A stretch of DNA of 64,000 nt from Candidatus Latescibacterota bacterium (GTDB taxonomy: Bacteria > Latescibacterota > UBA2968 > UBA8231), in contig OZ241362.1 of the NCBI GenBank assembly GCA_965200315.1, positions 4,544,001-4,608,000 of the forward strand, in the 5' to 3' direction. The notes beneath the pieces were generated by a model. That model had not been told where the DNA came from. It saw only the letters and a program-made list of their open reading frames with translations, and ran no database searches. Shown here piece after piece: positions 1 to 64,000 of this stretch; position 1 is the first letter of the stretch, and the number at the start of each line of letters is the position of its first letter. The position numbers were made by a program, and so were the translations under genes.

Positions 1-547
1 AGACCGCGCCCGTCGGGTTGTTCGGCGAGATCGTGACAATGGCGCGGGTGCGCACCGTAATCGCGGCCTCAATCGCGTCGAGATCGAGCTGGTAGGCATC
101 GTCCGTAGCCACAAGGACGGCCCGGCAATTGGCCATGCCTACAGCCATTTCGTGATTAAAGTAAAAGGGCGACATCACGACGATCTCATCGCTTGGGTCG
201 GCAACGGCGAGCAAGGCGTGATAAAAGCCCATGTTGGAGCCGGCCGTGACCATAAGTATCTGGTCGTTGCCCACCTCGATTTGATTTTCGTCCGCGAGTT
301 TTTGGCGCAGCTCTTCCCTGAGTTCGGGCAGGCCGCGGGCGGCCTGATAGTGGTGCTCGGCCATCGCGCCGCCGAAGCGAGCAAGTGCCTGCATGGCCTG
401 CGGTGGCGGCGGGTAATGCACCACGCCCTGACCGAGAGAAATGGTGCCCGGATTGTCGCGGATAAGGGCGGCCACGTGCGGGATCACCGGGCTTTGTACC
501 GCCTGCATGCGCTTTGAGTCGCGCAATGTACCTTCACACTCGTGCAT
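1..547 (-). CDS. PLP-dependent aminotransferase class I/II (3' end runs off window)
   Basis: Manual minus-strand translation: RMQAVQSPVIP..ISLGQG..VTAGSNMGF..PFYFNHEMA..IVTISPNNPTGAV. Start is ATG 547 or TTG 526. Not in the ORF track because the stop lies outside the window. Confidence 0.85.
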   Translation of the reverse strand, partial: MHECEGTLRDSKRMQAVQSPVIPHVAALIRDNPGTISLGQGVVHYPPPPQAMQALARFGGAMAEHHYQAARGLPELREELRQKLADENQIEVGNDQILMVTAGSNMGFYHALLAVADPSDEIVVMSPFYFNHEMAVGMANCRAVLVATDDAYQLDLDAIEAAITVRTRAIVTISPNNPTGAV

Positions 548-579
548 GAGCTATTTGCTTTGCGGAGGCAAGAAGGGAG

Positions 580-1127
580 TTATGCTTCTATGCCGATGAT
601 GACCAAAGGAACCGCTGGCACACCACGGCCTTGCCTGATTACATTGTACAGCTCCCCCTCGTAGTAAGCCACCCCGGAACTCATTTGCGACTGTAATATT
701 TTCATTGGCAATATCTCAATACCCACATCGATCTGATCGCCAATTCGATAGCTACTCGATCTTTTATGAAATCAGTTTGATTGTAGCTAAAAATCGGCTC
801 ATGACCTGATTGTGCGATTTCCTTTTTCTGAATTTCAGGAGGCATGGCAAGTGTTGTTCTTATTAATCTCTCATCTTTAGTCACCCAATAGTTTACGCGA
901 CTTTCATACCATCCCTTCGATTCTAGCAGCCTCTTAAACGCTCCATTCATCTCAACAGGACTGTACAGTAAGCGACCTTGCATGGTTTTCTCTTTTGATA
1001 CTTTTGTTTTGCAAACTTCACCATCTACTTGCTCAATGACTTCCTCTATCTCTGTCCAGAGATGTGGATGATGAACGAGTAGATACTCAAGTCCATTTAG
1101 GTGAGAGTACCTTTCAACTATCTTCAC
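580..1127 (-). pseudogene. BglII/BstYI-family type II restriction endonuclease with internal deletion and frameshift
   Basis: ORF 702-1127 reads ..SYNQTDFIKDRVAIE, then at ~743 shifts frame to GDQIDVGIEILPMKILQSQMSSGVAYYEGELYNVIRQGRGVPAVPLVIIGIEA* (stop 580-582). The xQFGKY..YDLF..H segment expected in this family is missing. Lies directly downstream of an MTase; low GC. Confidence 0.8.
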
Positions 1128-2077
1128 GTTGCCTCCCTCTTTTCTTTAATTAAAGATAGCTGATCGGACTCTCTCTCTTGCGATCCGAAAGGCGACACGG
1201 CTAATTTATTATTTTTTGCTTTAGGATCGTATTTAGGTTTATTCATAGGCCTTGTCTTCAAGGTTCCGTTTATTGCACTTTGCACCCTGTCTCGGGCGAT
1301 ATCGACGTACTTTTCTTCTATTTCTGCGCCGACGCCGCGGCGGCTGTTTTTTATTGCAGCAATAATAGAGGTTCCGGTCCCCAAGAATGGATCCAAGACC
1401 CAGTCACCTTCATTAGTCATAGACAAAACAAGTCGCTCGATTAATTCGACTGGGAACTGGCAGGGATGTTGGGTTTTTTCTACGTGATTGCTTTTGACAT
1501 TTGGAACGTCCCAGAGATCACCCGGATTTTTCCCAAGTGGATTACAAGAATACTGCCCGGCTCGCGGACCCTTAAAATACTTCTTCGCCGGATATTTCTG
1601 TGGAACCCGCACCGGGTCGAGGTTGAAAATGTAGCCTTTTGTTTTTTTAGTAAACCAATTTATTGTTTCGTAGCGACCCGAAAACCTTCTCGAACAGTGC
1701 AGGCCGTGTTCAAAGTGCCAAACGATTCTGTTTCTCATAACGAGATGTTGCTCTTGAAATATCGGAAAGAGAATGGTATCGAGGGGTATAATTGAGCCGT
1801 CGTTTACGTAATTGCCCACTTGCCAACAAATACTACCAGAATGGGCGAGAACGCGGCCGCATTCCTTTACGACCGCTCTTTGTTGTTCCATGTACGTTTC
1901 AATATCAAGTCTTTTTTCGTATTCCTTACCTATGTTGTACGGAGGCGATGTAACGACTAATTGGATCGAATTATCTGGAATGGACGCGAATAAGTCCATG
2001 CAGTTGCCATGAAAAACTACGGCCCGTTCCTCGCCGTCAAATTCTTCCGTTATTTTTTTAGCTAAGCCGAACATCAT
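1124..2077 (-). CDS. Site-specific DNA methyltransferase (beta class, N4-C/N6-A)
   Basis: VVTSPPY motif IV precedes HPCQFP and LDPFLGTGTS motif I. Intact and low GC. Start ATG 2077/2074 preferred to 2140. Confidence 0.9.
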   Translation of the reverse strand: MMFGLAKKITEEFDGEERAVVFHGNCMDLFASIPDNSIQLVVTSPPYNIGKEYEKRLDIETYMEQQRAVVKECGRVLAHSGSICWQVGNYVNDGSIIPLDTILFPIFQEQHLVMRNRIVWHFEHGLHCSRRFSGRYETINWFTKKTKGYIFNLDPVRVPQKYPAKKYFKGPRAGQYSCNPLGKNPGDLWDVPNVKSNHVEKTQHPCQFPVELIERLVLSMTNEGDWVLDPFLGTGTSIIAAIKNSRRGVGAEIEEKYVDIARDRVQSAINGTLKTRPMNKPKYDPKAKNNKLAVSPFGSQERESDQLSLIKEKREAT

Positions 2078-2187
2078 TTTAGTATTACCCCATTTTCTGT
2101 CGCATGTAGCTGGAGATCGACGGAATAGCGTCTCAATCACAAGATCGTTCTGCGTCTCATCTTCCGCAACTTCGCTTCCGTCCGTCC

Positions 2188-3093
2188 CTAGCGCAACACC
2201 TCTTGCAACCGCTCGAACAGACGATCAATTTCAGCGCACGTCTCCGCATCGAGCGCAAAGCTCAGGGGGCCGCGGTGGACTTGGTTGGGAAAGAGGCCGC
2301 GCTTGTGCATTAGGTAGCGCTCGACCACGATGAAGCCGTCCAAGCCCCCTTGAATCTGCAGCGTACACAGCGCGCAAATGGGGAAATATAGCTGGTATGC
2401 GCGTACTTCGTCGCCGGCTGCCAGAGCGCGCCACAGAGCCACCGTGCCGTCGAGCAGCTCGACGCCGGGAATGGTTCCGCGAATGCCGCGGCGGAAGGAA
2501 TCGATCAGCAGCAAGCCGCCGCTGCCTTCAAATATGCCAGCCCGGCCCTCGGTGTGGTCGCGCAGGGCCGAGATGCAAGGCCCCAAAGGAGTGGCCTCGG
2601 GTTTGAAGAGGGCGCGGTCGCCAAAGTCGCCAAACAGCGACGCTTGAAATTCAATGCTCATGGGATTGCCGACATACGAACTGGCGTCTTGGATCATGAC
2701 CGGGATGGAGACCTCGGCGAGCAGAGCGGCAAAATAAGCGCGCAATTCGCTCTCGCCCAAGGCGCGGGAAATCGGCGGAATGGCCATGACAGCCGCGGCA
2801 CCGCCGTCTTCGGCAGCGCGGGCGTAGAGCCGGGCTTGGGCCGTGCTCTCGGCCCCAACGCCGATGATGACTGGACCGCGCCCGCGGGCGAACTCCACTA
2901 GCCGGGCTGGAAGCGCCAGCCGCTCGGCAGCCGTCAGACGCAACAGATCGGATACCAAGGCGAGACAAAACCCGTGCGCTCCCGTCTCGAAAAGGTAATC
3001 GACTTCGCTTTCCAATACGGCGTAATCAATGGCTTGGTCGTCGGTGTACGGCATGTGGACGACCGGCAGAACGTCTTTGATTTGGTAGCTCAT
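2188..3093 (-). CDS. Dihydrodipicolinate synthase (DapA/NAL) family aldolase
   Basis: 301 aa; IIGVGAEST, AVMAIPP, MIQDA, FKPE Schiff-base Lys. Confidence 0.85.
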   Translation of the reverse strand: MSYQIKDVLPVVHMPYTDDQAIDYAVLESEVDYLFETGAHGFCLALVSDLLRLTAAERLALPARLVEFARGRGPVIIGVGAESTAQARLYARAAEDGGAAAVMAIPPISRALGESELRAYFAALLAEVSIPVMIQDASSYVGNPMSIEFQASLFGDFGDRALFKPEATPLGPCISALRDHTEGRAGIFEGSGGLLLIDSFRRGIRGTIPGVELLDGTVALWRALAAGDEVRAYQLYFPICALCTLQIQGGLDGFIVVERYLMHKRGLFPNQVHRGPLSFALDAETCAEIDRLFERLQEVLR

Positions 3094-3944
3094 AGTCGTT
3101 GGCTCCGGCGCACACGGCGCAGGATGGCAAAGAGGTGTTCGGCGATCTCGTCGTTGGCCGCCGCCAAGAAGTGCCCGAATTTGCGACGCTGGGTATAGGC
3201 CGGGCGGCGGCGTTGTCCAATGTAGCAGTGCGCCCCGGCTTCTTCGGCAATCAGCGACGGCGGGCCGACGTCATAGACTTCGACTTGGCGCGTCAGGTAC
3301 GCACACAGCGCCCCCTCGGCGATCTCCGTTAGGACCAATGCCGCACCAATGGGGCTTTCGCACGGGTTCAGCGTGGGGCGGACGAGGGCCTGATAAGGGC
3401 GGGCCTTCGAGGAAATGAAAGCCCTGTTCGTGCGCGGCTCAGCGGGTAGCCGCAAGCGCTGCGGGCGGCCATGGCCGACGCGCACGAAAGCACCCTTGCC
3501 CTTGATGGCGGTAAAAATTTTATCCTCTGAGGGCCGTGCGACAATCGCGGCGACCATCTGGCCATCGCAGGCCAAGCCGATGACGATGTGATAAGGAGCG
3601 TCGCCCCGCTTGAAGTGCAAGGTGCCGTCAATGGGATCGAGAATGACCACGTAGGGCGAGGTGTTGCCGGCAAAGCGCTTCTTGAGCGGCGTGCGCTCTT
3701 CGGCAATGCAGCGCACAAACGGAAAGTGCTGGAGCACGGCCGCGAGAAGAATATCCTGCACAGCCGCGTCGAGGACCGTAAAGGCCGTGGACGCGTCTTG
3801 CGCCTTGCTGCCGATGAGGCTGGTGTCCGCGGCCTTGCCAATGTCGGCGACTTGGCCATAGAAAATCAGCGAGGCGCGGGCGCATTGGCCGACGACCGGC
3901 AGTAGCGCGTCGATAAAGTCGTCGGGGGCGATGTTTTCGGCCAT
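3090..3944 (-). CDS. Inositol monophosphatase family protein
   Basis: IAEE..ILDPIDGT motif, YDVG..LIAEEAG. Confidence 0.85.
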   Translation of the reverse strand: MAENIAPDDFIDALLPVVGQCARASLIFYGQVADIGKAADTSLIGSKAQDASTAFTVLDAAVQDILLAAVLQHFPFVRCIAEERTPLKKRFAGNTSPYVVILDPIDGTLHFKRGDAPYHIVIGLACDGQMVAAIVARPSEDKIFTAIKGKGAFVRVGHGRPQRLRLPAEPRTNRAFISSKARPYQALVRPTLNPCESPIGAALVLTEIAEGALCAYLTRQVEVYDVGPPSLIAEEAGAHCYIGQRRRPAYTQRRKFGHFLAAANDEIAEHLFAILRRVRRSQRL

Positions 3945-3965
3945 GATATAGCAATTTTACATCAT

Positions 3966-4020
3966 GTACAAGGTGATCCGCAGATGGACGCAGATAGACG
4001 CAGAATAGGAGCCACAAGAC
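3966..4020. repeat. Dispersed intergenic repeat (CGCAGATGGA decamer family), copy 1
   Basis: gtacaaggtgatccgcagatggacgcagatagacgcagaataggagccacaagac; its reverse complement closely matches 29306-29365. Confidence 0.75.
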
Positions 4021-4057
4021 CATCCACCGCTTGAATCTTCAAATCATATATAATAGA

Positions 4058-4088
4058 AGTGCCCGGCTCCCACGAGGAACCGGGCACT
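4058..4088 (-). terminator. Probable intrinsic terminator after the molybdo-hydroxylase gene
   Basis: Minus strand agtgcccggttcc-loop-ggagccgggcact hairpin followed by tctattat, ~20 nt after stop 4109. Confidence 0.6.
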
Positions 4089-4108
4089 AATGCTCAGCGC
4101 GTGGCCTC

Positions 4109-6418
4109 TCAGCCGGCCGCTACCTCTAGCGAATGCTCCTGCAAGGCAGCGATGACCCGGTCTGGACTCATCGGCAGTTCGCCCAAGCGGCAACCCAAGG
4201 CATCGTACATGGCGTTGGCAATGGCGGCCATTGGTGGGACCAAGGGCACTTCGCCAACGCCGCGGATCCCGTGCGGGCTGGCCGGATTGGGCACTTCGAC
4301 CAAAATCGTCTCGATCAAGGGAATGTCAAAGGTGGTCGGCATCCGATAGTCGAGGAAGGTCGGGTTGGCCATCTGGCCATCGGCCGTGTAGAAGTAGCCC
4401 TCGGTGAGTGCCCAGCCAATGCCCTGCACGGCCCCGCCTTGGATCTGACCTTCGACATACGAGGGGTGAATGGCCTTGCCCACGTCTTGCACCGCGGTGT
4501 AACGCAAAATTTTGACCTTGCCGGTGTCTGGATCGACCTCCACATCAACGATGTGTACAGCGAAGGCATTGCCCGGGCCGCCGGCGTTGATTGTGCCCTT
4601 GCCAGTGATCGGGCCGCCGGTGCTGCCCTGATTGGCGGCGACCTCCGCAAAGGTGAGCCGCTGAGCGGGATCGGATTTGCAGACAAAGCTGCCGTCATCG
4701 AACTCGATGTCGTCTTCGGCGACCTCTAGCTGCCGCGCCGCGCGCCGGCACATTTCGGCCTTGACGTCCTCGGCCGCATTGTAGCAGGCATGGCCCGTAG
4801 CATAGCACACGCGGCTGCCGCCGGTGCCGCCGGTAAAGCCAATCGAGCTGGTGTCCGGGATGGAGGGATTGATGTCCTCGGCCCCCAGCCCCAAAGTCTC
4901 GGCGACGATCATGGCCATGGCGGCGCGACTGCCGCCGATGTCAACCGACCCTTCGGTGAGGTTGATGGTGCCGTTGTCGTTGACCGCAATGGCGGCCGAA
5001 GACATGCCGCCGCCGTTAAACCAAAAGCCACCCGCCACGCCGCGCCCTCGATAGGGGCCTTCGAGCTTGGTGTGGTAGTGCTCCGAGTCCTTGGCGGCTT
5101 GCACGGTTTGCTCGCAGCCGATCTGCCCGTACACCGTGCCGTCGGCGCGGCGCGTCCCCTCTTTAGCGGAATTCTGCAACCGCATCTCCAGCGGGTCCAT
5201 GCCGATTTTTTCGGCCAACTCGTCGATGGCGCTTTCGGAGGCAAAGGCCGCGTTGGGGGCCCCAGGGGCGCGGTAGGCCGAGGACTTGGGCTTGTTTACT
5301 ACCACGTCGTACGCGTCAATGGTGACATTGGCGATGTTGTACGGCGCGAGGATACACTGCGCTCCCGCCCCCACGGCCGAGCCGGGATAGGCCCCGGCCT
5401 CGTAGGCCATGTAGCAATGGGCCGCGGTGATCGTGCCGTCGTTTTTGGCCCCCATCTTAATTTTCATATAGGAGCCGGGAGCCGGGCCAGTCCCCTGAAA
5501 GACCTCGGTGCGGCTCATGATCATTTTGACCGGCTGACCGGTTTTGTGCGACATAATGGCCGCGGCGGGTTCCATATAGGTGGGGAACTTGCCGCCGAAG
5601 CCGCCGCCGATTTCGCAGGGGATAACCTTGACTTTGGAGACCGGTACGTTGAGCACTTCCGACACCTGTGAGCGGATCTCAAAAGGCCCTTGCGTGCTTA
5701 CCCACACGGTGACGCTGCCGTCGTTTTTCCACCAGACGGTCGTGTTGTGCGGCTCAATGTAGCCCTGGTGAATGGTGGCCGTGTGAAATTCGCGCTCGAC
5801 AATCACGTCGGCCGCGGCAAAGCCCGCTTCGAGGTCGCCCATAGCGTGCTGATTGTGGGTGGCGATATTGCTCTTCTTGCCCGTATCCTCGCCGAGGGCG
5901 CGCGTGGTGCGCTCTTCGTCGAGGAGTGGGGCATCGTCGCGCATGGCCGCACGAATATCCACGACCGGCTCCAAGACCTTGTACTCGACCTCGATTAGGT
6001 CGAGGGCCTCTTCGGCGATGTGGGGGCTGACCGCGCACACGGCCGCGACCGCGTGGCCCGTATAGAGCACCTTGCCCGAAGCCAGCGAGTTTTTGGCGAT
6101 CTCGCGCACATTGACCATCGTCTCGCCAAGGTGCGATAGCTTATCGACGGTCTCGACCAAGTCGTCGGCCGTGGCCACGGCGCGCACTCCGTCAAGGGCG
6201 AGGGCCTTGGAGGTGTCGATCGAGAGAATCTCGGCGTGAGGGTGCGGGCTGCGCAGGACCTTGCCGTAGAGCAGGCCCGGCAGGCGCACGTCGGCCCCGT
6301 ACACCGCGGCCCCGGTGACCTTATCGACGCCGTCGTGGCGGATGGGGCGGGTGCCGATGACTTTGTACTTGCCGTCGGACGTGTAGTTGGGATAATCTTT
6401 GCTAGAAAAAGCAGCCAT
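4109..6418 (-). CDS. Xanthine dehydrogenase family molybdopterin-binding large subunit
   Basis: 769 aa; KVTGAAVY, LRSPHPHA, IGGGFGGK, AYRAPG, GQIQGGAVQGIG, GVGEVP. Confidence 0.92.
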   Translation of the reverse strand: MAAFSSKDYPNYTSDGKYKVIGTRPIRHDGVDKVTGAAVYGADVRLPGLLYGKVLRSPHPHAEILSIDTSKALALDGVRAVATADDLVETVDKLSHLGETMVNVREIAKNSLASGKVLYTGHAVAAVCAVSPHIAEEALDLIEVEYKVLEPVVDIRAAMRDDAPLLDEERTTRALGEDTGKKSNIATHNQHAMGDLEAGFAAADVIVEREFHTATIHQGYIEPHNTTVWWKNDGSVTVWVSTQGPFEIRSQVSEVLNVPVSKVKVIPCEIGGGFGGKFPTYMEPAAAIMSHKTGQPVKMIMSRTEVFQGTGPAPGSYMKIKMGAKNDGTITAAHCYMAYEAGAYPGSAVGAGAQCILAPYNIANVTIDAYDVVVNKPKSSAYRAPGAPNAAFASESAIDELAEKIGMDPLEMRLQNSAKEGTRRADGTVYGQIGCEQTVQAAKDSEHYHTKLEGPYRGRGVAGGFWFNGGGMSSAAIAVNDNGTINLTEGSVDIGGSRAAMAMIVAETLGLGAEDINPSIPDTSSIGFTGGTGGSRVCYATGHACYNAAEDVKAEMCRRAARQLEVAEDDIEFDDGSFVCKSDPAQRLTFAEVAANQGSTGGPITGKGTINAGGPGNAFAVHIVDVEVDPDTGKVKILRYTAVQDVGKAIHPSYVEGQIQGGAVQGIGWALTEGYFYTADGQMANPTFLDYRMPTTFDIPLIETILVEVPNPASPHGIRGVGEVPLVPPMAAIANAMYDALGCRLGELPMSPDRVIAALQEHSLEVAAG

Positions 6419-6434
6419 GAAGCACTCCTTCTTG

Positions 6435-6466
6435 GGAATTAGGAATTAGGAATTAGGAATTTGAAT
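6435..6466. repeat. Heptamer tandem repeat (GGAATTA)x3-4
   Basis: ggaatta ggaatta ggaatta ggaattt gaat in a divergent intergenic region. Confidence 0.8.
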
Positions 6467-6497
6467 GCGATAGACTCTGGCGTCAAGTGAGCTTTTA

Positions 6498-7217
6498 ATG
6501 ACAATCGCTTGGCAAACCCCGTCGAGCTGGCCGCGGCTCAGCGACGATGAAATCCACGTCTGGTGCGTCGAGTTGGACGCGGCCGGTGAGGTGGCTGCGC
6601 TCGCGGCTTATCTGAGCGAGGAAGAGCGCGAGCGGGCACGCCGCTTGCTCTCCGGTGCCCATCAGCGGCGCTTTGTGGTTGCACGGGGGATGCTGCGCCA
6701 GTTCTTAGGGCGCTACCTCGGCCAAGATCCCGGTGCAGTGGCTTTTTCACGCGGTGCATACGGCAAGCCCTTTCTGCAAGAGGGCGAGCTGCATTTCAAC
6801 GTGTCCCACACCCACGAATTGGCTCTGTACGCGATAGCGCACGGCCGCGAAGTCGGCGTCGATGTGGAGTGGATGCGGCCCCAAGTCGCGCACGAGCAAA
6901 TCGCCGCGCGCTTCTTTTCGCTGGAAGAGCAGGAGGCGCTAGCGCAGGTGCCGGACGAGGAGCGGCGGGCTGCTTTTTACCGCATCTGGACGCGCAAGGA
7001 AGCCTATGTCAAGGCACGGGGCGACGGTATCGCCGCTGGTCTCGGCACCTTTGCAGTGTCGCTGGGATCGGCGGCGGTGTTTTTACACTCGGACGAGGGA
7101 CGGGACGAGGTGGAGCGGTGGAAGTTGGTGGCTCTGGAACCGGCGGACGGATACGTCGCGGCCTTGTGCGGGGCTGGCGTGGATTGGCGGATGCGGGGCT
7201 GGCACTGGCGGCCTTAG
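6498..7217 (+). CDS. Sfp-type 4'-phosphopantetheinyl transferase
   Basis: GKP, FNVSHT, VGVDVE, WTRKEAYVKARG motifs. Confidence 0.9.
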   Translation: MTIAWQTPSSWPRLSDDEIHVWCVELDAAGEVAALAAYLSEEERERARRLLSGAHQRRFVVARGMLRQFLGRYLGQDPGAVAFSRGAYGKPFLQEGELHFNVSHTHELALYAIAHGREVGVDVEWMRPQVAHEQIAARFFSLEEQEALAQVPDEERRAAFYRIWTRKEAYVKARGDGIAAGLGTFAVSLGSAAVFLHSDEGRDEVERWKLVALEPADGYVAALCGAGVDWRMRGWHWRP

Positions 7218-7963
7218 AGGACTCGCTGAGTCACCACCCCGTGCAGATCCATCTCAAAGTCAATATCGACAACCGGCGGTCGAGCGTAGTGCCAACAAAC
7301 GCCGTATCGCCGCGCCGCACCCATCGTCGGCAGAAGAATTTCTTCGAGTATTTCCGCTAGGGGATAGATGGTGTACACGTCAACCGCGTCAATCAAATCC
7401 CAAGCCCCGCCAAGGCCCGCGAGCCGCTCGCCCATAACCTGCGCCACATAAGCGGCCTTCTCGCGCATAGCAGCAGGCGACGTGTCGCCCGGGCGGATAA
7501 TCCCCTCGGTCACGAGACGCCCCTCCCGCAACTCGCCAGCCCCAGCCACAATCAAGGTTTTGCGGTCGATCTGGTCGTTGGGAACCGCGTAGGAAAAGGC
7601 ATACAGTGAGGGCACATCTGGAGGATCGCACGCCGGCGCGACATTAGTGCGCGCCACCGGATTGAGCTCATTTACGTACAAACCCCACGCCCGCAGGACG
7701 GCGCAGTACTCGCGGTTGAAGTCGATAAACCCCTGCATCGTAAAGGGCGCAGGCGAGCGCAACTCCATCGCGCAGAGACAGACGCGGTCGCACCCTTCCG
7801 CCGCCAGATGTGCATCCACTTGCTCAAAGCCCTCTTGCCAAGGCAGCGGCTCGGCCAGCACGACGCGGACGATCTCCCAGCCCGGCTCGGCGACGACGCC
7901 ACAAGAATAGGGGTCAATACCCTGGAGAAAGCGATAGTGTCCTTTGGGATGTGCAATCAGCAT
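7214..7963 (-). CDS. CnbZ-like (2-amino-5-chloromuconate deaminase-like, RidA superfamily) protein
   Basis: PYSCGV, ELRSPAPFT, NPVARTNVAP, RPPVVDIDFEMD. Confidence 0.7.
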   Translation of the reverse strand: MLIAHPKGHYRFLQGIDPYSCGVVAEPGWEIVRVVLAEPLPWQEGFEQVDAHLAAEGCDRVCLCAMELRSPAPFTMQGFIDFNREYCAVLRAWGLYVNELNPVARTNVAPACDPPDVPSLYAFSYAVPNDQIDRKTLIVAGAGELREGRLVTEGIIRPGDTSPAAMREKAAYVAQVMGERLAGLGGAWDLIDAVDVYTIYPLAEILEEILLPTMGAARRYGVCWHYARPPVVDIDFEMDLHGVVTQRVL

Positions 7964-8175
7964 GATACCTCGTCTTGAAAGGCCCTAAAAGATTCCAACG
8001 TCGGCCCCCGGTGCTCTTGAGTCAAGACTTCTTTCACGCTTGCCCCAACTCGTTTGTCCTATCCCCGCCTAGGCGGTCCAAACCTCGTCGGGCTTGCTCA
8101 GAAGCTCCTGAAATCTTACTCTCCAATGGCGCGTTGCTTCCGATTTTATGACGTATAGCCTATAGAATGTTGACT

Positions 8176-8384
8176 ATGCCAAACGAAGTAGTTTTTGAAG
8201 TCCACGAAGCTGAGGAAGGAGGCTACTACGCAGAGGCTGTAAGATATGACATCATTACTCAAGCTGACTCGTGGAAGGCCTGAAGCGAATGGCTCAAGAC
8301 GCCGTGTTGTGCCATTTTGACGGAGACTCGGTACCGAGGGCTTTCAGACTGCACTTGGTAAAGGACGAGGTCGTTGATGTGTGA
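8176..8384 (+). pseudogene. HicB-like antitoxin, frameshifted
   Basis: MPNEVVFEVHEAEEGGYYAEAVRYDIITQADSW, -1 nt at ~8274, then GLKRMAQDAVLCHFDGDSVPRAFRLHLVKDEVVDV*. Confidence 0.75.
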
Positions 8385-8636
8385 TGATTCCTAGGGATAT
8401 GTCTGGTGATGAACTGGTCCGACTACTGCATCGTCGTTATGCTTATCGGGGCGTCCGGCAGAGGGGCAGCCATATACGGCTAGTCACTACCATAAAAGGG
8501 GCCGGAACATCACGTATCAATCCCGCGTCATAGCCAGCTAAAAGTTGGCACGTTGCACGTAATTTTGTCTAGGGTTGCCGCGTATCTGGAAATCAGCCAA
8601 TCTGAGTTGGGTCAACAGCTATTTGGAAGAAGCTGA
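8384..8636 (+). pseudogene. HicA-family mRNA interferase toxin, frameshifted
   Basis: MIPRDMSGDELVRLL..RQRGSHIRL..KG, +1 nt in aaaagggg at ~8500, then PEHHVSIPRHSQLKVGTLHVILSRVA..LFGRS*. Confidence 0.78.
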
Positions 8637-8672
8637 TGTGGATAGCTGTTTTTACTTTATTCGAGAGCAAAG

Positions 8673-9629
8673 ATGCCCTACAAAGTCCTACTCCGCTCGG
8701 AAATCGAGCCGTATTACACCATCATCCCCATGATCGAGGAACGCGCCGAGATCGTGCGCTGGAATCCACTGCACCCGCAGCCCCCGGCCGAACTCCTCCG
8801 CACCATCGAAGGCGTGTACAACTACGGCCACTACGCCTTCACCGCCGAATACATGGATATCATGCCCGAGCTCCGCGTCATTAGCAACTACGGGGTCGGC
8901 GTCGATCACATTGACCTCCAAGCCGCCCAAGAGCGCGGCATCCCCGTAGGCAACACGCCCAAAATCCTCGACGGCGCGACGGCCGATATAACCTTCGCCC
9001 TCCTCTTGGCCGCCGCACGCAACCTCATTCAAGGCGACCGCTTTGCCCGCAGCCCGGATTTTGTGGCCTACGATCCGAGCTTCCTGCTGGGGCAGGAAGT
9101 CCACCACCAAGTCCTCGGCATCATTGGCTTGGGCAGCATCGGCTACCAAGTAGCACGCCGTGCGCTGGCCTTCGACATGACCGTCTTGTACCACAACCGC
9201 AACCGCAACCCCAAGGCCGAAGCCGACCTCGGCGCACGCTATGTCGAGCTGGACGATCTGCTCCAACAGGCGGATTTCGTGGCCTTGAACATGCCGCTGA
9301 CTGATCAGACGCGGGGCATGATCGGCCAGCGCGAACTGAGCCTGATGAAGAAGTCGGCCGTACTGGTCAACGCCGCCCGCGGAGGCGTCGTCGATCACGA
9401 TGCACTGTTGGAAACCCTGCAAAACGGCGGAATCTACGCCGCCGCCCTCGACGTAACCGAACCCGAACCCCTGCCTCGCGATCACCCCCTCCTAGCGCTG
9501 AACAACCTCGTCATCATACCCCACCTAGGCAGCGCGACTCACCAGACGCGCCAAATCATGGCCGAGCGGTCGGTGGGCAACCTGCTGGCCGGGTTGGAGG
9601 GCCGAGAACTTTTGAGTCGCATCGTCTAA
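8673..9629 (+). CDS. D-glycerate dehydrogenase / glyoxylate reductase (D-2-hydroxyacid dehydrogenase)
   Basis: [42 protein letters not shown]. Confidence 0.9.
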
Positions 9630-9640
9630 AAAGGAAAAAA

Positions 9641-10576
9641 ATGAGCCCGAATCACCACTACAAGGTCGTCATCATCGGCTCGGGTCCAGCCGGACTAACC
9701 GCCGCCCTATACGCGGCCAGAGCCGACCTAGCCCCGCTCGTCCTAGAGGGCTTGCAGCCGGGCGGCCAGTTAACCATTACCACGGACGTAGAAAACTACC
9801 CTGGCTTTCCCGACGGCATCATGGGGCCAGAACTCGTCGATCTGATGCGCCAGCAGGCGCAGTGCTTTGGGGCCGAGTGCCAATTCAAAATTGCCACCGA
9901 AGTCGATCTGTCCAAGCGGCCCTTTGCCGTCAAAAGCGACGACGCCTCCTATACTTGCGACGCACTGATCATCGCCACTGGCGCGTCGGCGCGCCTCCTC
10001 GGTATAGAGTCCGAAACGCGGCTTATGGGGCACGGGGTCTCGGCCTGCGCGACCTGCGACGGCTTTTTCTTCCGCGACAAGGAGCTAGTTGTCGTCGGTG
10101 GCGGCGACTCGGCCATGGAGGAAGGGACCTACCTGACGAAATTCGCGTCCAAAGTCACCATTGTCCACCGCCGCGACGAGTTCCGCGCCTCCAAAATCAT
10201 GCTCAAGCGCGCACAGGACAACGACAAGATCGACTTCGTGATCAACGCCACGGTCGAAGAAATTTTACAGGCGGACGACGAGTTAGCCGTGCGCGGAGTC
10301 CGGCTCAAGGACACCCAAACGGGTCAGAGGCGCGAATTCCCCTGCGAGGGAGTCTTTATGGCCATCGGCCACATACCCAACTCCGAGCTTTTCGAGGGCG
10401 CGTTAAAAATGGACGAGCAAGGCTACATCCTCACCGACCCAGATTCGACCGCGACGGCCATCCCCGGGGTTTTCGCCTGCGGCGACGTACAGGACTCCGT
10501 GTACCGCCAAGCCGTCACCGCAGCAGGCACCGGGTGTATGGCGGCAATTGAGGCCGAGCGGTTTTTAGCTCATTAG
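9641..10576 (+). CDS. trxB: Thioredoxin-disulfide reductase
   Basis: [35 protein letters not shown]. Confidence 0.96.
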
Positions 10577-10601
10577 TAATCTGGACTGCGATTTATGTGA
10601 T

Positions 10602-11405
10602 TTGGGGATTACTGTGATTAAAAAGAGGCCGGTATTCGGAGATACTCTGACCCCCTACCCCATCCGCCCCAAGAAAAAGCTCGGTCAAAACTTCCTCACC
10701 GACGCCGCCGTCCTGCGCCGAGAAGTAGCTTGCGCCGACATTGCAGCCGGGGATACGGTGCTGGAAATAGGGGCTGGAATCGGCAATCTGACGCAGCTAT
10801 TGCTGGAGCGAGCCGGGCAGGTCGTGGCCGTGGAGCAAGACCGCCAGTTCGCCCCGTGTCTCAAAGAATTGCAGCAACAGCATGGGCATCTCAAGGTGGT
10901 GTGGGGCGATGCCTTGGCCGTAGATTTTCCGCGCTTTGATAAGGTAGTGGCCAACCTGCCCTATCAAGTGGCCCTGCCGCTTGTATTCAAGCTGCTAAAC
11001 CAGCGCTTCGAGCGGGCCGTGCTCATGTTGCCCAAGCGGCTGGCCAAGCGGCTGTGCGCCACCGTCGGTCAACCGGGCTATAGTCGGATTGGAGTCGCGG
11101 TTGGACGGCTGGCACAAGTAGAGTGGATCGAGCAGGTGGGTAAAGACGCCTTTTTACCCCGCCCCAAAGTCGAGAGCGCGCTCGTGCTTATCAAGCGCAC
11201 CAAGCCCAAGTTTGCCGTGCCGTCCGAGGATTTTTTCCGGCATGTCTTGGAAAGCCTCTTTACCCGCCGCCAAGTGCGCGTCCAGCAGATCGTCCCCCCA
11301 GCCGCTCTCGCCAGCCTGAGCAAGAAGATCAAGAACAAACCCGTGTACACCGTCACGCCGCGCGAGTTCGGCGCAATCACCCGCGCTTGGTGGCCGCTCA
11401 GCTAG
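10602..11405 (+). CDS. rsmA: 16S rRNA (adenine-N6,N6)-dimethyltransferase KsgA/Dim1 family
   Basis: KKLGQNFL, LEIGAGIG, GDAL, VANLPY, F.PRPKVES. Start may be GTG 10614. Confidence 0.85.
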   Translation: MGITVIKKRPVFGDTLTPYPIRPKKKLGQNFLTDAAVLRREVACADIAAGDTVLEIGAGIGNLTQLLLERAGQVVAVEQDRQFAPCLKELQQQHGHLKVVWGDALAVDFPRFDKVVANLPYQVALPLVFKLLNQRFERAVLMLPKRLAKRLCATVGQPGYSRIGVAVGRLAQVEWIEQVGKDAFLPRPKVESALVLIKRTKPKFAVPSEDFFRHVLESLFTRRQVRVQQIVPPAALASLSKKIKNKPVYTVTPREFGAITRAWWPLS

Positions 11406-12843
11406 CCAACCCCGCAAACACCTCGCGCCCCCTCCTGAACAGTTCCCGCACGTCCTCGCGCTGCTGATCGTTGTTGTAGCGGCCATACGTACCGATCCAC
11501 TTGAGCGACTCGTCGATCGAGCGGAGGAAAAAATTCGCATCTGCTTCGCGCTCGGCCGGCGGCGCGCCGACGCGGAAATAACTCGGGCTCGAATGCGCGT
11601 AAATGGACTGGTCGAAGCTGTCGCGCGAATCGCCCCACAGGCGGGCGGCAACCCAACCGTCGCGCTCGGCCCTGAAGCCGTGACGCAAGGTACCTTCGCG
11701 TCGCCCTTCGGACCATGCCCAGCGCTCGACTACTAAGCCGTTGACCACCAACTCGGCTCGCTCGATTGGATAAAACGAGCTAAAGGTCACTTCGGCCTCT
11801 AACTCCGTGCCGCTGCCGCAGTCCACAGTGCCACCCATCGGACGCCCATTGAGTGTGAGTTGCAGAGCCGGGCCGTTGGTTATGAAGGTCCGCCCTTGCT
11901 TCATCCCTTCGATCCAGCGCGCATAGGAAAATTCCCCATCCACTTGGACGTATACGCGGTTGTTGGAGCACACAAACCAATCCGTGCCGGTCGAGGCCGG
12001 CAGCCGCAGGCCGCAGTTGAGGAGCTTGTACCAGAGATCGTATTCCGGATCCATCCAAAAGGGATCGAACAGGTTGAAGGCGTCGAGTTTGCCGAGCGCT
12101 GCGGCCACCGGAGCCTCCATGCCGCGGCCGTTGTGGCACCATATAACCAAGCCGCCCTGCTCGCGGGCGTCGTCGCAGCAAAAGCACAAGGGCGGGTAGT
12201 CCGGGTCGAATTGCCCGGCGAGGGTGTGGCCGCGGCTTATGGGCTGCACGAGGTTGCGAATGTTGAGCAACATCACGTGGCCGTAGCCAAAACCCCACGG
12301 CGAATTGTCTCCGTAGTGGCGGTTCTCCTCGCCGATGTCGAGGACGTGATGGGCGGTCGTAAACTCGTTCATCACGCCGATGGGATACTTGTTGGATGCG
12401 TAGGGCAGTTGGCGGCGGTCGAGCACGCTGACGCAGGTGACGCTGTACCCCTCAACGCTGCAATCAATCCCGAGCCGCTCGTCGGGCCGGGTCTCCTTTT
12501 CGTCGTAGTGAATGTGCGTGTTGCCCGGATACCAAGCATCCTCTTGGGGACGGTACCAGCGGCGCAGCCGAATCTCCAACTCAACGCGGCCCTTGGCGGG
12601 CAACTCAACGGTCGTGCGATAGGGTTCGTACTCGGTGCCGCGCTCGACGAGTACATCCGTGCGCCCCCGGCTGCCCTCGACGGCAAACGCGCCATCGCAA
12701 AAGAAAAACGGCGTACCCGGACCGCGCTTTAGCATGGAGTTCGGCGGGTGAGAAAAGGTGCCCGAGGCGTTGAGTACGTGGACTTTGGCGTCGAGCGATT
12801 CACCGGAGACTGCGTCGACAATCGTGCCGTGCAGGGTGCCCAT
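11398..12843 (-). CDS. CehA/McbA-family (PHP-like) metallohydrolase
   Basis: GNTHIH, GEENRH..YGH, WYKLLNCG..ASTGTD, GRTFITNGP, AHSSP. Start ATG 12843 follows an aggagg RBS. Confidence 0.8.
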   Translation of the reverse strand: MGTLHGTIVDAVSGESLDAKVHVLNASGTFSHPPNSMLKRGPGTPFFFCDGAFAVEGSRGRTDVLVERGTEYEPYRTTVELPAKGRVELEIRLRRWYRPQEDAWYPGNTHIHYDEKETRPDERLGIDCSVEGYSVTCVSVLDRRQLPYASNKYPIGVMNEFTTAHHVLDIGEENRHYGDNSPWGFGYGHVMLLNIRNLVQPISRGHTLAGQFDPDYPPLCFCCDDAREQGGLVIWCHNGRGMEAPVAAALGKLDAFNLFDPFWMDPEYDLWYKLLNCGLRLPASTGTDWFVCSNNRVYVQVDGEFSYARWIEGMKQGRTFITNGPALQLTLNGRPMGGTVDCGSGTELEAEVTFSSFYPIERAELVVNGLVVERWAWSEGRREGTLRHGFRAERDGWVAARLWGDSRDSFDQSIYAHSSPSYFRVGAPPAEREADANFFLRSIDESLKWIGTYGRYNNDQQREDVRELFRRGREVFAGLAS

Positions 12844-12854
12844 AGCACCTCCTG

Positions 12855-13904
12855 TCAGTTGAGCGAATACGTTTCGTACGGGGCCGCGCAGGGGTTGCCG
12901 CGGCTGATGTGCATGCGACCTTGATCGGCCTCGATCACCACTGAAAATACGCTCGCCCAAAAGCCAGTCTGCGGATGGTCGTTGACGTGGCGGCAGATGG
13001 AGTACGGGTGCCGGTCGTGATCGCGCAGGGCCGCTTGCACCTGCGCCATGCTCACGAGCCGCTCGGGGCCGAGCAACTGTTCGATGCGGTGGTGGCGCGG
13101 AACGGATTCAATCAGCTCGGGAAATTCGCGGTTGATCGGCACCAACTCCGGGTGCAAGCAGTGGTTGGTGTGGACGACGAACTCGTCGTCGCGCAAGACA
13201 TGGACGTGGCCCAAAGTGAGTTCGAGATCGGCCGGCCCCTGAGGGGTGGCGAGGAGGACGTTGCCGGGAATGGCGCGGTCGGCCCGGCGCACCGCGGCGA
13301 CCGCGGCGCTGAGCGAGGTCTGTTCGTAGAGGGCGCGCACGGCAAAGTAGTGAGGGACGCCGACCGGGCGGGTCGGGGCCGGCAGGGTGTTCATGCAGAC
13401 GCCCATGCCGGCGTCGTTGCAGCCGATGTAGGCGATGAGGCCCGCTTGGGTGACGTTCATCAGCGCGGGTTTGCCAGTCGGGCGGCGCGTCAGCACGATC
13501 GTGAAGGGATCCAACGCGGGGTCGTTGTCCCAGTTTTGCGCGGCAATCGCCCGGCCCTCGGCGCTGCGCTTGGGAGCCACCGCAAAGGCCGTGCAGGCCG
13601 CGTCCTCCTCCGGGCAAAGCTGGTTGCGCACTTGCAAGAGCATCATCTCGTCGAGCGCGATGTCCGCGCCCTCGCTCATGCCGCGCAATTCCTCGAGCAT
13701 GTCGGGCGCGTACGCCGCCGCGCAATCCATGCTCTGGCGGCTTATGTCCAAGGCGCGGGTACGCGACACGCGCACAGTCTTGTTGACGCGCTCTAGAGCA
13801 ATGGCGGCAAAGCCGCGAATTTCGTCGCGGGCAGCCTCCCCGATCTGGCGGCCCAACTCGCGCGGCGGGCCGCTGACTTCGATGTGGCGGTAACGAGTAC
13901 TCAT
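12855..13904 (-). CDS. C45-family peptidase (Ntn hydrolase, acyl-CoA:6-APA acyltransferase-like)
   Basis: ACTAF autoprocessing site, AQNWD, HTNH, GNPC. Confidence 0.85.
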   Translation of the reverse strand: MSTRYRHIEVSGPPRELGRQIGEAARDEIRGFAAIALERVNKTVRVSRTRALDISRQSMDCAAAYAPDMLEELRGMSEGADIALDEMMLLQVRNQLCPEEDAACTAFAVAPKRSAEGRAIAAQNWDNDPALDPFTIVLTRRPTGKPALMNVTQAGLIAYIGCNDAGMGVCMNTLPAPTRPVGVPHYFAVRALYEQTSLSAAVAAVRRADRAIPGNVLLATPQGPADLELTLGHVHVLRDDEFVVHTNHCLHPELVPINREFPELIESVPRHHRIEQLLGPERLVSMAQVQAALRDHDRHPYSICRHVNDHPQTGFWASVFSVVIEADQGRMHISRGNPCAAPYETYSLN

Positions 13905-13919
13905 GTTCGCTCCTTTGGC

Positions 13920-14894
13920 TCAGGGGCGCACTTGCAGGACAACCTTGCCGATGTTGCGGTTTTGCCGCAGGATGTCGTGGGCTTCGGCCGTGCGCTCAAT
14001 GGGCAGCACATCCTCTATCACAGTGCGCATGCGCCCGTCGATTAGCAGCGGCCAGAAGCGCTCTTTGAAGGCCGCGATAATCGCGGTTTTCTCCTCGTCT
14101 GAGCGGCTGCGCAAAACCGAGCCGATCAGGCGCAGCCGCTTTTTCTGCAATTCCAAGAGATCGATCTGGGCCTCGGCACCGGTCAGGACGGCGATGATCA
14201 CGAGGCGACCCCCGGACTTGAGCAACTGCACATTGCGCGCCAAATAGTCCGCCCCCGCAATGTCGAGGATTACATCGACTCCGTCGGTGTGGGCGAGTAT
14301 GGCCGCGGCAAAGTCCCGCTCCCTATAATTGATCCCAAACTCCGCACCCAGCGCTAGGCAGTACGCCACCTTGGCGTCCGTGCCAGCCGTGACAATCGCC
14401 TTGGCCTCGGCTTGGTGGCAGAGTTGCACCGCGGCCGTGCCAACGCCGCTGCCCCCGCCGTGGATGAGCGCGGTCTCGCCCGCCCGCAAGCCGGCTTCGC
14501 GGAACAAGTTGACAAAAGCAGTGAGAAAGACCTCGCAGATGGTCGCTCCCCAAGTGAAGTCGCGCTCGGTGGGCAGGGGCAGCAAATGGGGCGCCGGAAC
14601 GGCCACGCGTTCGGCGTATCCGCCGCCGGAGAGCAAACCGAGGACGCGGTCGCCGGGCTGCCACTGCGTTACAGTCGCGCCCGTGGCGGCGACCACGCCC
14701 GCCATTTCCAAGCCCATGTAGGGAGATGCGCCCGGGGGCGGCGGGTAGTTGCCGGCGCGCTGGAGGAGATCGGCGCGATTGACGGCTGTGGCATGGATAT
14801 CTACGAGGACCTCGCTTGGCCCACAGGTCGGGCTTGGGACCTCTTGCCAGCAGAGCGAGTGGTCCACGTCATTGGCTACGATTATAGCTTTCAT
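13920..14894 (-). CDS. NAD(P)H-quinone oxidoreductase (zeta-crystallin/PIG3 family)
   Basis: VNRADLLQRAGNYPPPPGAS, IHGGGSGVGTAA, GKVVL. Confidence 0.9.
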   Translation of the reverse strand: MKAIIVANDVDHSLCWQEVPSPTCGPSEVLVDIHATAVNRADLLQRAGNYPPPPGASPYMGLEMAGVVAATGATVTQWQPGDRVLGLLSGGGYAERVAVPAPHLLPLPTERDFTWGATICEVFLTAFVNLFREAGLRAGETALIHGGGSGVGTAAVQLCHQAEAKAIVTAGTDAKVAYCLALGAEFGINYRERDFAAAILAHTDGVDVILDIAGADYLARNVQLLKSGGRLVIIAVLTGAEAQIDLLELQKKRLRLIGSVLRSRSDEEKTAIIAAFKERFWPLLIDGRMRTVIEDVLPIERTAEAHDILRQNRNIGKVVLQVRP

Positions 14895-14991
14895 GGCCTA
14901 TACTTTGACGTATTGGGAGGTGAAGCGCAAGCTTGACGAGCCGCAGGACCGGCGTAAATTTTCAGGCCGTATTTAACGAAACGCATCCAAC

Positions 14992-15498
14992 ATGACCAAC
15001 ATCGAGATCAAGGCTCACTATCGCGACGTCGAGCGCGCCAAAGAAAACCTCAACGCCCTCGGTGCGGGGATGGCGGGGACCTTCCACCAGAAGGACACCT
15101 ATTTCAACGTCGACCGCGGGCGGCTCAAGCTGCGCGAGCTCGGAATCGACGAAGGCCATCTGATTTTCTACCAGCGCGAGGATCTGGCCGGCCCCAAGCG
15201 CAGCGACTACGAAGTGGCCAAGACCGAAGACCCCGAGGGCCTGCGCAACATCCTCAGCAACATCCACGGCGTCTGGGTCGAAGTGAAGAAGACGCGCCAA
15301 GTCTGGCTGTGGGAAAACGTGCGCATCCACCTCGACGACGTAAAGGGCCTCGGCCAGTTCGTCGAGCTAGAGGCCGTGACCGAAGAGAAAGGCATCGAGG
15401 AGTCGCACCGACGCGTCGAGGCCCTAATGAGGGCACTGGAAATCACCAACGACCAGCTAGTCAAAGGCTCCTACGGGGATATCGTCGCTGCTGGTTGA
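14992..15498 (+). CDS. cyaB: CYTH-domain class IV adenylate cyclase-like protein
   Basis: NIEIKA, QKDTYF, GRLKLR, HLDDVKGLGQFVELE, SYGD. Confidence 0.8.
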   Translation: MTNIEIKAHYRDVERAKENLNALGAGMAGTFHQKDTYFNVDRGRLKLRELGIDEGHLIFYQREDLAGPKRSDYEVAKTEDPEGLRNILSNIHGVWVEVKKTRQVWLWENVRIHLDDVKGLGQFVELEAVTEEKGIEESHRRVEALMRALEITNDQLVKGSYGDIVAAG

Positions 15499-15610
15499 CC
15501 CTTCTCTACCGGCTGCCTGACGTCGAAATCGGTCGTCGCCGCGCCACCTAGCCGGACCATAAGCGTCTCCCTAGCTTCTTCCTAGCGCTCGGAGCGGCCT
15601 GTCCCTTCCC

Positions 15611-16963
15611 CTACTCAAATAACCCTTCCACCTCGTCGCAGAGCAGGGCGGCCTCTGAGGTGCTCGCGCTCTCGGCGATGACGCGGACAATAGGTTCGGT
15701 GTTGGAGGCGCGGAGGTGAACCCAAGGGCATTCGAGCTGCCCGCTCAAGTAGAGCTTGGAGCCATCGCGCACCGGGTGGATGTATGCTTGGGGATAGCGT
15801 TCGCGCAGCGCGGCAATAGCCGCGTCTAGCTGCTCTGAAGTACAAGTGATTTTGCGCTTGTCGATGGCGTAGCTGGGCAGCGCGGCGATCAGGTCTTCAA
15901 GAGATTGACCGGTATGCACCATAGCCTCCAGCACTAGGGCCAAGCCGATAGCTGCATCGCGGCTGGGGCCAATTTGGGTGACGATGACGCCGCCGTTGCC
16001 TTCGCCGCCGATGACCGCTCCCTCAGCCATCATCTTCTCCACCACGTGAACCTCGCCCACCGCCGTGAGAAAAACCGGACAGTTGTGGGCAGTGGCCGCG
16101 TCTGTGACGGCCTGCGAGGTAGAGAGGGTGGTGACGACCGGACCGGGCTGCCGCGCCGCTTGTACCGCCAGTGCGAGCGTGTAGTCTTCGCCCACGGGCG
16201 CCCCGTTCGCATCGATCAATGCGACGCGGTCGGCGTCCGGGTCGATGGCAAAGCCGATGGCGCAGCCGTTGTCGCGCACGGCTTGGCCGAGCTGGACTAG
16301 GTTGGCGGGCACCGGCTCTGGGTCGTGGGCGAAATCGCCGTCGGGCCGTGCGTTGATGAGCGTGGCTTCGACGCCCAAGGCATCTAATAGGCTCGGAATC
16401 ACCAAGGCCCCCGTGCCATTGCAGGGATCGACGGCCACTTTGAATCCGGCTTGGCGAATGGCGTCGGCATCGACGTAGTCCACAATCTGCTGGACGTGGC
16501 GCGCCACCACGGCGTCTGAGCCGATCGTTTCCAGCCCGCCGGACGCAGCGCAGCGAAACTCACCTGCGTGGAAGAGAGCCTCGACGCGCGCGCCCTCTTC
16601 CGCATTGAGAAAGACGCCGTCGGCGCGCACTAGCTTGAGTCCGTTCCAAGGGGCTGGGTTGTGGCTGGCGGTGATGATGATCGCACCCTTAGCACCAAGC
16701 GCAGAGATCATCAGCTTGGCTCCGGGCGTAGAGCACATGCCCACATCGACGACTCGGCAGCCCGTCCGGCGCAAAGCGGCGGCCGCCGCTTGGGCAAAAG
16801 CCGCTCCAGACGGGCGCGTGTCGCGGGCGAGGACGACGGCATCGCCCGGAGTCAAGGTGGAGCCAAAGGCCGCGGCAAAGCGGGCGACGACCTCATCGGT
16901 GAGCGACTGGCCGACGAGGCCGCGAATTCCAGAAATGCTGACGATGAGCGGAGCACTAGACAT
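15611..16963 (-). CDS. glmM: Phosphoglucosamine mutase / phosphohexomutase
   Basis: SISGIRG, ITASHNP, DPDADR, GGEGNGG, RASNTEP. Confidence 0.82.
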   Translation of the reverse strand: MSSAPLIVSISGIRGLVGQSLTDEVVARFAAAFGSTLTPGDAVVLARDTRPSGAAFAQAAAAALRRTGCRVVDVGMCSTPGAKLMISALGAKGAIIITASHNPAPWNGLKLVRADGVFLNAEEGARVEALFHAGEFRCAASGGLETIGSDAVVARHVQQIVDYVDADAIRQAGFKVAVDPCNGTGALVIPSLLDALGVEATLINARPDGDFAHDPEPVPANLVQLGQAVRDNGCAIGFAIDPDADRVALIDANGAPVGEDYTLALAVQAARQPGPVVTTLSTSQAVTDAATAHNCPVFLTAVGEVHVVEKMMAEGAVIGGEGNGGVIVTQIGPSRDAAIGLALVLEAMVHTGQSLEDLIAALPSYAIDKRKITCTSEQLDAAIAALRERYPQAYIHPVRDGSKLYLSGQLECPWVHLRASNTEPIVRVIAESASTSEAALLCDEVEGLFE

Positions 16964-17055
16964 GCGTTTCTCTTTCTCAGAAGCGTTATTAAAAGGGGAG
17001 AGGCGTGAGGAAAGAGAGGGGCGTTGCTATACAAACTCCTCTCACTCCGCCCTCC

Positions 17056-17898
17056 TCATAGCTTTTCGACGACGAGGGTAGCGCGGCGTTGCACCCTTAG
17101 TTGACGGGCAGCATGGCCCTGATTGACCGCCACTTCCAACAGACCAGCGCTGCCGATCAAAGCAAGCGGTGCGCCCGGCTCGACATCCTCGTACGTGCGG
17201 CACAGTTCCGTAAGCACATGGTCCCCAAGGCGGAGGTGCAGCGCGGCACCCCAAGGCGCAATGTCGGCCGCCTCAATGTTGCTCACCAAGTTGCCAAATC
17301 TGTCGATGTAGATGATGTGGCCAGCGATGCGGTCAGCCGATCTACAAGGTGCGGATTCGGCCAAGCGCACCGGATCGGCCACTGGCGGACCGATGTCAGC
17401 AAGGTCTAAGCCGCGACAGAGGTGAGCCGCTAGCGGCGCGAAGAGGTCGCGGCCTTGGAAGGTGCTGCTCGGGTTGGACCGGCCGAGGCCGGGCCGGGCG
17501 ATCTCGTGTACCCGACTATCGGCGCGGTCGAGGACGAAGCTGAAGAGACCGTTGTCCGGCCCCACCCACAAGTGGCCGCTGCTGTGGAGAGCGAGGGGTC
17601 GGCGGCTGGTACCTACGCCGGGGTCGACGACGGCTAGATGCACGGTGCCGGGCGGGAACTCGCGTGCGGCGTGGCGCAGAACAAAGGCGGCGGCCAGCAC
17701 ATCTTGAGGCGGAATCTGGTGGGAAATATCCACGAGTTGGACTTCTGGTGAGATGCCCAAGATGACCCCCTTCATCGCGCCGACATAGTAATCGCCACCG
17801 CCGAAATCCGTCGTCAGGGTGACGATTGGGGCCGGACTCTGCCTGAGTTTATTCTGCATTTTACACGCATCCCTTCCGCTTTCCAAGTATAGCGACAT
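17056..17898 (-). CDS. SAM hydrolase / SAM-dependent halogenase (DUF62) family protein
   Basis: TLTTDFG, VVDPGVGT.RR, GPDNG, TFQGRD, IDRFGN, LEVAVNQG. True start probably slightly downstream. Confidence 0.88.
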   Translation of the reverse strand: MSLYLESGRDACKMQNKLRQSPAPIVTLTTDFGGGDYYVGAMKGVILGISPEVQLVDISHQIPPQDVLAAAFVLRHAAREFPPGTVHLAVVDPGVGTSRRPLALHSSGHLWVGPDNGLFSFVLDRADSRVHEIARPGLGRSNPSSTFQGRDLFAPLAAHLCRGLDLADIGPPVADPVRLAESAPCRSADRIAGHIIYIDRFGNLVSNIEAADIAPWGAALHLRLGDHVLTELCRTYEDVEPGAPLALIGSAGLLEVAVNQGHAARQLRVQRRATLVVEKL

Positions 17899-17996
17899 AG
17901 TCCATTTGCCGCTTGCGTTCCTCTGTTGATAGCACGCGGTTCGGGCCTTAGATTTGCCACGCCCATCCTGCCTTTTGGAGCGAAAGGAAGATCGCC

Positions 17997-18598
17997 ATGG
18001 CCGTCAAAAGCCACATTGAGATAGCGCCCGGCCTCAAGGTCGCGGCCCAGATGTCCCCAGAGCCGAGCGACGAGGAGATGGCCTTTGTGCGGCAAATGGG
18101 CGTAGAATACGCCGTGACTTGGATCGATTCGGCCAAGGCCAGCCCCGAGTACTATCGCAGCCGCCGGGAGCACTTTGCCCGCGGCGGCATCCAGCTCTAC
18201 GGCTTGGGCAATAGCAGCGTCCACAACGTGGATGCGATCACCCTCAACCTGCCCAACCGCGACGAGAAAGTAGAAGAGTACAAGGCGCACATCCGCAACT
18301 TGGGCCAAGCCGACATTCCCTATACGACGTATGCCCACATGGCCAATAGCGTGTGGAGCACGCCGCCGGAAGAGACCCGCGGCGGCTCGCGGGCGCGGGC
18401 CTTTGACCTAGCGCGGCTCACCGAGGCTTCCGGCGGCGGTTTTACCGGCGAGGGGCTGACGCACGGCCGCGCATACACCGAGGAAGAGCTGTGGGACAAC
18501 TCATCCCGCAGATGGGCGACGACGGGCGGCTGGGCACGGCTTACATACTGGCGTATATGCGCGCCCTGCAAAAGAGGGCCGAAGAAGAAGTAAGGTGA
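17997..18598 (+). pseudogene. uxuA: Mannonate dehydratase with large internal deletion
   Basis: N-terminal half up to EEELWDN is joined at ~18501, out of frame, to the C-terminal IPQMGDDGRLGTAYILAYMRALQKRAEEEVR*. The HPDDPP catalytic region is absent. Confidence 0.8.
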
Positions 18599-18651
18599 TG
18601 ACTGCAATCGAGCTAGGCACTTGCCACTGAATTTTCTCAAAGGAGCTAGAC

Positions 18652-19464
18652 ATGCTAAACAAGGATCAGGTGGCGCATTATCGCGAACAGGGCTACCTCA
18701 AAGTCCCCCAGCTTTTCGCGCCCGAGGAGACCGCAGAGCTGGCCTCGGAGATGGTGCGCGTCATCGAGCAATGGGGGCAGGAGACGATCGGCTGGGGCGG
18801 CCCTTGGCGCGATCACTACCTCGACGAAGAAGACCGGCTCAACACGCGGGCCGTCTTCATGCACAACCCGCACTTTTACTCGGCTGCTTGGGGCCGCGTC
18901 CTCTTCCACGAGGCCATGATCGCCTGCGTGCGGCAGCTCATCGACGGCCCAGTGCAGTGGCACCACACGGTCCTGCATGCCAAGCCGCCGGAGAAAGGTA
19001 CGCCCTTCCCCATGCACCAAGACTATCCGTTCTACCCGCACGACGGCCCGGATTTTGTCGATTGCTTATTGCACTTAGACGACACGCCGCTGGAGAGCGG
19101 TGCGCTGATGGTCGTGCCGGGCAGCCACAAACAAGGGCCGCTGGAACACGTGCTGGGGCCGGAAACCGCCCCGCACCTGCCGCCCACCCAGTACCACCCC
19201 GATCAACTCGACAGCGTGGCCGTGCCGGCAGAACGCGGCGACATGATCTTCTTTAGCTACCAGACGATCCACTGGTCGGATTGCAACCGCACGGATTCTT
19301 GGCGCAAGTCCGTGCGCTTTGGCTATCACAGCACGGCACTGCGGCCGGTGGGGCGCGCTGAGGACAACCCACATCGCATCGACCGAGACAACGTGCTGGA
19401 GCGCAACAACAACATCGTCGTGGCCGGATTTCGAGACAACGACCTAGAGCCAGCGGCCAGCTAA
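18652..19464 (+). CDS. Phytanoyl-CoA dioxygenase (PhyH) family 2OG-Fe(II) oxygenase
   Basis: HAKPP..MHQD, GALMVVPGSH, IHWS..N...WRKS. Confidence 0.88.
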   Translation: MLNKDQVAHYREQGYLKVPQLFAPEETAELASEMVRVIEQWGQETIGWGGPWRDHYLDEEDRLNTRAVFMHNPHFYSAAWGRVLFHEAMIACVRQLIDGPVQWHHTVLHAKPPEKGTPFPMHQDYPFYPHDGPDFVDCLLHLDDTPLESGALMVVPGSHKQGPLEHVLGPETAPHLPPTQYHPDQLDSVAVPAERGDMIFFSYQTIHWSDCNRTDSWRKSVRFGYHSTALRPVGRAEDNPHRIDRDNVLERNNNIVVAGFRDNDLEPAAS

Positions 19465-19486
19465 ACCTGCGCTGAGGACGATTCTG

Positions 19487-20533
19487 ATGACAGCAAAAGA
19501 CGCGAGCGAAGTCGGCCTGATGCACGAGGCCAACGATGCCCTCGGCGACAGCACCGAGCTGCGGCGGCGACTGGACGAACAAGGGTACATCTTCTTGCGG
19601 CAGGTCATGGCCAAAGACAAGCTGCTATCCCTGCGGCAGGAGATGACGGAAGTGCTGATGGAGGCCGGATGGTTAGTCGCCGGCACCGATCCCATGGACG
19701 GCATTGCGCGAATCGACGCGCAGTGTACCGAAGGCGATCCTGAATACGCCGAGATATATCACCGGGTGTACAGCTTGGAGGCCTTCCACCAAGCCGGGCA
19801 TTGGCCGGAGGTCTTAGCCGTGATGGCGCAAGTCGTCGGTGCCCCGGTGCTGCCGCATCCCCAAAAGATCGCCCGGCTGTGGTTTCCCCAATATACCGAG
19901 CACACCACGCCCATGCACCAAGACTTCGTCCACTTCCAAGGCAGCTTCAACACCTACACCTTCTGGGCACCCGTAGGCGATTGCCCGCTGGAGCTAGGGG
20001 GCTTGGCGGTGCTGCCCGAATCTCACAAGATCGGCAAGGTGCGCGAGCACCACTTCTCGCTGGGGGCCGGCGGCTTGGCCGTAGAAGAATCCGCGCTGAC
20101 CGGGTGCTGGCTCAGTGCCAATTACGAAGCCGGCGACGCGCTAATTTTTCCGAGCCTGACCGTCCACCAAGCCCTGCCCAACTACACGGAAGATCGCCTG
20201 CGCATTTCACTCGACAACCGCTATCAGGCTCAGGACGAGCCGATTGCGCGGCACATGCTGGAGCCGCACCTGATCGGGGTGACCGGCTTTAACTGGGAGG
20301 CCTGCTACACGGGCTGGCAAAGCGAAGCCTTGCAGTACTACTGGCAGGACTTAGCTATAGAGGTAGTGCCGCAGTTGTCCTGCTGGGGCGATCAAGGGTT
20401 TGCCGAGGCCCTGTCCTTAGCGCGGGATGGCGACGAGCGGGCCTTGTACCAATTGCGGCGCATTGCGCGGCGCGATCCCGAGTCCGAGCGCGGGCAACAG
20501 GCTCTCCAACTCCTACACGAGGTAAATGTATGA
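19487..20533 (+). CDS. Phytanoyl-CoA dioxygenase (PhyH) family protein
   Basis: TPMHQD, GGLAVLPESH, TVHQALPN..RISLDNRYQ. Confidence 0.85.
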   Translation: MTAKDASEVGLMHEANDALGDSTELRRRLDEQGYIFLRQVMAKDKLLSLRQEMTEVLMEAGWLVAGTDPMDGIARIDAQCTEGDPEYAEIYHRVYSLEAFHQAGHWPEVLAVMAQVVGAPVLPHPQKIARLWFPQYTEHTTPMHQDFVHFQGSFNTYTFWAPVGDCPLELGGLAVLPESHKIGKVREHHFSLGAGGLAVEESALTGCWLSANYEAGDALIFPSLTVHQALPNYTEDRLRISLDNRYQAQDEPIARHMLEPHLIGVTGFNWEACYTGWQSEALQYYWQDLAIEVVPQLSCWGDQGFAEALSLARDGDERALYQLRRIARRDPESERGQQALQLLHEVNV

Positions 20534-22005
20534 AGGCAATTATAGTTATGTTCGACTCGCTCAACCGTCACATGTTGCCGCCCTACGGCTGCGATTGGAC
20601 GCACGCGCCCAATTTCCAGCGGCTCGCCGAGCGGTCGCTCACTTTCGACACCAGCTACGTCTGCTCCATGCCGTGCATGCCAGCCCGCCGCGACTTGCAC
20701 ACCGGGCGGCCCAACTTTCTCCACCGCTCTTGGGGGCCGCTGGAGCCTTTTGACGACTCTGTGCCGCGGATGCTGCGCGACTCTGGAGTTTCGTCGCACC
20801 TCATCAGCGACCACTACCACTACTGGGAGGCCGGCGGGGCCACCTACCACACCCAGTACAGCACTTGGCAGTTCTTCCGCGGCCAAGAGGGCGATCCGTG
20901 GATCGGACAGGTGGCCGATCCGCCGCCCGTAGAGGCGTACGCGAGCAATGCGGGCCGCAGCGCATGGCATCGCCAAGACCACGTCAACCGGCAATACATG
21001 CGCCGCGAGGAAGACCAACCCCAAGCGCAGACCTTTGAGGCCGGCGTCGAATTCATCCGTCGCAACCACGCAGAAGACAACTGGTTTTTGCAGATAGAAA
21101 CCTTTGATCCGCACGAGCCGTTTTTCACCCAACGCCAATACCAAGACCTCTACCCAGCGCTTTTTAAGAACCGCTCGTCCGTGCTGTTCGACTGGCCGAC
21201 CTACGGCCCGGTGACCGAAGAGCAAGCCCTCGTCGATCAATGCCGGGGCCACTACGCATCGCTGCTGAGTATGTGCGACGCCCGCCTTGGCGACATCCTC
21301 GACGAGATGGATCGCCTCTCGCTGTGGGACGACACCATGCTCGTGGTGTGGACCGACCACGGCTTCCTGCTCAGCGAGCACGACCTGTGGGCCAAGGTGC
21401 AGATGCCTTGGTACCGCGAGCTGTCCAACACGCCGTTCTTCGTTTGGGATCCGCGCTGCGGCCAAGCGGGCCAGCGGCGTCAGAGCTTGGTACAACCGTC
21501 GATCGACTTAGGGCCGACCTTGCTGGACCTCTTCGGAATGGAGCCGACCTCAGACATGCTGGGCCAGAGCCTGCGCCAAGTCTGCGCCAGCGACACACCC
21601 ATGCGCGAGGCCGCGATTTTCGGCAACCACGGCGGGCAGGTGAATGTCACCGATGGCCGCTACGTGTACATGCGCGCGCCCACCCAGCCCGACAACCAGC
21701 CCCTGTACAACTACACGCTCATGCCCACGCACATGCGCGACCTATTCTCAGTCGATGAATTCGCCAACGTGGAGCTGGCCGAGCCGTTTGGTTTTAGCAA
21801 GGGCTGTCGGCTGCTGCGGACGCAAGGACACACGCGGAGCAAGCAGCACGAATACGGGACTCTGCTCTTTGACCTAGAGCAAGACCCGCGCCAAGAAAAC
21901 CCGCTCTCTGACGCGGCGTTGGAGCAGCGAATGCAGGGGCTGTTGCGTGCGCAGATGGAAGCATGCGAAGCTCCGCCAGAGCAATACGAACGCTTGGGAA
22001 TCTAA
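20530..22005 (+). CDS. Sulfatase (formylglycine-dependent, Cys type)
   Basis: FDSLNR, CMPAR, FDPHEP, TDHG. Confidence 0.9.
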   Translation: MKAIIVMFDSLNRHMLPPYGCDWTHAPNFQRLAERSLTFDTSYVCSMPCMPARRDLHTGRPNFLHRSWGPLEPFDDSVPRMLRDSGVSSHLISDHYHYWEAGGATYHTQYSTWQFFRGQEGDPWIGQVADPPPVEAYASNAGRSAWHRQDHVNRQYMRREEDQPQAQTFEAGVEFIRRNHAEDNWFLQIETFDPHEPFFTQRQYQDLYPALFKNRSSVLFDWPTYGPVTEEQALVDQCRGHYASLLSMCDARLGDILDEMDRLSLWDDTMLVVWTDHGFLLSEHDLWAKVQMPWYRELSNTPFFVWDPRCGQAGQRRQSLVQPSIDLGPTLLDLFGMEPTSDMLGQSLRQVCASDTPMREAAIFGNHGGQVNVTDGRYVYMRAPTQPDNQPLYNYTLMPTHMRDLFSVDEFANVELAEPFGFSKGCRLLRTQGHTRSKQHEYGTLLFDLEQDPRQENPLSDAALEQRMQGLLRAQMEACEAPPEQYERLGI

Positions 22006-22019
22006 TACAGGAGAACACT

Positions 22020-23921
22020 ATGCAGAGTCCGGCGCAAAAAGCCATCGTCATCGGCATGGACGGAGCTGCCATGGAGTTGGTGCAACACATGGTGGATCAA
22101 GGGCACATGCCCCACTTGGGGCAACTCATGGCGCGGGGTGTCAAGCGGCCCATGATCGGCGTCTTTCCCACCCTGACGCCACCCGGCTGGACGGCCACTT
22201 CGACCGGGGCTTGGGCGGGGACCCATCAGGTCATGGACTTCAATATCCGCAAGCTCGGCGGGCGTCTCGACGAGACCGTGTGGGGCATCAACACCGCGCT
22301 TTCGCAGGCCGAGTATATGTGGAACACGGTCGAGCGGGCGGGCAAAAAGCCGATCTTGGTCAAGTGGGAGATGTCTTGGCCGCCGACCGTGCAAACCGGC
22401 ATCCAAGTTGAGGGCACCGGCCCGGGCGTGTCCAATGTACACCAGATCACCGGCTACCATCTCTTTGTCGGTGGCGGCTGGACGCCCCGGCCAATCGGCG
22501 GGCCGCGCGACCCGGAGACGTTGGACCCGAGCGCCTTGCAAAAGGTGCGCAACGTCGATCCAGTGGAGATCGTCCCAGCCGAGGGATGGCAGGATGCGCC
22601 CGCATCCTCGCTGCCGCCCAAAGAAGTGGCCCTAGTCATCGAGCCACTCAAGCGCGGGCGGGCGGATATGCTCCGACAAGGCCGAGAAGGGACGCCAAAG
22701 CATTTCTACGGCCTGATATACGCTTCATCCGACAAGGGCTACGACCGGCTGCTAATCTGCCGCAGCCGCGCTGCGGGTGATCGAGTCGCCGAGCTGGCGG
22801 TGGGCCAATGGACCGAGTGGTGGAAGGACCGCTTTGAAATTGACGGCCAAACGCTTGACGGCTACGTGCGCATGAAGCTCGTCAGCCTGAGCGCAGCAGG
22901 CGATGTGTTTGAGCTCTTTGTACCCCAAGTCTGGCCGGCGACCGGCTATACGCAGCCGGCGGAAGTGGCGCAGCAGATTGACGAACACGTCGGCAATTTC
23001 TTGCAGAATCCGGCACGGGACGCTTTGGGCGTAGTCGATGACGACACCTATTTCGAGCTGTTGGACTTCCACCACCAGCGGTTGGCCGATGTCGCTTCTT
23101 ACCTAACCGAGAGCAACGACTGGGACGTGCTGTTCATCGAGACCCACGCCTCGGATTACACCAGCCACTTCTTCCTCTCGCAAGCCGACGAGTGCAGCGG
23201 GGCCGACGCGCACACGCTAGCGCGTTGTCAAGCGGGCGTAGCCGAGACCTACGCCTCCATAGACCGCATGATCGGCCGCGTCGTCGCGCTAGCCGACGAC
23301 GACACCGTCGTCGCAATCGTCTCCGATCACGGCGGCACCCCCAACCAACACCGGCCGGTCGATATCGCCGAGGTGTTGCAACAGACGGGCTTTTTGGTCT
23401 ATGCAGACGCAGCCAAAAAGCAGATCGACTGGCAGCAGACGCGGGCGGCCAATGTGGGGCTGGTCCACATCTTCGTCAATCTCAAGGGACGCGAGCCTAC
23501 GGGGATCGTCGATCCTAGCGACTACGAGCAAACGCGGCTCGACCTCATCGAAGCCCTCCACGCCTATCGCCATCCCCAGACCGGACGCGCTCCCTTTGCC
23601 CTCGCCCTGACGCGGGAAGACGCGGAGATGGTCAACCTGTCCGGCGAACTCGTTGGCGACGTGGTCTATGCGCTGCGGCCCGAATACGATGGCGCACACG
23701 GCAAGCAACTCCCCTCGGCTACCCTCGGCATCGGCGGGCAGCACTGCACATTCGTGCTGGCTGGCGCCGGCGTAAAGCAAGGGCTGGCACTCGAGCGGCA
23801 GGTGCGGGCGGTGGATGTCGCACCGACGCTGTGCTATTTGTTGGGCATCCCCATGCCCGCGCAGGTGGAGGGCGGCGTGATTTACGAGGCGCTCGAAGAC
23901 GCGGACTGGCATCTGCGATGA
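22020..23921 (+). CDS. Alkaline phosphatase superfamily (phosphodiesterase/NPP-like) protein
   Basis: IGMDGA, PTLTPPGWT, VSDHG, DVAPT. ATG 22020 follows an aggaga RBS. Confidence 0.85.
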   Translation: MQSPAQKAIVIGMDGAAMELVQHMVDQGHMPHLGQLMARGVKRPMIGVFPTLTPPGWTATSTGAWAGTHQVMDFNIRKLGGRLDETVWGINTALSQAEYMWNTVERAGKKPILVKWEMSWPPTVQTGIQVEGTGPGVSNVHQITGYHLFVGGGWTPRPIGGPRDPETLDPSALQKVRNVDPVEIVPAEGWQDAPASSLPPKEVALVIEPLKRGRADMLRQGREGTPKHFYGLIYASSDKGYDRLLICRSRAAGDRVAELAVGQWTEWWKDRFEIDGQTLDGYVRMKLVSLSAAGDVFELFVPQVWPATGYTQPAEVAQQIDEHVGNFLQNPARDALGVVDDDTYFELLDFHHQRLADVASYLTESNDWDVLFIETHASDYTSHFFLSQADECSGADAHTLARCQAGVAETYASIDRMIGRVVALADDDTVVAIVSDHGGTPNQHRPVDIAEVLQQTGFLVYADAAKKQIDWQQTRAANVGLVHIFVNLKGREPTGIVDPSDYEQTRLDLIEALHAYRHPQTGRAPFALALTREDAEMVNLSGELVGDVVYALRPEYDGAHGKQLPSATLGIGGQHCTFVLAGAGVKQGLALERQVRAVDVAPTLCYLLGIPMPAQVEGGVIYEALEDADWHLR

Positions 23922-24063
23922 AAGCAGCCTACTACTGCGGCGGCCGCACGGTCGAAATCGGCGCGTGCCGCATACAATCCCCTAGCACCGGCGAGGTGCG
24001 GATCGAAGTGGCCTATTGCGGGGTGTGCGGCACGGATATCCACATTAAACCGGAGAGATAGAC

Positions 24064-24327
24064 ATGAATACGAAGAGGAGAAAAGGATTCGGGGGCTTGG
24101 GAATCGGATTTTGGAGCGTAGGCTTCGTCTTGATAGCGTGGGGTGTTACCGAGGGGCCGGGGTGGACGAGTGATACGGGTTTTTCAATATGGATGCTCCT
24201 AAGCCTTTGGGCCTTGTGGGGCTTCGCCTCTAACAGAAAAGGGGAAAATTGGAACACAAAATACGAAGCGAGAAAAAAGGCCCAACAGAAGGCCCGAGAG
24301 AAGAATAAGAGAGTAGGCCTAAAATAG
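24064..24327 (+). CDS. Small orphan membrane protein (2 TM helices, basic C-tail)
   Basis: 87 aa, ggagag RBS, own terminator, lower GC than flanks. Confidence 0.6.
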   Translation: MNTKRRKGFGGLGIGFWSVGFVLIAWGVTEGPGWTSDTGFSIWMLLSLWALWGFASNRKGENWNTKYEARKKAQQKAREKNKRVGLK

Positions 24328-24348
24328 CAGTGGACCGCGGCAAAACGA

Positions 24349-24390
24349 AAAAGGGACGCGCCGGCATTTACGCCGGCGCGTCCACTTTTT
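24349..24390 (+). terminator. Intrinsic terminator
   Basis: ggacgcgccggc-atttac-gccggcgcgtcc followed by acttttt; A-run upstream suggests it may be bidirectional. Confidence 0.8.
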
Positions 24391-24452
24391 GGGGAGCTGA
24401 CAGCGGGCACGGACGCGGTCAAAAATTTTAATCGACACTCAAGGAACATAGC

Positions 24453-25220
24453 ATGAACATCCTAGATCTTTTCAAGCTCGACGGCCAGACGGCGCTGGTC
24501 ACTGGGTGCCGCCGCGGCATCGGGCGCGGGTTCGCGCAAGCATTGGCCGAGGCCGGAGCGGATATCGTCGGCGTCAGTGCCTCACTTGAAGCAGATTCCA
24601 AAGTCGGCCAAGACATTGCCGACCTCGGCAAGCGCTTCACAGGATACGCCTGCGATTTCAGCGACCGGTCGGCCGTTCGCGCTTTCGTCGAGCAAGTCAA
24701 CGCCGAAGTTGGCCCAATCGACATCCTCATCAACAACGCCGGGACCATTCGGCGCGCTCCGGCTGAAGAACATGAAGACGACGACTGGGACCACGTCATT
24801 GAGGTCAACTTAAACGCCCAGTTCGTGCTGGCGCGGGAATTCGGCAAGCAGATGCTCTCTCGCGGCGCGGGCAAGATCGTCTTCACCGCTTCGGTGCTGA
24901 CCTTCCAAGGCGGGATCACCGTGCCGGGCTACGCCGCGGCCAAGGGCGGGATCGGGCAGTTGACCATGGCGCTGGCCAATGAGTGGGCCGGTCGCGGGGT
25001 CAACGTCAATGCCATTGCCCCCGGCTATATCGCCACCGACAACAATCAGGCCCTGCGCGACGATCGAGTGCGCAACGAGCAGCTACTGGTGAGAATCCCA
25101 GCGGGCCGGTGGGGTGCGCCAGACGACCTAAAGGGCGCGGTGGTGTGGCTGTCGTCGCGGGCGGCTGACTATGTGCATGGGGCTATCGTGATCGTCGATG
25201 GCGGGTGGATGGGGCGGTAG
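24453..25220 (+). CDS. kduD: 2-dehydro-3-deoxy-D-gluconate 5-dehydrogenase-like SDR
   Basis: TGCRRGIG, NNAGTIRR, FQGGITVPGYAAAKGG, DGGWMGR. Confidence 0.82.
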   Translation: MNILDLFKLDGQTALVTGCRRGIGRGFAQALAEAGADIVGVSASLEADSKVGQDIADLGKRFTGYACDFSDRSAVRAFVEQVNAEVGPIDILINNAGTIRRAPAEEHEDDDWDHVIEVNLNAQFVLAREFGKQMLSRGAGKIVFTASVLTFQGGITVPGYAAAKGGIGQLTMALANEWAGRGVNVNAIAPGYIATDNNQALRDDRVRNEQLLVRIPAGRWGAPDDLKGAVVWLSSRAADYVHGAIVIVDGGWMGR

Positions 25221-25222
25221 TT

Positions 25223-25412
25223 GTGGAAACGTCCGACATTTTGGCATTCTGGGGCAAGACGCTGCGTGGTTGCGGAAATTCTTCGGAGACCGCAGACGGG
25301 CAACCTAGCTACAAGCCCGTCTTACATCATTTAATGGATGTCGCCGCCGTTGCCCTGCGATGGCAGCAATTGAATCCTGCCCGTCTTGAGCGCGAGGCCA
25401 GTGTGCTTGGCC
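25223..25412 (+). pseudogene. cas3: Type I-E Cas3 HD-domain N-terminal fragment
   Basis: METSDILAFWGK...SYKPVLHHLMDVAAVA matches the WGK..HLLDVAAVA start of I-E Cas3; ends ~20 nt before I-E repeats. Confidence 0.75.
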
Positions 25413-25430
25413 AAGCTCGCGTCTTTACTT

Positions 25431-25569
25431 GTGTTCCCCGCACACGCGGGGATGAACCGGTTTCAAACTCAAATCCTGCGTCATTGGCAGCGTGTTCCCC
25501 GCACACGCGGGGATGAACCGGGCACGGTCAAACTCGGTGTCCGTCAGGTCCTGTGTTCCCCGCACACGC
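25431..25569 (+). CRISPR. Truncated type I-E CRISPR array: 2 full repeats, 1 partial repeat, 2 spacers
   Basis: 29-nt GTGTTCCCCGCACACGCGGGGATGAACCG at 25431 and 25492, 17-nt partial at 25553; both spacers are 32 nt. Confidence 0.93.
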
Positions 25570-25700
25570 CGTTGGGCGTGAGCAACCAACGTTTGATCGG
25601 GTTTTGATTTTGGGCACTAAACGGCCATTTCGATCTAAAAATATCTTGTAAAAACAAAAAGTTACGGCTATTTTCAAACGGTTGTTCGAGATTTGATTTC
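25568..25700 (+). repeat. Conserved non-coding direct repeat, copy A
   Basis: Shares gtttgatcgggttttgatt, taaaaatatcttgtaaaaacaa.aagtta and ttg..cgag.tttgatt with 27229-27364. Confidence 0.85.
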
Positions 25701-25780
25701 CGTACAGCAAGAAGAATATCCATGAGCAACATGGCGCAATCCGGCCACACCGCCCACCAGACAGAATCGCAGACAAACCA

Positions 25781-27244
25781 ATGAACGGCCCCCGCATCCT
25801 CGCGCTGATCGACGACCTGCTAGCCGCCCCTGCCGAGACCTCTTGTGTCGAGTTCAAGGAGAACAACTTTGCGCCCGCTGCGATTGGCAAATACATCTCG
25901 GCTCTCGCCAATGCCGCTGCGCTGGCAGAGCGAGATTTCGCCTATCTGCTCTGGGGGGTGCGGGATTCCGACCGCGCCATAACCGGTACGCGCTTTGAAC
26001 CGGATGCGGTCAAACACCAAGGCCAACCGCTGGCATTTTGGCTGACGCAGCGGCTCAACCCGGATGTCGCGTTCCGGTTTCAGGTTGTGGAGCATCCGCA
26101 AGGCCGGCTGGTTTTGCTCGAGATTCCCGCCGCAACCACTAGTCCGGTGGAGTTCGACCGCACGGCATATTGCCGAATCGGCTCGGCAACGCCGCGCCTG
26201 TCCGATTATCCCGACCGCCAGAAAGCACTCTGGAGCAAACTCCAGCCTTATCTCTGGGAAAGCGGCATCGCCGCACCGTTTCTCACCGACGATGCCGTGC
26301 TGGCCCGCATTGACTGTGCGAGCTATTTCGAGCTTATGGAGCAACCTCTGCCCGTCAATCCGCGAGGTATTCTGGAGCGATTGAGCCAAGACCAAATAAT
26401 CGCCCCGGATGTCGGTGGCCGCTGGAATATCACCAATCTGGGCGCGATTCTGTTTGCCAAGCGCCTCAATGAGTTCGATTCGCGGATTGCGCGTAAGGCG
26501 GTGCGCTTCACGGCCTACGCTGGAAAGGGCCGTGCGGATACAGTAACTCACCGGCACGACGAACCCCGCGGTTATGCCGTTGGCTTTGCGAGGATTGTCG
26601 ATTATATCGACCGGCTGTTGCCGCGCAACGAGCAAATCGACCGAGTCTTTCGCATTGAGCAACCGCTGTTTCCGCCAGTTGCCCTCCGCGAGTTGGTTGC
26701 CAATGCGCTCATTCACCAAGACATGACCATTACCGGGGCCGGGCCGTCCATTGAGCTCTTCAGCAACCGGCTGGAGATCACCAATCCGGGCAAGCCTCTA
26801 GTTAGCCCCAACCGCTTTATTGACTCTCCGCCGCGCTCGCGGAACGAAGCACTTGCCGCATTCATGCGACGCATGAAGTTGTGCGAGGAGCAAGGCACAG
26901 GTATCGACAAGGTCGTGGCAGCGGTGGAGGTCTATCAATTGCCACCACCGGATTTTCGCGTACAGGAAGGTGGGATAGAGGCGACAAGTGCGGTTCTTTT
27001 TGCGCCGCGCCGGTTTGCGGCAATGACGGTTGAAGAGCGCGTCCGGGCGTGCTATCAGCACGCCGTGTTGAAGTTCGTGAATGGAGAATTGATGAAAAAC
27101 AGCAGCCTGCGAGCGCGTTTAGGCATAGATACGCGAAATGCCGCACAAGTGTCGCAGGTAATCCGGCGAGCGCGAGACCAGCAACTTATCAAAGTCGCCG
27201 ATCCCGAACGCCCACAATCGGGCTACGTGCCGTTTTGGGCATGA
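25781..27244 (+). CDS. Schlafen/AlbA_2 + HATPase_c_4 (RecG-C-like) ATP-binding protein with C-terminal HTH
   Basis: VEFKEN..YISALAN..LLWGV, ALRELVANALIHQD, LEITNPG, SRNEALA..CEEQGTGIDK, YVPFWA. Confidence 0.88.
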   Translation: MNGPRILALIDDLLAAPAETSCVEFKENNFAPAAIGKYISALANAAALAERDFAYLLWGVRDSDRAITGTRFEPDAVKHQGQPLAFWLTQRLNPDVAFRFQVVEHPQGRLVLLEIPAATTSPVEFDRTAYCRIGSATPRLSDYPDRQKALWSKLQPYLWESGIAAPFLTDDAVLARIDCASYFELMEQPLPVNPRGILERLSQDQIIAPDVGGRWNITNLGAILFAKRLNEFDSRIARKAVRFTAYAGKGRADTVTHRHDEPRGYAVGFARIVDYIDRLLPRNEQIDRVFRIEQPLFPPVALRELVANALIHQDMTITGAGPSIELFSNRLEITNPGKPLVSPNRFIDSPPRSRNEALAAFMRRMKLCEEQGTGIDKVVAAVEVYQLPPPDFRVQEGGIEATSAVLFAPRRFAAMTVEERVRACYQHAVLKFVNGELMKNSSLRARLGIDTRNAAQVSQVIRRARDQQLIKVADPERPQSGYVPFWA

Positions 27245-27364
27245 GCGGCCCAAGTTTGATCGGGTTTTGATTCTGAGCGCGAAGCGGAGGTTATGGGTGT
27301 TAAAAATATCTTGTAAAAACAATAAGTTATAACTTTGCTCAAAGTTTGACCGAGGTTTGATTCC
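27229..27364 (+). repeat. Conserved non-coding direct repeat, copy B
   Basis: Same blocks as copy A; begins in the last codons of the Schlafen gene. Confidence 0.85.
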
Positions 27365-27386
27365 ACCTTTTACACGAGGATATCTC

Positions 27387-28382
27387 ATGATCCGCATGGC
27401 GCAATACGGCACCAAGCACGGTCACGCGGCCGGCAAACTCAAGGCCATGCTCAGCAACCCCGAGGTCGAAGTCGTCGGCCTGTACGAACCCGACGCCGAG
27501 CGCCGCCGGCAACTTGCCGACGACGAACTCTATCGGCAGGTCCGCTTCTTAGACAGTGAGGAGGAACTGCTCGGCGATAGGTCCATTGTCGCGGTTGCCT
27601 CTGAGGGCCGCAACGACGAGAGCTTGGACCAGACCGAGCGCATCGTCCAAGCCGGCAAACACGTGTGGTACGACAAGCCGGCTGGAGACGATTGGGCGCA
27701 GTGGCAACGGGTCGTAGCAGAGGCGCGGGCTGCCGATCTGCAAGTGCAAATGGGCTTTATGCTGCGCTACCATCCCGGCTTCAGCCAAGTCGCACAGTGG
27801 GCGCGGTCAGGGTTTTTGGGCAACGTCTATTCGGTGCGCGCCCACATGTCCACCAACATCACGGCGGCCGGGCGCGAAGTAATCGCCGCCGGGCACCACG
27901 GCGGCATCTTCTACGATCTAGCTGGGCACATGCTCGACCAAGTGGTGTGGATTTTGGGGCGGCCCGAGAAGGTGACGGCCTTTCTGCGCAACGACACCGG
28001 CGTCGTGCCCGCGTTTCAGGACAACACGCTCGGGGTTTTTGAATACGAGCGGGCCATGGCTTGGGTCGATATTGCGGCGATGGAGCCGCAGCCAATGGCG
28101 CGGCGTTTTGAGGTCTATGGCGAGCGCGGCAGCGCGATTCTGCTAGAGCCTTTTGAGCCGGGCCACGCCATCCGGCTCTGTCTGACCCAAGCGGCCGACG
28201 GCTATGCGGCGGGCGAGCAGATGGTGCCTTTTGCAGGAATTTCGCGGCAAGGACTCTACGAACTCGAACTGGCGTCCCTTATAAGGGTGCTCAAGGGCGA
28301 ACACGGTCCAGACCGCTCGCTCAGCCACGAACTCCTCGTGCAGGAGACCTTGCTACGCGGGACCGGGCTTATTGCGGGCTGA
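27387..28382 (+). CDS. Gfo/Idh/MocA family oxidoreductase
   Basis: HVWYDKP, MGFMLRY, GGIFYDLAGHMLD. ATG 27387 follows a gagga RBS. Confidence 0.88.
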   Translation: MIRMAQYGTKHGHAAGKLKAMLSNPEVEVVGLYEPDAERRRQLADDELYRQVRFLDSEEELLGDRSIVAVASEGRNDESLDQTERIVQAGKHVWYDKPAGDDWAQWQRVVAEARAADLQVQMGFMLRYHPGFSQVAQWARSGFLGNVYSVRAHMSTNITAAGREVIAAGHHGGIFYDLAGHMLDQVVWILGRPEKVTAFLRNDTGVVPAFQDNTLGVFEYERAMAWVDIAAMEPQPMARRFEVYGERGSAILLEPFEPGHAIRLCLTQAADGYAAGEQMVPFAGISRQGLYELELASLIRVLKGEHGPDRSLSHELLVQETLLRGTGLIAG

Positions 28383-29260
28383 GCCATGCCTCGGCAAGTA
28401 CGCGCTTGATCGGCGGGCTTGCTAGCTGAAAGTTGCGGCCAACCGGGCGCGGATGCGGGAACCACTTCCACAGCAAGGCACCCACGGCGCAAGCGGTGCT
28501 TGGTGCGACTGGTTGTACCCCAGTTCGGTGAAGAGGATGTTGCGGTTGTGTAGCTCGCCAAAGGCCCGCAGCTCCTCCATGCGATCGGCCCAACCAGCGC
28601 GAATATCCTCCTCGTCGTAGTCGGGATCGTCGGTGAGGGGGAAATAAGCCTGGATGCCGATGACGTCGAGAGCGTCCCAGAAGGGCACTTGGCGGTAGTC
28701 GGTCCAATTGGCCGCGTAGGTCAGGGGCGCGTCGGTGCGCTGGCGCACCTCGGCAATGAGTGCGCGCCATTCCTCCTCAAAGCTCAACATGCGGTCGAGC
28801 TCGGTGCCGACGACAAAGCCATCGGCCTTCCGGCAGACAGTGGCCAACAGTGTGATCCACGCCCGATAGTCCCGCCAGAATCGCTGCCAATCCTCAGCGC
28901 GGGTAAAGGCGATTTCGCCCCGCCAAGAAAAGGGCGAGCGCCAATAGGCGATATGGGGTTTGATGTAGATGCTCAACCCCAAGCGGTGGGCCTCGCGGAT
29001 GGGACGGACGATATGAGCGGGCGGGTCGGCCAGATCGATATCCGACCACCGCAGGGTGCCGTCGGCGCGGATGCTGGCGTAGGGATGGATCGCCACCCAG
29101 TTGGCACCGACAGCGCGAATGTCCTCCAAGGTCGGCACGATGGCGTCGGTGCCCCAGTCGCGGCCAATGCCGTGCGTGGAAATGGTGATACCGCGGACCT
29201 CAGTATCGCCGGCCAAGGTCGCTCCGGCGAGCGCGATGACGAGCGCGAAAGCGTTGATAT
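28369..29260 (-). pseudogene. GH113-like (GTA TIM-barrel) glycoside hydrolase with C-terminal internal deletion/frameshift
   Basis: IKPHI, VGTEL, TYAANW, IGIQAYFPL, FTELGY..APW, then frame jump at ~28483 to GALLWKWF..EAWLSPQ*. Start uncertain because of an upstream repeat. Confidence 0.7.
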
Positions 29261-29270
29261 AGCAACTCGT

Positions 29271-29375
29271 TCTGCGCCTATCTGCATCTGTCTGCGGATC
29301 CGACAGTCTTGTGCCTCCTATTCTGCGTCCATCTGCGTCCATCTGCGGATCATATAGCCTTGTACATCCTATTCG
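29271..29375. repeat. Two tandem 51-bp units of the CGCAGAT decamer-family repeat
   Basis: Minus strand aataggatgtacaaggctatatgatccgcagatggacgcagatggacgcag followed by aataggaggcacaagactgtcggatccgcagacagatgcagataggcgcag. Confidence 0.8.
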
Positions 29376-29454
29376 CGGATCATCTTGTGAATGACGTAGG
29401 ATTGCTATAGCATTGGACATAGTAGGGTAAATATACAGAACGGGAGACAAAACC

Positions 29455-30840
29455 ATGCGTCCGAACATTCTCTGGATCTGCACCGATCAGCAGCGCTACG
29501 ATACGATTGGCGCACTGGGCAACGAGCACATCCGCACACCGAACATCGACCGCCTAGTCGGCGAGGGCACTGCGTTTACCCACGCCTTCTGCCAAAGCCC
29601 CATCTGCACCCCCAGCCGCGCCAGTTTTCTCACCGGCATGTATCCGAGCAGCGTCCACGGCTGCACCAATGGCAATGCCTACTGGGCCGGCGCGGCCCCG
29701 CTGGTCACCAAGCTGCTGGCCGACGCTGCGTCCTACGACTGCGGACTGGCCGGCAAGCTGCACCTAGCTGGTGCCCACGGCCGGATCGAGCCGCGTGGCG
29801 CCGACGGCTATCGCGTCTTCCACTGGAGCCACGACTCGCGCGACCAGTGGCCCGAAGGCCACGCGTACGCGGATTGGGTCCGCACCCAAGGCCGCACCTT
29901 AGCCGAGCTGCGCGAGGACCCTGCCCAGATGCCGGCGGCACTACACCAGACGACTTGGTGTGCAGACAAGGCCATTGAGTTCATGCGCGAGGAGCGCACC
30001 ACGCCTTGGCTGATGAGCGTCAACATGTTCGATCCGCACGCGCCCTTCGACCCGCCGCACGCGTACTTGGACCGCTACGATCCGGCGGCTCTGCCCGATC
30101 CGCTGTGGAGCGAAAAGGATCCCCAGGCCCATGAGCAACTCGGGCCGGTGGACGGCGCCGCGTCCATTGGCTTGGGTCAGGCCAAAGAGGTCATGGCGGC
30201 GTACTACGCGATGATCGAATTGATCGACGACAATGTGGGACGCATGATCCAAGCCCTAGAAGAAAGCGGCCAGCGCGAAAACACCCTAGTGATTTTCACT
30301 TCGGATCACGGCGAGCTGTTGGGCGACCATCAGCTTGTGGGCAAGGGGTGTCGATTTTACGAGTGCTTGGTGCGGGTGCCACTGATTTGCTCTTGGCCGG
30401 GGCATGTGCGCCAAGGAAGCGTCTGCGCTGCGCTGGTCGAACTGATGGACCTTGCCCCGACCTTGCTGGAACTAGCCGAAGTCCCCGCGCCCTGCAGAAT
30501 GCAGGGACGCTCGCTGTGGCCGCTGCTGACCGGCCAAACCGAGACGCACCGCGCCTACGTCCGCAGCGAGTACTACCGAGCCCTCAACCCGGACTCACCG
30601 GGTCGGGAGCATCTCCAAGGCACCTACGGCACGATGATCCGCGACCAGCGCTACAAGCTGATCTGCTACCACGACCGCGCCCAAGGCGAGCTGTTTGATC
30701 TAGAGGAAGACCCCGGCGAGTTCGACAACCGCTGGGACGACCCCACTTATGCAGCCGTGCGCTTCGCGCTGCTAAAACAGAACTTCGACGCGCTGGCCCA
30801 AGCCGTGGATATTGGCCCCAAGCAGGTTACGCAGTTTTAG
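29455..30840 (+). CDS. Sulfatase (Cys type)
   Basis: RPNIL..TDQQR, CTPSRAS, GKLH, DPHAP, SDHG. Confidence 0.92.
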   Translation: MRPNILWICTDQQRYDTIGALGNEHIRTPNIDRLVGEGTAFTHAFCQSPICTPSRASFLTGMYPSSVHGCTNGNAYWAGAAPLVTKLLADAASYDCGLAGKLHLAGAHGRIEPRGADGYRVFHWSHDSRDQWPEGHAYADWVRTQGRTLAELREDPAQMPAALHQTTWCADKAIEFMREERTTPWLMSVNMFDPHAPFDPPHAYLDRYDPAALPDPLWSEKDPQAHEQLGPVDGAASIGLGQAKEVMAAYYAMIELIDDNVGRMIQALEESGQRENTLVIFTSDHGELLGDHQLVGKGCRFYECLVRVPLICSWPGHVRQGSVCAALVELMDLAPTLLELAEVPAPCRMQGRSLWPLLTGQTETHRAYVRSEYYRALNPDSPGREHLQGTYGTMIRDQRYKLICYHDRAQGELFDLEEDPGEFDNRWDDPTYAAVRFALLKQNFDALAQAVDIGPKQVTQF

Positions 30841-30854
30841 CAGTCGCCAGCCTT

Positions 30855-31763
30855 ATGCGCGATCAGAAAAAGGCTTATCTCTGCGGGTTGGCTTCTGTGC
30901 TGCTGTGGTCAACCGTGGCGTCGGCGTTCAAGCTCACCCTCCGCTATATGGACTACGCCGAACTACTGTTCTGGGCTAGCTGCACTTCGACCGGGGTGTT
31001 GGGGGTACTACTTGTCGCGCAGGGGAAAATGGGACAGGTGTTCAGGAGCCGGCCGACTGACTGCGCCCGCTCGCTGATGCTGGGGGCGTTAAACCCCCTG
31101 CTCTACTATCTGATCCTCTTCAAAGCCTACCAGCTTCTGCCCGCCCAAGAAGCGCAGGCACTCAACTATACTTGGGCACTCACGCTAACTTGGCTCTCCA
31201 TACCGCTTCTAGGGCAGCGAATTAGCCGGCGCGATTGGGTCGCAGGCTTGGTCTGCTATGCGGGTGTACTGGTCATCTCCACGCACGGCGAAATCTGGAC
31301 TTTGCGCTTTTCCAATCCGCTCGGGGTGGCGCTGGCGCTGGGCAGCACGGTGGTATGGGCCTTGTATTGGATATACAATACCTTTTACAATATCCGCGAC
31401 GGGCGCGATCCCGTGGTGCGGCTCTTCCTCAATTTCGCTCTGTCCCTGCCGCTGACGTTCGGCTTCGTCCTGCTGATGGGCCAGTGGCAGGTGCCTGCCT
31501 GGCCGGGTTTGTTGGGGCCGGCCTACATCGGCCTCTTCGAGATGGGAATCGCCTATGTCCTATGGCAGTGCGCGCTGCGCTACGCGGAAAACACCTCCAA
31601 AGTCGGCAACCTAATTTTCATTTCCCCGTTCTGCTCCCTAGTGCTGATTCACTTCGTGTTAGGAGAGGCAATTCGCTGGGCGACCCTAGCGGGGCTTGTG
31701 TTCATCGTCGCTGGCTTGCTCTACCAGCAAAGGGGCGCGAAAGCTCACGCCGCCGGCTCGTGA
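30855..31763 (+). CDS. DMT/EamA family transporter
   Basis: 302 aa, ~10 hydrophobic segments, LLWSTVASAFKL, FVLGE. Confidence 0.85.
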   Translation: MRDQKKAYLCGLASVLLWSTVASAFKLTLRYMDYAELLFWASCTSTGVLGVLLVAQGKMGQVFRSRPTDCARSLMLGALNPLLYYLILFKAYQLLPAQEAQALNYTWALTLTWLSIPLLGQRISRRDWVAGLVCYAGVLVISTHGEIWTLRFSNPLGVALALGSTVVWALYWIYNTFYNIRDGRDPVVRLFLNFALSLPLTFGFVLLMGQWQVPAWPGLLGPAYIGLFEMGIAYVLWQCALRYAENTSKVGNLIFISPFCSLVLIHFVLGEAIRWATLAGLVFIVAGLLYQQRGAKAHAAGS

Positions 31764-31861
31764 TCCTCTCGTCACCGTCTCCACAAGCAGCCCAAGCAGG
31801 ATGGATGCGCTCTGAGTATGCAAAGGGGAAATGATGTGGACAGGACGTAACTATTTTTCTT

Positions 31862-31881
31862 GTTATTTGCCGAAAAATAAC
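31862..31881. promoter_or_regulatory. Palindromic operator-like site upstream of the Fic gene
   Basis: gttattt-gccgaa-aaataac perfect 7-bp inverted repeat in an AT-rich leader. Confidence 0.3.
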
Positions 31882-31931
31882 TGTAATTCTCGTTTGATAC
31901 GCATTTTTCAAGCATTTTTTTTAAACGCACT

Positions 31932-33458
31932 ATGGCTAAACAAGATCAAGATCAATCGAGATACAAGCTCGCGGGGTACTCAGCACTGATCGAGCAGTAC
32001 GAACTCGACGTCATCCCAAATTGGCATACATCCTTGATAGCCAGCAGCGGAATCCACCGGATCGATTCTCGCGCAGGCATCATCAAAGAAGTTTATCCAT
32101 CCAAGTACTGGCCTGGGGAGACACTGGGCGACCAGCTCGAATTTGCTCTCAAGTATGACGGAACGAACCTCGCCATTCTCGCCAGCTTGTTCCAGAAAGC
32201 ATCAGAGGACGATTTCCTCGCCTATGTCCGCTCGAAACCGACCGGCAAGTACGTCAGGCGCTTGTGGTTTTTCTATGAGTTCCTGACTGGGAAGAGACTC
32301 CCGTTGGATGACCTGAAGCGAGGGAACTACATCGATCTACTCGAACCAGATGCCTATTATACGATCGAACCGGGCCACCAAATCCGCCGTCAACGGGTCA
32401 ATGACAACCTGCTTGGTGAAAGTCGATTCTGTCCAACAGTTCGTCGCACCGATATTCTGCGAAACTTTGAAACGGACGAGCTGCATACGAGATGCCGACA
32501 AGTGGTGTCTCGTTATGCGCCAGAATTGTTACAGCGCGCGCTCAACTACCTGTACACCAAGGAAACAAAATCGTCTTTTGAAATCGAACACATCACCCCC
32601 ACCTCGACCCGAACCGAACGCTTCGTAGCTCTGCTCCACCTAGCCGAGCGGAAAGACTTTTGTCGCAAACCGCGGTTAATTGACTTACAGAACCGCATCG
32701 TTGACGCCCGGTTCTGCGATGCCGACTATCGAATGACCCAAAATTACGTCGGGCAGAGCGTGGCTTGGCAGCAAGAGCACATCCACTTTGTGGCCCCCAA
32801 GCCCGATGATTTAGCTGGCCTGATGGAAGGCCTAGTAGCCACTCACAAACGCATGGAAGTCGGTGCTGTTCCGCCTGTTATTCAAGCTGCTGCCATCACC
32901 TATGGATTCGTTTTTCTGCACCCCTTTGAGGACGGTAATGGTCGAATCCATCGCTTCTTAATCCACAATATTCTCGCTCGCCGTGGCTTTACACCCGAAA
33001 GCGTTATGTTTCCCATATCGGCAGTCATGCTAAAAAATCCAGCCGACTATGACGCCTCCCTAAATGCTTTCTCCCAACAGCTAATGCCCTTGGTGGAATA
33101 CACACTCGACCAAGATGGACGCTTGACTGTGCATAACGATACTGCTACATGGTACCGCTATATCGACATGACCCCCCAAGCAGAGACACTTTTTCGCTTC
33201 ATTGATCAGACCATAGATACCGAACTCGCCCGCGAACTGGCCTTCCTAGCCAACTACGATACGACCAAACAAGCCATCCAAGCCATCGTAGATATGCCCG
33301 ACCGACAGATTGACCTCTTCATTCGTTTTTGCCGCCAAAACAACGGCCAACTGTCCGCCCGAAAACGCGCAAGCCACTTTAACGATCTGGCAGATGAAGA
33401 AGTCGATTCTATGGAAGGTGTCGTGCAAGCCACTTATGGGAACGCCACCGTCCCGTAG
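31932..33458 (+). CDS. Fic family protein (long form)
   Basis: HPFEDGNGRIHR Fic motif; ETKSSFEIE inhibitory-helix-like motif; lower GC. Confidence 0.92.
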   Translation: MAKQDQDQSRYKLAGYSALIEQYELDVIPNWHTSLIASSGIHRIDSRAGIIKEVYPSKYWPGETLGDQLEFALKYDGTNLAILASLFQKASEDDFLAYVRSKPTGKYVRRLWFFYEFLTGKRLPLDDLKRGNYIDLLEPDAYYTIEPGHQIRRQRVNDNLLGESRFCPTVRRTDILRNFETDELHTRCRQVVSRYAPELLQRALNYLYTKETKSSFEIEHITPTSTRTERFVALLHLAERKDFCRKPRLIDLQNRIVDARFCDADYRMTQNYVGQSVAWQQEHIHFVAPKPDDLAGLMEGLVATHKRMEVGAVPPVIQAAAITYGFVFLHPFEDGNGRIHRFLIHNILARRGFTPESVMFPISAVMLKNPADYDASLNAFSQQLMPLVEYTLDQDGRLTVHNDTATWYRYIDMTPQAETLFRFIDQTIDTELARELAFLANYDTTKQAIQAIVDMPDRQIDLFIRFCRQNNGQLSARKRASHFNDLADEEVDSMEGVVQATYGNATVP

Positions 33459-33475
33459 CCTCATTCTTTACACCC

Positions 33476-34219
33476 CTACCAATTCGTATAGGACCCATCA
33501 TCGCGCAGATAGCCGGTGGGTGGTCCGTAGTCCTGTGTTGATACGGTGGCGAGTGCTGCTTCGTCAAATTCAATGCCGAGGCCGGGAGCTGAGGGAGGCA
33601 AGAGGTAGCCCGATTCAAACGGCACCTGCACTGGAAACTCATCGGCAAGTGAAGACATCGGCGCACGAGGAAGTTCTTGGACACCGACGAGTGACGATGC
33701 CAAACAAAGATGCAGACAGGCTGCGGTAGAAACCGGCCCGAGCGGGGGTTCAAACGTCCCTTTGTCTGCACCATCAGCCAAACCCCAGCGGACGAATTTC
33801 CAACCGGCCTCATGGGTTTGGCGACAGCTCTCAACAAGGGCATCAATCGTGCCGCCGCCGTTGTGCGGATAGCAGACGACTTTGTCTCTCGTGCGCCCAC
33901 CCAAAAGTTCGTACACAGGCACATTGAGTGCTTTCCCTTTGATGTCCCAGAGTGCGATATCTACGGCACTTACTGCGGCGGATTGGACGACACCGCCGGG
34001 AAAGAAACCACCGCGAAACATCACTTGCCACAGATGTTCAATTTGGAACGGGTCCGCACCGATGAGAAACGGTTCAAAAGAGCGAATAACTTCGGCTAAA
34101 GCGAGGGCGCGCCGTCTCAATCCCCCTTCGCCGAGACCGTAGATGCCCGCATCGGTTTCTACCTTCACGAAGAAATAGCCGCTCGATCCAACAAAGGATT
34201 TGATCTTAGTGATTTTCAT
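33476..34219 (-). pseudogene. Enolase-superfamily (galactonate dehydratase/mandelate racemase-like) gene with in-frame internal deletion
   Basis: SAVDIALWDIKGKALNVPVYELLGG intact; GTFEP joined directly to PLGPVSTAAC at ~33746; metal-ligand barrel segment absent; only 247 aa. Confidence 0.75.
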
Positions 34220-34248
34220 AAATTCCTTCATTAATGTTTGGCGTCAGC

Positions 34249-35142
34249 TCACTCCACCGGCCCGTAGTGCGGCCCCCATTGGCGGGCTATACCCCTCCCT
34301 AGGGCTAGGAGCGCCTGTTGTTCGCCTGCATCCAACGGTGCGTAGCGCCGCACCCATTCGATATTCTGCACTAGCTCTTCCTCGTTATAGACTCCAATGA
34401 CCGCCAGATTTACTCCCGGCAATCCCAAGGCGTAGCGCAACGCCCGCTCGTGATCGTCAAAGCCGCTGTTGGTCATCGCCGAGGGCCGGGGCGTGTCGTA
34501 TGCCATGTCGATGGCTCCGCCGTACACCTTCATCGCAGCGACGCCAGCGTTCTGAGCACGAGCCAAAGGCAGGACCACCTCCTCAAAGTTGTAAATGTGG
34601 CAGTCGGCGAAGCTGAAGGCGAACATACAGGCGTCGATTTCGACCTCGCGCAGAACCTTGGCAGACTTCCAAGGGGCGTGGTGAGCGGTGATGCCGATAT
34701 AGCGAGTCCAGCCGCGCCGCTGCGCTTCGCGCAAGCCAGCGAGAGCACCGTCTTTAGCCAGCACTTGTTCTAGGTCTAAGTGCCCTAGCGAATGAACGTA
34801 CATCAGGTCCAAGTGGTCAGTACCCAAAGCGTCCAAGTTCTTTTCGACGATGTCGAGTGCCTCTTGATAGTGGGCCGTGTGGGCCTTGCTGACCAAAAAC
34901 AATTCGCGCCGACAATGAGGGATAATCTGGGCGAGCTGGCTCTGGGCGAGCTCGTAGCCGGGGGCTGTGTCGATGTAGGTAACGCCGAGGTCAATGGCCC
35001 GTTCAAAAAGCGCGATGGCATCCGCGTCTGCTAGGCCCATGCCGCCGGGGGCCGTGCCCAAGCCGAGCATGGGGACGTGTTCGCCGGTCTTGCCGAAAGT
35101 GGCTTGCGGCAGGGGGGCTATGTCGATGGAGGCGGTAGTCAT
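34249..35142 (-). CDS. Aldo/keto reductase
   Basis: LGLGT, YIDTAPGY, DLMYVH, AMKVYG. Confidence 0.88.
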   Translation of the reverse strand: MTTASIDIAPLPQATFGKTGEHVPMLGLGTAPGGMGLADADAIALFERAIDLGVTYIDTAPGYELAQSQLAQIIPHCRRELFLVSKAHTAHYQEALDIVEKNLDALGTDHLDLMYVHSLGHLDLEQVLAKDGALAGLREAQRRGWTRYIGITAHHAPWKSAKVLREVEIDACMFAFSFADCHIYNFEEVVLPLARAQNAGVAAMKVYGGAIDMAYDTPRPSAMTNSGFDDHERALRYALGLPGVNLAVIGVYNEEELVQNIEWVRRYAPLDAGEQQALLALGRGIARQWGPHYGPVE

Positions 35143-35290
35143 AATAGCTGCTTCCTTGGTTGGGGGGACGAATACTTGCGGACAAATCTAACCAAACGGC
35201 ACGGCGGCAACAGGGCGCGTTTTGCCCACTGTCTGCGGTTTGGTATGTTAAGCCGACTAATTTCACTAGCTCGAATCAAAGGAGGACATT

Positions 35291-35656
35291 TTGGTCATTC
35301 GCAATTGGCGCAACGTCACGCCCGTCGTCGGGCATGAATCCAAACTGATCTGGTCGATTTTTCGCGCTCAGAGCGCCGAAGGACTAGACGAAAACGAAGC
35401 GGTACTCCTAGGATTTTCCGGCCTAACGCTACATCGCCTGCAAGGGGGACTAGAAGGCGATTATCACGAGCACGAGGCCACCGAACAGGTGTACTACTTC
35501 CTCAGCGGCCAAGGGCAGATGAAGATCGACGGGGAGATCTACGAAGTGCGCGAGGGCGATGCAGTACACATCCCACCGAAGGTCAAGCATCAGCTTTCCA
35601 ACACAGGAGACGATTGGGTCGAGCACTTGATCATCAGCTCACAAGTCGCAGGATAG
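35291..35656 (+). CDS. Cupin domain protein
   Basis: HEHEATEQVYYF..GDAVHIPPKVKH; ggagg RBS with TTG start. Confidence 0.85.
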   Translation: MVIRNWRNVTPVVGHESKLIWSIFRAQSAEGLDENEAVLLGFSGLTLHRLQGGLEGDYHEHEATEQVYYFLSGQGQMKIDGEIYEVREGDAVHIPPKVKHQLSNTGDDWVEHLIISSQVAG

Positions 35657-35659
35657 GCG

Positions 35660-36595
35660 GTGTCTGCAACTCCCCTGATTATGGACGTCGATACGGGCGT
35701 TGACGACGCCCTCGCCCTGCTTTTGGCCTTGGCCTCGCCCGAGGTCGAGTTGGTGGGCGTCTCTACGGTGGCTGGCAATGTGCCGCTGCATCGAACGACC
35801 GACAACACACTGCGCCTGTTGCAGTGGGCGGGTCGAGCCGACGTTCCGGTGTACGCTGGCGCAGAGCAGCCTTTGGTGCGAGACGCGGTCGCCGCCGCCG
35901 ACGTACACGGCGCAACCGGTCTAGGCGCGGCCCAGTTGCCCGCGGCGCACACCTCGCCAGCGGGCGACGGGGTGGAATTTCTGCTGAGCACTTTGCAGGC
36001 GCGCCCCGGAGAGGTAACGCTCGTCGCGACCGGGCCGTTGACTAACTTGGCGCAGGCTGAGGCGCGGGTGCCGGGCGTCATGCGACAGGCGCGTCAAGTG
36101 GTGATCATGGGTGGGGCCTTACAAGTGCCGGGCAATATCACGCCAACGGCCGAGTTCAATTTCTACGCCGACCCACACGCCGCACGTCAAGTCCTCGCGT
36201 CCGAAGCCGAGCTGGTATTGGTGGGGCTGGACGTCACCGAGCAGGTCTGGCTAGATCAGACCGCCTTGCAAGCTGGCACAGGGACGCGCGCGGGGTTTTG
36301 CCGTGCAGCGTGTGAGCCAGTGATCGCCTTTGAGGCCGCGCACTACGGCTCCGCTGGAATGCACGTGCATGATCCCATGGCCTTAGGAACGGCCCTGTGG
36401 CCGCAGCTCTTCCGCACGCAGCAACTGTGGGTGGATGTGGAGACGGTCGGCGAACTGACCGCCGGGCAGGTAGTAGTTGACCTGCGCGCCTTGGCGAGCG
36501 ACCAAGAGCGGCTGGGGCGGCCCGTAGCGTGTGCTATGGACGTGGAACAGGCGCGCTTTCTCGAGTTATTCACTGAGCGGGTATTGACGCCTTAG
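35660..36595 (+). CDS. Nucleoside hydrolase (IU-NH family)
   Basis: DVDTGVDDALA, VHG..GLG, TGPLTN, AEFNFYADP, HDP. Confidence 0.92.
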   Translation: MSATPLIMDVDTGVDDALALLLALASPEVELVGVSTVAGNVPLHRTTDNTLRLLQWAGRADVPVYAGAEQPLVRDAVAAADVHGATGLGAAQLPAAHTSPAGDGVEFLLSTLQARPGEVTLVATGPLTNLAQAEARVPGVMRQARQVVIMGGALQVPGNITPTAEFNFYADPHAARQVLASEAELVLVGLDVTEQVWLDQTALQAGTGTRAGFCRAACEPVIAFEAAHYGSAGMHVHDPMALGTALWPQLFRTQQLWVDVETVGELTAGQVVVDLRALASDQERLGRPVACAMDVEQARFLELFTERVLTP

Positions 36596-36845
36596 CTCGC
36601 CTTCATCCCATTATACTGTTTGCGTTGTAGATTTGTGTTCATGGCGGAAGGGGGGATAAGTTGGTTTGTTGGGAAAGGATTGGTCTCGTTCCTAAAAGGT
36701 CTCATGGATGGGGCGTGTCCGATACAGTCTCACCCCGCATGGCTCTGTCCGCCCTGCTACACAGCCGCCGTGGTATAGGTCTTGCCAATATGCGGTGCAG
36801 AGATTTTTCGCGCTGTGTATTGTTTAGCAAACCGGAGGTTTGATA

Positions 36846-37109
36846 ATGAGTGAGTCCCATCCGGCACCGAAGCGGCCTTATCCGCTAGATCACGAGGGCC
36901 GCACCCCCCGGCTAGAGGGCATCATCGAGCAAATTGACGTCCGGCTAGGCCGCATCGAAACCAAGCTCGACGCCAACGACGCCAAAATCGACGCGACTCG
37001 CGAGGCCCTTGACGGCAAAATTGACCGGCTCTACCGCTGAGTGATACCGCTGTAGATCACGACGATCTTAGCGATTGTAGGACTGGCGTTTGAGACATTT
37101 AGCGGCTAG
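36846..37109 (+). pseudogene. Small coiled-coil + C-terminal TM protein with two in-frame stops
   Basis: ..RLEGIIEQIDVRLGRIETKLD..KIDRLYR*VIPL*ITTILAIVGLAFETFSG*; ggagg RBS. Confidence 0.55.
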
Positions 37110-37282
37110 CACCGAAGGTAGCAGCGCGACCCCTAGCCGCAGTGGCAGCCACCGCTGAGCAAGCTGGCCGCTGACAAATCCCGGGGCGGCGCTTTGCCAA
37201 AGGCGAGGTTGAGGACGTCGAGGGCCTCTTCAAAATCCGCGGCATGCAGCCGACTGATGGCAGTGGATGCGGCCGCTTTCAC
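37110..37282 (-). pseudogene. Probable GNAT acetyltransferase remnant (N-terminus fused to putative C-terminus)
   Basis: MKAAASTAISRLHAADFEEALDVLNLAFGKAPPRD, then other-frame GQLAQRWLPLRLG. Confidence 0.4.
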
Positions 37283-37287
37283 CGCGC

Positions 37288-37830
37288 TTAGGCCGTCGGT
37301 TGGAGGCGGTCGGCAAACTTCTGGCGAAACGCCTGCATCTTGGGATCGATGACTAGCGCGCAGTAGGGCTGGTTGGGATTGAGCCGGTAGTAGTTTTGGT
37401 GGTACGCCTCGGCCGGCCAAAAGGCACTGGCGGGCGCGATCTCGGTCACGATCGGATCAGCCCAAAGGTCGCTCGTGTCCGCAGCGGCTCTGGCGGCGGC
37501 CGCCGCCGCTTGCTGCTCGGGGCGGTGGTAGAAAATCACCGACCGGTACTGAGTACCGCGATCCGCGCCTTGGCGGTTGAGCGTGGTGGGATCGTGCGTA
37601 CGCCAGAAGACGTAGAGCAAGTAGTCAAAGCTGATGACCTCGGGATCGAATTGCAGTTGCACGACCTCAGCGTGACCAGTCCGACCACTGCAAACGGCCT
37701 CGTACGTAGGTTTTTCCAACGCGCCGCCCATATAGCCAGAGACCGCGCTGGCAACGCCCCGCAGGTCTTGGTACACGGCTTCGACGCACCAGAAGCAACC
37801 CGCGCCCAGAGTGGTAGTTTCCAAACTCAT
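37288..37830 (-). CDS. msrA: Peptide-methionine (S)-S-oxide reductase
   Basis: GAGCFWCVE, TGHAEVV, HDPTTLNRQGADRGTQYRS, AEAYHQNY. Start ATG 37830. Confidence 0.95.
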   Translation of the reverse strand: MSLETTTLGAGCFWCVEAVYQDLRGVASAVSGYMGGALEKPTYEAVCSGRTGHAEVVQLQFDPEVISFDYLLYVFWRTHDPTTLNRQGADRGTQYRSVIFYHRPEQQAAAAAARAAADTSDLWADPIVTEIAPASAFWPAEAYHQNYYRLNPNQPYCALVIDPKMQAFRQKFADRLQPTA

Positions 37831-38027
37831 CCTCCATCCTCCATCCACTTCTTGTATTGCCGCCACGTGCCGCCCTTGGGGTGCTTCTCTAGGGTGTGAT
37901 GGACCCGCTCGTGGGCTCGATGGTTGTCCTCGACGAGACGGCCCACCCCGCGCCCTTGGGCCCGGTGGACGAACCAGAAAACTAGCGAGAAGAAGATCAG
38001 ATATAGCCCTTTGCCAAAGTATTCCAT
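37827..38027 (-). CDS. Small membrane-anchored hypothetical protein
   Basis: 66 aa, ggagg RBS, N-terminal TM, stop overlaps the msrA start. Confidence 0.55.
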   Translation of the reverse strand: MEYFGKGLYLIFFSLVFWFVHRAQGRGVGRLVEDNHRAHERVHHTLEKHPKGGTWRQYKKWMEDGG

Positions 38028-38137
38028 AGCATCCTCCAAACGACTTTAAGGTAGGAACCTCAGCAGTCCCCGGCAACGCGCTCCGCTTGACCGGGGCAGG
38101 CGGTCGCTTACCTTGAAACGCAGAAAGGAGACTACCC

Positions 38138-39058
38138 ATGTTGTACAGAGCATTTGGCCGAACGGGCTGGCAGGTCTCGGCCATCGGTTTGGGAACCTGG
38201 AACATCGGCAACCAATGGGGGCCTATCGACGAGGCCACAGCTTGGGATACGGTGCGCACGGCTTTTGACTGCGGCGTCAATCTCTTCGACGCGGCCGAGT
38301 CCTACGGCACGCCCAACGGGCTGTCGGAAGAGCGGTTGGGACGCGCCTTGGCCGGCATCCGGCACCAAGTTTTTGTCGTCAGCAAAATCGGCAATTGGGG
38401 AGCGCGCACCGGGCAGGGCGTGCCCAAAACCACGGTCGATATGATCCGCCTGTGCGCCCACGCCTCCCTGCACAGGCTGCGCAGCGACTGGCACGACGTG
38501 CTGCTGTGCCACGAAGGCAACATCGACGATCCATCCATCTACTTGGATGCCTTTGCTGCGCTCGTTGAGGAAGGGCGGCTGCGGGCCTTTGGCATTTCGA
38601 CCGATAGCCTAGCAGTGCTAAAGCACTTCAACGCCCGAGGCGATTGCTCGGTGGTGGAGATAGACTATTCGCTGGTCAACCTCCAAGCCGAAGCCGAGCT
38701 TTTGCCCTATTGCCAAGAACACGGCATTGCCGTACTGGTGAGGGGGCCGCTGGCCAAGGGGCTTTTGTCTGGCCGCTACACGAAAGAGTCGGTTTTTACC
38801 GACGAAGTGCGGCAGCCCCTCAACGCCGGCGAGCCACAGCGCGCCGAATTCGAGGCCAAGCTGGCACACGTCAAGCGCCTCGCCGAGGTCGTCGCGCCCG
38901 GCGAGGCCATGGTGGAAAAATCCCTCCAGTACGTCATTTCCCATCCAGCCGCGCCAGTGGCTATCCCCGGTGCCAAGTCAGCCGCCCAAGCCCGCGCCAA
39001 CGCCGCCGGAGCGCAACTTTTGCCCGCTGACGAAATAGAAAGGTTGCGGGGAATATGA
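38138..39058 (+). CDS. Aldo/keto reductase
   Basis: VSAIGLGTW, FDAAESYG, GPLAKGLLSG, IPGAK. Confidence 0.9.
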   Translation: MLYRAFGRTGWQVSAIGLGTWNIGNQWGPIDEATAWDTVRTAFDCGVNLFDAAESYGTPNGLSEERLGRALAGIRHQVFVVSKIGNWGARTGQGVPKTTVDMIRLCAHASLHRLRSDWHDVLLCHEGNIDDPSIYLDAFAALVEEGRLRAFGISTDSLAVLKHFNARGDCSVVEIDYSLVNLQAEAELLPYCQEHGIAVLVRGPLAKGLLSGRYTKESVFTDEVRQPLNAGEPQRAEFEAKLAHVKRLAEVVAPGEAMVEKSLQYVISHPAAPVAIPGAKSAAQARANAAGAQLLPADEIERLRGI

Positions 39059-39104
39059 ATTATCGCCACAAAAGTACGTATCCTATTGCAAAGAGGAGCA
39101 TCCC

Positions 39105-39965
39105 ATGACCTTAGTCGGCAGCGGAGCATTCACCTATGCAGTGCAGCAGGATTGGTTTGAATTGCCGGAAGGCTGGCGCTTTGGCTGGGTTCCAGCGGTC
39201 GCTTGCGATTCCGAAGATCGGGTCTATGTGTACAGCCGCAGCGAGCGTCCCATGGTCGTCTTCGACCGCGAGGGGTGCTTTGTCGCCTCGTGGGGCGAAG
39301 AGGTGCTAAAGGACGCCCACGGCATCTTTATCGACGACCGCGACCAAATCTGGTGCATCGAGCGCGAAACCCACTGCGTGCGCCAGTTCACCCGCGACGG
39401 CGAGCTGCTTTTGACCTTGGGAACGCCAGACCAAGAAGGCGCGGAGGGCCAGCCCTTCCGGCTGCCTACCGACTTAGCGCTCGACGCCGACGGCTATATC
39501 TACGTATCCGACGGCTACGGCAACGCCTGCATCCACAGGTATGCACCCGACGGCGAATTCATCAAGACGTGGGGCCGCCCGGGCAGCGGCCCGGGGGAAT
39601 TCGACCTGCCCCACTGCGTGCGCGTGGACCAACGCGGGCGGCTGCTGGTGGCCGACCGCGCCAACAACCGCATCCAGTTTTTCGACCTCGACGGCAACTA
39701 CCTAGAGGAATGGGGCGGCTTTCACCATCCCGATACCATTTTCCTCGACGGGGATACGGTCTATGTCGCGGAGCTCGACCAGCGGGTGAGCATTCTCAAC
39801 CTCGACGGCGAATGGCTCGCTCAATGGGGCTCGGGCGAGCGCATCGACGCACCGGGAGAATTCCTCGGCTGCCCCCACGGCATTTGGATGGATTCCCGCG
39901 GCGACCTCTACGTGGGGGAAGTGCAAACCGACCATCGCATTCAGAAGTTCGTGCGGCAACACTAA
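39105..39965 (+). CDS. NHL-repeat beta-propeller (PAL-like amidating lyase family)
   Basis: AHGIF, PTDLA, VSDGYGN, GPGEFDLPH, VADRANNRIQ, CPHGIW. Confidence 0.88.
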   Translation: MTLVGSGAFTYAVQQDWFELPEGWRFGWVPAVACDSEDRVYVYSRSERPMVVFDREGCFVASWGEEVLKDAHGIFIDDRDQIWCIERETHCVRQFTRDGELLLTLGTPDQEGAEGQPFRLPTDLALDADGYIYVSDGYGNACIHRYAPDGEFIKTWGRPGSGPGEFDLPHCVRVDQRGRLLVADRANNRIQFFDLDGNYLEEWGGFHHPDTIFLDGDTVYVAELDQRVSILNLDGEWLAQWGSGERIDAPGEFLGCPHGIWMDSRGDLYVGEVQTDHRIQKFVRQH

Positions 39966-39976
39966 GGAGGTTGGTG

Positions 39977-41116
39977 ATGAACAAATTTTTGTTGCATCTA
40001 ACGGCTTTAGCGGTGTTGGGAGCCTCTGCCCTAAACGCCCAATCCCCGCAAGTAGGCGATCCGGCCCCCGGTTTCGTCTTGGACCGGCTCGATGGCGGCC
40101 AAGCAGCCTTGAGCGACTTCGCGGGACAAGTGGTGCTGATTTTTTTCGCCGGCTATGGCTGAAGTGCCTGTCTCTCGCGTGCCGAGAGCTTTGAAGAAAT
40201 CTGGCAGGAATTTGCCGACGAGCGCTTTGCCGCCTTGGTTGTCGATGCTTGGGACGGCACTGCGGCACAAGTGCGGGCCCGCTGGCGCTTAGCCAAGGGG
40301 GTTACGATGCCCCTCTTGCTGAACGCCTCCCAGATGACAATCGAGTACGGGCAAACCTACCAGACCTTTGCCATCATCGACCACGAGGGCATCTTCCGCT
40401 TCAAGACTAATTTCCTGATACCCATGAACGACCTCCGCGACGAGGTGATGCTGGCTCTGGCCGATTTGCCTCCCATCGAGGAGGAAGCGGACGAAGTGGA
40501 GGAAGCAGAGGAAACGGTCGAAACGGAGGAAGTGGTCGAAGCGGTCGAAGCGGTCGAAGCGGACGAAGCGGACGAAGCGGACGAAGCGGACGAAGTGGAG
40601 GAAGCAGAGGAAGCGGACGAAGCGGAGGAAGCGGTCGAGGCTGAGGAAACGGAGGAAGCGGTCGAAGTGGTCGAAGTGGTCGAAGCGGTCGAAGCGGAGG
40701 AAACGGCCAACAGCTTCGACGACATGTTTGAACACCTCGATAGGCAAGCGGAGCAAGCGGAGCAAGCGGAGGAAACGGAGGAAACGGACGAAGTGGTGGA
40801 GACGGTGGTGGAGGCGTTTGATCAGGCGTCTGTCCCCCAAGCCTTTTCGCTAGCCCAGAACGCGCCCAATCCGTTCAACGGCGAGACTGTGATCCGCTTT
40901 GCGCTGCCGCAACCGAGCCAAGCCGAGCTGGCGATCTACAACCTGCTCGGCCAGCCAGTGGCTGTGCTCGTACAGGGGCCTAGCGCGGCCGGGACATTCT
41001 CGGTGCGCTGGGACGGCCGCGACCAAATGGGACGAGCGGTGACCAGCGGAGTGTATCTCTACCAGTTGCGAGCCGGCGAGTACACAGAAGTCCGCAAGCT
41101 GCTGCTGCTCCAGTAG
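39977..41116 (+). CDS. Secreted selenocysteine-containing redoxin (AhpC/TSA-TlpA fold, UxxC) with acidic stalk and FlgD-Ig/T9SS-like C-terminal domain
   Basis: aaggagg RBS; signal peptide; VGDPAPGFVL..LSDFAGQVVLIFFAGYG-TGA(40160)-SAC; frame continues to QNAPNPFN..WDGRD..SGVYLY..KLLLLQ; SECIS-like hairpin. Confidence 0.85.
40163..40190 (+). promoter_or_regulatory. Putative bacterial SECIS element
   Basis: ctctcg-cgtgc-cgagag stem-loop at 40172-40188, starting 9 nt after the UGA, with GU in the loop. Confidence 0.6.
40478..40817 (+). repeat. Intragenic 9-bp degenerate tandem repeats encoding a Glu-rich stalk
   Basis: gaagcggac/gaagcggtc/gaagtggtc/gaaacggag units giving EAD/EAV/EVV/ETE. Confidence 0.85.
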
Positions 41117-41132
41117 AGGCACATCCAAGCAA

Positions 41133-41162
41133 CATCTGCGCTCATCGGCGTTCATCGGCGGC
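41133..41162. repeat. Decamer-family intergenic repeat (related copy)
   Basis: catctgcgct catcggcgtt catcggcggc between convergent genes. Confidence 0.55.
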
Positions 41163-42686
41163 TCAGAAGAAGCGGTTGAGCAGCCGGACTTCGACGCCGG
41201 TAAACCCTAGCACCTCATAGCAGATGCCAGCCGTGCAAGCTAGCCCCGAGCGGCGCTGGCCGGCGAAGACGTTGAGGATGTGGCCCTCGCCAATGTCGGC
41301 CCCAATGTTGAGGCCCCGCCACCACGTGATGCCAGAGGGATCGGCTCCGGTTTCCAACTCGTCGGAGGTGCGCTGGACCTGCACGGCGGCGGAGAGGCTG
41401 GGGGCGCGGTGGACCGCTAGGGCATAGTATTGGTTGGTGTAAGGAAGTGCTAGGTCGCCAAATCGCCGATCGACGTCTTGAAATTGCGCGTCGAACTCGA
41501 AGGTGTAGGACCCGTCTGGCAACCACTCCCAGTGCGTGCCCAAGAGGCGGCTTTTGTCGTCGAGGAGAATCTGGTTGTGGCTAAAGTCGGCAAAAAGCTG
41601 CACATCGGCACTTTGGCCCACGGGCGAATCCATCTGCACAAAGAATTCGCGCAGGACGTTGTCGTCGGCGGTGCCCGAATCGCGGCGGCGCGTGGCGCGG
41701 GTCGCATTGGCAATGAGGATTTGGCCGCTGGGTAGGACATAACTCAGTTCGGCTTGGTAGCCCTGCTCGTCGTCGGCGAGCACATCGTGCGTGATGCGAT
41801 TGAGGAGATAGGCCGAGTGTTCTCGGATTAAGGGCGGAGGGTCGTTGATGTGTTCGAGGGCAAAGTCCTCGTAGTCTTTGTATTCCAAGCTCAAGCCCCA
41901 CGGCCCGGATGCCCAAGTGGCCGCTAGGTACAGGGCGCGGCCCAAACTGCGGTCGAGCGAGAAGAAGCGGTCGAATGCCACATCGCGCTGAGCGTACTCG
42001 CCTTGGAGATCGGCATACACTCCGTTGAGGCCGAGGCGGGCCAGCAAAGGCGCGAGCCGCCAGCGTGCATTAAAGGCCGCGCTTGTTTCTTGCCGCCTGC
42101 CGGCTGGGTAGCGGATGGCGCTAACGCCAACGTCGAAATGCGGATGCGGCTTGAGCTGGAGCGATCCAGCGTGGAGCACGTCTGGACGTCGCTCAATCCC
42201 CTCCAAGCCGGGCGGCAGATTGCTGTTGATCGGCGCACCGCGCAACAGCAGCACTTCGGCCCGCTTGGCTCGGTAGCGCACCTGAACGCCGTCGAGATCG
42301 CGTACGATCTGGTAGCGACGGCGAGCACCCCGCTCCTCAGTGATGACGCCGGGCAGCTCAAAGGCGTGGAGGAGCAAGCCGCTGCCGATGATGGTGTAGA
42401 AATTGCCAACAGTAGCTTCAAAACCACTCCGGCGGTAGGAGGCAGAGCGCTGGAGGAGTTGGCCGTAGTTGCGATTGGTTGCACTAGAGCCAAAAGTCTC
42501 GCCGCGGACCCCGACTTGGAGGTCAGCGAGTGCATAGTCGAGGCTGAACTGGTGGTAGATCGTCCGCAGGTCGCTGGGCTTTGTGCCGGGCAGATTGCCG
42601 ACTTGGCCTTCGGTCAGAGCCGAAAGACGCAGCTCGGCTTGGAGAGGGGCGTCCAGCAGCAGTGTAAGTGCAAAAACGAAGCGCAT
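41163..42686 (-). CDS. DUF6029-like outer-membrane beta-barrel protein
   Basis: Signal peptide; TVGNFYTIIGSGLLL, LEYKDY..INDPPPLIREH, C-terminal GQRRSGLACTAGICYEVLGFTGVEVRLLNRFF ending in Phe. Confidence 0.7.
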   Translation of the reverse strand: MRFVFALTLLLDAPLQAELRLSALTEGQVGNLPGTKPSDLRTIYHQFSLDYALADLQVGVRGETFGSSATNRNYGQLLQRSASYRRSGFEATVGNFYTIIGSGLLLHAFELPGVITEERGARRRYQIVRDLDGVQVRYRAKRAEVLLLRGAPINSNLPPGLEGIERRPDVLHAGSLQLKPHPHFDVGVSAIRYPAGRRQETSAAFNARWRLAPLLARLGLNGVYADLQGEYAQRDVAFDRFFSLDRSLGRALYLAATWASGPWGLSLEYKDYEDFALEHINDPPPLIREHSAYLLNRITHDVLADDEQGYQAELSYVLPSGQILIANATRATRRRDSGTADDNVLREFFVQMDSPVGQSADVQLFADFSHNQILLDDKSRLLGTHWEWLPDGSYTFEFDAQFQDVDRRFGDLALPYTNQYYALAVHRAPSLSAAVQVQRTSDELETGADPSGITWWRGLNIGADIGEGHILNVFAGQRRSGLACTAGICYEVLGFTGVEVRLLNRFF

Positions 42687-42766
42687 GGCTTGGGTCCTAG
42701 CTATAATGTGGTTAGTGGTGGTCCTAGCTATCGGCTACTCAAATTTTAGCAGAACGGAGCTTAAAC

Positions 42767-43261
42767 ATGAAACCAATTTTCGCATGGGCAACCTGCTTGC
42801 TGCTCGTCGCCGCGGCTCGCGCCGAAAAAGCACCGCAACTCGTGTTGGAAAACCTCGATGGATCGACCTTTTTGCTGGTGGAGGCGCTCAAAAAAGGGCC
42901 GGTGGTCTTCGACTTCTGGGCGACTTGGTGCAAGCCCTGTATCAAGAGTCTGCCCAAGGTCCAAGCCCTATCCGAAAAATACGCCGAGCGCGGCGTCCAA
43001 GTGCTGACGATCAACGTCGATGGCCCGAGAAACCTGCCCAAAGTGCGGCCCTTTATGCAGCGCCACAAGCTCAAACTGCCGGTTTTGCTCGACAAGACCA
43101 ACGAGGTGCTCAAGCAATTTCACCTATCCGGCGTCCCGGCGACCCTGATTATTGCGGCTGACGGGACGGTGTGGTACAAGCATCAGGGGTATCGGCCCGG
43201 CGACGAGCAGAAGCTCAAGGCCAAACTAGACGAATTGCTCGGCCCCCCAGAGGACGAATAA
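42767..43261 (+). CDS. TlpA-family exported thiol-disulfide oxidoreductase
   Basis: Signal peptide; DFWATWCKPC; GVPAT; HQGYRPGDE. Confidence 0.9.
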   Translation: MKPIFAWATCLLLVAAARAEKAPQLVLENLDGSTFLLVEALKKGPVVFDFWATWCKPCIKSLPKVQALSEKYAERGVQVLTINVDGPRNLPKVRPFMQRHKLKLPVLLDKTNEVLKQFHLSGVPATLIIAADGTVWYKHQGYRPGDEQKLKAKLDELLGPPEDE

Positions 43262-43279
43262 GCGACTGCTCACACTTCC

Positions 43280-43471
43280 TTACCCGCGAACGTCTATCGC
43301 GTATTGTTTGATCTTCCGCTGCAAATTTCTCCGAGTCAATTTAATCGCTGCTGCGGCCCGACTTACGTTGCCGTTGGCCCTCTCTAGGGCCCGTCGGAGA
43401 AATAGCCGCTCAAACTGTTCGCGCGCCTCGTGGAAAAGCTGCGGAATGTCGTAGTTCCATCCCACCGGCAA
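43280..43471 (-). pseudogene. Fis-type HTH fragment (C-terminus of a sigma54 activator)
   Basis: EAREQFERLFLRRALERANGNVSRAAAAIKLTRRNLQRKIKQY with no AAA+ domain; an IS fragment lies upstream. Confidence 0.65.
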
Positions 43472-43494
43472 GGGAAGCAGGCAGATGTTTGAGT

Positions 43495-43640
43495 TCAGTG
43501 GATCATGGCAATCTGAATCAACGCCTCGCTATGTCGGGTCAACTCCTCATAATCGCGGGCATGACGACGAAAATTCATTAACCATGCCAACGTGCGCTCG
43601 CCGACCCAATGGCGTTTAAGGAGGGTAAACGCCGTCCGTA
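43495..43640 (-). mobile_element. IS5-family transposase C-terminal fragment
   Basis: FTLLKRHWVGERTLAWLMNFRRHARDYEE..SEALIQIAMI resembles the RWVVERT.AW..RRL.RDYE motif. Confidence 0.75.
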
Positions 43641-43798
43641 CAGCGTGAACGCTGTCAGATGCACCTCGTCCGGCAATGCCTCTTTGAGCGAGAGGCGGAT
43701 ATCGCCCCCGCATGATTCCAGTCCGAAACGGCTATCTTCTACGATGTCTAGACCTGCTAGAGATAGTCACCTAATACACTATTTACAGGCATCAATCG

Positions 43799-43849
43799 GC
43801 AGGGCGTACAACGTGCAACGCGGTCCAATAGCAGCATTGTACGCCCTGC
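43799..43849. repeat. REP-like palindrome / possible terminator after the lactonase gene
   Basis: 13-bp perfect arms gcagggcgtacaa...ttgtacgccctgc. Confidence 0.65.
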
Positions 43850-43858
43850 TATCTATCC

Positions 43859-44932
43859 CTAAAAAACTGGAATGAACTTGTGGCACACGGGCGAGGGGAC
43901 TTCGGCCTTGTGGCCGGTAGGCGTGAGCTTGCCGGTGTCTGGATCGACTCGGAAGGTGAAGATGTCGTTGGTGCTGTGGTTGCCGACGATTAGGTAGGTG
44001 CCCGTGGGGTCGAGGCCGAAGTTGCGCGGGTTGACACCACCGGTTGGCACGATCTCGACGAGTGCGAGCTGGCCGCTGTCTTGGTCGATGGCATAGACGG
44101 CAATGGAGTCGTGGCCGCGGTTGGACCCGTAGAGGAAGCGGCCGTTGGGGTGGACGTGGATGTCGGCGGTGTGGCTGACTTCCGCATAGCCGGCGGGCAG
44201 CGTCGAGATGGTCTGGATGGTGGTGAGTGTGCCGGCGTCAGCGTCGTAGTCGAAAGCCGTGATGGTGTTGCTCAACTCGTTGATGACGTAAGCCCTTTGG
44301 CTGTCGGGGTGGAAGGCGAGGTGGCGCGGGCCGCTACCGGGGGCGATTTCCGCAGGCTTCTGGGCGCTGAGCTTGCCATTTACGTGGTCAATCGCATAGA
44401 TGAGCACCTTGTCGATACCCAAGTCTGGGGCAAAGGCGTGTTTGTTGTTGGGGGCAACCATAATCGAGTGGGCATGCGGCCCCTCTTGGCGGCCCGGATT
44501 GACCGAGGACCCCTCGTGTTGGACAAAATCCGTGGCCGGGCCGAGCGAGCCATCTTCCCGAATCGGCAGGATTGCGACGCTGCCGCCGCCGTAATTGGCG
44601 ACCAGCGCGTACTGGCCAGCGCGGTCAATGCTGATGTGGCAGGGGCCGGGGCCAACGGTCGATTCGGTGTTGATGTGGGTGAGGGCACCGCTCTGCTGGT
44701 CAATGGCAAAGGCCGCAACCGCGCCGCCGGGCCGGCCGCCGACATCGCTAGTCTCGCCGATGGCGTAGAGGAAGCGGCGGTTGGGCTCGATGTCGAGGAA
44801 GGAAGGGTTGTCAATGCCGCCAATGCTGCTTTGATGCGCGAGCGCACCGGTGGCCATGTCGAGGCGATAGACGTGGATGCCGTCCTCGTCGCCGCTGGAA
44901 TAGGTGCCGACATAGACGAGATAATCGCTCAT
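43859..44932 (-). CDS. pgl: 6-phosphogluconolactonase (7-bladed lactonase family)
   Basis: YVGTY, NPSFL, GPCH, ANYGGG, PHAH, GSGPRH, SNRGHDSI, PRNF. ATG 44932 follows an aaggag RBS. Confidence 0.85.
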   Translation of the reverse strand: MSDYLVYVGTYSSGDEDGIHVYRLDMATGALAHQSSIGGIDNPSFLDIEPNRRFLYAIGETSDVGGRPGGAVAAFAIDQQSGALTHINTESTVGPGPCHISIDRAGQYALVANYGGGSVAILPIREDGSLGPATDFVQHEGSSVNPGRQEGPHAHSIMVAPNNKHAFAPDLGIDKVLIYAIDHVNGKLSAQKPAEIAPGSGPRHLAFHPDSQRAYVINELSNTITAFDYDADAGTLTTIQTISTLPAGYAEVSHTADIHVHPNGRFLYGSNRGHDSIAVYAIDQDSGQLALVEIVPTGGVNPRNFGLDPTGTYLIVGNHSTNDIFTFRVDPDTGKLTPTGHKAEVPSPVCHKFIPVF

Positions 44933-45095
44933 GGAGGAACTCCTTTGGGTTGTGAAGGCGATGGAAGGGAGAAAGAGAAGCACAGATAACAAGGCATTCG
45001 TTACAAACCGCATCGTTTCACCAAAACACTGTTGAACTTTCGCAAGCGACAGACCTAATCCCATAAATCCTGCCAATCCCGTTAATTTCTGATCT

Positions 45096-47441
45096 CTAAT
45101 AGACAACCGAAATCGCACCTGTGTGCGTCCCCGGCCCCGACTCGGCTCCCAGATCGAGGCGGTAGAGATACATGCCCGGCGCGACCACGGCTCCCGCCTC
45201 GTCGCGAGCCGTCCAAGTGAAGCGATGACCTGTTGAGGTCGGAGTGGATTCGACCACAGCGACTTGGCGGCCCGCTAGGTCGTAGAGCGCGAGCATAGGA
45301 GTTGCTGCGTCTAACTTAAAGACCACAAAGTGCATGTCGAGCGCGTCGTTGACCCCGTCGCCGTTGGGCGTGATCACGGGCGAGGCCAGTTCCAATGAGT
45401 CGATGAGTTGGCCGTGCTCGGCTAGCTCGGGTAGCATTACTACCTGAGAGCGGCGCTCGGCTGGCTCGACCGACTGCCAAAGACCGGGCCGCTCGCTCAA
45501 CCCGAGGTCGAGGGGAAAAACCGTGGCATTGTGCAAGACTCGCGTCGTGAAACCCACCCGAACCGAGTCCCCGGTCACGATGTGTGGCAAGGCGACCAAC
45601 AGCGAGTCGCCCCGCTGATCGACGCGGGCAGGTTCGACCGGCGCGGAGCCGATGTGTAGCTCGAGGTCCTCGGCGTCAATCCGGCCCGGCACTGTAAAGC
45701 GCAACAGGTCGAAACCCGAGTCCTCAGCCTCCATCTGCGGCCACAGTGTATAGGTGAAACGGGTGTCCTCGTTGGGGATGGCTTGGCGCGGCTCAATGCG
45801 GCCCACCGCACCCTGTAACAGCGCGTCCTCAAACTCGACCGAGAGCGAATGGACCACCGGTGCCACGTTGGGGGCATCGGTGGAGAGGATCATCTCCAGC
45901 AGGATGAAGCGGCGCGGGCTTTCCGATTGAAATGCCTCGCCCGGGAACGGATAGACATTGCTCCACTCACCCCAATCCTCGCCCACCACGAGCGTCGTAT
46001 CGACCGGGCCGCGCAGTACCTTGGGCGAACTCTTCCATTTCTCCTCGGTGACCTGTTCGCCGATCTTGTTGTAAAACGTATAGACCGGCTCTAGCGAGTT
46101 GCCCGAGCGCGAGCGCAGTTGCAGGCGGGTGCCCGCGGCCAACTCGGCATCCCAAGAGAGGCTTTTGATGACTTTTGGACGCCCGTCGCCCGAGGTTTGT
46201 CCTAAGTCGATGAAGTCCGAGTGCAATACTACTTCAGCGGGATAGCCCGGAGAGAAAAGCATGAACTCGGCCCATTTGACGATGCCCCAGCCGGTGTCCT
46301 TGATGCCGTGCCAGAAGAAGTAGCGCATCTTGCGCGGCTTGAACATATAGCGAATGTAGAGCAGGCGGTCGGCATTGGGATTGATGTGGGTCAGGAGCTC
46401 TGTGTAGTCAAACGCATCGGGCACGGGCAGATTGGAACTGAGGCTGTGGGTGCCATCTGAATAGAGTACGGTATGACCCGGGCCGGTGCCACTGATCGAG
46501 AAGCCCACCAAGCCCTCGTCGGGCCTAAAGGAATAGAGAAAGAATTCATCGACGAAGAACACCGCCCCCAAATCCACTCCGAACCACACCCCACCCTCCT
46601 TCCAGCCGAGGCTGCCATACGAAGAGCCGATGAGGTTGTTGGTGTTCATGTCGGCGTCGAAGAGGTTTTGCGGATCGACCGAATTGATCCCATTGACAAA
46701 ACGGCCCCGCTGCATGGTGCCGATGCTGATGTTGTCGCCGATGCCGCGGACCTCAATTTCGGCCAAGGCCGCGTCCGGCGTCTTCTCTTCGGCCTCAATG
46801 CGAATGCGCTGGATCACCCGATAGTTGTTTTTGGCCATCGGGTCGATACCCAAGCCCTCGTCGAGCTGAAATACACTGTCGCGAGCAGTGAATCCGAGGG
46901 GGATGACGATTTCGCTGGCCGCGTTGGGCCGGGTCGTGCGGAAAAGCGGATCCAGCAGCACCAAGTCGTCTTGGACCGAGATGCGGGTCCCCGTGCTGCC
47001 GTACACGGTAAACTGGTGGAAGGGACGCGCGCCCTCCTCGTCGGGAAAAACGAGGCGTATCTCCCGGGCCAACACGGCGCGGCCCAAGTCTATCTCAATG
47101 GCCCAGTCCTCGACGGCATCCGCTGGATCTGGACGCCAGAAGGTCTGGAGATTCCCGTCGATGATGAGGTCCGCATCGGCAGGGTTGGAGGTCGCCTCCC
47201 AGAGGCCGCCCGTAGTTCGCCCGCGGCTTTTGCTCTCATAGGAGAAGCGATGGGCATCGGCGACTGCGTTGATGTCCTTGCGGAACTTGACGAGCTGTAG
47301 CTGGCCGTTCTCGCCCACTTCAGTCAGGCCGAGAGGCACCTGCCAAGTCGCCCAAGCATCTTGCCCTTGGAAGGTCAGGGTTTCGCTGCTAACGGCCATG
47401 GCCACAACCGCGACGCAGACGAGCGGCAAAAGAAATCGCAT
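45096..47441 (-). CDS. Large secreted protein with C-terminal FlgD Ig-like domain
   Basis: Signal peptide; IEIDLGR; VITPNGDGVND..WTARDEAG..PGMYLY. Confidence 0.8.
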   Translation of the reverse strand: MRFLLPLVCVAVVAMAVSSETLTFQGQDAWATWQVPLGLTEVGENGQLQLVKFRKDINAVADAHRFSYESKSRGRTTGGLWEATSNPADADLIIDGNLQTFWRPDPADAVEDWAIEIDLGRAVLAREIRLVFPDEEGARPFHQFTVYGSTGTRISVQDDLVLLDPLFRTTRPNAASEIVIPLGFTARDSVFQLDEGLGIDPMAKNNYRVIQRIRIEAEEKTPDAALAEIEVRGIGDNISIGTMQRGRFVNGINSVDPQNLFDADMNTNNLIGSSYGSLGWKEGGVWFGVDLGAVFFVDEFFLYSFRPDEGLVGFSISGTGPGHTVLYSDGTHSLSSNLPVPDAFDYTELLTHINPNADRLLYIRYMFKPRKMRYFFWHGIKDTGWGIVKWAEFMLFSPGYPAEVVLHSDFIDLGQTSGDGRPKVIKSLSWDAELAAGTRLQLRSRSGNSLEPVYTFYNKIGEQVTEEKWKSSPKVLRGPVDTTLVVGEDWGEWSNVYPFPGEAFQSESPRRFILLEMILSTDAPNVAPVVHSLSVEFEDALLQGAVGRIEPRQAIPNEDTRFTYTLWPQMEAEDSGFDLLRFTVPGRIDAEDLELHIGSAPVEPARVDQRGDSLLVALPHIVTGDSVRVGFTTRVLHNATVFPLDLGLSERPGLWQSVEPAERRSQVVMLPELAEHGQLIDSLELASPVITPNGDGVNDALDMHFVVFKLDAATPMLALYDLAGRQVAVVESTPTSTGHRFTWTARDEAGAVVAPGMYLYRLDLGAESGPGTHTGAISVVY

Positions 47442-47454
47442 CGTTCCCCCGCCC

Positions 47455-49506
47455 TCAGTACGCTACGCCCACAGGTCGGAGCAAGGCGGCAGCGCGGTGC
47501 TCGGATTGCAGGACCACGGAGATTAGGTACACGCCCGGCGGCAGGGCATGGCCGGCTGAGTCGCGTCCGTCCCAGCGGGCCGTTTGCGGGCCGGCTGTTT
47601 GCAATCCTTGGGACACGGTCGCCACGTGGCGACCGTCGAGCGCATAGACCGCTAGTTCGACGGGCACTTGTTCCGGCAGGCCATAGAGGGAATAGGCCAT
47701 GCGAAGCTCGTCGTGAACGCCGTCGCCATTGGGCGTCAACACAGGCGTTGAAAAGCGCAAGTTTTGCACCAAAGCAGGTTGTTGATCCGAAACGCTAAGG
47801 ACGCGCAGACTGTTCGTGGAGAGCAGTTCGCTGGCGTCGCCAGAGACGATGGGTTGAGGCAAGGTCTCGAGCTCTGAGTCGGTGACGGTGCCCAAGAACG
47901 TGGTGGCTAGTTCAAACACTTCCGCGGCAAAGACGATGCGCAACGGCGCGTTGTTGGCGCGGGTAACGCGCTCTGGCAGGAGTACTGTCAGGCCGTCATT
48001 CTCTTCGCGGATGGCGGCCGGGTCGGTCGCTTGGCCGCCGACGAGCAACTCTTTGAACGCGGGCCGGGCACCCGTTTGGATATGCACTTGGTCGAAGCCG
48101 CGCTGATTCCCCCCTGAGAAGGAGGCCGACAGGTCGTACGCAAATTCGACCATTTCGCCCAAGGCCACCTCGCCGAACCCGTGCGCGGGCCGTGGGTTGG
48201 CGAGCGGGGCCACTTCGCCGAGGACGCGCGCCGCTAACAGCGGTGCCCGCTCGACCCACAGCGAATCCAAGCGCACAAAATCCGCAAAGCGAGTACTGTG
48301 CAACGTGATGAACACCTGTATGAAGGAGCCGCTGTCGAGATGGAGCGGCAGGCCCGACTGAGTGGTGGGCGTTGACCAGAAGGTCCAGTTGTCGCGGTCG
48401 TAGGTAATTGCGGCCCGCATTCCAGGACGGGGGCTGCGCTGGACAAAGTCACAGGAGGCGCACGTGCGGGCAAACCCGGTGCGGAGATCGTTCTCGTAGC
48501 GGGCGCGGGAGACAACCTTCTCCTTGCCGGTGACCGTGTACTCGTGATAGATGTTCGGGTCGTCGTCTCGACCTGTGCGAACCTCGACCTCGGCGAAAGC
48601 CCGTGCATCGGGAGCCGCGACGGCCTCGCCAGCGACAAAGCGCATCGGCGTGGCGGTAAAGAACAGCCGGCCAAAGTTTTGCTCGGCCCCGAGGTCGATG
48701 ATTTTGGAGCGGTACGTGGCCCTCTTGGGAAAGCCCTCGCCATAGACCTCGAACTCGCTGATGGTGCCCAAGAGCGAGCGAGCTTGATTGCCTTGGCCGC
48801 CGGACGTGCCGCTAACGCGGGTCAAGGCCGTCTCGTCGATGATGGAGAATTTGCGGGCCCAGCGAAAGAAGCGCACGTATTGCTGGTCGAAACCAATGCG
48901 CACGTCAGGCGCAAAATTTTGCGTCGGCTCGGCGACAATTCTTGCGAGGGGCAGCGGGCCTTTGATGGCGAAAATCTCGCTGTTTTTCTCTTGAATCGAG
49001 ATTTGGAAGGCCGGCGTCGAATCCGTGCGCAGCGGTGTGCCGTCGGAGCGGAAACCACCCGAAGGGGTGTGGAAGCCAAAGGTGTGTGCCGGCATGGGTA
49101 CGGCCAAGTCAATGGTGAAAAACTGCTTGCCAACGCCCTCGGCCTTGGAGGAATTGTAAGTGGTGCTGTCGGCATCTATGAGCGCGACGCCGTTTTCGGT
49201 TGGGTCGCCGTTGCCCTCGTTCCACTTCCAAATGCGCGGTCGCTCGCCGTCGATATAGCCCAGTTCTTTGGGCTGGCGAAAGGTCGTCCAGTTGCTGAGC
49301 AGGGAAATGATGTTGACGCCCGGCTCGACGTGCACTGGCTGAATGGCACCAAGGACGCGGTCAAAGTCAATCATAATGCTGGCCGTGTCTTGGCCAGCCC
49401 AAGGCTGGCTGCCGCCGAGTTGCCAAGTCGTCACCTCGGCTTTTAGGGCGGCCGGAGCCAGAAGCGCGATAGCGACGATGAGCGCGAAGCTGCGGATATT
49501 CAGCAT
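47455..49506 (-). CDS. Large secreted protein with C-terminal FlgD Ig-like domain (paralog)
   Basis: Signal peptide from MLNIRS; EFEVYGEGF, VRTGRDDDP, VLTPNGDGVHD..WDGRD..PGVYL. Confidence 0.8.
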   Translation of the reverse strand: MLNIRSFALIVAIALLAPAALKAEVTTWQLGGSQPWAGQDTASIMIDFDRVLGAIQPVHVEPGVNIISLLSNWTTFRQPKELGYIDGERPRIWKWNEGNGDPTENGVALIDADSTTYNSSKAEGVGKQFFTIDLAVPMPAHTFGFHTPSGGFRSDGTPLRTDSTPAFQISIQEKNSEIFAIKGPLPLARIVAEPTQNFAPDVRIGFDQQYVRFFRWARKFSIIDETALTRVSGTSGGQGNQARSLLGTISEFEVYGEGFPKRATYRSKIIDLGAEQNFGRLFFTATPMRFVAGEAVAAPDARAFAEVEVRTGRDDDPNIYHEYTVTGKEKVVSRARYENDLRTGFARTCASCDFVQRSPRPGMRAAITYDRDNWTFWSTPTTQSGLPLHLDSGSFIQVFITLHSTRFADFVRLDSLWVERAPLLAARVLGEVAPLANPRPAHGFGEVALGEMVEFAYDLSASFSGGNQRGFDQVHIQTGARPAFKELLVGGQATDPAAIREENDGLTVLLPERVTRANNAPLRIVFAAEVFELATTFLGTVTDSELETLPQPIVSGDASELLSTNSLRVLSVSDQQPALVQNLRFSTPVLTPNGDGVHDELRMAYSLYGLPEQVPVELAVYALDGRHVATVSQGLQTAGPQTARWDGRDSAGHALPPGVYLISVVLQSEHRAAALLRPVGVAY

Positions 49507-49516
49507 ATTCTGACTC

Positions 49517-50257
49517 CTAGCGAAAATGCACATCGGCGGCATGCAGGGCACCCGGGCCGTTTTGCATCCTCATTAGCTGGCGCTGACGCAGGCTCAAGCT
49601 GTCCCACCACTCGGGCGGGAAGCCGTCGTGCGGATCGAGTTGGAAGACCAGCATGTGCTTTCTATAGTGGCCGAAGAGGGCGTGGCGGTTGCGGTCGCCG
49701 GTGTTGGCACCACCGCCGTGCCAGCACTGGCCGTTGAAGACGATCACCGAGCCGGCCGGGGCTGTCGGCTGCACCTCGTGCTGCACCGCGAATCCCTCCG
49801 GGGGCGCGGCGAGGCCGCTCTTGTGAGAGCCGGGCACCACGCGGGTGCCGCCGATTGCAGGGCTAAAGTCGTCGAGCATCCACACCGTATTCATCATCAC
49901 CGGCGTGTCCATGTTGAGCATATAGGCGGGGATGTCGCTGTGCAGGTGTTGGTAGCCGTCGCCGGGGCGGACGATGCGCGAGTTGAGGCTGCCCAAAATC
50001 AGCGAGGGCTCGAGAAAGTGTTCGAGGATGGGCAAGACGCGGGGGTGGTCGATGCACTGGTGGAAGATGCGATCCATGACCGGGAGATTGGCCACGTGGC
50101 GGGCCGAGCCGCGATGGGTGTGTTCGGTGCCGTGCTCTTGTTCGCAGCGGATCAGGGCTTGGCGCATGGCCGCGGCCGTGTCGGAATCGAGGACGCTTTC
50201 GAGCAGAGCGAAACCGTAGATTTCGATTTCTTGGATGGCTTGTTCGCGTTCGTTCAT
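49517..50257 (-). CDS. Phytanoyl-CoA dioxygenase (PhyH) family protein
   Basis: QHLHSD, WMLDDF..GGTRVVPGSH, WHGGGAN...R. Confidence 0.88.
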   Translation of the reverse strand: MNEREQAIQEIEIYGFALLESVLDSDTAAAMRQALIRCEQEHGTEHTHRGSARHVANLPVMDRIFHQCIDHPRVLPILEHFLEPSLILGSLNSRIVRPGDGYQHLHSDIPAYMLNMDTPVMMNTVWMLDDFSPAIGGTRVVPGSHKSGLAAPPEGFAVQHEVQPTAPAGSVIVFNGQCWHGGGANTGDRNRHALFGHYRKHMLVFQLDPHDGFPPEWWDSLSLRQRQLMRMQNGPGALHAADVHFR

Positions 50258-50433
50258 AATAAAAAGTCTCCTACAAGGGCTAATAAATAAACCCGCACAG
50301 TTCGCTTCGGCAACTGACTGCTTCCAATCTAACAGGAAACTCGTGCCATGTATTCAAACCTGTATCGTCTTGTGTATCTCGACAGATGTGACCATGGGGC
50401 ACAGACTGACCCTGCTACATTGACGGGAGGTAC

Positions 50434-50656
50434 TTAATCGTCAAATTCCGGTGGTGGATCAAATAGACTATATGAGTCAGTTGTCAAAAATAATTCTTTG
50501 AGATCGTCCTGTTGCAAAAATTCCAGTGCTTCATTTACGGATTCAAACTCGTAGACTTTCACTTCGCCTAAGTTAGATATTAATTCCACCAAGACTTTAT
50601 TGACTTCTCTCTCTATTGAGTCGTCAAGAATGTTCTCGATCAATACCTCGAGACAT
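50434..50656 (-). pseudogene. Probable cognate restriction endonuclease remnant (first ~9 codons fused to last ~65 codons)
   Basis: aaggag-TAA-ATG coupling to the MTase stop; MSRGIDREH, then other-frame ILDDSIEREVNKV..FDPPPEFDD*; low GC. Confidence 0.5.
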
Positions 50657-51588
50657 TTACTCCTTCTCAAGTATTACAATGGATTCTTGTAAAGACACCC
50701 CATGTCGCTGAGGATTTACTTTCCATTTATCGCCTCTCTGTCGTAGCACTTCCAATGAATAAGATTTAAAGCCAATCGAGCAGCCTATTTCTCCTATTAG
50801 TCTATCAGTAGGGATATGAACACCATAAGGAGCAGAATCACCCAATACAAATAAAGCACTGGAATTAGGCTTTAGTACTCTATATACCTCCTTTATTACC
50901 TTGTAAATATCGTTAAAATATCCAATCACCATAAGATCATAGCTCTTCTTTCCTCCTTTGACTTTTCTAATTTTACTCAGCTTATTCGCTGCCGCTTGTA
51001 TGAATTGAGCTATTTCAGGACTGTTTGTTTTGATCTCTTCGTCTAGTAAGTACTTAGGGTCGCTCCTCGATATTTGGGTTGTAGCGGACGTCATCAATTT
51101 AGATCGTACTTTATCCGTAATATCCTTCCAGTTTTTTGCCAATCCCCAAAAGTAAAGTTCCAGTCGAGTTCTATCAGAGTAATCAAAATTGTTCAAATAT
51201 GGAGGAGAAGTGAATACATGGTCCACGCTCTCGTCAGATAGGTACGCCGATACATCTGTAGAGCTACCAAAAATCAAGCGGTGTTTTGATTTTAGATACT
51301 TTCTATCAGCTTGTCTTTTCATGTCGGTGAGATCGTCTAGCATGGACATTGCAAGTGCGTTAAATTCCAGTAGAGCATCTTTATCTTCAGAGGTTATTTT
51401 TTCTTTTTTGGGCGCAATATAGGGCCATCCTGTTGCAGCACTGGAAATTTCTCTAAGCAACGCCGTCAACACTACAAAGAGGAACATATTTTCCTTTTGA
51501 TGAGATTCATAATCATAGTATATTTTTTGCAAGGTGAAAAGTTTACTCAATGTCTCTTTTTTATAACACTTTAATACTAATTCTGGAA
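50657..51588 (-). pseudogene. DNA methyltransferase (alpha class, N4-C type), 3' part; interrupted by IS1595
   Basis: PELVLKCY..HVFTSPPYLNNFDYSDRTRLELYF..VLGDSAPYGV; lacks motif I, which is in 53432-53869. Confidence 0.88.
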
Positions 51589-51644
51589 GGCAATTAGTAT
51601 TTAAGGGCTTGACTGTCCCTTGATTCTCTAGTACTTTCCTCTGT

Positions 51645-52155
51645 ATGAACAGAGTTAGACTTGGCGATATTTGTACCGTCCGCAAGGGGGCTGCTCCGAC
51701 CGCCTTTGATGGAGATATACCCTATCTGACGATGGAGTACCTTCGCGGGGAAAAAAACGAACCTCCGCTAGTCAAACCCGATTCTAATAGCCTTCTGGCG
51801 TCCGATGGAGACATCCTACTGCTATGGGATGGGGCAAACGCTGGGGACTTTATACGAGCCAAGAGAGGCGTAGTATCTTCGACGGTTGCCCTGCTTAATC
51901 CCAATACTCAAATCGTTGATCTTGACTTTTTCTACGCAGCCTGTAAGAGAAAAAGCAACAAGAACGGGTACTACGATCCCCCACGTACATGGGAAATCTC
52001 TTGCAACTATCCTCTTCGATCTACCCCCCCTCTCCGAACAACAAGTTATAGCGGAACTATTGGGGAAAGCCCGTCAAAGCGTTGAATTAGCCCAGCAGCT
52101 AACCGAAAAATACCGACTACAAGAAAAAGCACTAAGGAAACGTTTGATACCATGA
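51645..52155 (+). pseudogene. hsdS: Half-size type I R-M specificity subunit (single TRD + coiled coil), frameshifted
   Basis: VRLGDIC..KG, DILLLWDGANAG..GVVSST, frame shift at ~51945, TGTTIPHV..LPPLSEQQVIAELL. Confidence 0.8.
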
Positions 52156-52158
52156 GAA

Positions 52159-52189
52159 AGCCCGTAGAAGGTGCGAACTTCTACGGGCT
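52159..52189. promoter_or_regulatory. Strong hairpin between the cargo genes
   Basis: agcccgtagaag-gtgcgaa-cttctacgggct, 12-bp perfect stem. Confidence 0.6.
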
Positions 52190-52222
52190 AAGTACTACCC
52201 CTAACCAACAGAAAGGACGACG

Positions 52223-52474
52223 ATGGCGATTGTGCCAATTACGGGGAAAAATCTCTTGCATGTACTAGCCGAGATGGGGATAGAAAAACAATTTCAAATC
52301 TATAAGGCAGGAGAGATTCGCGTTTTGCCTGTTGAGCCGGACCCTGCTTCTCACTTTTTGCTGTCTTTCGATGAATGCCACTATTTGATTCCTCGAAATG
52401 AGGCTCTTGTACTGGCTGATTTTTTTGCAAATTACCACCAGAACCACCCTGCTGAGGAGCAGTCATTTGATTGA
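52223..52474 (+). CDS. Hypothetical protein (IS passenger)
   Basis: 83 aa, gaaagga RBS, convergent with the transposase. Confidence 0.6.
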   Translation: MAIVPITGKNLLHVLAEMGIEKQFQIYKAGEIRVLPVEPDPASHFLLSFDECHYLIPRNEALVLADFFANYHQNHPAEEQSFD

Positions 52475-52484
52475 CTCCGTATGG

Positions 52485-53357
52485 CTACGCAAAGCAGGCC
52501 CGCAAGAAACCGTTGAAGGCGTCGGCGTCTTTGCGGTGGTTGTATTTCCAGACCGCTTCTGCTACGAACAAGGGCGACCAACCTTTCGTGTACTTATGAT
52601 GCGAGCCGTACCAAGCGCGTTTGAGCAACGACCAAAAGCCTTCAATGGTATTGGTGTGTAGGGTCTTGTTGCTGGCGTCAACGTATTCCTCGGTGCGGTG
52701 GTTGACGGTGCGGTGCGGCATCAGCTTGTGAGCGTTGAAATAAACCGTGTACTCGTCCGTAATCAACGACGATTCTTCTACCTCGACAGACTGCGCGATA
52801 AAGTCCAAGACGGTCGCGGCCTTAGTGTCGTCTGGTACAGCGGCTTTGACGCGCCCCCCGCGCTGGACGGCTCCAACGACGGGCGTTTTGCCAGTACCGC
52901 GCCCGCGCTTGTTGTTGTCGTTCTTGTAGCGAGGCTTACCGCCTACATACGTTTCGTCGGCCTCGATGATGCCGCGCAGTAGGGCCTTTTCGTCCGATGC
53001 CATAGCGGCGCGAATCCGCTGTTGCATGAACCACGCGCTTTTCTGGTTGAGTTCCAGATCGCGGGCTAGCTGGCAACTCGACAAGCTCTTTTTGGCGTTG
53101 GCCATTAGCGAGATGGCCAAGAACCACTTTTGCAGCGGGATTTTGGTCCCCTGAAAAATGGTTTGGGACAAGACATTAAAACTAGAATGGCAGCCGTGGC
53201 AGTTCCAGCGGCCTACACGCTCATTCTCCGCTTTGCGGGCAACGTCACAATCGCCGCACAACGGGCAATAGGGGGCATTATTCCAGCGGATTTGCTCTAG
53301 ATGAGCGATGCAAGCGGCTTGGTCGGGGTACTGATTGAAGATGCTTATTAGGTTCAT
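52485..53357 (-). CDS. IS1595-family transposase
   Basis: CPLC..CHGC Zn ribbon; IEADETYVGG, LITDE, HTNTIEGFWSLLKR; aaggagg RBS before ATG 53357. Confidence 0.95.
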   Translation of the reverse strand: MNLISIFNQYPDQAACIAHLEQIRWNNAPYCPLCGDCDVARKAENERVGRWNCHGCHSSFNVLSQTIFQGTKIPLQKWFLAISLMANAKKSLSSCQLARDLELNQKSAWFMQQRIRAAMASDEKALLRGIIEADETYVGGKPRYKNDNNKRGRGTGKTPVVGAVQRGGRVKAAVPDDTKAATVLDFIAQSVEVEESSLITDEYTVYFNAHKLMPHRTVNHRTEEYVDASNKTLHTNTIEGFWSLLKRAWYGSHHKYTKGWSPLFVAEAVWKYNHRKDADAFNGFLRACFA

Positions 53358-53431
53358 TTTCGTACCTCCTTTAACTACTATAAAGATAGGAAAATAAAGA
53401 AGATATGGCAAGCCCTTAAATACTAATTGCC

Positions 53432-53869
53432 TTACGGAAAGTAATTAGAGAGAGAAAAATTAGTAGCTTCAGTTAAAGCACTGTACCAGGATTCAAAATT
53501 TGTATTTAGGTGATGGATAAATTTTCTGATCTCCTTTTCGTCAACCTCCCATTCCATTTTTGCCTTTGCTATTTCGTACACAAAAGGATGAGCTTCAGTG
53601 CCTATGGAGTCGATACCCATTGACTTGGCAGTTACGTTCGTTGTTCCCGATCCCATGAAGGGATCGTAAACGACCATGCCTTTGGCAATTTTGAACCGCT
53701 CAAATGAATGCGCTACGGCCTTATATGAAAATCCGGCAGGATAGGTAAACCATCGATGAACAGGTGCTCTGAGGCTATCCTTAAACGTTCCCCAGCTTTT
53801 AACAGCGTCTTCCTTCACATCAGAAGTCTCATCTGCAAAAAGCGATAACTGGCTGACGTAAGTGCTCAA
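53432..53869 (-). pseudogene. DNA methyltransferase, 5' part (interrupted by IS1595)
   Basis: PVHRWFTYPAGFS, VYDPFMGSGTT motif I; ends NYFP at the IS boundary. Confidence 0.88.
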
Positions 53870-54096
53870 AATATCCCTCCATACCCCTTGGTATTGGGCC
53901 TTTTTTATGTTTCAATCCTCGGGATTACTTCATCCATTGTGTAGTGGACGAATTGACACTTAAGTTCGGTGAGCTCGTAAGGTTTAGTATCATCAAAAGC
54001 TGATGTCATGACTCTAGAAGAAGAGCGCGACCTACCAAGTGTAGAGTAGTTTATGAAAAACCTTCTGATGCGCAAGTATCTCATAAAAAGCGGAGA

Positions 54097-54816
54097 TTAC
54101 GCTGGATAAAGCGCATCTACGATCATGCGCAGCGACAAAAGCGTGATCACTATCCTGAAGCCCTTGCGAAAGAGGCTTTCGGAAACCCGGTCGCGCAAGC
54201 ACGTCCCACACCACGAGCCAAGCGCGGCCGCGCCAATCATCCCGGCGATAAGCGGCAAGTAGGGTGCGAAGGCAAAGCCGACAAAGCCGAAGACTAGGAT
54301 TTTGCACAGGTGGGTGACGGTCATTACCGTGCCGTGGGTAATGACCAACCGGTCCTTGGGCAAACCCGCGCTGGCTAAGAAGGCACCGGTCAGGGGCCCC
54401 GCGACGCCGACGAAGAGGGCGAGGAAGGTTTGGAGAGCACCGAAAATGGCAAAGTGGCCGGGGAGGCGAAAGGCGCGGCTGGGCACGGGGACCCAAATGA
54501 CGAGGAGGATGAAGACGCCCATGTACAGAGGCAGATCGTCGAAGCTAAAGCTGTCGACTACCTGCGCCCCCACCACAGCGCCGAGGAGTGCGCCGCCCGA
54601 GAAGGGCCAGAAGATGCGCCATTCGATGTGGCGCAGGCCAAAGAATACGCGGCTGGCGTTGGAGGCTAGCTGTACGGCACCGTGGACGGGGATGATGGCC
54701 GCGGTGGGCAGCAAGCCCGGCATGACCGAGATCAGCGCGATGCCACCGCCCACGCCGATGATGGCGGTAAAGGTGGAGGTTAGGAAAGAGACGCCGATCA
54801 GGAAAAAGGGATCCAT
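54097..54816 (-). CDS. Sulfite exporter TauE/SafE family protein
   Basis: IGVGGG, IPVHGAVQLASN.SR, GVAGP; hydrophobic. Confidence 0.85.
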   Translation of the reverse strand: MDPFFLIGVSFLTSTFTAIIGVGGGIALISVMPGLLPTAAIIPVHGAVQLASNASRVFFGLRHIEWRIFWPFSGGALLGAVVGAQVVDSFSFDDLPLYMGVFILLVIWVPVPSRAFRLPGHFAIFGALQTFLALFVGVAGPLTGAFLASAGLPKDRLVITHGTVMTVTHLCKILVFGFVGFAFAPYLPLIAGMIGAAALGSWCGTCLRDRVSESLFRKGFRIVITLLSLRMIVDALYPA

Positions 54817-55842
54817 TTAGTCGGAGAGAACCTCTTGGGCATAGGCGAACAGAGCCGGGTTGCCGCCAGTGTGCAGGAAGATCGCCTCGCCGTCGAGCCG
54901 GCCGTCGCGTACGTGGGCAAAAAGGCCGGCGAGGGCCTTGCTGGTGTACACGGGATCGAGGAGAATGCCCTCCTTGCGTGCTAAAGTGCGCAGGGCATCC
55001 AAGCCGGCGGGGGTGGGGATGCCGTACCCCTCGCCGACGAAGGAATCGTCGTTGTCAAAGTCGGCGGCGCTCATGGCAACGCCGAGGCCGAGGCGGCGAG
55101 CGGCTTGGTTGGCAATGGCAGCCATGTCCTCGCGGCGGTTCTCGACGTTGGCGATTGGGCAGAAGCCGCGCACTTGGATCGGCGATTCGATACAGGCCAA
55201 GCCCAAGGCCACGCCGGCTTGGGTGGTGTCGAGGGCGGAGAGGTAGAGGTAGGATGGGTTGATGCCTTGCTCTTGGCATTGGCGGGCAATCTCTACGCCC
55301 ACCTCGGCATAGGCGATGGCGTCGAGGTCGACCGCATCTTCGCGGCGCGGCCAGTACGCGTTTTTCCCCTGTGAGGAAAGCTCCTCGACTTTGGCTTGTA
55401 GCGCGTCTTGTTGGCGGTGCCGATGGCCTTCCGCTAGGACGGTGATCTGTGCGCCGAGTAGGTGCTGTAGCAGGTTGTTGCCTTGCGATTCAGTGTGGTC
55501 GATTGTGCGCACCGGCCGGAGGATCAGGTGCAGTTCCAAGTCTAGCTTGGCGCAGGCCGCGGCGAGTTGGCGGCAGTAGTTGGACTGTACCGCCGCGCCG
55601 GAAACGATGGTGTCGGCCCCCTTGGCCAAAGCGTCGGCCAAGGCAAACTCGAACATCCGCGTCTTGTTGCCGCCAAACGCCAGACCGGTCAGGTCATCGC
55701 GCTTGATGTAGAGCGCCGGGCTGTCGAGGTGATCAGTCAGGCGCGGGAGCGGCTCCAGCGGGGTCGGGCGGATGGAGGCTAGTCGGACGCGAGGTAGCTC
55801 GGCAATGGCTGCGGTAAGGGCGTTCGCTTTTGCAGCGTTCAT
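54817..55842 (-). CDS. D-cysteine desulfhydrase / ACC deaminase family PLP enzyme
   Basis: YIKRDDLTGLAFGGNKTR, QSNYCR, LDPVYTSKA, LHTGG. Confidence 0.88.
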   Translation of the reverse strand: MNAAKANALTAAIAELPRVRLASIRPTPLEPLPRLTDHLDSPALYIKRDDLTGLAFGGNKTRMFEFALADALAKGADTIVSGAAVQSNYCRQLAAACAKLDLELHLILRPVRTIDHTESQGNNLLQHLLGAQITVLAEGHRHRQQDALQAKVEELSSQGKNAYWPRREDAVDLDAIAYAEVGVEIARQCQEQGINPSYLYLSALDTTQAGVALGLACIESPIQVRGFCPIANVENRREDMAAIANQAARRLGLGVAMSAADFDNDDSFVGEGYGIPTPAGLDALRTLARKEGILLDPVYTSKALAGLFAHVRDGRLDGEAIFLHTGGNPALFAYAQEVLSD

Positions 55843-55859
55843 GTGGTGCATTCCTTTGG

Positions 55860-56969
55860 TCAATCTTCGGCGAGCTCAGCCGAGCCGTCGAAGCCTTGGG
55901 GCGGCAGTTGGGAGAGGGGGTTCTGGCGGTGACACTCTTCGATGACGGCGATCTGGACGCGCACCTGTTGCGGCGTGATCTCGGGTTGGGCTGCTTCCCG
56001 CAATGCGGCGAATACACAGTCGTAATAGGCGTTGGACATATAGGCAAATGCGTTTTGTTCGGCCTTATTCGGGGTCCAAGACTGCTCGATCATTTTTAGC
56101 TCTTCTCGGCAATAGCTCGGGCCGGGCAGTGGGCTGCGGATGAGCGTTTGCTCGGGTGCCGTTTGCGGATCGTAGTAGCGCCAAGTCAGCTCCGCCGGGC
56201 CGCCGGAGAGGCCGCCGCGCTCGCCGTGGACGGTGTACATGGGCTGCGGGAAGGCGGTGCAGGAAGAAATTTCCACGTCGATGACTGGTTGGTCTGTGGT
56301 GCGCAGCAGAATTTTGACGTAGTCCTCGGCGTCGCCGAAGGTGTTGGCGCGATCCATGGCACAGAGAATGTGGTCCGGCATGTTAAAATCGAGCAGGCGC
56401 ATGGCTTGATCCATGGGGTGCGGGCCGGTGTTGAGCAGGTTGCCGCCCCGGTATTCCTGCAAGGTCTGCCAGTCCCAGCGGCGGGCAAAACCGCTGAAGG
56501 AGATCGAGACTTGGACGATGCGGCCGAGGACGCCCGAAGCAATGACTTGGAGCATCTTTTGGAATGCGGGAGCGTTGCGCGACTGCTGGAAGGGCAGCAG
56601 CAGGCGATCGGCCTTGTGAGCAGCGGCGATCATGGTGTCGAGTTCGGCCACGCTCGCGGCGAGAGGTTTTTCGCATACGGTGTGGTGGCCGTTGTTGAGG
56701 GAATCGATAGTGGCTTGAGGATGGAGGTGGCTGGGCAGGGCGTTGACGATTAGGTCGATATCGCCGCGGCCAAGGAGGTCTCGGTAGTCGGCGTAGGTGT
56801 CGCAGCCCATTTCGCTTTGGGCGCGCTGACAGCGGTCGTCAAGGAGGTCGGCGACGGCGACTATTTGGTATTTGTGCGGGGCGGTCTTGAAGTAGCGGCA
56901 GTGGATGTCGAGGCCGGAACGACCTTGGCCGAGAACGGCGACGCGGATGGGGTCTTTTTGTGTAGGCAA
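55860..56969 (-). CDS. Gfo/Idh/MocA family oxidoreductase
   Basis: VLGQGRSG, VCEKP, RRWDWQT..GGNLLNTGPH. TTG start ~56969 inferred from a ggag RBS. Confidence 0.85.
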   Translation of the reverse strand: MPTQKDPIRVAVLGQGRSGLDIHCRYFKTAPHKYQIVAVADLLDDRCQRAQSEMGCDTYADYRDLLGRGDIDLIVNALPSHLHPQATIDSLNNGHHTVCEKPLAASVAELDTMIAAAHKADRLLLPFQQSRNAPAFQKMLQVIASGVLGRIVQVSISFSGFARRWDWQTLQEYRGGNLLNTGPHPMDQAMRLLDFNMPDHILCAMDRANTFGDAEDYVKILLRTTDQPVIDVEISSCTAFPQPMYTVHGERGGLSGGPAELTWRYYDPQTAPEQTLIRSPLPGPSYCREELKMIEQSWTPNKAEQNAFAYMSNAYYDCVFAALREAAQPEITPQQVRVQIAVIEECHRQNPLSQLPPQGFDGSAELAED

Positions 56970-57096
56970 TTTGGGTGGCTCCGTGTAGAGATGGGCGTTT
57001 ATGTTGGGGGTTGAGCGGAAGGGTGTCAAGAGTTTGTTAAGGGGAGTTGGGATGCGTAGTTTACGTGGCGGCAGAGGATGATAGCGAAAGAAAAAC

Positions 57097-57855
57097 ATGA
57101 AGCACGTCCGTCTCGATGAGTTAGACCAAGAAGGGTGCCCGGTCTTTGCCGGGTTGCGGCCAGAGACGCCGTGGTCGGCATTCGACTACTGGGTATTGGC
57201 ACCGGGGGAAATGCGCCCGGTCGCCGGTGCAGGAATAGCTTGTGAACAGGGCTATGTGTTTACAGGCGGGCCGGTGGAATTGACCGTGGGGCAGCAGCGA
57301 GTAGAAAGCGGAGAAGGGGCCGGGTTTTTCGTCGAACCTACCAGATGCGCTCACGAGTTGAAAAATTTGACCGACCTGTTTGTGAGTGTGCTACGAGTGC
57401 GCGTCGCAATGGACGTAGATTCAGAGGCGAAGCAAGGCGTGCAGCCCAAGATCGGCACCTTTGACGAGCAAGCGCTAAAGTGGCGCGACGCAATCCACGG
57501 CGGCTGCGGGCAAATCGCCACCCGGCACGTGCTCTCGCCCGATGACTTCAATAGCGATTGGACTTTTCTCGATCACGCTATCCTCGACGCGGGGGGATCG
57601 GTGGGGTATCACTATCACGATTTTCTCGAAGAGAGCTTTGTGGTGCTGAGGGGACAGGGGCTGATGACGATTGCCGACGAGACCTTTGCGGTGGGGCCGG
57701 GGTCGGTTACTTGGCAGGGAATTGGGCAGGGGCACGGCATCTACAATCTCGGTTCAGAAAAGCTGGAGTTTGTACGCATCGCCGTGAAACAAACATACGA
57801 AGAGTACACGACCATTGACTTGCACGACGATTTGTCGGCGCGGCGACCACGGTGA
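57097..57855 (+). CDS. Bicupin domain protein
   Basis: VGYHYHDFLEESF..QGHGIYN. Confidence 0.8.
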   Translation: MKHVRLDELDQEGCPVFAGLRPETPWSAFDYWVLAPGEMRPVAGAGIACEQGYVFTGGPVELTVGQQRVESGEGAGFFVEPTRCAHELKNLTDLFVSVLRVRVAMDVDSEAKQGVQPKIGTFDEQALKWRDAIHGGCGQIATRHVLSPDDFNSDWTFLDHAILDAGGSVGYHYHDFLEESFVVLRGQGLMTIADETFAVGPGSVTWQGIGQGHGIYNLGSEKLEFVRIAVKQTYEEYTTIDLHDDLSARRPR

Positions 57856-57978
57856 GCAATACTTCAAGAACGATCTGTTTCTGGCTCAGGATAGGGATTG
57901 AAAATAATAACCTTAAGGTCATAAATTACGCGCCAGCGGGGCCAGATTAGCCCTTTCTCGATAAAGGAGCCGTTTGCA

Positions 57979-58962
57979 ATGGCAGCAAAAACCACAAACC
58001 ACGCCGATACAGTACAGCGCATGGCCGAGGCCGCCGGCAATTTGCTCGCATCACTCGATGAAGCGGCGCGGCAGAAGGCGGTGATCAGCTTTGCCGACAG
58101 CACAGAGCGCGAAAACTGGCACTATGTGCCAAGGGAGCGCGCCGGATTGCCGCTAAAGGAAATGGACGAGCGCCAGCGCGAGCTAGCGCACTCGCTAGTA
58201 GCGACCGGGGTCAGCGCGTCGGGGTACGAAAAAGTCTCGACGATCATTGCGCTGGAGCCCATACTGGCCGAATTGGAGGGGGCCGGGCGGCGTTTCCAGC
58301 GCGATCCCGAGCTGTACTACGTGAGCATTTTCGGCGAGCCGGGTGGAGACGCACCTTGGGGCTGGCGCTTTGAAGGGCACCACGTCTCGCTCAACCACAC
58401 GGTAGTGGAAGGCCGGCTGGGATCGACGCCGTTGTTTTTTGGCTCCAATCCCGCCGAGGTGCGCCACGGCGAGCAAACTGGGCTGCGGGCTTTGCGGGCG
58501 GAGGAAGATCTGGGACGCCAGCTTTTACACGAGTTAGACGGCGAGCAGAAAGCAGTGGCCATCATCAGTGCCGAAGCACCAAGGGATATCCTCACGACCA
58601 ACGTGCCCCACGTGCGCGGCGAAGTCGAACCGGAGGGCTTGGGCAGTGCGGACATGAGCACTGCGCAGCGTCAGATATTGGACGCCTTACTTGAAGTGTA
58701 CGTACGACGCTTGCCCGAAGCAGTGGCCGAAGCCGAATGGGCGCGGCTCGGAGCAGCATACTTTCGGGCGGCGCACTTTGCTTGGGCTGGCGCAGCAGAA
58801 CGGGGTGGGCCGCACTACTACCGAGTACAGGGGCCGAGTTTCCTCGCCGAGTACGACAACACCCAAAACGACGCCAACCACATCCACGCGGTCTGGCGCA
58901 ACCTAAACAACGATTTCGGCGAGGATCTGCTCAGGCGACACTATCGGCAGAACCATCGGTGA
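57979..58962 (+). CDS. DUF3500 domain protein
   Basis: WHYVP, WGWRFEGHHVSLN, STPLFFGSNP, EYDNTQNDANHIHAVWR. Confidence 0.88.
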   Translation: MAAKTTNHADTVQRMAEAAGNLLASLDEAARQKAVISFADSTERENWHYVPRERAGLPLKEMDERQRELAHSLVATGVSASGYEKVSTIIALEPILAELEGAGRRFQRDPELYYVSIFGEPGGDAPWGWRFEGHHVSLNHTVVEGRLGSTPLFFGSNPAEVRHGEQTGLRALRAEEDLGRQLLHELDGEQKAVAIISAEAPRDILTTNVPHVRGEVEPEGLGSADMSTAQRQILDALLEVYVRRLPEAVAEAEWARLGAAYFRAAHFAWAGAAERGGPHYYRVQGPSFLAEYDNTQNDANHIHAVWRNLNNDFGEDLLRRHYRQNHR

Positions 58963-58978
58963 ACTTGGAGAGAATTCC

Positions 58979-61093
58979 TTGACCGTTACGGCCGTCTGCG
59001 GTTTACGCGCCGCGTTCTACGAACAATTGCACTGCCGCTACCAGCGCCGCGAGTTCGATAACTGGCAGGTCTGGGGTGGCAACGCGACCATTGAAATCGA
59101 CGGTCGGGTTTGCGGGCCGCCCCTCGCTAGGGCCTATATCGAACCCGGCAAGACAGCGGCTCGCGCTCAGGTGCGCTGCGAACTTTTCGTCGCGGCGATT
59201 GATCTGCACCAAGTCCAGCCGGGAGATGTGGATGCGCGGCTGTGGACCGATGCTAGCGGAGCCAATGATTACGTGGAGATGCGGCTGCTTGTCGATGAAG
59301 AAGGCGTTCCCGTCCTCGCCGGCAACAATCTCGTCTTTGAGTCGGAGGCTTTCGCGTTTGAGCGCACCGGCACCTTTAGCTGCGCAGTGGAGTTTTCCGC
59401 CGATAGCTACGCCGAGGCCGGGCGCAAGGAGTGGATCAGCCTCAACGATCTGGCCGAAAACCGCGACGAGGTCGTCGTCGTTAGCCCGGAGTGGGTGCGC
59501 AAGGGGCCGACGATCGTCGAGGTGTGCGCTCGCAAGGTCGGTGCCGAAGTCAAGGGAGGCCGCTTCTGTTCGGGCCGGCTCGTCGAACTGACGCGGCGCT
59601 TAGAGGACATGCCGGCCGACGTGATCTATCTGCTGCCCTTCTTCCGCCCGGGTTTTGCCGATCTGCACACCGGCGCGGATGTGCGCAAGGGTGCGCTCGG
59701 CAGCGTCTATGCGGTACAGGATTTTTTCCAAGTTGATCCCGAACTGGTTTCGCCGACCGAGGAAGTGGATTGGGAGGCGCTGGTAGCGGAAGGTTTCGTG
59801 CTCCCAAGCGAGATGAAAGGTCTCGCCGGATTGTCGGCGGCTCAAGTGGAAAAGGCACTCGGCCGAGACGCCTTCGTCCAGCTCGTCGGTCGCGCTGAGT
59901 TGCGCTCTCTCACCCGGCGGGCGCACGCCCTCGGCAAGAAGGTCATCTTCGACTTGGTCCTGATGCAGAGCAGCCGCGACTGTCCGCTGATCGCCGAGCA
60001 TCCCGAGTGGTATCTGCGCGACGAGCGCGGGGTGCCGCAAATCCATCAGATCGCCTGGCTGGTCTATTCGGACGTGGCGCTCTTCGACTTGGTTTACAAT
60101 CGGCCGTTACAAGAGTACTTACTGGAGATTGCCCCATATTGGATCGAGCAATGCGGGTTCGACGGAGTGCGGATCGACGCCAGCCAGACCATCGACCGCC
60201 CCTTCCTCAAAAAGCTCAAGAACCGCATTCAAGCTGCCGCGCCCGAGGCGTTGGTGTTGGGCGAGACGCTGTGCCCGCTGACCGAAGCAGTGGATGTCCC
60301 GGCAGATATGATCTACGCGCTCTTAGTTGACTATCACCGCGACGGCGAGCACGCCCAACCCCTCATCGATTTCCTAGAGGAGATGCATCGCACTTTCGCG
60401 CCCGGTACCGTGGCCATGGCCTACTTTGAAAACCACGACAGCCCACGCGCCACCCAAGTGTGGCACGAACGGTTTCGGGAGCTCTTGCAGTGCGACGAGC
60501 AGGCGCGGGACTACTGGCAGGGTCTCACCTGTCCCATCCAGCGAGGAGACCGGGCGTTGCTGATGGCATTGCTCAAGAACCTACAAGCCGCCTTGATCGA
60601 CTGTTCGGCTGGCTCGGCCTCTAAGTGCAATTTGACGCGGGGCTTGGAACTGGGCAGCGAGTGGGGCGAGGAAACGCGCACTGACTTTGAAAACGAAACC
60701 CTCTTGCACTCCGACTGGGCCGAGCGGGAGCCGCACGCCAGCCTAGCGAGGGCTTACGAGCGTCTCTTCGCCCGGCAAAAGGAATGGCCGGAATTTTGCG
60801 ACGGAGAGGTGTACTTCCATCGCAACGAATTCGCCGGCGGCGACCCGGACGACCGCATTCTGGCGTACGTGCGCTATGCTGAGCGGAGTGCGCTTTTAGT
60901 GATACACAACTTCGATCCGCTCACCGTGCGGCGAGCCTCCTACCGCTTCGATTACCTGTCGCAGCCGCCCACATCCCGCCAAAAGTGCTTCGACACGTAC
61001 GAAGCCTTTGCTATTGAGGCCATACCCGCCAACGGCGAGAGCTCGGAGGTCATCCTCATGCCGTTGCAGACGCAGGTGTGGCGACTTTACTGA
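58979..61093 (+). CDS. Alpha-amylase (GH13) family glycoside hydrolase-like protein
   Basis: IYLLPF, GSVYAVQDF, VIFDLV, FDGVRIDAS, LGE, ENHD. Confidence 0.8.
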   Translation: MTVTAVCGLRAAFYEQLHCRYQRREFDNWQVWGGNATIEIDGRVCGPPLARAYIEPGKTAARAQVRCELFVAAIDLHQVQPGDVDARLWTDASGANDYVEMRLLVDEEGVPVLAGNNLVFESEAFAFERTGTFSCAVEFSADSYAEAGRKEWISLNDLAENRDEVVVVSPEWVRKGPTIVEVCARKVGAEVKGGRFCSGRLVELTRRLEDMPADVIYLLPFFRPGFADLHTGADVRKGALGSVYAVQDFFQVDPELVSPTEEVDWEALVAEGFVLPSEMKGLAGLSAAQVEKALGRDAFVQLVGRAELRSLTRRAHALGKKVIFDLVLMQSSRDCPLIAEHPEWYLRDERGVPQIHQIAWLVYSDVALFDLVYNRPLQEYLLEIAPYWIEQCGFDGVRIDASQTIDRPFLKKLKNRIQAAAPEALVLGETLCPLTEAVDVPADMIYALLVDYHRDGEHAQPLIDFLEEMHRTFAPGTVAMAYFENHDSPRATQVWHERFRELLQCDEQARDYWQGLTCPIQRGDRALLMALLKNLQAALIDCSAGSASKCNLTRGLELGSEWGEETRTDFENETLLHSDWAEREPHASLARAYERLFARQKEWPEFCDGEVYFHRNEFAGGDPDDRILAYVRYAERSALLVIHNFDPLTVRRASYRFDYLSQPPTSRQKCFDTYEAFAIEAIPANGESSEVILMPLQTQVWRLY

Positions 61094-61116
61094 ACCTAAA
61101 CAAGAGGAGTACGAAC

Positions 61117-61923
61117 ATGGCAAAAATAGGCGCAATTCACTACAACTGGCCCGGCTGCGACTTAGAGGGCTTCGCTCGGCGGGCCAGCGAAATCGGCTAT
61201 CGGTACTGCGAGTTGCAGATCCGCGATATCTGGGATGGCGAGTCTAAAAACGGCGAGCAGACAGCCGAAGCCACACGCGAGTTATTGGCCAAATACGGAA
61301 TGCAAGCCTCGGCGGTAGCGGCTGGCAACGACTTCCTGCAAGCCGACCGCCGCGACTTGGACGCGCAAATCGAGCGCTACCGCTACGTCTGCCAGATCAT
61401 CCCCATAACCGGCACGGACATCGTGCGCTCGGACGGCGGCTGGAACCGCAACGACGTCGTCCCAGAAGACCAGTGGGACGCCATGATGTTAGAGGCCTTC
61501 AAGCGCTGCGCCGATTTTCTCGAAGAGTACGAAGTGCGAATCGCCCTCGACAATCACGGGGTTTCCACCAACGACGGCGACTGGCAGTTAAGCCTGATCG
61601 AGCGCGTTGGCTCGGGCCGACTCGGCGTCAACTTAGATACCATGAACTACCGCTGGTTCGGACACGAACTAGACCGAATCGACCACTTCTATGAAATACT
61701 GGCTCCGCACGTTTTTCATACCCACATAAAGGACGGAACCGGCTCGCGGCAAAACTACAAGGGGGCGGCCTTGGGCGAGGGAGAAATCCATCTCGACCAC
61801 GCGGTTAAGTGCCTCAAAGCGGCTGGCTACGACGGGGCTTGGACGGCTGAATACGAGGGGCCGGAGACCGAGGGGCAGGTGGGATACGAAAAGTGCTATC
61901 AGTGGCTGGTAGCGAACGTCTGA
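61117..61923 (+). CDS. Sugar phosphate isomerase/epimerase (xylose isomerase-like TIM barrel)
   Basis: ALDNHG, NLDTMN, HTHIKD, LGEG, AEYEG; gaggag RBS. Confidence 0.85.
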   Translation: MAKIGAIHYNWPGCDLEGFARRASEIGYRYCELQIRDIWDGESKNGEQTAEATRELLAKYGMQASAVAAGNDFLQADRRDLDAQIERYRYVCQIIPITGTDIVRSDGGWNRNDVVPEDQWDAMMLEAFKRCADFLEEYEVRIALDNHGVSTNDGDWQLSLIERVGSGRLGVNLDTMNYRWFGHELDRIDHFYEILAPHVFHTHIKDGTGSRQNYKGAALGEGEIHLDHAVKCLKAAGYDGAWTAEYEGPETEGQVGYEKCYQWLVANV

Positions 61924-61973
61924 TCCTCGTTCTACACGAGGCCCGACTCATTGGCAGGATGGGTCCTTCAAAA

Positions 61974-62600
61974 TCATGTCGGTGATTCTCTTCCTGCCAA
62001 TTTTTGCCATGCGGTTCGCACCGCTCGATAGCTTTCCCGCGTATCCACATCCACGAAGATGCCCTCGTCTTCGACAGGTACTTCAATGACATTGGCTGCG
62101 TTTTTTGCCAAGACCGATCGCGCTCCCCGATCGCCAGTCAACGCGAGCAAGGCATTTCGATGAGTGCTGCCGATAGCTACCGGATGGCCGCGTCGCCCGT
62201 TGCTCACTGGCACGGCGATGGTCTCGCTGCTTTGCAACGCCTCGGCGACCTTTAGCATCGTCTCACTTGCCATCTGCGGCATATCCCCTAGCGCAAAGAG
62301 ATATCCTTGCTCGCCGACTGCCGCTTCCACACCCACTCTGATAGAGGCGGCCATTCCCTCGGCAAAATCGGGGTTGTGTACCAGCCGCACGGGATAGTGG
62401 CTCAACGCTTCCTCTACCTCTGCCCGCTGATACCCTGTCACTACGATTACCTCCCCCAAACCCACCTCGCATATTCGCTCTACCACAACTTGGAGGACGC
62501 ATTGCTGCTGCCAAGGCAGCAGCAACTTATTGGCACCCTCCATCCTAGAGGAACTTCCCGCCGCTAGTAAGATTCCGCTAAGGTTTGCGAATCTGGTCAT
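61974..62600 (-). CDS. mocA: Molybdenum cofactor cytidylyltransferase-like nucleotidyltransferase
   Basis: LAAGSSSRM..KLLL, GMAASI, LGDMP, GHPV, GDRGAR, DVDT; divergent from cox genes. Confidence 0.8.
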   Translation of the reverse strand: MTRFANLSGILLAAGSSSRMEGANKLLLPWQQQCVLQVVVERICEVGLGEVIVVTGYQRAEVEEALSHYPVRLVHNPDFAEGMAASIRVGVEAAVGEQGYLFALGDMPQMASETMLKVAEALQSSETIAVPVSNGRRGHPVAIGSTHRNALLALTGDRGARSVLAKNAANVIEVPVEDEGIFVDVDTRESYRAVRTAWQKLAGRESPT

Positions 62601-62635
62601 CTCAATCCGTTGCTCCGCCGCGTTGGCTTATTTGA

Positions 62636-62665
62636 TTGACAAAGACAGGCAAAATTTTTTAATAT
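62636..62665 (+). promoter_or_regulatory. Putative sigma70 promoter of the coxG-S-L cluster
   Basis: TTGACA-18 nt-TAATAT, ~48 nt before the coxG ATG. Confidence 0.4.
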
Positions 62666-62712
62666 CCACCTCCGCGCCACTCGCTTCTGGCCTTTAACAA
62701 AAGCATCGGCCC

Positions 62713-63147
62713 ATGCAGCTTTCAGGCTCTCATACCTTTAGCGCTCCGCGGCAAGTCATGTGGGACTTGCTCAACGACCCCGAGGTCTTGGCGCGCATCA
62801 CCCCCGGCGTCGATACCTTGGAGCAGACCGGCCCCGGCCAGTACCAAGCCGTGCTGCACATCAAAATGGGGCCGATCAACAGTACCTTCAACGGTGCGCT
62901 CCAAGTCGTCGATAGCAAGGAGCCGGAAAGCTATCGCCTGCTCATCAATGTCGATGGCAAGATCGGCCAGATCGCGGCCGAGGGCCGCGTCCAGCTCGCC
63001 GAGCAAGGCGATGAGACCACGGTGGCCGTCGAAGGTGGCTCGCAGTTGACGGGCCGCTTGGCGAGCATGGGCCAGCGCCTGCTGTCGGGTGTGGCGCGGA
63101 TGTTTACCAATCAGTTTTTCAAGGCGCTGGAACGCGAGATACCTTAA
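62713..63147 (+). CDS. coxG: CoxG / SRPBCC family protein
   Basis: WDLLNDPEVL..PG, GRLASMGQRL..FF. Confidence 0.85.
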   Translation: MQLSGSHTFSAPRQVMWDLLNDPEVLARITPGVDTLEQTGPGQYQAVLHIKMGPINSTFNGALQVVDSKEPESYRLLINVDGKIGQIAAEGRVQLAEQGDETTVAVEGGSQLTGRLASMGQRLLSGVARMFTNQFFKALEREIP

Positions 63148-63156
63148 TTCCATTAT

Positions 63157-63227
63157 CAGCGGTCAGTGGTCTATCTCTTCCCTGCCGACCCGAGAGACTG
63201 AACACTGGCCACTGGCCACTAACCACT
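63157..63227. repeat. Inverted pair of heptamer tandem repeats
   Basis: cagcggtcagtggtc ... actgaac actggcc actggcc actaacc act. Confidence 0.6.
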
Positions 63228-63242
63228 CGAGAGGAGGCGACT

Positions 63243-63707
63243 ATGGCAGTAGCGATTAAGGTCACGGTCAACGGCCAGACCCACGAGCACGAGGTGGAGC
63301 CGCGCCAGATGCTCGTCAGCTATTTGCGCGAAGAGTTGGGGCTGACGGGTACGCACATCGGCTGCGACACCAGCAACTGCGGTGCCTGTACCGCTATCGT
63401 TGATGGCCAAGCCGTCAAGGTCTGCACCATGCTCGCGGCTCAAGCTGACGGCGCGGAGATAACGACCATCGAAGGGCTTGCGCCCAACGATGCACTGCAC
63501 CCGTTGCAGGAAGCCTTCCGCGAGACCCACGGCTTGCAGTGCGGTTTTTGCACGCCCGGCATGATTATGGCCGCTTGGCAGTTGCTAGAGCGCAACGCAA
63601 GCCCCAGCGACTCGGAGGTTCGCCACGCGCTCGAAGGCAACTTTTGCCGCTGCACGGGCTACGACAACATCATCAAGGCGGTCCAACGCGCCGCCGAGAG
63701 CGCCTAG
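63243..63707 (+). CDS. coxS: [2Fe-2S] small subunit of CO dehydrogenase/xanthine dehydrogenase family
   Basis: [25 protein letters not shown]. Confidence 0.92.
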
Positions 63708-63716
63708 GAGGCCGCT

Positions 63717-64000
63717 ATGGGAGTCATAGGACAATCCGTCAAGCGCGTCGAAGACCAGCGCTTTATCACCGGCAAGGGCCGCTACACCGATGACATTGCC
63801 CTGCCCAACACGACTTTTGCGGCACTCGTGCGCAGCCCGCATGCCCACGCCGCGATCAAAGCGGTGGACACCGCAGAGGCCGCCTCGGCCCCTGGGGTGG
63901 TCGCCGTCTTTACGGGTGCCGACCTCGAAGCCGCGGGCGTCGGTGGCCTGCCTTGCGGCTGGCAGGTGGATTTCAAAAACGGCGACACCATGAAGGAGCC
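63717..64000 (+). CDS. coxL: CoxL-like molybdopterin large subunit (5' part, runs off window)
   Basis: [38 protein letters not shown]; active site not visible. Confidence 0.8.

Follow-up and report, generated by a model that had tools for sequence, protein, structure and literature searches.

A UGA-containing redoxin gene of Candidatus Latescibacterota predicted to encode an exported selenoprotein with a type IX-like sorting domain

In the window analyzed here, a stretch of 64,000 nucleotides from a metagenome-assembled genome of Candidatus Latescibacterota, we found a locus that we read as one intact gene for an exported selenoprotein, a reading to which we attach a probability of roughly 0.85. 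Judging from the sequence, the active-site residue of its redoxin domain is almost certainly selenocysteine (Sec). When TGA is translated as U, a single frame of 379 codons runs from ATG 39977 to a TAG at 41114-41116, and its sole in-frame TGA is codon 62, within the motif G-Y-G-U-S-A-C (Table 1). An AAGGAGG lies 6 nt upstream of the ATG, overlapping the TAA (39963-39965) of the preceding NHL-repeat gene. The start codon, its ribosome-binding site, the continuation of the frame to 41116 and the length of 379 residues agree with what had been proposed in the initial annotation of this locus.

ORF calling with translation table 11 cuts the gene in two (39203..40162 and 40235..41116), and the public databases hold nothing but a 61-residue stub of the N-terminus and the downstream piece, the latter under the name 'T9SS type A sorting domain-containing protein'. 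The expectation that automated annotation would miss the gene was therefore correct and, as all the public records found for it are wrong, the selenoproteomes and secretomes of Latescibacterota and of related uncultured phyla are under-counted. Scans for promoters and terminators flanking the gene returned nothing beyond what shuffled sequences gave. Contigs from RNA libraries span the gene, and the same libraries have contigs of up to 68 kb; since contigs can show neither transcription nor its strand or level, we make no claim on expression.

Table 1. Coordinates, within the window, of the selenoprotein gene, its predicted parts and its neighbors.
Feature	Position	Strand	Basis
Whole selenoprotein gene, 379 codons + TAG	39977..41116	+	Translation with TGA=U; full-length orthologs in related genomes with one TGA
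Ribosome-binding site AAGGAGG	39964..39970	+	Direct sequence reading
Predicted Sec-type signal peptide, residues 1-21	39977..40039	+	Inspection: K3, hydrophobic core, L-N-A then Q
AhpC-TSA/Redoxin domain, thioredoxin fold, residues 25-141	40049..40399	+	Pfam, AlphaFold, Foldseek
UGA read as selenocysteine (U62)	40160..40162	+	Conserved TGA, Cys in homologs, concordant contigs
U-S-A-C redox motif	40160..40171	+	Alignments; DSSP on model
Probable SECIS hairpin CUCUCG/CGUGC/CGAGAG, 6-bp stem, 5-nt loop	40172..40188	+	Pair count, codon conservation
Second hairpin UGGCAG/GAAU/UUGCCG	40202..40217	+	Folds, codon conservation at codons +14 to +18
Acidic low-complexity linker, residues 166-285	40472..40831	+	Tandem-repeat arrays, ortholog lengths, pLDDT
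T9SS type A C-terminal sorting domain, Ig-like beta-sandwich, residues 297-379	40865..41113	+	TIGR04183, FlgD_ig, model
Upstream NHL-repeat beta-propeller gene	39105..39965	+	Pfam, translation, synteny
Convergent DUF6029 gene, signal-like N-terminus, C-terminal Phe	41163..42686	-	Pfam, translation, tblastn synteny
Secreted Cys-form TlpA/ResA-like redoxin, W-C-K-P-C	42767..43261	+	Translation, Pfam, NCBIfam

We focused on the behavior of the TGA codon among relatives of the gene. It occupies the U of the motif in 20/20 loci first examined, and in all 33 motif occurrences located in 32 of 33 scanned loci, paralogs included. Across 168 Latescibacterota genomes, 94 of the 97 listed matches carry an in-frame TGA and 3 carry none, the position of the TGA column having been checked in a sample of these matches only; recurrence at one column in the first 20 loci, together with this proportion, goes beyond chance. 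Among 56 loci taken from genome contigs, which largely overlap the genomes behind the 97 matches, 49 have TGA, 6 have a Cys codon (TGT or TGC) and 1 gave no motif. All six Cys-codon loci belong to phyla other than Latescibacterota, every Latescibacterota homolog with a located motif retains the TGA, and its presence at the active-site Cys column is maintained across four families of the phylum. An exhaustive homolog search gave 5590 matches at E <= 0.001 and, in 176 aligned stretches, the Sec column holds Cys in 168, Ala in 3, Tyr in 2, and Pro, Ser and Asp in 1 each, with Trp in none. The proposal that the TGA falls at the first position of a CxxC-type motif is thus borne out, the column being conserved in orthologs and held by Cys in homologs. 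Moreover, in four public runs, which come from two studies, the contigs are identical across 39900-40584 and all read TGA at this codon, with neither TGC nor TGT nor any other letters. Both sides of the TGA are coding, as a Pfam domain spans it and dN/dS is 0.19 on the 5' side and 0.41 on the 3' side, from which estimates purifying selection is read on either side. Lastly, a FastTree tree of Sec and Cys forms, a quick tree with 28 of 59 inner branches poorly resolved, points to at least 3 to 5 Sec/Cys switches; in it, one Bacteroidales locus (L141) is identical to one Cys-form T9SS-tailed redoxin.

The genome also encodes the machinery that such decoding requires. The initial annotation had called for a search for selA, selB, selC and selD, and all four were found with scores above their cut-offs: SelA at 478.2 bits, SelB at 345.3 bits (cut-off 242.25), SelD at 371.1 bits and tRNA-Sec, the selC product, at 71.9 bits with anticodon TCA. 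Two other ways of explaining the codon were weighed. The UGA could be read through otherwise than as Sec, by a suppressor tRNA, as Trp, Gly or Cys, or within a general recoding, and it is the case that selenium in the protein is a prediction from sequence, and that the first hairpin after the UGA agrees only partly with the consensus of bacterial SECIS elements (bSECIS). This appears very improbable, though: tRNA-Sec, SelA, SelB and SelD are present, SelD itself has an in-frame UGA at the usual Sec/Cys position, and neither Trp nor Gly was seen in any homolog at the column, where Cys is the rule. In addition, TGA closes 823 of 1753 long open frames and ends several orthologs of this very gene, which argues against general recoding of TGA in the genome. 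The commonness of TGA, the most frequent stop codon of the genome, might instead be taken to mean that the codon is a true stop, the locus being a pseudogene or two separate small genes, as the table-11 calls and the public annotation would have it. But such a stop would sit within a single Pfam domain, exactly at the active-site Cys column, be kept there in four families, and be surrounded by purifying selection on both sides in a genome with complete Sec machinery, and the chance of this reading is close to negligible.

As for the decoding of UGA as Sec, codon 62 would be decoded by SelB and Sec-tRNA(Sec), recruited by an mRNA hairpin located just 3' of it. The 6-bp-stem hairpin that had been pointed out at 40172-40188 is indeed in the sequence; it begins 9 nt past the UGA (nt 13-29 if the U of UGA is nt 1), and its loop, CGUGC, has a G at position 2 followed by a U. 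Stem cells of this first hairpin are paired in 86.3% of cases, against 26-51% with the partners slid. Pair 22:32 is U-A in 14 sequences and G-C in 11, and pair 19:35 is C-G in 14 and A-U in 1, this covariation amounting to few independent events between clades. Five of six invariant hairpin residues are encoded by a single codon in 19 genomes, versus 7 of 26 elsewhere (Fisher p = 0.0185, a value that overstates the effect because the 19 genomes are kin), and dS, which is 0.484 upstream, is 0.146 over the 19 codons that follow the UGA. On the basis of these alignments, constraint at the RNA level acts on the first hairpin. Thermodynamic support was sought by shuffling the 71-nt region and none was found, as z was +0.93 and 163 of 200 shuffles folded equally well or better. 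Cys-form homologs likewise have chance hairpins 3' of the codon, and Rfam at gathering thresholds gave no family in the window.

The bSECIS consensus, as worded in the excerpted text of a review (PMC13188914), comprises a loop of 3-9 nt, a stem of 4-16 bp, a G in the first two loop positions, 16-37 nt from UGA to loop and an MFE <= -7.5 kcal/mol. Against these values, loop size, loop G and stem length of the first hairpin lie within range, while its UGA-to-apical-loop distance of 15 nt and the energy of the bare hairpin (-6.4 to -6.9 kcal/mol) are slightly outside. In other clades this place is taken by different hairpins, whose loops contain GG or GU. The second hairpin is nearly invariant among close orthologs and absent from other clades. 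The genome's SelD has an fdhF-like hairpin 42 nt past its own UGA, and the choice of hairpin for SelB is left between two because the second hairpin lies at a similar distance here. Most likely, the hairpin at 40172-40188 is the SECIS candidate used by SelB, with that at 40202-40217 also a candidate. The family supplies natural Sec/Cys pairs, and short and varied SECIS hairpins, for studies of SelB recognition beyond model organisms.

The N-terminal part of the protein, previously described as a redoxin, matches AhpC-TSA (PF00578) at 47.7 bits against a cut-off of 26, over residues 26-141, and PF08534 at 37.2 bits over the redoxin domain. The AlphaFold model has a mean pLDDT of 81 for the whole protein and above 90 for most of the redoxin domain, and its best structural matches in Foldseek are 2ls5 (7e-11) and ResA (target-normalised TM-score of 0.83-0.88); 2ls5 was also found in a profile search at E = 1.8e-27. 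C65 is invariant in the alignments, and U62 immediately precedes the helix formed by residues 63-79 of the model. A PF00578 score above cut-off, with UxxC replacing the Prx motif TxxC/TxxU, corresponds to the definition of a Prx-like thiol:disulfide oxidoreductase selenoprotein in the excerpted literature, and the peroxiredoxin motif P-x-x-x-T-x-x-C(U), as given there, is absent, U standing where a Prx has its Thr. Given this UxxC, Sec would occupy the thioredoxin-type nucleophile position. The NCBIfam ResA model NF002854 gives 32.2 bits where 170 are required, so that the protein, given its similar fold, may work in a ResA-like manner without belonging to that family. Curated NCBIfam selenoprotein models also score below cut-off (TUGYCR redoxin 20.1/100, SelL-related 16.2/120 and deiodinase-related 23.6/250 bits). 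We propose that the U-S-A-C center would lie at the N-terminal end of helix alpha-1 in a ResA/TlpA-like thioredoxin fold, where U62 would attack through its selenol and C65 would act as the resolving residue, yielding a selenenylsulfide.

The predicted signal peptide accords with the suggestion of an exported protein: it was recognized by inspection, similar N-termini are common to 16/16 aligned Sec forms, and the model has a helix at residues 2-21. At the opposite end, the FlgD-Ig/T9SS-type domain that had been described is recovered by NCBIfam TIGR04183 (39.4 bits, cut-off 23, residues 297-376 of 379) and by Pfam FlgD_ig (39.2 bits, residues 300-365, above its own cut-off), while Pfam Por_Secre_tail (PF18962), with 21 bits, stays under its cut-off of 27. 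The domain is modeled with a pLDDT of 96-97, and in this genome 35 of the 48 matches to the domain that reach its end lie no more than 3 residues from a stop codon. Regarding the secretion apparatus, SprA (622 bits) and PorU (615 bits) score above their cut-offs, and a PorV-like gene adjoining porU scores 150 bits, below its cut-off of 250; in the same genome, which is 94.7% complete, GldM was not found and GldK gave weak partial, sub-threshold matches. The signal peptide would carry the protein across the inner membrane, the type A sorting domain would direct it to the type IX translocon (SprA), and the PorU sortase would cleave the domain off, after which the protein would be surface-attached or released. 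We infer from these matches a secretion route and a final location for which T9SS cargo is the candidate.

The region between the two domains had been presented as a Glu-rich stalk of about 110 residues. An acidic linker is present, with D+E making up 47% of its 120 residues, but it is no conserved design feature: it is built from a 9-bp repeat expansion (tandem arrays at 40480-40706, with 25.2 copies, and at 40744-40788) and its length among orthologs varies from 21 to about 133 residues. The linker is modeled with low confidence, pLDDT being mostly about 38-55. This acidic repeat segment would be a flexible spacer that grows and shrinks between species.

The activity is most likely thiol-disulfide exchange (as reductase or isomerase), and possibly also peroxide reduction, outside the cytoplasm, a setting in which Sec withstands irreversible over-oxidation better than Cys. 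An enzyme that is mainly a peroxidase, with peroxiredoxin-like or GPx-like selenol chemistry, would fit the fast reaction of selenols with peroxides, AhpC/TSA as the best Pfam family, the AhpE and Bcp peroxiredoxins found among the structural matches, and the term 'Prx-like' applied to UxxC proteins in the excerpted text of PMC1088965. We regard it as rather unlikely, in that the motif is UxxC and not TxxC/TxxU, both fold and profile searches put a putative disulfide isomerase and ResA first, and CPxC and CGPC, motifs typical of disulfide oxidoreductases, are found in the Cys homologs. Nothing among the nearby genes stands out as an electron donor to a surface redoxin. It could also be that the selenoprotein is real, but that its C-terminal domain is no T9SS signal in this phylum, the protein being periplasmic or arriving at the surface in some other way, and the Ig-like domain acting in adhesion or as a spacer. 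The missing GldM, the sub-threshold GldK and PorV, a Por_Secre_tail score below cut-off with FlgD_ig above it, and the dockerin-like tails that related Sec forms carry instead are all in line with this, as is a literature search that found no paper joining Latescibacteria with type IX secretion. Nevertheless, we consider it unlikely, in view of the pass in curated TIGR04183, of SprA and PorU, the latter encoded next to the PorV-like gene, of the occurrence of this domain class at protein C-termini genome-wide, and of the match between the profile of this family and the solved T9SS sorting domains 8glj and 8glk. Further literature searches, on selenoproteins or selenocysteine together with T9SS, in sponge symbionts or in Latescibacter, returned nothing on the subject.

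The genes around the selenoprotein gene were also inspected. The upstream NHL gene shows 91-97% identity in 16 ortholog loci with conserved synteny, and the two genes are probably co-transcribed. An exported NHL-redoxin pair was considered and dropped, because the NHL neighbor has no signal peptide. The DUF6029 gene remains linked to that of the selenoprotein in distant members of the genus, including those with loci L042 and L043. A link to surface Msr repair, like that of pneumococcal Etrx, was likewise rejected because the nearby MsrA has a cytoplasmic-type N-terminus.

The architecture had been called unusual, which did not hold: T9SS-tailed Cys redoxins form a large family, and Sec forms are widespread in Latescibacterota, where dockerin-like-tailed and beta-lactamase-fused forms also occur. 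Sec-redoxin heads were found with an acidic linker and a T9SS tail, with a beta-lactamase-like domain and a T9SS tail, with 2 Ig-like repeats and a dockerin-like tail, and with 14 Ig-like repeats and a dockerin-like tail. We tentatively suggest, as an idea that falls somewhat short of even odds, that the Sec-redoxin head serves as an extracellular selenium catalyst, a module placed on at least four surface-display chassis in Latescibacterota, i.e., that these are selenoenzymes acting outside the outer membrane. If so, Sec rather than Cys would be required to survive an oxidising milieu without an enzymatic reductant, and host-associated bacteria might use such enzymes to deal with oxidants or disulfide-rich proteins at their surface. 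The retention of Sec in secretion-tagged redoxins is informative because Sec is costly to encode, and it points to a chemistry that Cys cannot sustain outside the cell.

Among known systems, the UxxC selenoproteins of the Prx-like/Redoxin family, as described in the excerpts of PMC13188914 and PMC1088965, share with the present protein the thioredoxin fold (PF00578/PF08534), Sec at the first UxxC position, Cys homologs and a bacterial SECIS just after the UGA. This is a likeness by description; the tables of UxxC selenoproteins in these two sources, in their excerpted form, mention no C-terminal sorting domain, secretion tail or extracellular site, and the words 'secreted' and 'periplasm' have 0 occurrences in the former, a 2026 review. 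The ResA/TlpA oxidoreductases and PDB 2ls5, a putative disulfide isomerase from Bacteroides thetaiotaomicron, are the best profile and fold matches; ResA/TlpA-type proteins differ in having W-C-x-x-C with Cys, in being membrane-anchored or periplasmic and in having no T9SS tail. Of the analogues studied by experiment, the one closest in function and route, again by description only, is HBP35 of Porphyromonas gingivalis, a thioredoxin-active T9SS cargo whose CTD directs surface translocation according to the excerpted text of PMC4674972, and which differs in being a Cys protein of a Bacteroidota pathogen. The same build is seen in the Cys-form secreted T9SS redoxins of about 260 residues encoded in public genomes and metagenomes, 88 of the 90 scanned (P0001 included) having a signal peptide, an AhpC-TSA/Redoxin domain and a Por_Secre_tail. 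They are 23-41% identical to the selenoprotein and their G-x-x-C-x-x-C aligns with G-Y-G-U-S-A-C, while they differ in having Cys for Sec, a short linker and no SECIS constraint. Overall, as UxxC 'Prx-like' selenoproteins are already known and Cys-form T9SS-tailed redoxins are common, a Sec redoxin with a T9SS tail represents a variant of known things.

The redoxin gene was found to begin, read through its TGA and end as the initial annotation had proposed, from the ribosome-binding site and ATG to the complete 379-residue frame. Standard ORF calling splits it in two (39203..40162 and 40235..41116), and all that public databases contain of it is a 61-residue stub and the downstream piece, under the name 'T9SS type A sorting domain-containing protein', confirming that automated annotation had missed it. 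We conclude that 39977..41116, in a window placed at C1:4544001-4608000 of the genome, is a real, mis-annotated selenoprotein gene, for which the insertion of selenium, the route of secretion, the substrate and the electron donor are inferred.

Features of the selenocysteine-containing redoxin gene and its product
Feature	Position	Strand	Basis or remark
AAGGAGG ribosome-binding site	39964-39970	+	overlaps TAA stop of upstream gene
Start codon ATG	39977	+	read in window
Single in-frame TGA, codon 62, inside G-Y-G-U-S-A-C	40160-40162	+	translation of frame
Hairpin CUCUCG/CGUGC/CGAGAG, 9 nt past UGA	40172-40188	+	folding
Stop codon TAG; frame open until here, 379 residues	41114-41116	+	translation
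AhpC-TSA domain, single, straddling TGA	residues 26-141		Pfam
FlgD_ig domain	residues 300-365		Pfam

The genome encodes the full selenocysteine (Sec) machinery, whose presence was to be checked: SelA (478.2 bits), SelB (345.3 bits against a cut-off of 242.25), SelD (371.1 bits, with its own in-frame TGA within an A-C-G-G-U motif) and a tRNA-Sec with anticodon TCA (71.9 bits) were all found. TGA is not generally recoded in this genome, as it is the stop of 823 of 1753 long open frames, and in several orthologs the redoxin gene itself terminates in TGA. Nor is the TGA an assembly error for TGC or TGT, because contigs from four public runs (two studies) match the window sequence throughout 39900-40584; three of these runs are RNA libraries, with contigs of up to 68 kb that are uninformative on transcription.

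TGA occupied the U column in 20/20 loci of the initial set from relatives. Across the phylum, 168 genomes were scanned and 72 gave matches at E <= 1e-15, with an in-frame TGA in 94 and none in 3 among the 97 matches listed; the U column was checked for 10 Sec and 2 Cys forms sampled from further genera and families. The named genome records (organism group Candidatus Latescibacterota, part labelled Gemmatimonadetes) yielded 56 loci, largely from the same genomes and hence not independent, with TGA in 49, TGT/TGC in 6 (from Bacteroidota, Desulfobacterales, Gammaproteobacteria and Roseospira) and the motif not found in 1. Searched exhaustively with HMMER, the redoxin domain returned 5590 matches at E <= 0.001, and in the best 150 proteins of these 168 of the 176 aligned stretches had C at the Sec column (A in 3, Y in 2, P, S and D in 1 each) and none had Trp.

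The hairpin proposed as a SECIS element stood up in part. Its thermodynamic stability gives no support, the surrounding region folding no better than shuffled sequences (z = +0.93) and the bare hairpin reaching -6.4 to -6.9 kcal/mol. The available part of a 2026 review (PMC13188914) gives a bacterial consensus of a 3-9 nt loop, a 4-16 bp stem, G in the first two loop positions, a UGA-to-loop distance of 16-37 nt and an MFE <= -7.5 kcal/mol; loop CGUGC and the 6-bp stem fit, while the 15-nt spacing and the energy are slightly short. Support for this putative SECIS comes from evolutionary constraint. Among 19 orthologs a single codon is used at 5/6 invariant hairpin residues versus 7/26 invariant residues elsewhere (p = 0.0185, overstated since the genomes are kin), and dS falls from 0.484 upstream of the UGA to 0.146 across the 19 codons past it. 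A second clade carries the hairpin UCGCGG/AGG/CCGCGA at the same place; across 25 distinct sequences, 86.3% of the cells of the common helix are paired versus 26-51% with partners slid, pair 22:32 being U-A in 14 and G-C in 11. Distant Sec forms show other hairpin variants with GG or GU around nt 20-24, some with GGUC loops like that of E. coli fdhF. Close orthologs also keep another hairpin (40202-40217) almost unchanged, which starts like the GGUC-loop hairpin 42 nt past the UGA of the same genome's SelD; as other clades are without it, the first hairpin is favoured as the probable SECIS.

SelD is one of the other selenoproteins of this genome (G000:C1:2481770-2482693 (+), locus L013; A-C-G-G-U-A-S-K), and its fdhF-like hairpin, CUGGCA/GGUC/UGCCAG, lies beyond the published 16-37 nt consensus. 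A further hidden one, at G000:C1:1453491-1453946 (-), is AhpC/Prx-like and lipoprotein-type (L-V-G-C), with F-F-U-G-S-C and a hairpin CCAACU/AGGUG/AGUUGG past the UGA (loop from nt 24).

By inspection, the N-terminus resembles a Sec-type signal peptide, a feature common to 16/16 aligned Sec forms. The AlphaFold model (mean pLDDT 81; both domains > 90, linker low-confidence) places U62 immediately N-terminal of helix 63-79, where CxxC usually lies. By profile and by fold, the redoxin best matched 2ls5, a putative disulfide isomerase from Bacteroides thetaiotaomicron, and ResA; the protein fell short of the cut-off of every curated NCBIfam model for redoxins or selenoproteins. The FlgD-Ig/T9SS-type end domain was recovered by Pfam and by the NCBI T9SS type A sorting-domain model (last 83 residues, 39.4 bits versus a cut-off of 23). 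This domain class has 84 tblastn matches in the genome, and 35 of the 48 end-reaching ones finish <= 3 residues from a stop codon. SprA (622 bits) and PorU (615 bits) are encoded, the latter adjoining a PorV-like gene (150 bits, under its cut-off); as GldM was not found in the genome and GldK gave weak matches, the secretion machinery is partly shown. Another probable T9SS cargo, at 45096-47441 (-), is 781 residues long, ends in a CHU_C/FlgD_ig-type tail, matches F5/8 type C weakly and adjoins a 7-bladed lactonase gene (43859-45118).

The acidic stalk is present as described, but not as a conserved device: its DNA consists of a 9-bp repeat in 25.2 tandem copies, its length ranges from 21 to about 133 residues across orthologs, and in a deeper paralog a D-A-Q-A-A-A repeat takes its place. 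It is a variable spacer. Contigs of all four public runs end at these repeats (40555-40593, 40742-40773), and therefore the gene will often be truncated or collapsed in short-read assemblies.

Immediately upstream lies a cytoplasmic NHL-repeat gene, whose stop falls within the redoxin gene's ribosome-binding site; downstream, a convergent DUF6029 gene is followed by a secreted Cys-form TlpA-like redoxin. NHL and DUF6029 synteny is kept in orthologs, and the DUF6029 linkage persists even in the two genus members that diverge most and is retained in genomes G016 and G019. Within 41163-43261, the DUF6029 gene sits between two secreted redoxins, the Sec one convergent and the Cys one (W-C-K-P-C) divergent, and its product has a signal-like N-terminus and a C-terminal Phe, as in many outer-membrane barrels. 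Elsewhere, the window encodes a 508-residue Fic/DOC-domain protein (31932-33458 (+)).

The architecture had been called unusual, which did not hold. Of the 150 best homologs, 89 have 240-300 residues, and these plus the query carry AhpC-TSA and Redoxin in 90/90 and Por_Secre_tail in 88/90; T9SS-tailed Cys-form redoxins are therefore common. Other Latescibacterota loci join the Sec head to a beta-lactamase-like domain and T9SS tail (L090:125-2041 (-), 639 residues), or to HYDIN/ASH Ig-like repeats and a dockerin/EF-hand-like tail (2 repeats in L078:977-2308 (+), 444 residues; 14 in L082:360-5417 (-), 1686 residues). A quick tree built with FastTree from 63 rows, 25 of them Sec forms and 38 Cys forms (the Cys representatives limited to the first 30 of 89, and loci with unmatched motif left out), needed 5 Sec/Cys changes, 3 of them forced by well-supported branches. 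A second Sec paralog clade, with G-F-I-U-S-H-C, a short linker and a T9SS tail in about 298 residues (e.g., L064:823-1332 (-)), occurs in many genus members (L064-L073) and was not found in the window's genome with the query used. Locus L077 (G078:C1:5119600-5122900) has tandem matches ~0.4 kb apart, one with TGA and one without; the Cys-form motif was seen, the Sec form's motif being unmatched by the pattern used. The hairpin GAACG/GGCC/CGUUC past the Cys form's TGT could reflect a recent change from Sec to Cys.

UxxC selenoproteins of PF00578/PF08534 are catalogued, in the available parts of PMC13188914 and PMC1088965, as 'Prx-like thiol:disulfide oxidoreductase', 'Redoxin family protein' and 'Thiol-disulfide isomerase-like', and the redox head is therefore of a known kind. 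A literature search of limited coverage returned no paper tying selenoproteins to type IX secretion or Latescibacteria. Likened by description alone, HBP35 of P. gingivalis, an experimentally studied, thioredoxin-active T9SS cargo in the accessible portion of PMC4674972, resembles in activity and T9SS route what is predicted for the selenoprotein, but is Cys-type. What is new here is the secretion tag and variable linker on a known kind of selenoprotein.
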